DNA of 64,000 bases from the human T2T-CHM13v2.0 reference genome, Homo sapiens, in assembly GCF_009914755.1 (NCBI RefSeq), contig NC_060926.1. One strand, given 5' to 3'. Within the stretch, counting starts at the first letter, position 1; each line of letters starts with the position of its first letter. The notes under the pieces were generated by a model. It was not told the DNA's origin, ran no database searches, and saw nothing but the letters and a program-made list of their open reading frames with translations. Shown piece after piece: positions 1 to 64,000 of the stretch. The translations under genes and the position numbers were made by a program.

Positions 1-1465
1 ATAACACCACAAGGTGAACACACAATGTGACATTATTATTAAGGTAAAGCTAGGATATTGGGAATAACATCACAGTGTACAGAGTCCTGTGACATCAGGT
101 TTAACTTTCCCCTACAAAATTAGGAATAGTATTGAAGGGTGTATACCCTCTGCGACTTTAGCAGCCGCATCTTGCTACAATATGGAAGATAATGTCCCAG
201 GGTGTGAACCAAGGGTGGCAGTAGGGAAAAGATCCTAGGACAAATCGGGGAGTAATATCACCCCCCTCTCCCCCCCGGATATGACGATCCACATCGCAGC
301 GGGGCGGGCGCCCTCCGCGATGCGTCGAGTAATATCACGCCCCCCTCCCCCCCTGGATATTATGATCCAGGGTGGTCACGTAGCCTGTTCACGTTATTCT
401 CAGTAATATCTTCTCCACCTCTGGAAATTACCAACTATATCACAGATGGGTGTACATCCTCTGCACTATTTGCAGTAATTGCATCCTCTTCCCTCTGGAT
501 ATTAAGAAAAATATCACAGGAGTGTTTCTACCCCTAGTGGCATTGGGTGTAGTATCATCCTCTCCCACGTTGAAATTAGGAAAAATATCACTGGGGGCGT
601 GTCCACCCCATGCGATGTTGAAAGTAATATCCTCTTGTCTCATGGATCATGGGAACAATATCAGTGGCGTGGTGTACACTTTCTGCGGTATTGGTAGTAA
701 GATCATCCTCTCCGCCTTGGAATATTAAGGACAGTATCACAGGCCGATGTACACACCCGGCCGTATTAAGAGGAATATTATCCTCTCCCGCCCTGCATAT
801 TAGGAACAATATCATAGAGTGGGTGTAAACCTCCTGCGATATGGGGAGTAATATCATCTTCTCTTCTTCTGGATAGTATCAACAATATCACACGGGTTTG
901 TACAATTTCCGTGATATTGGGAGTAATAACCTCTCTGCCTTTGAATATTAAGAACAATATCACAGACTGGATGTACACCCCCTGCGATATTGGGAGTCAT
1001 ATCAGCCTCTCCTCTCCATGGATATTAGGAATAATATCCCAGGATGGGTGTACACCTTCTGCTGTATGGGGAGTCATATCGTCCTCTCCCTTCCTGGCTA
1101 TTAGGAACAATATCACAAGGTGGGTGTACACAGCCTGCGATATTGGGAGTAATATCACCCTCTCCCCCTCCGGATATTAGGAACAATATCACAGAAGGGG
1201 TGTACACTTCCTGCGATACTGGGAGTAAAGCATTCTCTTCTTCTGTGAATGTTAGGAGCAATATCACCGAGTGGATGTACACCCACTGCTATATTGGGAG
1301 TAACGTCATACTCCACCCCTGGATGTTATATTCGGATCAATATCACCGAGTGGGTGTACACCTACTGCGATATTGAACGTAATATCATGCTCTCTCACTC
1401 CCTGGTCATTAGGAACAATATCACACGTGAGTGTACACCCACTGAGATATTAGGCGTAATATTAG
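1..1465 (+). repeat. SATR1/SATR2-type satellite, ~75-bp monomers, forward arm (divergent in 1-240, CpG-rich variant in 245-365)
   Basis: Tandem monomer GATATTGGGAGTAATATCATCCTCTCCCCCTGGATATTAGGAACAATATCACAGGGGGTGTACACCCCTGC recurs throughout; matches my recollection of the SATR family. Confidence 0.85.
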
Positions 1466-1800
1466 TATTAATTATTACTCATTTATTAGTAACATGACTA
1501 TGAATTACCAATATTAATATTAAGGAATAATTGCTAATAAAGTTATCAGATTATTAATGTTAGTATTAATTATTAGGAGCTACTATTACTGTTTTCTAAT
1601 GAATAAGGTCAGTATCAGTTATTAATTTCAGGCATTGTTTATCATTAATATTAATCATTTATTGTTTTCTTTAGTATAACTATTTAATATTAATTATCAT
1701 TATCGGTATTGATTTTAAAAATTATAGTATCAGTTTTTAATATTGATAATTATTAGTATCAATTAATAATTGATATTATTAATTGCGATACGTAATATTG
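1460..1800. repeat. AT-rich low-complexity spacer between inverted satellite arms
   Basis: ~340 bp dominated by ATTAAT/AATATT/TATTA words. Confidence 0.9.
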
Positions 1801-2190
1801 CGACATTCCTCACAATATCGCAGAAAATATACACCCCCCTGTGATGTTGTTCCTGACAGCCAGGGGTAGACGATGAGATTACTCCAAATATCGAACTGAG
1901 TGTACATCCCTTCTGTGATGTTGTTGCTAATATCCAGGCGGGGAGAGGACACCTGCGCATCAGCGGGGGGTGCCCATGCCCCTGCGATGTAGCTCCTAAT
2001 ATCCATGGGGAAGGGGGGTAGATATTATTCCCCGCATCACTGTGGATGTCCACCCCCTGCGATGCGGCTCGTAATATCGGGGGTGGGGGGGTGATGTTTC
2101 TCCCCGCATCGCGGGGGTCGCCTGCCCCCCTGCGATGTGTATCGTAATATCCAGTGAAGGAGAGGGGGATGATATTACTACCTGCATGGT
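1800..2190 (-). repeat. SATR-type satellite in inverted orientation, including CpG-rich monomers (1940-2185)
   Basis: Reverse-complement monomers such as TGTGATGTTGTTCCTGACAGCCAGGGG...GATTACTCCAAATATCG. Confidence 0.85.
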
Positions 2191-2214
2191 GGCGGAGTCT
2201 ATCCGAGGTCGGGA

Positions 2215-3386
2215 TACTATACACCCCCTGGGATATTGGGAGTACAACCCCTGTGATATTGGGAGTAGTATCATTCTCTTCTCCCCCTGAATATTAGGGA
2301 CAGTATCATGGAGGGGGTGTTCACCCCCTGCCATATTGTGAGTCATGTCATTTTCTCTACCCGTGGACATTAGAAACAATATCACAGGGGTGGTGTACAA
2401 CCCTGCGAAATTGGGAGATATATCTTCCTCTCCACTTTTAGATACTAGGGACAACATCACAGGGGAGGTCTACATCTTCTGGATAATTGGGATTGATACT
2501 GTCCTCTCCCCACCTGGATATTAGCAACAGCATCACAGAAGGGATGTACACCCAGTTCGATACTGGGAAAAATATCACAAGGGCGTGTATTCCCCCTTCC
2601 ATATTGGGAGTCTTATCATACTTGCCTTCCATATATTAAGAAGAATATCAAAGGGGGGTGGACACTTTGACGATATAGGGAGTAACGTCATTCTCTCTAC
2701 CCCTGGATATTAGTAGCAATATCACAGGAAGATGTACATTTCTTGTGATATTGAGAGTTGTATTATTGTCTTCCCCGCTGGATATTAAAAACAATACCAC
2801 AAGGGGTGTCAAACCACCTGCCAAATTTCAGGGAATTTTATCCTCTCCCCCCTGCCCCGGATATTAGAGACAATAACACAGGGATAAAGTACACCCACTG
2901 CTTTATTGGGAGAAGTATCATCCTCTCCTCCCTTGGATATTAGGAACAATATCACAGGGGAGGCGTACTGCCTCTGCGATATTGGGAGTACAATTATACT
3001 CTCTTACCCTGGATATTAGAAAGGGTATCAGAGGGGGAGGGTGTACATTCCCTGTGATATTCAATGTAATCTTATACTCTCCCTCCCAGGGTATTAAGAA
3101 CAATATTACGGGAGTGGTGTACACCCTCTGCGATATTGAGAGTCATATCATCCTCTTTCGCTCTGGATATTAGGAACAATGTCACAGGGTTGTGTACACC
3201 CCCTGTGATATTGGGAGTAATATCATCCTCTCTCCCTGTGGATATTAGGAAGAGTATCACAGGGCTGTGTACACCCCCTGGGGTACTGGGAGTAATATCA
3301 TCCTCTCTCCCTCTGGATAGTAGGAAGAGTTTCACAGGGGTGTGTACACCCCCTGCGATATTGGGAGTAATATCATCCGGTCGCCC
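2215..3386 (+). repeat. SATR-type satellite, forward, left of provirus
   Basis: Monomer starts at 3207, 3282 and 3357 give a 75-bp period. Confidence 0.9.
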
Positions 3387-3750
3387 TGAGGAGAGAAGCC
3401 ATTTCTCTACTGTCTTCTGTCTCTGAAGAGGAGGAGGAAGTAAAAGTTGAAAAACAACAGGAATGAAGTCAGCGGCAAGACCAGCCGGTGGCACTGAGGA
3501 GCCCACCTGAGGTGAAAATATTAACCACCCCCTCCCCCACTCTAAGCACATGTGCTCTCAATCCATCACGACCCTTTCACGTGGAACCCCTTAGAGTTGT
3601 AAGCCCTTAAACAGGCCAGGAACTCTGTCTTCCTTCAGGGAGCTTGACTCTTAAGATGCAAGTGTGCCGACGCTCCCAGCCAAATAAAAAAACCTCTTCC
3701 TTCTTTATTCCGCTATCTGAGGGGTTTTGTCCGTGGCCAGTCCTGCTCCA
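3387..3750 (+). promoter_or_regulatory. 5' LTR of HERV-E (LTR2 family, probably LTR2C-like)
   Basis: Starts TGAGGAGAGAAGCC and ends GTCCTGCTCCA, 5 nt before the PBS. TATA-like CTTAAA at ~3606, AATAAA at 3683-3688, CACGTG at 3578-3583. Confidence 0.85.
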
Positions 3751-3755
3751 TTTCT

Positions 3756-3830
3756 TGGTTCCCTGACCGGGAATTGAACGCAGGCTGCGGTGGCGAGAGT
3801 GCCAAATCCTAAGCACTAGACCACCAGGGG
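3756..3830 (-). tRNA. Full-length tRNA-Glu(CTC)-derived copy with 3' CCA, extending the PBS (pseudogene)
   Basis: TGG followed by 72 nt aligning without gaps to the reverse complement of human tRNA-Glu-CTC (sequence from memory), about 62/72 identities; 6 mismatches are CpG transitions. Anticodon CTC = plus-strand GAG at 3795-3797. Canonical 18-nt PBS = 3756-3773. Confidence 0.92.
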
Positions 3831-5331
3831 AACTTAGAATCTTGTGGGAAATAGATTGCCCACCATTAGAAGTGGGTTGGCCATCAGAAGGAAGCCTGGA
3901 CAGGTCCCTTGTTTCCAAGGTGTCGCACAAGGTAACTGGTAAAGGATACCTAGACCAGTTCCCATACATAGACACTTGGTGACAGCTGGTGCTAGACCCC
4001 CCACAGTGGCTAAGAGGGCAGGCAGCAGCAATACTAGTAGCAAAGGGACAGATAGCTAAGGAAGGATCCCTCTCCACCCACCCAGGGAAATCAACTCCTG
4101 ACGTTCTGTTTGACGCAATGTCAGAAGATCCATTGCAGGAGATGGCACCAGAGATCCCAGTGGTGCCCCCTCTTACCAGGGAAAGAGGCTCCCCACTCTT
4201 GAGCCCACAGTGCTTGCACCTCCGCAAGACAAGCATATCCCTAGGCTACCCAGAGTAGACAAGAGAGGAGGTGAAGATTCAGGAGAAACCCCTCCCTTGG
4301 CAGCTCATTTATGACTCAAAACGGGGATACAAATGCCCCTGAGAGAGCAGCGGTATACTGGGATAGATGAGGATGGTCACGTGGTGGAGAGGCGTGTTTT
4401 TAGGTACCAGCCCTTCACCTCTGCCGACCTTCTTGACTGGAAAAACAATACCCCATCCTATACCGAAAAGCCACAAGCTCTAATTGACTTGCTCCAAACT
4501 GTTATCCAGACCCACAACCCCACCTGGGCTGATTGCCACCAGTTGCTTATGTTCCTCTTTAACAGAGATGAAAGGCAGAGCGTGCTCCAAGCGGCAACTA
4601 AGTGGCTAGAGGAACATGCACCAGCTGATTATCAAAACCCGCAAGAGTATGGAAGGACCCAGTTACCAGGAACCGACCGGCAGTGGGACCCACATGAAAG
4701 AGAGGATATACAAAGGCTACACGGAGACAGGGAAGCTCTCTTGGAAGGATTAAGGAGGGGAGCTCAGAAGGCTACAAACATTAGCAAGGTCTCTGAGGTC
4801 ATTCAGGGAAAAGAAGAAAGTCCAGCACAATTCTACGAGAGACTGTGTGAGGCCTATGGTATGTATACTCCCTTTGATCCCGATAGCCCTGAAATCAGCA
4901 CATGATTAACATGGCTTTAGTCTGTCAAAGTGCAGAAGACATGAGAAGAAAACTGCAGAAACAGGCTGGGCTTGCAGGGATGAATACATCACAATTACTA
5001 GAAATAGCTAGCCAGGTGTTTGTAAACAGGGATGCAGTAAGCCGTAAGGAAAACGGCAAAGAGAATGGAGGTCAGGCCCGGTGAAATGCTGACCTGTTTG
5101 TTAGCTGCAGCAATCAGAGGGGCCCCCCCAAAGAGGCAAGGGAAGGGGGGCCCTGGGAAAGAAACTCAGCTTGACTGTCAGAGTTTGCAGCATAACCAGT
5201 GTGCTTATTGTAAAGAAATAGGACAGTGGAAGAACAAATGCCCTCAGCTCAAAAGAAAACAAGGTGACTCCAAGCAGGAGGCCCCAGACAAGGAAGAAGG
5301 GGCCCTACTCAACCTGGCAGAAGGGTTATTG
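3831..5331 (+). pseudogene. gag: HERV-E gag remnant, N-terminally deleted, with stops and frameshifts
   Basis: MA-like LEVGWPSEGSLD and DQFPYIDTW; CA YQPFTSADLLDWK and HNPTWADCHQLL; MHR VIQGKEESPAQFYERLCEAY; NC knuckle CAYCKEIGQWKNKC (His to Gln) at ~5200-5241. Confidence 0.93.
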
Positions 5332-5682
5332 GGCTCAAGCATCCCCAAAGAGCCTCTGGTCAGAATGACAGTTGGGGGAAGAGACATTGATTTTCTTGTA
5401 GATAGCGGTGCTGAACATTCGCTAGTAACCGCCCCGGTCGCCCCCTTATCCAAAAAGACTATTGACATCATCGGAGCCACAGGGGTTTCAGCAAAGCAAG
5501 CTTCCTGCTTGCCTCGGACTTGTACTGTAGGAGGACATAAAGTCATTCATCAGTTTTGGTACATGCCTGACTGTCCCTTGCCCTTGTTGGGAAGGGACTT
5601 GCTTAGCAAGCTGAGAGCCACTATCTCTTTGACAGAGCACGGCTCTTTCCTACTAAAGTTACCCAGAACGGGAGTCATTATG
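5332..5682 (+). pseudogene. pro: HERV-E aspartic protease domain (reading frame open)
   Basis: FLVDSGAEHS (DSG at 5401-5409), IIGATG flap, CPLPLLGRDLL. Confidence 0.93.
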
Positions 5683-8353
5683 ACGCTTATGGTCCCCCAA
5701 GAGAAGGAATGGAGACTTTTCTTAACTGAGCCAGGCCAAGAGAGAAGACCAGCTCTGAGTAAGCAGTGGCCAAGAGTATGGGCAGAAGACAACCCTCTGG
5801 GATTGGCAGTCAACCAAGCCCCTGTACTCATAGAAGTTAAGCCTGGGGCCCAGCTGGTTAGGCAAAAACAGGACCCGGTCCCCAGAGAAGCTCTTCAAGG
5901 TATCCAGGTCCGTCTCAAGCACCTAAGAACTTTTGGAATGATTGTTCCTTGTCAGTCTCCATGGAACACTCCCCTCCTGCCTGTTCCCAAGCCACGGACC
6001 AAGGACTACCGGCCGGTACAGGATTCGCGCTTGCTTAATCAAGCTACACTGACTTTACATCCAACAGTACCTAACCAGTCCACATTGTTGGGGTTGCTGC
6101 CAGCTGAGGACACCTTGGACCTGAAAGACGCTTTCTTTCCTATCAGATTAGCCCCTGAGAGGCAGAAGCTGTTTGCCTTTCAGTGGGAAGATCCAGAGTT
6201 AGGTGTCTCTACTCAGCACACTTGGACCGGGCTTCCCCAAGGGTTCAAGAACTCCCCCACCATCTTCGGGGAGGCATTGGCTCGAGACCTCCAGAAGTTT
6301 CCCACCAGAGACCTAGGCTGCGTGTTGCTCCAGTAGGTTGATGATCTTTTGCTGGGACACCCCACGGCAGTCGGGTGCGCCAAGGGAACAGATGCCCTAC
6401 ACCAGCACCTGGAGGTCTGCGGGTATAAGGTGTCCAAGAAAAAAAGCTCAGATCTGCCGACAGCAGGTACGTTACTTGGGATTTACTATCCAACAGGGGG
6501 AACACAGCCTGGGATCAGAAAGAAAGCAGGTCATTTGCAATCTAGCAGAGCCTAAGAGCAGTAGGCAGGTGAGAGAATTCTTAGGAGCTGTGGGGTTTTG
6601 TAGACTGTGGATCCCAAACTTTGCAGTATTAGCCAAGACTTTGTAAGAGGTCACAGAGGGGGTGGGGACTGGGAATCTTTAGAATGGGGATCCCAACAAC
6701 AGCAAGTCTTTCATGAGTTAAAGGAAAAACTTATGTCAGCCCCAGCCCTGGGGCTACCCAATCTGACAAAGCCTTTTACATTGTATGTGTCAGAGAGAGA
6801 AAAGATGGCAGGTGGACTTTTAACCCAAACTGTGGGGCCCTGGCTGAGGCCGGTGGCCTAGCGCTCTAAACAACTAGATGGGGTTTCTAAAGGATGGCCC
6901 CCCTGTTTGAAGACCTTGGCAGCAACTGCCCTACTAGTACAAAAAGCAAATAAGCTGACTCTTGGGCAAAACCTGAACATAAAGGCTTCCCATGCTGTGG
7001 TGACTTTAATGAATACTAAAGGACATCATTGGCTAACGAATACTAGACTTACCAAGTACCAAAGTTTGCTCTGTGAAAATCCCCGTATAACCATTGAAGT
7101 TTGTAACACCCTACACCCCGCCACCTTGGTCCCGGTATCACAGAGCCCTGTTGAGCATGATTGTGTAGAAGTGTTGGACTCAATTGACTCTAGCAGACCT
7201 GACCTCCAGGACCAGCCTTGGGCATCAGTAGACTGGAAACTATACGTGGATGGGAGCAGCTTCTTCAACCCACAAGGAGAGAGATGCGCAGGGTATTCAG
7301 TGGTAACCCTGAAGCCAGATGGTTGCCCCAGGGCACTTCAGCCCAGAAAGCTGAACTCATTGCTTTCATTCGGGCCTTAGAACTCAGTGAGGCTGAGACT
7401 GTCAACATTTACACTGATTCTCGGTTTGCCTTTTTAACCCTTCAAGTGCATGGAGCATGATAGAAAGAAAAGGGCCTATTGAACTCTGGGGGAAAAGACA
7501 GAAAATATCAACAAGAAATCTTGCAATTATTAGAAGCAGTATGGAAACCCCACAAGGTGGCAGTTATGCATTGCAGAGGACACCAGCGAGCTTCCACCTT
7601 GCTGGGTTTGGGGAATTCCCGCACTGACTCAGAGGCTCAAAAAGCAGCATCTGCCCCTTTCCAGGCATCAGTCACAGCTCCTCTGCTCCCTCAAGCACCT
7701 GATCTTGGACCTACTTCTTCTAAAGAATAAAAGGACTTTCTCCAGGTAGAGGGAAGGACAAGTGATGGAGGAAGGATGGATTCGGTTACCAGATGGGAGA
7801 GTAGCTGTGCCACAGCTGCGAGGAGCTGCAGTTGTAGTGGCTGTGCATGAAACCACCCATCAATGTCAGGAGTCACTGGAAAAGTTGTTAGGCCAGTATT
7901 TCTACATCTCGCATTTGTCAGCCCTCGCCAAAACGGTGACACAGCGGTGTGTTACCTGCCGACAGCATAATGCGAGGCAAGGTCCAGCCATTCCACCCAG
8001 CATACCAGCTTATGGAGCAGCCCCCTTTGAAGATCTCCAGGTAGACTTCACAGAGATGACAAAGTGTGGAGGTAACAAGTATTTACTAGTTCTTGCACAT
8101 ACCTACTCTGGGTGGGTGGAGGCCTATCCAACACGAACTGAGAAAGCTCGTGAAGTAACTCCTGTGCTTCTTCGAGATCTGATTCCGAGATTTCGACTGG
8201 CCTTATGAATTGGCTCAGATAACGGGCCTGCATTTTTGGCTGCCTTGGTACAGAAGACGGCAAAGGTATTGGGGATCACACAGAAACTGCATGCCGCCTC
8301 CCGGCCTCAGAGTTCCAGAAAGGTGGAGCGGATGAATCAGACTATCAAAAAGA
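5683..8353 (+). pseudogene. pol: HERV-E pol remnant (RT, RNase H, integrase to just past the catalytic Glu)
   Basis: SPWNTPLLPV, LDLKDAFF, LPQGFKNSPTIF, YVDD read as *VDD (TAG 6334-6336); RNase H YVDGSS, SAQKAELIA, NIYTDS; [33 protein letters not shown]; several stops and frameshifts. Confidence 0.95.
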
Positions 8354-10331
8354 GTATTATTGTCTTCCCCGCTGGATATTAACAACACCACAAGGGGCGT
8401 CAAACCATCTGTTAAATTTGAGGGAATGTTATCCTCTCCCCCTGTCCCCCGGCCCCGGATATTAGAGACAATAACACAGGGGTAATGTATACCCACTGTT
8501 TTGTTGGGAGTAACATCATCCTCTCCTTTCTTGGATGTTAGGAACAATATCACACTGTGCATGTACGCCTGTCATGAAATTCAATGGAATGTCATCCTGT
8601 GCCTCCCTGGATATGATGAACAATATCACGGGGGAAGTACAACTTCTGAGATATTGGGAGTGATCTCATCCTCTCCCCTCCGGGAGTTAGGGACAATATC
8701 ACAGGGGTAGTGCACACCCTCTGGGATGTTGGGACTAATATCAACCTCCCGCCCCCTGGATATTAAAAACCGTATCACAAGGGGTGTGTACACACACTTC
8801 GATATTGGTATTAATACCATCTTCTCCCTCTTTGGATATTCGGTGCCATATTTCAGGTGGGGTATACACCACCTGCAATATTGGAAGTAATATGATTTTC
8901 TCCACCCCTTGATATCAGAAACAATATCACAGGGGGTGTGAACAACCCCTGCAATATTTGGAGTAATATCATCGTCTCCCCTCGTGAATAGTAACAATAT
9001 CACAGGTGGGTGGTATACACCCCCTTTGATATTTGATATCATCCTCTTCCCCCTTGGATATTAAGAACAATATCAGGGGATGTACAGACCCTGCGACATT
9101 TGCTGTCATATAATTGTCTCTCCCTTAGATATTAGGAAAAAATGTCACTGGGGATGTGAACATCCCTGCGATATTGGGAGTAGTATCATCCTCTCCCCCC
9201 TTGCATATTAGAAACAATATCACAGGTGAGGTGTACTGCCTCTGTGATATTGGGATTACAATTATCCTCTCTTCCCCTGGATATTAGGAAGCGTATCAGA
9301 GGGGGAGGGTGTACATTCCCTGCGATATTCAATGTCACCTTATCCTCTCCCTCCCAGGGTGTTCAGAACAATAGGACAGGAGGGGTGTACACACCCTGCG
9401 AAATTGAGAGTCATATCATCCTCTTTCGCTCTGGATATTAGGAACAATGTCACAGGGTTGTGTACACCCCCTGCGATATTAGGAGTAATATCATCCTCTC
9501 TCCCTGTGGATATTAGGAAGAGTATCACAGGGCTGTGTAAACCCCCTGTGGTACTGGGAGTAATATCATCCTCTCTCCCTCTGGGTATTAGGAAGATTTT
9601 AACAGGGTGTGTACACCCCCTGCGATATTGGGAGTAATATCATCCTCTCCACCCAGGAAATGACTAACAAGGTCACGGGGGAGTGTACTCCCCCTGCGAT
9701 ATTGGGAGTAATGTCATCCTCCCCAAACCTGGATGTTAGCAACAAGATCACAGAGGGGGTGTACACACCCTGCGACATTGGAAGTAATATGATCCTCTCC
9801 CCACCTGGATATGGGGAAAAATATCACAGTGCGGGTATACATTTCTTATGCTGTTGGGAGTAATATTCTTTTCCTTTCTGGATATTAGGAAGAACATCAC
9901 AGGGTTGCTGTACAATTACTTCGATATTAGGAGTAATATCATCCTCTCCCCATTGGAACATTAGGAACAATATCCCGGGGGGTGTCCACCCTCTGTGATA
10001 TTGGGGGTAATATCATCTTCTATTTCCCTGGATATTGGGCACAATATCACAAAAGGTGTACAACCCCTGCGATATTGGGAGTAATATCATACTCTCCTTC
10101 CCTGGATATTAGAAAACAGTATCGTCAGGGCTGAATCCCCCCTGCGATAATGGGAGTAATATTTTCTCTTTCACAGGCCATTAGGAACAATATCACAGCG
10201 GGTGTTTACACACTCTGCGATATTGGAGGTAACATCGTCCTCTGACAAACAGAATATTACCAACAATATCAAACAGGGGTGGTGTACACCCCCTGTGATA
10301 TTGGGAGTAATATCATTCTCTCCACCTCCGG
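8354..10331 (+). repeat. SATR-type satellite, forward, right of provirus
   Basis: Same 75-bp monomer; ends abruptly after ...ATCATTCTCTCCACCTCCGG. Confidence 0.9.
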
Positions 10332-10394
10332 AGAGGTTTAAAAAGATAACCTCAGGCTAAAACAACTGACTGATTCAAATGTTGATGTGCCCAT

Positions 10395-10555
10395 CCCTGA
10401 GCTGGGTGCAAATTATTTAACTTCCTTTGGCCTTTTGTTATCTGTAAAAAGGGAAGATTAATATCCAACTTTTAATTTTATGTGAGATTAAATGAAATAA
10501 TGCTGGTAAAGCACTTAATGTTTTAAGTGGCTGGTACTCAAAACAATGTTAGTTC
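10395..10555 (+). mobile_element. MIR fragment
   Basis: Core TTATTTAACTTC...ATCTGTAAAA...GTGAGATTAAATGAAATAATGC..GTAAAGCACTTA. Confidence 0.7.
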
Positions 10556-10578
10556 TTTCAACAAAAAACACCATGAAG

Positions 10579-12410
<1,832 letters not shown>

Positions 12411-13149
12411 CATTGCTGTAAAATAACTTATGTTACTTATTATCTTATCATGATTACAACAAATCATCAGCAAAGCCATAGGCCTCATGGAGAATGGGAA
12501 CAGGACCTGCAGCTGTTCAGGATACATCAGTAGCTCTCTGACTCCAATATTTTGTGGTCCCATCAGAACTGAGCATCTGCCGTTCCCTCATCTAGTGACT
12601 CTGTTCTCATGACTCAGATTCTCTCTCGACTCTCCAATTATTTCTCCTGCTGCCTCTCTCATTACTTCTCTTGGTTCCCATTGTAATTTTTCCTATGCTT
12701 CTCTCTCACCCCCAGAGAGAATAAGATTTGGTGAGTTAATTAGCATTCCCTGACTATTGGTCTGATGTCTCATATCCTGCCATCTCAAAAGCCTCCACTG
12801 TCCTCGCTTATAACATCTAGAGGTGCCTTTGTTAGAACTCCATTTCTGGTCCAGTCTGTATGGCCAGGGTGGCAGGGTCTCATGACACACTTCATGGCAA
12901 TTTGGGTGGAAGGCAGGAACTCCAGGGGCTGTGAGGGTGGTTGAGCCCTTGAAGGTTCCTGAGTCATTGTGATGACCATGTTCAGTCATGGGGAAACAGT
13001 GCCCCTCAGCTCCCCAGTGTCTGAGTCTCCTGCCCTGGTTTTGGGGCACACATCGCTGTAGCAGGAAGGATCCAAACGTGTGTGTTTTACACCCATAATA
13101 CTGCTTTAATATCTTGCCCTGATAAGGTCGCGATGTTACCAGGGCTGTC

Positions 13150-13560
13150 TTGTCAAATACATGCTTAACGTCAACTCTTAACTCGTCAAAGAAACCCAGA
13201 AAAACCTGTTGATCAAACAAAGCTAAGGGAGAACATCACCTTGACAAAGTCTTCATAATGTCTCATCACGGGAAAGTACAGAGAGATGTTTTCGGGTTTT
13301 TAGGACCAGCGTTGAGGATTTTCAGGCAGGTCTTGCAAGGTGGGGAACTGGTCAGAATGAGGTAGAGTTTATGACATAATAGCTTTGCGTGGTGGCTCCA
13401 TGAGACGAGGGTCCTGAGGGATCTGTCGATGGGCAAGCTGCTGGTTGGTTCATACTCCTGTCTTCCGGGGCTATTAGTTTCCTGGAGCAAGCAACTCACA
13501 TATTTTTGCCTGTTCCCAGCACTGGTTAATACAGGGAGAGGCAACTGTGTTTTTAGCTTT
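13150..13560. mobile_element. Probable ancient LTR-class fragment, family uncertain
   Basis: AAGGGAGAACATCACCTTGACAAAGTCTT and flanks resemble old mammalian LTR repeats as I remember them. Confidence 0.35.
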
Positions 13561-14337
13561 TATTGATTTGGTTGTAAAATGTTAAAGCTATTTCTCACAT
13601 ATTCTACTTGAATCTCCCACCTTCAAATCCATCAGTTACAAACAAGGTTTTGGTGTGCGTTGCAGTCATGGGAGACCTTGGGTAGAGAGCAGGTTGTGAC
13701 AGGGTGGCTATGGTTTTTAAATTCCTACGAGACAGTAGGGGGCTTATGTTTTACCCATTGTTTTTCTTCAATTACTTTATGATCCGGAGCACTCTTCAAT
13801 TTTCCTCATCTGTAAAATAAGGAAAATTAATGTATCTACTTCATGGAATTGTGGTGAGGATTAAATGACTTACCTAAGTGTGGAGAACCTGGAAAGTATT
13901 ACTATTATTATTATTTCCCAATTTCTCCACCCTGGACACTGCAGCAGTCTGTCTGCCATGAAGCTGTCTTGGTAAGTCCTGCTGTGGCACTTGCCTAGGT
14001 CTTTTCCTGCCCCCTCATCTTTTGCCCTCAGTAACCACATGCACCAGTATGGCCATAGTGGTTATTTAAAATATTGAGAAACTTCTCTTTAGGTGTGCAA
14101 GCCCCTCAAGTGTCCTCTACCACTGTCACCACCACTGCTCCCTGGAACATTCCATTTTCTCTGTCAGGCAACTAAAGGTTAAACATCTCTTCTGCATTTA
14201 CACAAGGGGCCTCCAAGCCCCTGCTCAGCACCATTCTCTCTCTGCTCCCTGCCTCTGTTCATGGTTCCTGCCCCCCCCACATGCTTTTTGCGCCTCCTTC
14301 TCTCAATATTCACCTGTCCAGATAATAGCGTGCAGAT

Positions 14338-14645
14338 TTGTTGTTGTTGTTGTTGTTGTTGTTGAGACAGAGTCTCGCTCTGTCACCCAGGCTGCAGTGC
14401 AGTGGCACCATCACAGCTCACTGCAGCCTCGACTTCCTGGGCTCAAGTGACCCTCCCACCTCAGCCTTCTGAGTAGCTGGGACTACAGGCACACACTACC
14501 ATGCTTGGCTAATTTTTGTATTTTTTGTAGAGATGGGGTTTCACCATGTTGCCCAGGCTGGTCTCCAACTCCTAGGCTTAAGCAATCCACCCACCTCAGG
14601 CTCCCAAAGTGCTGGGATCACAGGCTTGAGCCACTGTGTGTGGCC
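14338..14645 (-). mobile_element. AluJ with (TTG)n tail
   Basis: Antisense Alu with J-type ACTGCAGCCTCGACTTCCTGGGCTCAAG. Confidence 0.9.
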
Positions 14646-15759
14646 AATGTGCAGCTTTTAAAAAACATGTTGCTACAAGCCATGGGGCTATATACAGGTG
14701 TGTACAGTTACAAGTGAAGACTCTCAGTAGGTTCCTCACTTGAGTTTGATTCCATTTAGGAATCATTTACTGAACCCGGCATTGTGCTGAGCTGGGGGCT
14801 ACCAAACAAGGAACTCTCCTCAAACCCTCAGCTAGAAAATGTCCTCAGCTGGTTCAGACTAAGGCTACATTAGCCCAAAGGCTGAGGGTCCAATATGTCA
14901 GCTCAGCCTCTGGAGTTGAGCCGACTACCTGGCCACAAACCCTCTGCCTGTTCCTACAGAAGTTGGTGACAACCTTAGGCTTGCTCTAATGTAGTTCTCC
15001 TGGTACCAGCCACTACCAGACTAAAGCCCTTTTCTCTCCCACTAGCAGTCTTCTCTGCTTTACACCCAGATGCTCAGTTTCTCCTGCTATGCTCAGTATC
15101 AGAGGCAGTTCGTTTCCATTGGAAGGAATAAAGTGACATTCCTGGTTCACCTCCTGACTGCTAGAGGTAGGTGCCACACGTGTAACCACATACATCATAT
15201 CCCACATTCAGACCAAGCAAGCCCAAGGAGGGATGGGGTGGGGGGCATTCGCCACAGGCCTCCCTCTTTCAACTCCCCCACTGTTTCAAATGTCAGTGGC
15301 AGAAGTTCTGCCGGCTCAGGAGTGGGAGGAGGCACAGTGTGCGTGTGGAGGAACAGATGGCTGCAGGGGGTTGGGGCTGAGCCATTCTCCACCCCGCTGC
15401 CCGGCTTGTCCTGGCAAGTTCGTTCACTGATGGAGCACAGCCTGAGTGTTCACAGCCCCTGCCCCGTCTCCCCAACTCTGCTCTCTCTCACTGCTGTTCA
15501 TCCTCCTTGGAAGCCAGAGTCCTTCTCTCCTTCCACAAGGAATCCTGTCACACTCTGCTTCACAGCCTTTGTTGACTTGCTTGGCTACAGGATAAAATGC
15601 CAACTCGGTACCTTGGCCCAGGTCAACTCCCATGTGCTACTAAAACACAGGGTGCTCCTGCCATTCCTAAAGGGATCACACTCTCTAGACCCTACCCCAG
15701 GGCACAGGCTATTATTTCCACCCGGAATTCTTAGAACCTTCCCTCACACCCTTCCCACC

Positions 15760-16025
15760 TGCTAAACTCCTATTCACCCTTCAAAACCCACTCCAATATT
15801 GCTTCCTCTGGAAAGCTTTCCCCAAGGCCTCTGTGGAAAAAGAGTTGTTCCCACCTCAGGGTCCCCTCAGCACTAGGTTCATACACCTAAATCAGCATAT
15901 TACAGGTCTTACTATAATTTATCTGTTTACATGTCTCTCTCCCCAACTAGTTCACAAGACCCTCAAGTACATAATGCTTGTCTTAAGTTGATGCTCAATG
16001 TATTTAGTGAATAAATGAATGAAAA
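15760..16025 (+). mobile_element. L2 3' fragment
   Basis: TTCCTCTGGAAAGCTTTCCC...GCTCAATGTATTTAGTGAATAAATGAATGAA L2 tail. Confidence 0.65.
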
Positions 16026-17044
16026 GTCAAATACACACTACTTATAGATTCTTCTTAAGCTTTAGTATGCTTCTCAGGGTTATCAATGTTATCGAGCCTC
16101 TGCCTTTCCCTCCCCATTCACCCCTCCTATGGCTTAGGGATTATGGGAAAAGGGAAATTATAATGACTGTGAAGTGGAGCACCCCTGTCTCTAGAACCAC
16201 GTCCCTGCCCATTTTGATATTCTCTCCTCTCTTGGAGGACCCTCTTCCCTGCCAGATTCTCAGGTAGAGAGCAAAGCAAAATACCAACTAGTGTGTGCCT
16301 GTGGCTGAGTCATTTAACATTTCTAGACTGCAGTGTCTCATCTGAGAAATTGGAGATTAGAACCAGGTGACGTCAAAGGCTCTTTGTAGTTCTGACAAGC
16401 TATAAGTCATGAAGAAAGTCGTTGGAATTTTAGGCATCCCCAAAACTAGAGAATAGAAATGTGCACAGGGCCTCTTCAGTGTTCGCATAATATAAATCTG
16501 TTTATCCATGAATAAGGCCGACCCTGGCAGTGGCTTCTTTCTTTCCTGACACATCATTCCCACCACTTCTTGTTCAAAGCCACCTCCTGAATTGTCAGCT
16601 GGGCACCTTGGGAGACTTTGTTTTTGGCTTATTAATGTTGATGGAACAGCATTTTCAACAGCTACAACCAGTATAATCCAAACTTTCCATATTAAAAAAA
16701 AATTTATTTTTTATTTTTTATATTTTTATATTTTTATTTTTTCATATTTTATATTTATTTTTTTCCCACCACCAGTCACCCCAGACTATTTGCAGAGATA
16801 GAGAGGCCTGGGCACTTGTGTTTTGTTGGGGACTCTTTGAACAACCTGTGCAGGTAGTATACTGCACAACTCTAGGGGGCTCCCTTCATACTGAAGTCAT
16901 TGTAGATTTGCACGTGCATTAGGATACGTTTTTTTGCAGATGGCAGCAAAGTATCTGAGGAAAAGTTGCTTTTTCTCACCTGCACAAAGGTACTTAGGAG
17001 GTTAGCTCCAGTGCTAACTTTTTTTCAAAAGGAAACTATGCCAG

Positions 17045-18555
<1,511 letters not shown>

Positions 18556-18807
18556 ACATTTTTAACACATCAAAAATATTTCATGATGAATATTTGGCCC
18601 TTTCAGAGTATCCCTGGGATGGCTCCTATAACTTTATTTTCTTTTGAGGGTATGAGGCCAGGGCCACGTGGGCCTGCTGCTCCCAGCCCAGACTGCCATA
18701 GGCTCTTTTTATATGATTCTTCTAGCTGGCCTTCCTAGCATAATTGGCAATCAGATAGATTTTAAGAGCCCTCCTCTGTACAACAAAATTATTTTTAGAA
18801 ATAATCA

Positions 18808-19118
<311 letters not shown>

Positions 19119-19349
19119 AATCATGAAATGAAGTGAATAATAATGATAGTCTAAAAAGAAATGCAGACAGTGATCATTTTCTTTTATTGAACTTTGTCTA
19201 TATTGAGAACTAAAACTGTCTACAGTCATACAGCTTACTGTCTGCATTAACATCACTACTCATCCAGAATATTCTTGATCAAGAAGATAAATTGAATTTC
19301 CTGAAATAGCAGTTTCTCTAAATAGGCTATCAATTTGCTCTCCGCGGGA

Positions 19350-20632
<1,283 letters not shown>

Positions 20633-21018
20633 CAGGTAAATAGCATCTTCTCAAAGCAATAGCAAGCTCAACTGAAATTATCAAATGATTGTTTACTGTT
20701 TGAAGACTCATTTCAAAAGCCTATCCTCTCTGTATTCACCAATACTAAACTATTATGAACTTTGTCCCATCTCAGTCAAGCCTGACATTGAAAGACCCAC
20801 CTTAAACATAGACCCCAGAAACCTCATAAATATCCCCACCTCTGGCTTCCCTGCTATTAAGATTTCATCAAGATCGTAACCTCCACAGCAGCCAACAATA
20901 TAATCGAGTCAATTTTTAAATTTTTTAATAAAAAAGTATACAGGACAAAAAGGGAAACATGTAATGGATTGATACCTTTAAAACACAATCATGTAAAAAA
21001 AAAAAAAAAAAAAAAGGC

Positions 21019-21315
21019 AAGCCAGGCATTGTGGCTCACAGAGGTAATCCCATCACTTTAGGAGGTCGAGATGGAAGAATCACTTGAGCCCAGGAGTTGG
21101 AGAACAACCTGGGCAACATAGTGAGACCCCATCTCTAAAAAAAAAAAAAAATAGCTGGGTGTGGTGGTATGCCTCTGTAGTCCCAGCTACTCAGGAGGCT
21201 GAGGTGAAAGGATCACTTGAGCCCAGGAGGTCAAGGCTTCAGTGAGCAGTGATTACACCACTGCCTCCAGCCTGGGCAACAAAGCAAGACTCTGTCTCAA
21301 AAATAAAAAAAAAGA
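21019..21315 (+). mobile_element. AluJ
   Basis: GATCACTTGAGCCCAGGAG J-type motifs. Confidence 0.9.
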
Positions 21316-21329
21316 AGGCAAACACATAC

Positions 21330-22480
21330 GTACATTTGGTCTGTTGCACTAATGAATAGGATTATGGTTTCTATTTTCAAGCCTTCTACAAATTTGTCAA
21401 GAACTGTGAAAATCAAACTTCTTCATTCATATTAAACAAATAATATTTTAATTACTTTAATTTTGAAAAGCACAAATAGTTAAGAAAAACACAAATAGTT
21501 AAGAAACACAAATAGTTAAGAAAAAACTTAAGCATCAAGGTGAGATTGATTCATAAAAATTCCATGTCAAAGTCAATCTGAGATTGTAATACAGTCCATG
21601 TAATTTCTTGAGGATGAATTATAGCAGTTTTCAAACATCTCTGCAGTGAAAAAAAAATTCCCTCAAGTATCCTCACCAGGAAATTCATGATAAATTTCTT
21701 CTGCATTTAGTTAAAACTTCTCAAGTTATTCTTTTGCAAAAATCAGAGAAAGTGGCTGAGTGATAGTAAATGTTCATCGTATTTGATCCTTTATTTTAGA
21801 ATGAATGTCCAGTTCTTGCTGAAAATAACTCAGGCATTCAAAATTGTCTTTTTGATTTCTTCTGGCCATGTAAGGCCTGCATCTTTTGTTGTTTCTCCTG
21901 ACATTTTTCTTTGAAATGTCCATTTCCTTATATTTTGTTTTTGCAGAGTTAATGGTCTTCTTGAAGTCTATGTACCCATCTGCAGTAAACAATTTCACTG
22001 TACACTGTTCTAGGTTGATTCTGGCTGTTTGTTAATATGTTTGTGAAGTCACGTAGAATGACAGAATTAAAGTTACCCAAGCTCTGTTTCTTTGTCTTTA
22101 CTATCACTGTATTATCACTGATCATTTCAAATGTACACTTTAGACTCAGAAATACATGGTAGAACTGTGCCCAATCTGAGGTCTGATAGTTACAATTTAT
22201 CATGAACTTACTCCTGAAACAAATGCTTGTAGCTGCATATGTCATAGGCCAACTGCGTAACTGGAAATTCTCCAAATTGACTTCCATGACGTAGAACAGA
22301 ATGTTTGTGAAAGGATATATAATGAAAACGTGCTAATTGGAAGCATACATAGTTAAAAATGGAAAGAAAGCAAAGTCCTTGTTTAGAACTTAAATGAAAA
22401 ATGTTCAGGGAGAATTAGTTTATCATTGCTGTTTAGAATCACTGTTTGATGGTGATAATAAAGCACAGGCCACCTTTTAG
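21330..22480 (-). mobile_element. Fossil hAT (Tip100/Zaphod-like) transposase fragment
   Basis: Minus strand gives decayed hATC-like peptides (WTVLQ, FLTICV, FSKLK*LK) resembling FLTIxVSVASxERSFSKLKLIK. Confidence 0.6.
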
Positions 22481-22660
22481 TTAGTTTTACTATTGTTTTT
22501 CAGTTTCCTTCAGGTAATGCCCACCTTAGTGCCTGCACAGGGAGGATGCTCCCATGGGCCTGCCCCCAGTCCCCCACCTCCTGAGGTCGCCCAGGAGGGA
22601 GACTCGGGTAAGACTGCAGCCACCCCTGCAGCAGGACTTCTTCCTTGTCCAGACCATCCC

Positions 22661-22951
22661 GGCCGGGCACGGTGGCTCGTGCCTGTAATCCCAGCACTTT
22701 GGGAGGCCGAGGTGGGCAGATCACTTGAGGTCAGAAGTTTCAGACCAGCCTGGCCTGGCCAACATGGTGAAACTGAAATACAAAAATTAGCTGGGCGTGA
22801 TGGGGACAGCACCAGCCTGTAATCCCAGCTGCTCAGGAGGCTGAGGCACAAAGCTCGCTTGAACCCAGGAAGCAGAGGTTGCAGTGAGCCAAGATTGCGC
22901 CACTGCACTCCAGCCTGGGTGACACAGTGAGACTCTCTCAAAAAAAAAAAA
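22661..22951 (+). mobile_element. AluS
   Basis: Dimeric Alu with a small internal indel. Confidence 0.9.
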
Positions 22952-23182
22952 GACAATCCCAATTATCTTCACATCTCCACCTCTCAGGCCAGGGGACTAT
23001 GCCCAATTCAGGAGAATATACTAATTAATCTAAAATTTTGAGTTAATTTCTCCTTGCCTGTAATGGTTTAGGAGTGGGTATTTGTTGAAAATCTAGCCAA
23101 AGAAGTTTGAGGGAAGTCTAATTTGGGGGCTTCTAAATCCATCAATGCACTCCAGGCATTGTCTATAGCTAAACAAATAAGG

Positions 23183-23315
23183 TGTATGTTATATACATAC
23201 ATACATACATATATATGTATAAAACACATATATTGTATAACACATGTATATAGCACATATGTATATATACACACACAAAGATATATATCACCTTGTTTCT
23301 TATGTATGTGTATAC
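23183..23315. repeat. (TA)/(CA)/(TACA) low-complexity microsatellite
   Basis: ATATACATACATACATACATATATATGTAT...ATATATACACACACA. Confidence 0.85.
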
Positions 23316-23544
23316 TATTGAGATTAATAAAAATAAAAATACACGTTCACATAAATGAGGTACTAAATTCATAGAATCTTTTAGTCTTTATGTATTTTTC
23401 TCAATCAAAAGATACAAAAAGTACAAATACTATTACATGCAGGTTCATGTCTTACCCTTATGCTTAAAAGGAGTCCTCATTAGTGGACAGCATTCTATTT
23501 CTCTCTTTGTCATTAAATAGCCTATCATCGAATTTTTCTATCAA

Positions 23545-23601
23545 CCACTAGAGGGTAGTATAGACCAGAAAAAAAGCCCAAGCATCCAGTTGGCGGCAGC
23601 A
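23545..23601 (+). promoter_or_regulatory. Two tandem CTCF-like motifs
   Basis: CCACTAGAGGGTAGTA (23545-23560) and CCAGTTGGCGGCAGCA (23586-23601) versus core CCASYAGRKGGCRSYA; motif match only. Confidence 0.4.
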
Positions 23602-23715
23602 CATTCCTGAGACTAAGTGCTGCAGTGATAAACAGCCATTTGGTTAGAATGACCAGTGTAGGCAAAACAATTTAGGCCCCACTTTATAAAAACTCAAAAT
23701 AAAAATACCGTTACC

Positions 23716-24048
<333 letters not shown>

Positions 24049-24074
24049 TTAACTGGTTAGACAAATTTAGACAT

Positions 24075-24400
24075 GAAGTGCTCAGAGTGTAGGACTGGAG
24101 TGACTAGGTTTGAATGTTACCTCGACTCTTAACAGCCGTGTGACCATGGGAAAGTGTTTAACCTCTGTTTCAGCATCTGTAAAATAATGGTAATAACAGT
24201 ATCTATGATCATTCAATTAGAACAGTGACTGCATAGCACATAGTGAGCATGCTCCAAATTTGGGCAGATTTACTTTTCTTGGCCTCAGTTTTCTCATCTG
24301 TAAAGTGGAGCTAGCAATATTAGTCCCATGGTTGAAGAGTAAATGCACATAAGCAATTAGCACAATGCTTGACACTTGGTAAAATATATGCTTTTGTTAG
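24075..24400 (+). mobile_element. MIR fragments (two cores)
   Basis: GTGTGACCATGGG...ATCTGTAAAAT and CCTCAGTTTTCTCATCTGTAAAGTGG. Confidence 0.7.
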
Positions 24401-24518
24401 TACTATTTTAATATTCTTTTTATAATTACTAATGATATTATTGTTAGACTTGGAATAAAAACTTGGCACTGGTATTTTGTCATTGATTGTTTACCTTAAG
24501 GCACATTTGAGAAACAGC

Positions 24519-25472
<954 letters not shown>

Positions 25473-28129
25473 TTACCTTTAAAAAATCATACCTACTTCA
25501 AAATGATATAAAAACGTCATCAATCATTTTATGTGTTTTGCTATACCTGCCAAGAAGAGTTCGATGGTGTTGAACTGTTGCTTAGCATTTAGTCTCTTTT
25601 GGTAATAAAAAAATTAATACTGGCCACAAAACAAATTGATTTCATGAGCTTATTGACAGCCCTGGGGAATTTAGAGTTTGCCATAGTGAGCCAAGAGGGC
25701 CAAGCTGCTTCTGCTTGACCTACAAATCCTACAGTTGCCAGCCAATCTAGTCAATTCTTGGCGATGGATTGATTTCCCCATCAGTTTTCTTCAATCTCGC
25801 CTCAGACCTCAGAACTTCCTATTCCACTGGACACCATTGCTGCTCAAATAAATCCCATTATAGACAGAGCCCCAGTGTGTCATATCACCAAAAGACAGAG
25901 CAAATGGCTGGTTGGACTACTGTAAGCCCTGGATCACTTCCAGAATACAGGTTCCACCATGCGAGCCAACGAATCTGTTTTCCCAGTCATCTGTTTTCAC
26001 CAAGTCAAGAGTTCAAAAGACTTGTCCAATAAGTCAGAACTTCTGTAGCTGGATGACTGGTGTTCCAGTGTGATCATCATGTCTGCCCTTTAAATGTAAA
26101 AACTGAAGCACTTTGTGAAACCTGAAAACAGTTTAAGACATTAAAAAGTCCTCCCCCCTCATCTAAAAGAAAAAGGAATTTTCATGCACTGTAGAAACCA
26201 TTCAGAGGCAAAACATCACATCCCAGTGAATATAATAGGGTCTTGCAGCCCCCTCTTATTTGAACACAACCCTCATTGACTTAAAAGTGACATTTCCAAA
26301 CTGGCTGCAAGAATGATTTGTCCCCCAGACAAAGCAGGCTGCATTTGTTCTGCTAGAATGGCTGCTCTTCTTTGTCTCTGGATAATTTGATACAGCATAC
26401 ATTCATTCATTCAAGGGTGACTCTTATTTGAAAAATTTCTCAATGAGACCATTTAAAAAATGGTTTTTAATCCAGAGCTTTCATGACTAACTCTAAGGCT
26501 TCTTTCAGCCTTCAGCCTTGTCCCTGTTAGTTTCATAGAACTGGCAAAAATTGATCTTTTGAAATAAAATTTTTTACAGTAAATATCAACCTAAAAGTGA
26601 TCATTTTTTCTGAAAACTTTGGACTAAGAATGTGCAGCTTCTCTACAATTTTTAACTGGAAATTCTCTAATCACTTCAAGATTTTTTTTTCTAGTTAAAA
26701 TGGCAGGTTAAGGGAAGGGAAGTGACTTAAATGAAGTCTGGTGCCTTCTACATGCCTGGGGCCATTTCAAGAGGAGTAACAAATCTTTAAGTGTTTAAAA
26801 ACAGTGCAGTGGAAACCAGAGCTGCAGGTAATATTTTCTCTTCTAGGAAAAGCTCTCCATCACAGGCCAGACTCCTTGCTACCCACCTTCTCCAGTCCCA
26901 TGCACTTCCTGGCCCCTTAGGTCAGAATTCCTATAAATTTCAGGGCCTGCCATTTTCCCAGGGCAGAGGTGAGGACTGGGGGAAGAGGTGACTCCAAAAT
27001 CACAACTTCATTAACTAAAACAAAGCAGACATGCAGGGTTGACATTTGGGGCCTATGAATCTTCTTCATGATGGTTCCCATGTCTCTTTAAATAAACAAT
27101 GTGGAAAGAAAAATATGACAGTCTCTTTTTGCAGCAGTTCTGAAAATAACTTGTGCAGGAGAGGTGAACCAGTGGCATGTGCCTGAGCAGAGCCCCCTGG
27201 CTTCACTTTCGCAGTCACCTCTTCCTAAAAAAAAAAACAAGCAACTCACAGGATACTGCAATACCTGTGTGTACATTATAAAAGCCAAAATGAAAAGGTG
27301 TCTTTAATGCTAAAGGTAAGATGGCAAGTTACATTTAGAACTGACCAGAAGGCGGTCTGATTAGTGGTTGTTTTTTTACCTCCAACTTCTGTTTTTAGTG
27401 TATAAATAGAGTTTAAAAGAATAATCAGTACTTAAAGTCAGTGTAGCCCTTTAAGACATAAATAACTGAGAAATAATGAGATTGTTAAATATCAAAGAGG
27501 TTACTACTACACCCTAAATTTCCCCTTGAGTGAGAAGTGAATGATCAAATTCAGAAACACTTCATTAGATAGAACTAAATGCTATCCTTCACCTTGCTAA
27601 TCTCCTCCTGAGATTTTGCTCTTCACTTGAGCAAATTAACTGAGGGTGAACGATGATCAAAGGAAAAACTTATGAGGAGCAAACTCCATAAATTGCTGGT
27701 GAGACTGAAACATAGATCAGAAAAATCTCTCTTTAGTTAGATAAAGATGAGAAATAAAAGGCACAGATATACGCATGAGATATCCGCTATAAAACAAATA
27801 GAAGGAAAACAGAAACAGGAAGGTTTGTAGAGAGGTTAAGAACATCACAAAAAGCAGAGGGCTTTGCAGGGCTCCGCAGCTTCTTATAGCCCTCTTTGTG
27901 TTCCTTTCTTGGCAGGTAGATCCTGAATTATGAAGAGTTTCTGATTTGGAGGCTTCCATACCCACCCCTCCCTCTACACACACTCCATACCACACACATC
28001 CCAGTTTTTCTAATATTTATAAATAGAATTTGCACAAGCCCCTTGAGTGGAGTTGAAATAAACAGAGGAAGTTTACATACGAGTTCAGAAAGGCCATGGT
28101 TCCATGGTTTAAGAAACAGTCATCGGAAC

Positions 28130-29425
28130 TGGGCTTGTGGCCCATGCCTGTAGTCCTAGATAGTCGAGAGGCTGAGGTGGAAGGATCTCTTGAGCCCCAG
28201 AGGTTGAGGCTGGTGAGCCAGGATCGTACCACTGCACTCAAGCCTGGGCAACAGAGCAAGAAACTGTCTCAAAAAAAAATAAAAGTGCACACTTCGCCAA
28301 AGAAAAGATATGAACAACAAATAAGCACATGAAAAGATTCTCAACATCATTAGTCACTGGGAAACTGCAAATTAAAATTAGAATGGCTCAAATTTAAAAA
28401 CCTGATAGTACCAACTGCTCGAGAGGATGCAGGGCAACTGGAATTTGCATTGCTGGTGGGAATGCAAATGGTACAGCCACTTTGGTAACAGAAAGAGTTT
28501 CTCATAAAGTTTAACATCCATTTACCGTATCACCCAGCAATCCCATGCCTATGTAGTTAGCCAAGAGAAAGAAAGACATATGTCAACTCCACCCCCAACA
28601 AACCAGTAAACTTGTATGCTTATAGCAGCTTTAATCATGGTTGCCAAAAACTGATGATTTGGGTAGATAAACAGTTTGTTGCTGGAATACTACTTAGCAA
28701 TAAAGAGGAATGAACTACTGATACATGCAACAACATGATAATTTCAAATGCATTCTGCTAAGTGAAAGAAACCAGACTACATAGTGTACGATTCCATTTA
28801 TGTGACGCTGTGAATAGGGTAATACTATAGGGACAAAAGTAGACCCATGTGAGTAGAGAAATGTTTGCCTACAAAGGGACTCACACACAATGATGTGCCA
28901 TTTGTTAAATATTATAGCATTGTACTCCTTCAAAGGGTGAATTTTACTGTATGTAAATTGTAACTCAACAAACTGACTTATAAAAAATTATAATACGGGC
29001 CAGGTGCGGTGGATCATGCCTGTAATCCTAGCACTGTGGGAGGCCGAGGACAGCGGATCACCTGAGGTCAGGAGTTCAAGACCAGCCTGGCCAACATGGT
29101 GAAACCCCGTCTCTACCAAAAATACAAAAATTACCCGGTGTGGTGGCACATGCCTGTAGTCCCAGCTACTCAGGAGGCTGAAGCAGGAGAATTGCTTGAA
29201 CCCAGGAAGCGGAGGTTGCAGTGAGCCGAGATCATGTCACTGCACTCCAGCCTGGGCGACAGAGCAAGTCTCCGTTCCAAAAAATAAAAAATTATAATAT
29301 ACTGAGCTCAGTGGTGTAGTCTCAGCTACTCAAGAAGCTGAGGCAGGAGGATTGCTTGAGCCTCATGTGTTAAGGTTCAGCCTGGGCAAAATAGTGGGAC
29401 CTCATCATTAAAAAAAAAAAAAAAT
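28130..29425 (+). mobile_element. Alu monomer (28130-28283), old L1 3' fragment (28290-28985), AluS (28998-29290), Alu monomer (29305-29425)
   Basis: AAGCACATGAAAAGATTCTCAACATCATTAGTCA L1 motif plus Alu consensus blocks. Confidence 0.82.
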
Positions 29426-30447
29426 TAATTATAATAATAAAAAGGAGGGGAACCTGGTCAAACTACTGGGTTGGAAAGTCACTCTGGTTGTTGTGTGGCA
29501 AAAGGACTGGAGCAGCAAAAGCAGGAACAGTCTTGAAGCTGTTTCAGTGGTCCTGGTCAGACATCTTTCCTGAGAGCCAGTCCCAGGGTGGTGGGGGTAA
29601 AGATGGAGAAAAGCAGGCCACCAGAAACATATTTTGGACGGATAACTGGAAGATTTGCTGATGGACTGGAGGTGAGTCAGAAAAGACCTAGAGTTGTCAA
29701 AAGAGACCCCAAGAATTTTTTTTTAATTTCCTGTGCCATTTGAGGTGGTTGTAGAGCAAAGAGCCTCAAAGGGTTCTATTCCTAACTCCACTGTGAATTA
29801 CCTACAGAAACCTCCTAACCTGCAGAATTATATGCATACATTAGCAGCATCTCTAAATATGTACTAAGGACTGGAATAGTAATGTAAACGCTGGAGAACA
29901 TGAGACAGAATTATCTTCTTGCTTGTACTAGAAACTGAAGAATAAAGAACTAATCTAGTCAAGATCTCAAGCAAGAAGAGCTACTCTGAAAGAAGATACT
30001 GCCCGTCAGAAGAGTAATGGCAAAAATGTGAAACTCTGTTATTTGTATTTTCTGGTTAACATAAAAAGTCCTGACAAACAAAGGGGATGAAAAATATTGG
30101 CTAAAATGTATCCAATGTATTAAATAAAATAAATAATAAGAATTTCTTTGTGTTTTTTTTAAGTCTATAAAGTCCATTTCCTATGCTCATTCATGCATTA
30201 TTTACCTTGGCTGACTGTGGACTGAGAAGTGATTGCCTATTAGCCTAGCTTGGATGTTCCTGGCTCCGCCATTAACATGCTTTCCCCACCTAGGATTTAA
30301 CCATCTAGAACAGGACAGTTGCCTTTGGTCACTTCAGGGTCATTTGGTCAAAGTGGTGAAACCCAATCTTGGAATGTCATGTGAAGTCTGACAGGCAATC
30401 CTTCCGGGCTTGTGCTTGTGAAATTCTCTTGTGATGGAGCTGAAGTA

Positions 30448-32600
<2,153 letters not shown>

Positions 32601-32909
32601 AACCATTACTCTTAATGTGTTTTCTATCACCTTATACACAACTTCTTCTGGTCATAAAAATATTTTGGGCAGTCAAAAAATACCCAGACATGGTTTGAAA
32701 GATCAATTAATACTACAACACTTATAATAAACAAAAAACTATGACAGCAATAGAAAAAAAACAGCAATATTTGACCCCAGAATTAGACTCCCCAAAGGCA
32801 GAGACAACTTTTAACTCAGCTGTTTTTCCCTTTACATTTAACTCTTTATTTTTAGTAATAAGTTTATGCTACTATTTATTGTATTTATTGATTAAACGAT
32901 TTTAGACAT

Positions 32910-33575
32910 TGCAGTGGACTGACTGTGTGTGTCCCCCACAAAGTTTATATGTTGAAAACCTAACCCTCAATGTGATGGTAATCAGGTCACAAGGGTAAGC
33001 CCTCATGAATAAAATTACGGCCCTTGTAAAAGGGACCCCAGAGAGCTCTTAACCCACTTCCACCATGTGAAGACACAAGAAACTGCCAGTCTGCAACCCA
33101 GAAGAGGACCTTCACCAGAACCCAACCATGCTGGCACGCTAATCTCAGACTTCCAGCCTCCAGAACTGTGAGAAATAAATGTTAGTTGTTTAAGCCATCT
33201 TTTTTTTTTTTGGGAAGTGGGGACAGCCTCACTCTGTCACCCAGGAGTCTGGAGTGCAATGGCATGATCACGGCCCACTATATCCTTGACTTCCCAGGCT
33301 CAAGCGATCCTCCTGCCTCAGCCTCTTACGCAGCTGTGCACCACCACACCCGGCTAATTTTTTAAAATATTTTGTAGAGACAGGGTCTCCCTTGCCCAAG
33401 CTGGTCTCGAAATCGTGGGCTCAAGCGATCCTCCCACCTTGGCCTCCCAAACTGCTAGGATTACAAGCCTAAACCACTGTGCCCGTCCCGCTCTGTCTAT
33501 GGTACTCTATTGCTTTTTCATAGTCTTCTAGAACAACCATATGGTATTCTATTACAGCAGCCTGAACAACAGATT
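32910..33575 (+). mobile_element. MLT1A-type LTR interrupted by an antisense AluJ (33200-33490)
   Basis: TGCAGTGGACTGACTGTGTGTGTCCCCC start; GACTTCCAGCCTCCAGAACTGTGAGAAATAAAT. Confidence 0.8.
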
Positions 33576-33579
33576 CAGA

Positions 33580-37685
<4,106 letters not shown>

Positions 37686-39789
37686 TTTTAATACCTCTAT
37701 AGTATTCAGTAGTATGAATTTATCATGACTGATGTAATTATTTAATCTTTTTTAAAATTTTACACACACACACACACCTACACATACATACACTTTCATA
37801 TACACACATGTATCTTTTTGAAAGGTCAGTAAATTAAGTGACTTGAATTTTAGAAATATCAAACAATTGTATATGTGCAAAGAAGAAAGTAAAACAGGAC
37901 CATGTTATATGCATGGAAATCTTCATTGTAGAGTTATGTCTAATAGTGAACGGATAGAACCATTTCCAAGGCCTCCAAAACCAGAGCTATCAGGATTCAC
38001 CTCCAGTTGAAGATGTGTCATAAATTAAGCTAAAGCACTTTTGAAATTATAGAAGCCCATCACCATAGAGTTATGTAAGTCAATGGCTCTATGGTTTAAT
38101 CTGCAATTCATATTTTTACAAAATGTGCTGTGCTCTTCACCAGTCAGAACCGCTTCGTGTCAGAGTCCTGACAGGAAATAGGCAACACTTTCAAATGGGG
38201 TACTGAGGAAAAAGGAATAATGGGACCATTTTCAGTGGTGTGGCAAAGTTAAAGGAAACCAGAAAAAAATGGTGAAGCACCTTGGGAGTAGCAACAGGGA
38301 GAGACATTATCACCCCAAGACCTGAGAGTGAAGAGAACAAAGCAGTTACTGGGCACGGAGAGTAACTCTAGCTGTAAAAGAGGCCACCTGCATGGTCCTC
38401 ATTCAGCAAGGAAAGGAGCAGGAGGTGGTGGGTGACCTCACTCTTAATCTGGTGTTTTCATTTGCTAAATCTGGCAACCCTAGGTGGGCAAGGGTAGAGA
38501 GCCAATCTGAAGGGGTACATCAGTGTCCTTCTTTGCTCATTAATAGCAATGCATGTGGACCTCAGGACAAAGCCACTCACCAAAACCACAGGCAACACAT
38601 TTATCCAATTATGGTAGTGAATTGGTTATATCTGCTCTGAAAATTGTTCAACTATTTAGGAATAGCTGTGGATACCTTGGCTTATAATTCCAATTATATA
38701 TATTTAAAAAGAGGCTGCACATAAAAAGAGACAATAAAAAGGTAAACTTTAGAGGGAAAAATGTCCCCTACTTGCCTCTGCCCATTAGTATTTAGTTTCT
38801 TCATCATTCCCAGTATGGGAATCTGTAAGATATGCCACAGGAGCTGAATGGAATATCTTTATCCAGGCTTTAGGAGAAAAATTCCATCACGAGTGGAGGC
38901 TAAGTTGACCAGAGAATGCAAGAGGAATAACTTGAGCAAAGGCTGGAAACTACTATCCTCATGCTTACAATAAATGTTAACCTAAGACAGAAACAATGTA
39001 CAAAGGAGAATGTGAATGGGGTCGATAAGAAGTCAGAGTTCTCCACAAATCAATATGATTAAACAATATTCTGGTAATTTCAAAACAGCAATCTGCTTTA
39101 AGAATAAAGTTTATCTTAATTTATAAGCAAATAGACAAAAATTGGAGACAACATGTCTACAGCTATTCTTAGATTAAAATAATAAATCTGATTGGTTGGC
39201 AAAAGAAGAGTCCAGAGGAAGCACTGTGATTTTATAGTTTTGGCAAGTACTTTTCCCCTAAGAAAGCTTTCTTAATTTACAAATAAACGTCATTTATCCC
39301 ATTTCCACAGTTCATCTATTTATTACCAAAACATTACATTTTTAGAGATTTAGCATGTCATACTTTTATTATAAAATGTGTGTTTTTAAAAAGTACTGAA
39401 GAGGAAAAATGATTAAAGTTCTGCCATTTGGCTCAACAGCTGTAAGAGAGTTTGAACTCATCTTAAGCGGTGGGCTACTGTTCACTCTTTGATGTCTGGT
39501 GAAGTCCAAGCATCTGGTTTCCAAATAGTGGTCTACATAGCTCATCTGACACCTGGGATAGATCATTTTTTAACACACCCCTTTATGTGTGACAAAATTA
39601 TCCTCAGTAATAATCCTGAAATTAAATAATAATGTAGCCAAAAGCATAATTTTTCTTTTATTGAACTTCCTACATATAATCATCCCAGGAAAAAAATAAA
39701 ATAAATATTACAGTACCAAAAAAGCAATGGTCTGATTCTGTTTAATTACATTAGAGTAGTTTTTTTTTTTTTTTTTTTAGGGGGTGGTA

Positions 39790-41280
39790 AAACACATAAA
39801 GAAAGGCTTCCAAAAAATTTAACTTCACAAGATGTGACTATAAAAGGGTAGCACAAGGAGTTTTGCAGTGATAGAACAGCCTGTATCTTGTCGTGGTGAT
39901 TACATGAATTCACACATGATAAAATTGTATAGAACTGGCTGGGCATGGTGGTTCATGCCTGTAATCCCAGCACTTTAGGAGGTAGAGACAGGATGATCAC
40001 TCGAGCCCAGCAGTTCGAGAACAGCCTGGGCAACATAGGGAGACCCTGTCCCTCAATAAATAAATAAATATTAGCTGGGTATGGTGGCGTATGCTTGTGT
40101 TCCCAGGTACTCAGGAGGCTGAGGTGGGAGGATCACTTAAGCCCCAGGGGTTGAGGCTTCCGTGAGCGGTAATCCTGCCACTGCACTCCAGCCCGGGCAA
40201 CAGAGTGAGACCCTGTCTCAAAAAATAAAAAAATAAAAATAACAGTTGTATAGAACCACACACACCCCCACAAATGAGTGCATATAAATCTGAAGAAATC
40301 TGAATGAGGTATTTGAATCCTGGTTTTGTTATGTATTATAGTTATGTCACATGTCATCATTGGGGGTAACTGGTGAAGAGTACCAGAATCTCTCTGTATT
40401 ATTTCTGCAACTTTCTGTGAATCTATAATTATTTCTAAGTAATAAGTTTTTGTTAAAATTTATATGCTGTGTGATTTCATGTATTTGATATTCTTGAAAA
40501 CACCAAAATATAGCAACATTTGCCAGGGATGGGAGAATGTATGACTACTGAAGCTGAGGGAAACCTATCTAGGCTTGTCAAATTTTAACCTGCTTTGCTT
40601 GCTTTTAGCTGGTTTTTTTTAAAAAGAAACTCCCATCAGCCATCCTATAGATAACATCTCTGACATACAGGTCACAATGGTAAAACAGCTGCCTAAGTTG
40701 TTTTTCAGGAACTTAAAGACAGCTCTCAACCAGTCCAAACTGGGTAAGACCACACTGACCCTTTGGGCCTGAGCAAATGTCTGATGGGTGATCTTTTGAT
40801 GTCAGAGGCCATGAGCTTCACCCACTGATCATGCTAAAGCTACCATTTTTGGAACATGTGTCCCACAAAGAGCCATGAAGCTTAGCTATGCTTGCACAGA
40901 ACACCAATTACCTCACTTTTCCTTACCCCCACTCACCTTTCCTTGTACCTCAGACCACCCTGCTCCCCTATCCCATAAATATCTCTAAACCCCATCTTTG
41001 GGGAGATGAATTTGAGACCTGTTCTCTCATCTTCTCACTTAGCTGCCATGTGACTAAATCCCTTCTTTGCTGCAAAGCTCATTGTCTCAGTGATTGGCAT
41101 ACTGTGTGGCAGGCAAAACGGGCCTGGCTCCATAACACAACAAAGGATCCACACAAGGAGAGTTGTTGGGTGATGGAATAGTTCTATATCCAGATTGTGA
41201 CTGTGGTTAGAAAAATCTACACATGCATTAAAATTCACGGAATAAAAATGTCAAGTTTACTGTATGTTAAATTTTTAGAA
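39790..41280 (+). mobile_element. Old L1 3'UTR pieces with an AluJ (39936-40240) and a nested LTR
   Basis: GTGATAGAACAGCCTGTATCTTG and GGTGATGGAATAGTTCTATATC L1MC/ME-type motifs. Confidence 0.65.
40549..41137 (+). mobile_element. ERV1 (MER4-group-like) solo LTR
   Basis: TG...CA ends, near-TSD CTAC/CAAC, CATAAAT box, U5-like GTCTCAGTGATTGGC...CATAACA. Confidence 0.7.
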
Positions 41281-41979
41281 AATTTTGTCATTATCTTATT
41301 TTTAAGACATTAAAAGCTTTGGAATCAGTCAGACTTGTATTTAAATATTGGAATATTAGGCAAGTCAATCTGTTTTCTTATCTGTAAAATAGTAACAATG
41401 CCATCCATCTAATGATAATGTATGTAAAGGCCTTACTTAGCACATTGCCCAGCACTAAGAAAGCACTGAGCAAATGGTCTTATTTATTTGTTTCTATTTT
41501 TTATTTAGAGGATTCACTCTGTAAATAAATTTAGAATAAGCAAAGAGATTACTAGGTATCTCCAGTGAAAAACTGTATGTCTAGAACACACTGTTTATCT
41601 AATTGTTGACTTTGAGTTATTTTATGACTGTAATTTGTAGGTAATTGATAGCAATCCAAAATAATTCTTATCCATTGTCATGCAAATAAAATCTGCAGTG
41701 AATTGTGGTGTGGTGGTTTCATTTTACTCCTCCCAAAGCCCACAAACTCCCCACTCTAGTGAAAAAAGCCAGTTTTGTTTCCCTTTGTAAATTCATTTTA
41801 ACATTCCCTTACTCCATATAAAATTGTGGTGCTTTTGACTTCTCCTTTGAATCAGTTGTAATATGTCTACAGTTTATTCATTAAATAATGAATTGAGTAA
41901 AATCTTTGACACGTGTTTATTTTATAGCTGCAAGAGAATCATGATTTTACCTCTTTTTGAAAGCTATCCTTTAACAATT

Positions 41980-42728
<749 letters not shown>

Positions 42729-42899
42729 TAGTGCTTTGTACACAGAAGCTCCTCAGTAGATACTTGCTAAGTGAATAAATTGAATTGATATTTCATCTGA
42801 GATTGCTCAATCAGATGTAAAGGCAGACTTTAATTTTTGTACTCATGGGCTGAGACAAACATCCATCGATGCTCTTCAATATTTATTTGTGATTGTTCT

Positions 42900-43260
42900 G
42901 GAATTTTATCAGCCAGGAAGGGCTAGATAGTAACAAACATCTCCCAAACCTCAGCAGCTTAACACAACAAAAGTAATTTTTCACTGTCCATTGCAGATTG
43001 CAAGGGAGCTCTTCTAGTCACTGTTACTCCAGGATGAAGACCATGGAGTCTCCATCTCAACATTTACTCCTACAACCACTGCAGCACTGGGAAGCAGACC
43101 TGAGGAATCATAGGATTTGAAATTTTCACCTAGATATGACACATATCACTTCTCATATTCCACTGGCCAAAGCAAATCACATGGTCTCACCTCTAAAGGA
43201 ACAATGAAGTACAGACCTACTACGTGCCTGGAAAAATGACCAAAACAGCATTAAGGATTT
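42900..43260 (-). mobile_element. Old MLT1 (J/K-like) LTR
   Basis: GTAACAAACATCTCCCAAACCTCAGCAGCTTAACACAACAAAAG; CCACTGGCCAAAGCAAATCACATGG. Confidence 0.65.
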
Positions 43261-43322
43261 CCATATCAATACAGTCAGTGATAAAATGAGTGCAGAAGGA
43301 TGAGATGCCCAGCAATGGACTT

Positions 43323-43645
43323 ATCATATATATATGATTATATATTTTATATATTATGCATTATAAATATTTACAACTTATATGTATATATAATTTCAAC
43401 TTTTATTTTGATTCATGGGGTATACATGTGCAGGTTTGTTACATGGGTATATTGCGTAGCACTGAGCTTTCGGGTACCAATGGTCCTATCACCCAGGCAG
43501 TAAGCATAGTACCCGATAGGTAGTTTTCCAGTCCTTGCCCCACTCCCTCTCCTTCCCCTATTGCAGTCCCCCATGTCTATTGTTCCCATCTTTATGGAAA
43601 CCCAATGTGTACCCAATGCTTAGCTCTGACTTAGAAGTGAGAACA
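43323..43645 (-). mobile_element. 5'-truncated L1PA/PB 3' end with AT-decayed tail
   Basis: ACATGTGCAGGTTTGTTACATGGGTATATTG; perfect 14-bp TSD CCAGCAATGGACTT (43309-43322 / 43646-43659). Confidence 0.88.
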
Positions 43646-43742
43646 CCAGCAATGGACTTCAAATGAAATTATTACTAAAAACTGTAGGGCTGCTAGAAAT
43701 TTACTATACACCTTCTTCCCTCATAAATGTTCCCTGTAGAAA

Positions 43743-44892
43743 TGACGCAGGATTTTTTGGTGCCAGTTCGCCAGCCAGAGACCTCTGCAGCTGGTGACAC
43801 CCTTGCCCAGGGCCTCACTCGGCTTCAGACTCACCACTGGAGGCACCCTGCCTACTTGGCCCCGCAGGCTGTGCTTGGCTTGTGCCCTGGCCAGGATCCC
43901 ATGACCACTGCAACTGCGTACTCAGCCTGCAGCGAGAGGGGGTGCATGAGCAAGCAAGCACAGGGCCTGGCCACAGCACACAGTCAGGTGTGTCAGCTGC
44001 TGCAGCGGGTGGGCTGCTGCTATGGTGGGTGGGCTGCTCCAAGCAGCCCACAGGCTCTGCACGGGGTATGTGTCTGAACCAGGTGTGTCACAAGTGACTC
44101 CCTCAGTGGGTTCCAGTGACCAGACAAGGGGGATGCGTTGGTACTTGAAAACTTGGAGATGCCAAAAAAACACAGAGCCCCAAGGGGTGTCATTCCCGCC
44201 GTCCATAGCTTGGAGTGGATGGGGGCATACTAATAGCTCTTTCAGTCCCTCTGCCCTGCTCCGGCCCATGCCCCCTGGGCTGGCCTGGCCCCACCACTGC
44301 TTCCCATCACATGGGGCAGCCACCTGGCACTGGCAGAGTGCAGAGGGCTACAGTGTTACAGGATTACTTGGGACCTGCGTTAGGCAGGTCCCAAGTTCTT
44401 GTCCTACACCCAAGAAGAATTATGTCAGCATAACCCAGCAAGGTTATGCTGACAACTGAAGAGTGAGTCGGGTGGAGAGTTTTATTGAGCACAGAACAGT
44501 TCTCTATGAAGAGGGGACCCAAAAGGGGCAGTCCCCCACCCAAAGTCATGTAGTCCCAAAGTGCAGCTGAGTCCGAGGCTTTTATGCACTCTGAATTGGG
44601 TAGTGTGTGCTGATTGGTTTGTGAGTATGCAAAACAGCCTAAAAAAAGGCACCACTCAGAGATGGGCATGACCGTGTACAAAATCAATTAGGGAAGGGTA
44701 GGTATACGAAAAATAAGTGAAGGGTAGGGATCAATCAGAGGAAAGTGCACCAAACAGGAAGAGAGGTTCCAAGATTTATCCAAGATTTGTAGCTTGGTTT
44801 TCAGGCTTTAAATTGTCTTTGATTTGAAGGTGAGGTTTCACTAGGGATTCATCCCTGTCTGCCTAGGATTTGCCTGCCTCCTACTGCTATCA
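43743..44892 (-). mobile_element. MER52/LTR27-28-type long GC-rich ERV1 solo LTR
   Basis: TGACGCAGGATTTTTTGG...CTGCCTAGGATTTGCCTGCCTCCTACTGCTATCA; antisense AATAAA (TTTATT) near 44480. Confidence 0.8.
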
Positions 44893-45859
44893 CCACTGCC
44901 CCACAAGTAGAAAACATTCTTTGCATATTTTTCTTTTTAGTTAGGGTTTACAGAAAGAGAAGGAAACTCTTTCCTTGCCATTATCATCATCATAAAACCA
45001 TTAAGGCACCCTAGTAGAGGTGAGGAGAGCCTGTGGGCACTAATCTAAAATAAGGAATAATCTGAATGTCTGAGGGAAAATGAATACTTAGGAACAATCA
45101 AAATAAAACTTCAAGTGAGGAAAAATAAGAGGAATGAAAAATAGTTCTAATTGGATGAAGGTAAAAGATTCTTCCAAAAGTAGATGGATAGGTCTAATGG
45201 AGTGTTTATCTGATTATCTACCATGGGGGTGGCCACAGAGCCCCAGCTGATTTTTGTGTACTCCTTGGTGAAGACAGAATGTTATGCCCTGGCACAGTCT
45301 CAAAACAGGAAGAATGAAGGTTTTTAAATCACTGTTTTATTGAAGGAAAACACTAGTCTGCATCAGAGGACTCAAAAAACCCAGGAAGTGAAGTGTAGCC
45401 AACTACTGCCTGGGGCTATGGGGGAGTGGGGAATCTGTACCTGGATCCAGACCAAGTCTGTTTCAAATTTATGTGATTGAGAATTTCTCTTTGAAAAGAG
45501 CACTTCATGGGACCCTTGGGAGCTGTCAAACTCTGCCCGGGGGCAGAAGATTAACTGCTCTGTGGACCAGCAGGGAGAAGCCTAGTAAATCAGAAGCCCC
45601 TTGTTTGTGGGTCTGTGGACTTACAGGTGGCGATGTAACAGGCAGTGCCTCTCTGCAGGCGACTGGGGGACTTCAGAGTTTGTGGCTCAGAACTAGCTGT
45701 GTGAATGGAAAGGAGCATTTGAATCCATTCTCCAAACTGCTTATTGAAAAACACACTTGAATGAATCTGCAAAAGAAGTTTCCTTGAATTATCAATCTTC
45801 TGGAAGAATCTCCAGGAAATGGTGTCTTCAGGAGAGGAGAACATTCTTTTTGTTTCTTA

Positions 45860-46040
45860 TTGAGGTAGTGGTCAAGTTAAGAGCATGACTTTGGAAACAG
45901 CTCTGCTGCCCTTTAGTGGTTGTGTGTTTGTGACCCTAAATTGTCTCAGTGGTAAAATGAGGATTATAATGAGGATTAAATGAGTCAACTACATGGAAAG
46001 CAGAACAATGAACATAGTGTGTGCTATTGGCTTTTATTAT
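45860..46040 (+). mobile_element. MIR fragment
   Basis: GTTAAGAGCATGACTTTGG...GTAAAATGAGGATTATAAT..GAGGATTAAATGAG. Confidence 0.65.
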
Positions 46041-46544
46041 TCCATATATTCGGGTGTATTACCTCTTAAAAATATTTTAAATGTTTTTATAAAATATTGA
46101 AATATTTCTATAAAGCAAGTAATTGCCTGATAATCTCTCTCTTTTCTGGAATTTAATTTTTATAAAGTTTGGTTACAGTTAGACTAAACTATTATGCCCC
46201 TTCCTCCCTCCTCCCTTCTTTGCATTTCTTTTCTGTGATCTGCTCTGGCAAGTGCAGAGCTCCCTGTAGCTATATGGTAGCCCAGGAACATGAAAGGCCA
46301 TTTGCATCAGAAGCCTTCCATATGCCATTCTCCACTTATCATCTGACTGCTCCCAGAGAGCTTATCAATAGAAATGAAATGACTACTACTCCAAGGACAG
46401 TCCCTACATTGTAGGTGCACCCCAAAAGAGAGGAGGGTGCTCTCTTCCTTCGTTTCAACTTGTAATTAGTAAAGGCAAGAAAATACCTTCTCAAATGTAG
46501 GTTTAAGAATATGGATGTTAAACTGGAATTTCCACTCTCTTTTT

Positions 46545-51100
<4,556 letters not shown>

Positions 51101-51679
51101 GATGGTGTCCAAGTCTCCAGGGGCTTACAGAGTGTAAATGTGTATGAACAGGTGAGTCATGGGCCCCTGGATTTCCAGGGAGCCTACATTTCCTGCTTTC
51201 TGTAGCATGTGGTCCAGAGTCCTACTGAGAAACCTGCTGCAGACACACCCTTCCCAGTAACCAGCTAACTAACCAACCAAAACCCAAGAAACTAGGAAAT
51301 CCTAACCAGTGTTTCCTAATCATCAGATTTCTGAGGGGTAGGGTCTGAGTATCTGTACTTTTTAGGCCCTCTATGTGATTCTGATAGACTGGTGCCTTAA
51401 CTACAACCACACTCTTCCATTTGCATTTACCTGAATGTGATTCACTTTCAGGCTTCAGTATATGACGTTCCTTTGGTCTAGATTTCCCTTCCTCCTCCTG
51501 CTCATCCTTAAAGTCCAGCTCAGAGGTGGTCTCCTCCATAAAACCTTCACAGAGGCTCTCTTCTACCCCCCTCTATCTTCCTACCCCACCCACAAATTAG
51601 AATTAGTCATTTAAATGTCTATGTCTGCAGACTGGGCCATGAGCTACTTGAAAGCAAATGTAGTGACTATATTCATTAT

Positions 51680-52952
51680 CTATTCCTGAGTAACAAATTA
51701 CCCCCCAAAACCTGCTGGCTTAAACAACAATAAACGTTTATTAACTCACAGCTGCTGTGGTTCAAGAACTCAGAAGCAGCTTAGTTGGGTGTTTTAGGGC
51801 CTAAGCCTCTTATGAAGTTGCAGCCAACATGTAGGCCAGGGTTGCAGTCATCTGAAGGTTTGCCTAGGGCTGGAAAATCCACTTTCAAGATGGCTCACTC
51901 AAATTTCTAGCAAGCTGGTACAAGAGGTTAGCAGAAGTTCTCAGTTCCTTTTTGATACAGTGTGGATGATTGTGGCCTCTAAATCTCATGTTGAAATGTG
52001 ATTCCCAATGCTGGAGGTGGAGCCTGGTGGGAGGCTCCCAGGTGTGGATCCTTCATGAATGACTTGGTGCCCTCCCCACAGTAATGAGCTCATGTGAGAT
52101 CTGCTTGTTTAAAAAGGAGCCTAGCACCTCCTTCTCTCTTGGTCCCTCTCTCGCCATGTGACACACTGGCTCCTAGGCCTTTTGCCATGATTATAAGTTT
52201 CCTGAGGCCTTCTCCAGAAGCAAATGCTAGCACCACACTTCCTATACAGTCTGCAGAACTATGAGCCAAAATAAACCTCTTTTCCTCATAAATTATCGAG
52301 TCTTGGGTACTCCTTTATAGCAAGGCAAATGGACTAATACACTCTTCACATGGATCGCTTCACAGGGCTGCTTGGGTATCCTCACAACATGGTGGCTGAC
52401 TTCCTTCAGAGCCAGTAATATAAGACAGAGCACAGTGAAAGCATCAATGTGTTTTATGACCTAGCCGTGAAGGTCACACACCACCACTTCTGCATATTCT
52501 ATTGGTCATGCAGGCCAGCCGTGATTCCATGTAGGAGAAGATTATGGAAGAATGTGTAAATATGGTCATGTACCGCATAACAATATTTCTGTTAGCAACG
52601 GGCCAAAAATAAGATGGTAATCCCATAAGATCAAAATACCATAGTTTTACTGTACCTTTTCTATGTTTTGATATGTTTAGATACATAAACATTCACCATT
52701 ATGTTACAATTGCCTACAATACAGTAGCATGCTGTACAGATTCGTAGCCTAGGAGCAATAGGTTATACCATATAGCCTTGGTGTGTAGTGAGCAATACCA
52801 TCTAGCTTTGTGTAAGTATATTCTATGACATTCACACAATGACAAAATCATCTATGGACACATTTATCAGAATGTATCCCCGTTGTTAAGTGACACATGA
52901 CTGTATGAAGAGGTGGAGATCATTTGGGGCCATCTTGGGGGCTGACTACCAC
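51680..52952 (-). mobile_element. MLT1 LTR hosting a sense MST LTR (51953-52341) and a Tigger3-type element (52563-52903)
   Basis: MLT1 GTAACAAATTACCCCCCAAA...GGGGCCATCTTGGGGGCTGACTACCACA; MST TSD CTTTT/CTCTT; Tigger3 (Golem/MER7) ends GTCATG...CATGACTG flanked by TA. Confidence 0.8.
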
Positions 52953-53029
52953 AGTGAATATCTGTTCTTTTTGTCCATCGTTTGCTCCTTTCCCTGTGTG
53001 GAAAACATATTTCATGTTGTACAACTGCT

Positions 53030-53500
53030 AGTAAACCCTCCTCATCCAAAGGAGAAGCAGGTAATCAAAGTGTGGCCAATCTGAGGACTTCATTTCCCTA
53101 ACCAGATTGGTCAGTCAGATGGGCATGTGATCAAGTAGAGCCAATCAATATCTTTCTAGATTTTTGATAAGTGGATTCTTATTGAGAGATGATCTCTATT
53201 CCTGTACTTCTTTGAGCTCCAAAAATGATCTAAGCTGGAGCTTCTTATAGCCATTCATTCAGGTTATAGTGGAGGAAGCTATCTTTGGTAAGAGAAAATG
53301 AGGCCAGCACACAAACAGACAAAGATGAGCAGAGATGAAAACAGAAAAAGGAGTCCTAATGAGATCATTTGAGTCCTCTTGATCCAGTGATGCCTGAAAT
53401 TTACACCCAGACTTTTCAGTTACATGAGTCAATACATTTCCTTTTTTTTTTTAAGCTATTTTAAGTTACTATCACCTGCAACCAAAACAGCCCAACAGAT
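53030..53500 (+). mobile_element. Old MaLR/ERVL LTR fragment
   Basis: GATGGGCATGTGATCAAG..GAGCCAATCA; GATCCAGTGATGCCTGAA..GACTTTTCAGTTACATGAGTCAATACATT. Confidence 0.6.
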
Positions 53501-53784
53501 CAGCAGGGTCTATATCTTTTTCCTCTTAAATTTCTTGCATTGGGATTAATTCCTAATACTCAATTCAAATTTGATGAATACATTATTTAACTATTATACT
53601 TTTACATAAAAACAATCTGGTACATGCAAACACTGGGGATTTTTTTAAAAAATACTTGACAACTTTCTAAGTAACAGTTACAAGAACCCTAAATATCTTA
53701 GAACCTCTAAAAGTTTTGGAATCTGGCAGCCCCCAAAACCATTGTTAGTCTGCTATGCTCAGGGTCAGTTTTCTATAGCTCTGT

Positions 53785-54280
53785 GTAATGTGGTTGAATG
53801 AGTCATTCACCAGGATCCTGAATATACACGGAGCTAGTTGGGGAGACAGGGCTGCTGCTGATGAGTACCACGTTGCCTTAGTGACAGGAAAATGGGAAGG
53901 GGCCCTGAGTGGACCTCCAAACACTCACTTATTTAATATGTGGATAAAATTCTGTTGCAGAAATTAAGGTGAGTAAATGGGTTTTTAAAAAAATCCATAG
54001 AATGATGGTTGTGGCTGGCGGTTTATGTCCCCTCTAAGAGCCATGGCCAGAGAGGAACTTGCAAAGGAAAGACGCAAGATCAGGTTTACAGCTGCTGGTG
54101 AAGAGTCCACCAAATAACCATGCTAGTAATCAGATTATCCCAACTTTTGCCCTCACTGAGAGGCTGAAAGGAACATAGAAAAACATGAATGTTTTGCTGT
54201 GACTTAGATCCGTAACTTCATGTGTGAATGGTTGTTCTGGTATAAGATATTATAGGGAGATATAAAAAGAAAGGAAGTCA
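53785..54280 (+). promoter_or_regulatory. Candidate enhancer or alternative promoter (RUNX, AP-1, RFX-like, ETS/PU.1 motifs, strong splice donor)
   Basis: TGTGGTT 53789; TGAGTCA 53799; GTTGCCTTAGTGAC 53872; AAG|GTGAGT 53966-53974; AGAGGAACT 54051; AAGGAAGT 54271. Motifs only. Confidence 0.35.
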
Positions 54281-54619
54281 AATACGGAAAAGAGAGAGGC
54301 AAGTTGTCTGCCTTTTTCTTCAAAGCCTTCTAAAATTCCACAGTTTTGTTGCGTCTAGGAAAACTGTTATACACATCGTCAACCAAGCGACAGATCTTTA
54401 TTTTTAATTCATCACAGAAGTCTGCTGCTGAAATGATGCTTGACAGAAAAAAAATCTCTTGTTGGTAAGAGCCTTTCCTGAAGTCAAGGAAAACCTCAGA
54501 ATTCCTTAGTTTTCCCCTGGGCTTTTATAGCAAGTCCAGTTTTCTTTAACCCTATAAATTCCTATTGTGGCTTCTAGTCACATACCAACTGTTATTCTTC
54601 AGAAAGGAAACTACGGTAT

Positions 54620-54975
54620 CTAAATCAGGTACAAGCCTGGATTCCAGAGTCAGACTGCCTGAATTCAAATCATTGCTCCCCCACTTACCTGATCTGTAGA
54701 ACCTAGGACAAGTCACATTTTGTGCTTCAGTTTCCTCATCAGTAAGATGGGAATAATAATGTGATGAGCTGGGCACAGTGGTGCATACCTGTAGTCCCTT
54801 GGTTTCTGAATACAAGAAGCTGAGACAGAAGGATCACTTGAGCCCTGGAGTTCAAGGCCAGCCTGGGCAACACAGAAAACTCTGCCTCCAAAATAATAAT
54901 AATACTAAGATAATAGTATGTCTTTACTAAGGTATGGCTTAGAATAGTTACTGGCACATAGTAAGCCCCATATAA
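54620..54975 (+). mobile_element. MIR split by an Alu monomer (54767-54900)
   Basis: GAGTCAGACTGCCTGAATTCAAATC...CTTCAGTTTCCTCATCAGTAAGATGGGAATAATAAT. Confidence 0.75.
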
Positions 54976-55496
54976 TTCTATTATTATAATTATATAGACA
55001 AAGCCACATGTTTTTCTATAAATCTTCCTTGAAGTTTGACCATCACATGTAGATTTTTTTTTCCTATTTGGCCCTCTTTTAAAAATTATTATTAAATACA
55101 TCTCATGGTAACTACTTGCGGATAGTTAAATGTTGTTAACTTGTTCAAATCAGTTTGGTGGTACACTGTTGTTAGTGCCTTGCTGGGGCCTTCACCCCTT
55201 TGAGTCACGGGAGCTTGGATCTTCTGCCCCTGCACAGGGTCACTGGGTGATGAGGTCCATGAAAGTGAGTCTTGGGCCTATCAGCAAACAAGCCTGAGTC
55301 AGGCAAATCAGCCTCATAAGCTTGGTGAGCTCCAGACTCTCTGGCCATAGTCTTCCATGAAGTATTCACTTGAACCAGACGCCACAATGCCCCAGAGCAG
55401 AATCCAGTGGATCAAACTACTGGGTGCTGCCTTCAGTGGCAGGCACAATACTAAACAAACACCTAAGCCTGGAGTACCATTCTGGGCTCACCCAAA

Positions 55497-55745
<249 letters not shown>

Positions 55746-56914
55746 TGAAGGAGCTATAGTAGCTATAGATTCCAAGTCCAAGGTGCTGATTAGGGCCCTT
55801 AAATGCTAACAAACCACCCCCTGGAGGGTTATTCCCCATCAGACTACTTCAAATGTTAATTAGCAACTGCTAGGGTGAATATTAGAACTCACTTTGAAAG
55901 CACAAACATATATCTTGCTGTTTAAGCTGAAGTATTTAAATTATTACAATAATTGTCTAATGTCGGTAAAACCCTCAAACCACAACTTGACTTTTTTTTT
56001 AGGTGACAGCCTGCCTTTGACTCTGATTTTTAAAGATATTCATAGGTGTCTCATTAAAAGTGAATGATTAAAATAACATCGGCTGATACAATGCTGTGTT
56101 TGCAAGGAAGCTTCACAGCTCTTGATATTATAATTGCTGGAAAATGTATTTTCAGATGTGTGGGCAGATTGGAAGTGATTCTACATGTGACTTGGGCACA
56201 TCAGAGGTAGCACTAACTAGAGCTCTTTAATACCAGAATTATCAGTGGGAAACGGTCCTCAAAGAAATAGATTTTTGATGAAGCAAGTGGAATTTTATAA
56301 TTTAAATATCAACATATCAACACAGGAAATCTTTTAAATTTTTGCTCTGTATAGAAAACAAGTATTTGGTTATGGTACAAAAACTATGCAGCCAACACCA
56401 CAGCAGAGTTCATAGGCATGTTTATTTAGGACACATCTCACTCGTTTGCTTTTGAAATTTAACTGAAAGTAGGTCACAGTAGGCAAAATATTAGAAGAAA
56501 ATATAGATACTTATTTTTAGTGTCCTTGATGGTACATAAGTTTGGCTCTTGTTAATTGCAAGGAGGGTAGCAGGAGGGCATGGATTTATTGCAGGATGAG
56601 GGAGAGAAGGCAGAAGGGAAGAAAGATTCAGAGGGCAATTGCCAAAGAAAGGCTTTGTCTACTTTGAAGTGGATCTTAACCAAAGGTTTTGTTTTTGTTT
56701 TTTGTTGTATTGATAGGGGAAGTGAAGAAACCCTATAATCATTGAGGAGCAACAACTCATTGGGGTGTAAGCATGAAACTATTTGACTGCTCTCAGCTTA
56801 TTCTTGTGGAATCCCTGCTTTACTCTGGGCATTAGGCTCTCTTGATGTCTTAATGATGTCTCCATTCAATTCCATAACTTCCCAGTCCCATTTCTAAATG
56901 CTCTGTTTCATTAT

Positions 56915-57205
56915 TATTTTTTTTTTTTGAGACAGTCTTACTCTATCCCCCAGGCTGGTGTGCAGTGGCACTATCTCGACTCACTGTAACCTCTGCCTCC
57001 CTGTTCAAGCAATTCTCATGCCTCAGCCTCCCGAGTAGCTGGGATTACAGGCATGCACCACAACACCTAGCTAATTTTTTGTATTTTAATAGTGACAGGG
57101 TTTCACCATGTTGCCCAGGCTGGTCTCAAACCCCTGAGCTGAGGTCTTCCACCCACCTTGGCCTCCCAAAGTGCTAGGATTACAGGCGTGAGCCACCACA
57201 CATGG
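56915..57205 (-). mobile_element. AluS
   Basis: Antisense dimeric Alu. Confidence 0.9.
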
Positions 57206-58352
57206 CATCCCATTCATTTTGAAATTCAATCACAAAAACAAAATGTCAAAAGCAGGGAATGTCAAGTTCTCTGTTCTCCTGCCCCACTGTCCCAGTACCT
57301 GCCAGTCCAGCAAGGGCAAGGATGGGAGCTATATCTGCTCTTGCATACCCATCTTCTCCTCCTTTCTCAGAGAGGACCACCCTAGGTTTGGAAGACAGAA
57401 TGAGAGGCACGGTCATTTTACTTGACTCCTCTAGATAAGGGATGGAGGGGGTGGGCACTGGGTGCTGTCACCGAGGTTGCTGCTGCCTCTGTAACTCCAA
57501 GAGAACTTCTTCCCCCTCTGTAGCTGCCCATGTTGTTGCTCCCTGGGGACACATGTCCCGGCACACAGTCCCTTGACGTGGGATTTCTAGCTCAGCCTGT
57601 TCTCCCCCTCACCCCAGGCTGCCCCTCACTCAAGTGATCTTCTTGTCCAACACTCTCTTGGATGTGGTACTGGCAAGATAGCTCAAGCCCACTGCTTTGT
57701 CAACTTCACTTATGGGAAACTCTATTTTTTGCAGCACAAATGGTGGAAATGCAGTCTGGAGCCTCATTAACAGTGAATTAGAGCACTTTGTAGAACACTA
57801 GGGGAACAAAAGAAAACAATCTGTCATTAACTCAAAAGGAATGCACCACTCCTGAAAGCATTGCAATTACATGCTGAGGCATGGAGAGGATAGAGCAAGC
57901 TCCCAAACCATCTCCCAATTCCAAATATTAATTTAATTCCCTGAACTTAGAGACCACATTTGATGCTTTAACTGATAGGAACAGATACTACATTTGTTTT
58001 TAGCCAATAGGCGGATAATGCGTCTACTTACGCCACACCTCTCCTATTTCTCAGTTGAGGTGGAGGCTGACACCTCAGCTCCCTACAGCTCTCCAGTGCT
58101 CTCAAACTTTCCCTGATACTGCTCTGACCTGATGTAATGCTCCCAAGGAAACATCTTTCTCACTGAACATAATCAGTCTCAGTATCTTATTCCTGAGGCC
58201 TGACCCAAACATCTATTTTGTGTATTCACACTCATAAACCTAAGTGGTCAGCTCAATCCTTCCAGCTCCCATATTTTCTGAACCCCTTTGGGAGTCAAGG
58301 GACAACTCTGGGAATCATGTCAACAAACCCTTTCTTTTAAACTTTTTATTAT

Positions 58353-58652
<300 letters not shown>

Positions 58653-59119
58653 TTATTATGGAAATTTCTGAACATCTACAAAAGTAGGGAGAATAGTATG
58701 ATAAATTGACATGTATCTACCACACGGCTCAACAGTTGTCCACTCATGGCCAACCTTGTTTCAAATATTCCCTCACCTACTCTCCCTTTCCTCTGAAACA
58801 TGTATCCAAAATATAGGAATTCTTTTTGTTCTCTATTTTTTAAATAGAGATGGGGTCTCATTATGTTGTCCAGGCTGTACTCGAACTCCTGGACTCAAAC
58901 AATCCTCTTGCCTCGGCCTCCAAAGTACTGGGATTACAGGCATGAGCGGCCTCTTTTTGTTCTTTTAAACCTAACTGCAATACCATCCACACACCTAAAA
59001 AATTAATAGCAATTTCTTAATTATCATCAAAAATATCTAGTACGTACTCAAATTTCTTCAATTGTCCCATAAGTCAAGATCCTAACAAGGTTTACATATT
59101 GTATTTGAAACATTACTTA

Positions 59120-60350
59120 TATGAGTCAGAGTACATTATGTTATGCTGTTATGTTTAGCAGACAACTTCAAAATTGGAGTGGCTTACAACAACCCAGATT
59201 TATTTCCTGCTCACGTGAGTTTCCACTGTGAGTCAGCCCTGCATCCTCTTCACTCCTGGCTACAAGCTAAAGAAACAATCTGTGTTTGGGATATGCCCAG
59301 TTCCTGGCAGATGGAAATGAGGAATGGCTGAAACACACAATGTCTTTTAAAGTTTCTGCTCAGAAGTAGCAATCAACCATCACATTTGCTCACATTTCAC
59401 TGGTCAAAGCAAACCGCATGGTCAAAGCTGATGTCAGCAGAGAGACGGGAAGTGTAATTTTCCCTATAGGAGACAGCATCTGTTATTGGGAAGAATACAA
59501 CCTATTCTTACGCCTCTTTTAATTTACAGGTTCCCCTCCTCATCTTGTTTTTTCAGTTTATTGATTGAAGAAAATGAGTAATTTGTGCTTTAGAATTTCC
59601 TATATTCTCTGCAGTGTGTTTGTTTAACATATCTCCATGTCACTTCTAGTTCTTCTAAACTTGTAATTAAATCTAGAGGCATAATTGGACTCAGAAAAAA
59701 AATTAAGGCCTAAATAGAAGTACTAGATCTTTATATTGCTGTGTGAAGTCATTCAAAAATCCAAATTTTTGGCCAATTTTTGACCTTCCTTGATGGTCAT
59801 GTGAGTTGTATCAGTTATATCTTGCTGTGTAACAAATTATCCCCAAACCTGGGGGCTAAAATCAAAAATAATCATATATTATCTCATGGTTTCTGTGAAT
59901 CAGGAATTCAGACAGGGCAGAAGGGCATGGCTTGTTTCTGCTTTATGATTTCTGTGATCTCAGCTGGAAAACTCAAGGACTGGGGGACTGAAATCATCTG
60001 GAGGCTTGACTGAGGCTGAAGGCTCTGTGTTCAAGGGGCTCATTCACTTCATTCACAAGTTGGCGTTGGTAAATTGGTTCTCTTCCATATGGGCCTACTC
60101 ATCTCGCTGCTTGAGCATCCTCACATGGTGGCTGACTCCCTGCAGAGTGATTGATCCAAATGTTGAAGCAATTGCTCCAATGTTGAAGCAGCAATGTCTT
60201 TTATGACCTAGTTTGGGGAACTCATTCACTGACACTTCTATTGTTTGCAAAACCAGCCCTTACCTAATATGTGGGAATAGTCTGCACAAAGGCATGAATA
60301 CCAAGAAAGGAGGTGCACTGCAGACCATCTTGGAGGCTGACTACTATATA
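59120..60350 (-). mobile_element. Two old MLT1 LTRs (59120-59500; 59808-60350)
   Basis: CACATTTCACTGGTCAAAGCAAACCGCATGG; TGTATCAGTTATATCTTGCTGTGTAACAAATTATCCC...GACCATCTTGGAGGCTGACTAC. Confidence 0.7.
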
Positions 60351-60386
60351 CATTAAGTGGTTTTTGATGTTAAAAAACAAAAAAGA

Positions 60387-60716
<330 letters not shown>

Positions 60717-61312
60717 TTACAGCATTTGAGATGTCATGATCCAATAGAATTTCAGAGGAAAAGCTTAGAAGTTCCTAAATGGAACTAGTAGATCTTTATT
60801 TTGGCATGTAAAAAGAGCAACCTGTTAACCATCATTATTTTTTATTTTTTATAAAAGTATTTTTCATACAGAAGGATATTGTCTCAAAATGAAGAATCAT
60901 TTTTTGGATGTGGAACAGGGAGAACTCTTCTAAATTGCTAGTGAGGATGTACATGGAGAACCCACTTGGAAAATATTCTGTAGACAAGGTGAGGATTTAC
61001 GTACTCTGTCACCCAACGTTTCCGTTTTTTTTTTTTCCTTTTGAGACAGGTCTCCTATGGTGCCCAGGCTGCTGTCAAACTCCTGGCTCCAGCAAGCTTC
61101 CTGAAGAGCTGGGAATACAGGTACATGTCATCATGCCCAGCTTTATCACCCAATATTTCTACTCCTAGCCATATATTTACGCTAAAGAAATGCATATACA
61201 CTCATGCCAGGAGTCATGTACAAGAATGTTCATAGCAGCTTGGTAATAATAGCCCCAGACTGGCAACAAACCAAATGTCCATCACCAGTGGCATAGACAG
61301 GTAAACCGGTGT

Positions 61313-61613
61313 GGAGTCATCCCTCAGTATCCGTGGGAGATTGGTTTCAGGCCCTCGCAGATACCAAAATCCGCAGATGCTCAAGTCTCTTCTATAAACT
61401 GGTGTAGTGTTTGCATATAACCTACACACATCCTCCTGTATAATTTAAAGTCTCTCTACATTACTTATAATACCTAATACAATGTAAATGCTATGCTATA
61501 CCATATTTTTAAATTTGTATTGTTATTGTCATATTGGGTTTTTAAATATGTTTTTGATCTATGGTTGGCTGTATTAGTGGATGCAGAACCAGCAGATATG
61601 GAAGGTCAACTGT
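61313..61613 (+). mobile_element. MER2 DNA transposon within an old L1 fragment (60905-61660)
   Basis: GTCATCCCTCAGTATCCGTGGGAGATTGG...GATACCAAAATCCGCAGATGCTCAAGTC...GGAAGGTCAACTGTA. Confidence 0.8.
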
Positions 61614-61663
61614 ATATTTATACTATATGCTTCCATCTTTATAAAGTCTCCAAATAAGCAATA

Positions 61664-64000
<2,337 letters not shown>

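What the first reader, a model, noticed from the sequence alone, without database searches (positions are those of the whole stretch)
3756..3830. An entire mature tRNA-Glu(CTC) is copied into the provirus at the primer-binding site
Seen: after the LTR end (CA, 3750) the 18-nt Glu PBS (TGGTTCCCTGACCGGGAA) runs on without a gap as TTGAACGCAGGCTGCGGTGGCGAGAGTGCCAAATCCTAAGCACTAGACCACCAGGG. That is the reverse complement of the T arm, anticodon arm, D arm and 5' acceptor strand of tRNA-Glu-CTC (~62/72, with mostly CpG-transition mismatches). Established: plus-strand strong-stop synthesis normally halts after 18 nt of primer at m1A58, so proviruses carry only 18 tRNA-complementary bases. Inference: RT read through the whole primer, perhaps an under-modified tRNA, and the product was fixed in the germ line. 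Annotation tools probably list this as a separate tRNA pseudogene and miss the mechanistic link; I cannot say whether it has been described.
Basis: partly seen in the sequence, partly recalled or inferred. Interest (0 to 1): 0.85.

Follow-up and report, generated by a model that had tools for sequence, protein, structure and literature searches.

The report
Whole primer tRNA fossilised in a provirus
An ancient HERV-E-type provirus kept a copy of its entire tRNA-Glu primer where about 610-620 bases of leader and gag start should be, a one-off reverse-transcription accident that host segmental duplication later multiplied.

Summary
Window 3756-3829 (+) is the complement of CCA plus tRNA-Glu(CTC) nucleotides 72 to 2. 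It matches 65 of 74 bases, and 6 of the 9 mismatches are CpG transitions. It runs on in register from the 18-nt primer-binding site.

Canonical HERV-E-type copies lack it. Their match to the window stops at 3773/3774, the end of the binding site. It resumes at 3822, about 100 nt inside gag.

The tRNA copy joins gag at a 9-nt microhomology and replaces about 610-620 nt of leader and gag start. I read this as plus-strand strong-stop DNA that copied the whole primer and then completed strand transfer at the wrong site.

The locus is not unique. Nine loci carry the same junction. All with an intact LTR start (8 of 8) share the same host flank, and the ninth has a truncated LTR preceded by the same repeat, so one dead-on-arrival provirus was spread by segmental duplication, not retrotransposition.

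One orphan fragment looks like an L1-mediated chimeric retrocopy of a Pol III-type antisense transcript that starts at the embedded tRNA.

The kind of accident is known from cell culture. I found no paper describing this germ-line example.

The parts
2240..3386 (.). Host flank: array of about 75-bp tandem repeats into which the provirus is set
   Evidence: the repeat finder families D1-D5. The flank is shared in one continuous alignment with the other tRNA-bearing loci. The left limit is approximate.
3387..3750 (+). 5' LTR (TG...CA) of a HERV-E-type provirus
   Evidence: Aligns at 84-87% to the LTRs of canonical copies L033, L034 and L037 from 3386-3390 onward; in a fourth, L042, only 3575-3773 aligned (82%). 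No second copy of the LTR was found in the window. The subfamily name was not testable, as no Dfam is on hand.
3683..3692 (+). AATAAA followed by an A run. On the minus strand this is a T7 run that would stop RNA polymerase III
   Evidence: Read from the sequence. The orphan copy L005 ends exactly in this run.
3756..3773 (+). 18-nt primer-binding site, the complement of the 3' end of tRNA-Glu including CCA
   Evidence: The match to canonical copies ends here.
3774..3821 (+). 48 nt found only in the tRNA: the complement of the T arm, variable loop, anticodon arm and D arm
   Evidence: Absent from canonical copies.
3822..3830 (+). Junction. CACCAGGG is shared by the tRNA 5' end (as complement) and gag. 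3830 is G where both predict A
   Evidence: 9 of 9 identity between tRNA and canonical gag, 13 of 16 over a longer stretch. (G in 9 of 9 copies). Canonical matches begin at 3822.
3759..3830 (-). The same bases read as the annotated tRNA pseudogene TRE-CTC7-1
   Evidence: Hub table; Rfam tRNA 19.3 bits at 3759-3830 minus strand.
3831..4905 (+). gag without its start: matrix from profile position 39 onward, then capsid p30
   Evidence: Pfam Gag_MA matches residues 28-71 of frame 3767-3982, at profile positions 39-85 of 113. Gag_p30 lies in 4315-4905. In canonical copies the ATG lies about 100 nt before the point matching 3831.
5041..8208 (+). Broken pro-pol: protease, reverse transcriptase, RNase H, integrase zinc finger and part of the core
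   Evidence: Pfam RVP, RVT_1, RT_RNaseH_2, RNase_H, zf-H2C2 and rve, spread over several frames.
8209..8360 (+). End of the retroviral sequence inside integrase. No env and no 3' LTR follow
   Evidence: Sequence read. The 75-bp repeat resumes at about 8361. This junction recurs at 40 or more places. The limit is approximate.
8361..10323 (.). The 75-bp tandem repeat resumes (host flank)

Best explanation
This is the fossil of one failed round of reverse transcription.

In a HERV-E-type virus primed by tRNA-Glu(CUC), plus-strand strong-stop DNA did not stop after 18 nt of the primer. It copied the primer to its 5' end. Its new 3' end (...CACCAGGGA) could not pair at the binding site. It paired instead with a 9-nt identical stretch of minus-strand DNA about 100 nt inside gag, and synthesis went on from there. 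An equivalent reading is that the growing minus strand jumped to the read-through tail at that point.

The product carried LTR, binding site, 48 tRNA-only bases, then gag from about codon 31. It had lost about 520 nt of leader and the first ~30 gag codons, including the start codon.

It was integrated into a 75-bp tandem-repeat array in the germ line. It could not spread as a retrovirus. Host segmental duplication then copied it, within the duplicon that neighbours OR7E pseudogenes here.

Shown: the anatomy, the microhomology, the absence from canonical copies and the shared flanks.

Inferred: the order of strand events, hypomodification of the primer, that loss of the leader is what blocked spread, and the age (roughly 25-45 million years).
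For: - **tRNA copy.** The complement of CCA plus tRNA-Glu(CTC) lies in register with the binding site through tRNA nucleotide 2: 65 of 74 in the window, and 82-92% in the eight other copies. At each of the 74 positions at least 2 of 9 copies keep the gene's base. The base opposite the 19th nucleotide from the 3' end is T in 9 of 9. ARAGORN reads anticodon CTC in the copies in L002 and L029.
- **Canonical copies.** In L033, L034 and L037 the LTR and binding site align up to window 3773/3774 and gag aligns from 3822, with 616-628 nt between the binding site and the point matching 3831. Across a 30-locus set, 21 have gag start sequence where the tRNA sits. Across a 40-hit set, 31 match only from query 45-53.
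- **Microhomology.** CACCAGGGA is shared 9 of 9 (13 of 16 over a longer stretch) between the tRNA 5' end complement and canonical gag. The 9-mer occurs once in each of 5 canonical 3.2-kb loci examined.
- **Gag.** The Gag_MA match starts only at profile position 39.
- **Single origin.** The junction occurs at 10 places with up to 3 mismatches: nine proviral copies plus fragment L005. Seven of 7 other copies with an intact LTR start share the flank ...atcatcctgtcgccc|TGAGGAGAG, while 3 of 3 canonical copies have unrelated flanks. Single alignments run from the flank across the LTR into gag-pol. In a gag-pro tree the 9 tRNA copies and 2 short units form one group (SH-aLRT 94).
- **Literature.** Read-through past the modified T-loop positions gives a plus strand that is not complementary after transfer (PMC8599865, passages read).
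Against: - Base 3830 is G in all nine copies, although both the tRNA and canonical gag predict A. This needs an extra misincorporation, a parental variant, or an early mutation.
- No 3' LTR or target-site duplication survives, so integrase-mediated insertion is inferred only from the exact TG start of the LTR.
- Support for the single group in the tree is 94, below the tool's 95 mark.
- The genome searches score only 40 candidates per call, so further diverged copies could exist.
- I could not read the classical papers on this pathway.
Confidence: 0.85

Rival explanations
1. Two separate events. The read-through tRNA was first inserted next to the binding site with the leader intact. An unrelated deletion later removed the leader and gag start and happened to end at the tRNA 5' end.
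For: All surviving copies descend from one locus, so intermediate states cannot be seen.
Against: The deletion would have to end exactly at the tRNA terminus and at the one 9-nt identity with gag. A read-through tail has no way to be joined to the leader without such a pairing (PMC8599865).
Confidence: 0.06
2. A replicating HERV-E subfamily carried a 75-nt primer-binding region as a family trait and spread by retrotransposition or reinfection.
For: Nine loci on four chromosomes carry it. An extended binding region would in principle be inherited through replication.
Against: Seven of 7 other copies with an intact LTR start share the window's host flank, and alignments cross the LTR boundary. 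The form lacks the leader and the gag start. No copy with different flanks was found.
Confidence: 0.03
3. An ordinary L1-mediated retropseudogene of mature tRNA-Glu landed by chance beside the binding site, or the provirus recombined with a tRNA gene at the DNA level.
For: CCA-bearing tRNA retrocopies exist. L062 appears to be one, with an A-rich tail and a target-site duplication.
Against: There is no poly(A) and no target-site duplication at this locus. The tRNA 3' 18 nt coincide exactly with the binding site. The CCA excludes a tRNA gene as donor. The other end sits on a microhomology with gag.
Confidence: 0.02

Closest known systems
Aberrant retroviral DNAs holding primer-tRNA sequence beyond the binding site, seen in cell culture. 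Colicelli and Goff 1986 described a cloned circular MLV DNA with a tRNA between the LTRs, known to me only as described in PMC12220202 (passages read). Olsen and Swanstrom 1985, on defective DNA made by over-extended plus-strand strong-stop DNA, is recalled and was not read.
   Same: Reverse transcriptase copies a whole or nearly whole tRNA next to the LTR. The product is defective.
   Different: Those are unintegrated or cultured-cell products. This one is integrated in the germ line and fixed, with the junction resolved at a defined 9-nt microhomology inside gag. It was later multiplied by host segmental duplication.
Loss of the m1A58 / m5Um54 stop for HIV-1 plus-strand strong-stop DNA (PMC8599865; passages read)
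   Same: Synthesis continues past the normal stop in the T loop. The extra tail is not complementary after strand transfer.
   Different: That paper concludes that such DNA cannot be integrated. Here one such product was rescued by pairing elsewhere, at the price of a deletion.
Canonical HERV-E proviruses (tRNA-Glu primer, gammaretrovirus-like; PMC4379568, passages read)
   Same: The LTR, the 18-nt Glu binding site and gag-pro-pol are 88-92% identical over gag-pro.
   Different: Canonical copies have about 520 nt of leader and the gag start after the binding site, and no tRNA sequence beyond about 22 nt.
U6/L1 chimeric retrocopies made by L1 template switching (PMC4476161; passages read). This comparison applies to orphan fragment L005.
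   Same: A small RNA ending in a U run is fused to a 5'-truncated L1 3' end with an A tail, and the whole is flanked by a target-site duplication.
   Different: The small RNA here is not a cellular gene product. It is the antisense read of the provirus: tRNA-like head, CCA and antisense U5.

Membership tests
HERV-E-type (gammaretrovirus-like, tRNA-Glu primed) provirus | Binding site complementary to the 3' 18 nt of tRNA-Glu, just after the 5' LTR | tested here: met
   3756-3773 matches CCA plus the tRNA-Glu(CTC) 3' end with one CpG transition (17 of 18), and matches canonical copies.
HERV-E-type (gammaretrovirus-like, tRNA-Glu primed) provirus | Gammaretroviral gag-pro-pol domains in order | tested here: met
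   Gag_MA, Gag_p30, RVP, RVT_1, RNase_H, zf-H2C2 and rve. All are broken by stops and frameshifts.
HERV-E-type (gammaretrovirus-like, tRNA-Glu primed) provirus | LTR of the LTR2 group | not testable with these tools
   No Dfam or Repbase is on hand. The LTR aligns at 84-87% to the LTRs of three canonical copies, and in part (82%) to a fourth.
HERV-E-type (gammaretrovirus-like, tRNA-Glu primed) provirus | Complete provirus with two LTRs and env | tested here: not met
   No second LTR in the window. The sequence ends inside integrase at about 8360.
Plus-strand strong-stop read-through product | Complement of the primer tRNA contiguous and in register with the binding site, on the plus strand, including CCA | tested here: met
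Plus-strand strong-stop read-through product | The copy extends past the 19th nucleotide from the tRNA 3' end | tested here: met
   It extends to tRNA nucleotide 2, positions 1-74 of 75.
Plus-strand strong-stop read-through product | The distal junction lies at a homology between the tRNA end and viral DNA, with loss of the sequence between | tested here: met
   9-nt identity. The 616-628 nt between the binding site and this point in canonical copies are reduced to 57 nt here, 48 of them tRNA-only and 9 the shared junction.
Functional tRNA gene | Scores as a tRNA by structure-aware models | tested here: not met
   Rfam 19.3 bits, below the gathering score of 29. ARAGORN finds none at this place. 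It is a pseudogene, as annotated.
L1-mediated tRNA retropseudogene | A tail and target-site duplication around the tRNA copy | tested here: not met
   Neither is present at 3756-3830, nor in the aligned copies.
Retrotransposing ERV subfamily | Copies at unrelated sites, each with its own flanks | tested here: not met
   Seven of 7 other copies share the window's flank. Alignments cross the boundary.
SINE (for the antisense tRNA-U5 unit) | Pol III-type unit with many dispersed retrocopies | tested here: not met
   Only 2 to 4 orphan fragments were found (L005, L061, perhaps L029 and L062). Pol III transcription was not tested.

The most novel reading that the evidence does not exclude
The read-through provirus created a new Pol III gene on its antisense strand. 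That gene has an intact tRNA-Glu promoter head, CCA and antisense U5/R, and ends at a T run that is the complement of the LTR's poly(A) signal. This is the same sequence arrangement as a tRNA primer joined to minus-strand strong-stop DNA.

Fragment L005 spans from 5 nt before the tRNA 5' end to six T's of that run. It is fused to an L1 3' end and flanked by a target-site duplication. Fragment L061 is a further retrocopy of the same strand. Together they suggest the unit was transcribed and mobilised by L1 in the germ line.

If so, whole-primer read-through is a concrete route by which a retrovirus can seed a tRNA-derived SINE-like element. This bears on the old 'strong-stop DNA' idea for SINE origins, which I recall but did not read.
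Probability: 0.4. Interest if true: 0.7.

Novelty: new member of a known kind. Interest (0 to 1): 0.55.

Why it matters
- **Primer use.** It records directly which tRNA (Glu, anticodon CUC) primed a HERV-E-type virus some tens of millions of years ago.
- **A rescued dead end.** It shows that a read-through strong-stop DNA, usually regarded as a dead end, can be rescued by microhomology and integrated in the germ line.
- **Annotation.** It explains a set of annotated 'tRNA-Glu-CTC pseudogenes' as parts of one provirus lineage.
- **Duplicon history.** The junction is a clean single-origin marker for tracing the segmental duplicon that neighbours OR7E pseudogenes.
- **Origin of new elements.** If the antisense Pol III reading holds, it also shows how a retroviral accident can make a new small-RNA gene that L1 can move.

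Tried and rejected
- **tRNA callers.** ARAGORN on 3000-4600 found no tRNA. Rfam gave only a sub-threshold tRNA match plus a chance lncRNA match.
- **3' LTR.** The repeat finder and BLAST of the LTR against the window found no 3' LTR.
- **Wider flanks.** I worked from the 3-kb loci and two smaller fetches, so the 3' ends of most paralogues were not read.
- **Unique event rejected.** Nine loci carry the junction.
- **Replicating subfamily rejected.** The copies share flanks.
- **Independent origin of L005 and L029 rejected.** L005 carries the gag-derived bases and the G at the junction, and shares two derived changes (positions 25 and 31) with the main copy group. L029 shares the CCAGACC LTR-end variant with L040 and L041.
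- **Primer-linked strong-stop DNA as the source of L005.** I judged this less likely, because L005 ends in the A/T run and not at the start of R. The position of R is inferred, not shown.
- **Olfactory-receptor ORF.** Seven ORFs taken from window 12693-16267 (of 21 ORFs of 70 aa or more in 10300-17000) gave no Pfam match.
- **Papers not held.** Colicelli and Goff 1986, Konstantinova 2006 and Olsen and Swanstrom 1985.
- **Prior description.** Searches found no paper describing a whole tRNA in HERV-E. Subscription journals and Repbase/Dfam notes were not searchable.

Full report
**1. The observation**

Window 3756-3758 reads TGG and 3759-3830 reads as the reverse complement of a tRNA.

True tRNA-Glu(CTC) genes of the same genome are called as such by ARAGORN in L009, L010 and L012. 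They match window 3759-3829 at 87% (E 7.5e-16).

I aligned the window against CCA plus the L012 gene. It matches 65 of 74 positions without a gap, and 6 of the 9 mismatches are CpG transitions. TGG is the complement of the added CCA, so the source was a mature tRNA and not a gene.

As a tRNA the sequence is dead. Rfam gives 19.3 bits against a gathering score of 29, and ARAGORN finds nothing. The hub's table lists it as pseudogene TRE-CTC7-1.

**2. The element around it**

- The LTR runs from TG at 3387 to CA at 3750. Canonical LTRs begin to align at 3386-3390.
- Downstream lie gag, pro and pol domains in the gammaretroviral order. All are broken by stops and frameshifts, and they end inside integrase near 8360.
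- There is no env and no 3' LTR in the window.
- The element sits inside an array of about 75-bp tandem repeats, present on both sides at about 2240-3386 and 8361-10323.

**3. What canonical relatives look like**

A search with the sequence just after the tRNA found many loci. In 21 of the 30 loci fetched, the bases before the point matching window 3826 are not tRNA. They are the start of gag, with an ATG about 100 nt upstream. Nine of the 30, the window included, have the tRNA there.

In three canonical copies (L033, L034, L037) the LTR and binding site align to the window up to 3773/3774, which is exactly the end of the 18-nt binding site. The alignment resumes at 3822. Between the binding site and the point matching 3831 these copies have 616-628 nt. 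The window has 57 nt.

A second search across the junction gave the same picture. Nine of 40 scored hits cross it. The other 31 start at query 45-53, which is window 3820-3827; 26 of them start at 48, window 3822.

So the tRNA-bearing form has lost about 520 nt of leader and the first ~30 gag codons, including the start codon. Pfam's matrix match accordingly begins only at profile position 39.

**4. The junction**

The complement of the tRNA 5' end reads ...GACCACCAGGGA. Canonical gag reads ...TGACACCAGGGAAAC. The two share CACCAGGGA, which is 9 of 9, or 13 of 16 over a longer stretch. The 9-mer occurs once in each of five canonical 3.2-kb loci examined.

This is what is expected if plus-strand strong-stop DNA copied the primer to its end and its 3' terminus then paired with minus-strand DNA at the only good match nearby. 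A published study of HIV-1 states that synthesis beyond the modified T-loop positions gives a strand that is no longer complementary after transfer (PMC8599865, passages read). Here the mismatch problem was solved by a wrong-site transfer, at the price of a deletion.

Whether the plus strand invaded or the growing minus strand jumped cannot be told from the sequence.

One detail is unexplained. Base 3830 is G in all nine copies, where both tRNA and gag predict A.

At each of the other 74 positions at least 2 of 9 copies keep the gene's base. The base opposite the 19th nucleotide from the tRNA 3' end is T in 9 of 9. This fits a primer that was not blocked at that position, but does not prove it.

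**5. One event, copied by the host**

The tRNA-gag junction occurs at 10 places with up to 3 mismatches. These are nine proviral copies on chromosomes 2, 3, 8 and 13, plus fragment L005.

- **Shared flank.** Seven of 7 other copies with an intact LTR start have the same host bases before the LTR as the window. Three of 3 canonical copies have unrelated flanks.
- **Continuous alignments.** Single alignments at 81-92% identity run from the tandem-repeat flank across the LTR into gag-pol.
- **The ninth copy.** The copy at chromosome 3, 128.42 Mb, has a truncated LTR preceded by the same repeat.
- **Tree.** In a maximum-likelihood tree of 3831-5300, the nine tRNA copies and two 'short' units form one group (SH-aLRT 94) apart from 21 canonical copies.

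No tRNA-bearing copy with its own flanks was found. Each DNA search scores at most 40 candidates, so very diverged copies could be missed.

The form therefore spread by segmental duplication, which fits a provirus that had lost its leader and gag start.

The 3' junction (integrase to repeat) is present at 40 or more places, with 143 candidates. Two such units that I read lack window 1810-4287. In the tree they nest within the tRNA group, and I read them as deletion derivatives.

Two of these junctions lie 7.9 and 28.9 kb before the window. Each is about 4.5 kb before an OR7E pseudogene of the hub's table. I found no receptor-like ORF after the window's own unit.

Pairwise identity of 90-94% among the tRNA copies and tip branches of 0.03-0.05 suggest an age of tens of millions of years. 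This is in the range given for HERV-E entry (PMC4379568, passage read). It is a rough inference.

**6. Orphan fragments**

A pattern across LTR end, binding site and T arm found 12 places. Eight are proviral copies, one is a chance hit on a true tRNA gene, and four are short fragments.

- **L005 (chromosome 2, 205.8 Mb).** It holds only window 3687-3835. Read on the other strand it runs from 5 nt before the tRNA 5' end, through the tRNA-like sequence, CCA and antisense U5, to six T's of the run that is the complement of the LTR's AATAAA-A run. It is then fused to a repeat 3' end with an A tail. The whole lies between 13-14-nt direct repeats inside an Alu-like sequence. The fused piece matches a repeat with an A tail at window 37456-37554. 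That it is the L1 3' end is my recollection. This is the architecture of U6/L1 chimeras made by template switching onto Pol III transcripts that end in a U run (PMC4476161, passages read). L005 carries the junction G and two derived changes of the main copy group, so it came from the provirus lineage.
- **L061 (chromosome 2, 11.58 Mb).** This is a 100-nt insert with 31 nt of U5, CCA and the tRNA down to about nucleotide 8. It ends in AAAA on the tRNA-sense strand and is flanked by a 12-nt duplication. It is 94% identical to the tRNA gene, and its source is open.
- **L029 (chromosome 3, 106.9 Mb).** It is in the opposite sense relative to an A tail and ends in the D arm.
- **L062 (chromosome 8, 59.0 Mb).** It looks like an ordinary CCA-bearing tRNA retrocopy with an A-rich tail.

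Two retrocopies of the antisense strand, one with both ends where Pol III would start and stop, suggest that the embedded tRNA once worked as a Pol III promoter. I did not test this further.

**7. Comparison with what is known**

Copies of tRNA beyond the binding site in defective retroviral DNA are known from cultured cells. I could see this only through another paper's description of Colicelli and Goff 1986 (PMC12220202, passages read). My memory of Olsen and Swanstrom 1985 is not checked, because the originals are not held.

Nine searches and passages of the HERV-E review and the HERV classification paper gave no description of a whole tRNA in a HERV-E. Repbase/Dfam notes and subscription journals could not be searched.

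I therefore file it as a new, natural, germ-line member of a known kind of reverse-transcription accident.

**8. Verdict**

The locus has no sign of present function. Its interest lies in four things:
- it is a clean molecular fossil;
- it records which tRNA the virus used as primer;
- it is a single-origin marker for the duplicon;
- it may show a provirus seeding a Pol III retrocopy.

Noticed in passing
L005 = G000:C2:205836415-205836515 (minus strand) and flanks: A 149-nt piece of the provirus (window 3687-3835) is fused to a repeat 3' end with an A tail, between 13-14-nt direct repeats inside an Alu-like sequence. On the tRNA-sense strand it begins 5 nt before the tRNA and ends in a T6 run. 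It looks like an L1 template-switch chimera of a Pol III-type antisense transcript.
   Followed up: partly
L061 = G000:C2:11584702-11584734 (minus strand) and flanks: A 100-nt insert holds 31 nt of U5, CCA and the tRNA-Glu complement down to about nucleotide 8. It is flanked by a 12-nt duplication (TGAGTAGGAT..) and is 94% identical to the tRNA gene. It lacks the derived changes of both provirus subgroups, so it is either an early retrocopy or an independent product.
   Followed up: partly
L029 = G000:C3:106879174-106879242: A fragment running from about the LTR A run to the tRNA D arm, followed on the same strand by an A-rich tail. It shares the CCAGACC LTR-end variant with the chromosome 2 copies L040 and L041. 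Its target-site duplication is unclear.
   Followed up: partly
L062 = G000:C8:59013443-59013475 (minus strand): A CCA-bearing tRNA-Glu retrocopy with an A-rich tail and a 14-nt duplication. The bases after CCA resemble the first ~10 nt of antisense U5, which may be chance.
   Followed up: no
L033, L034, L037 (canonical copies), just after the 18-nt binding site: After one variable base, canonical copies go on with CGA or CAA. This matches tRNA positions 20-22 from the 3' end, so complementarity may reach about 22 nt with a mismatch at the 19th.
   Followed up: no
window 3830: G in all nine copies where both the tRNA 5' end and canonical gag predict A. None of the 21 canonical loci reads CCAGGGGAAC here (16 read AGGGAAAC).
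   Followed up: partly
window 1810-4287, compared with L075 (C2:159326500-159331000) and L076 (C3:128442000-128446500): Two other units of the same duplicon join window 1809 directly to 4288. They therefore lack the repeat array, LTR, tRNA and gag start. The integrase-to-repeat junction (window 8120-8470) recurs at 40 or more places.
   Followed up: partly
L046, L053, L054, L055, L059 (canonical copies): A subgroup of canonical copies has what looks like an 18-nt in-frame deletion in gag that removes the very stretch holding the microhomology (read by eye). They form a group with SH-aLRT 100 in the tree.
   Followed up: no
window 2000-2241: This segment overlaps the RefSeq 'silencer' 2018-2129 of the hub table. 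It matches the paralogues L002, L004, L006, L007 and L008 in the opposite orientation to the rest of the unit.
   Followed up: no
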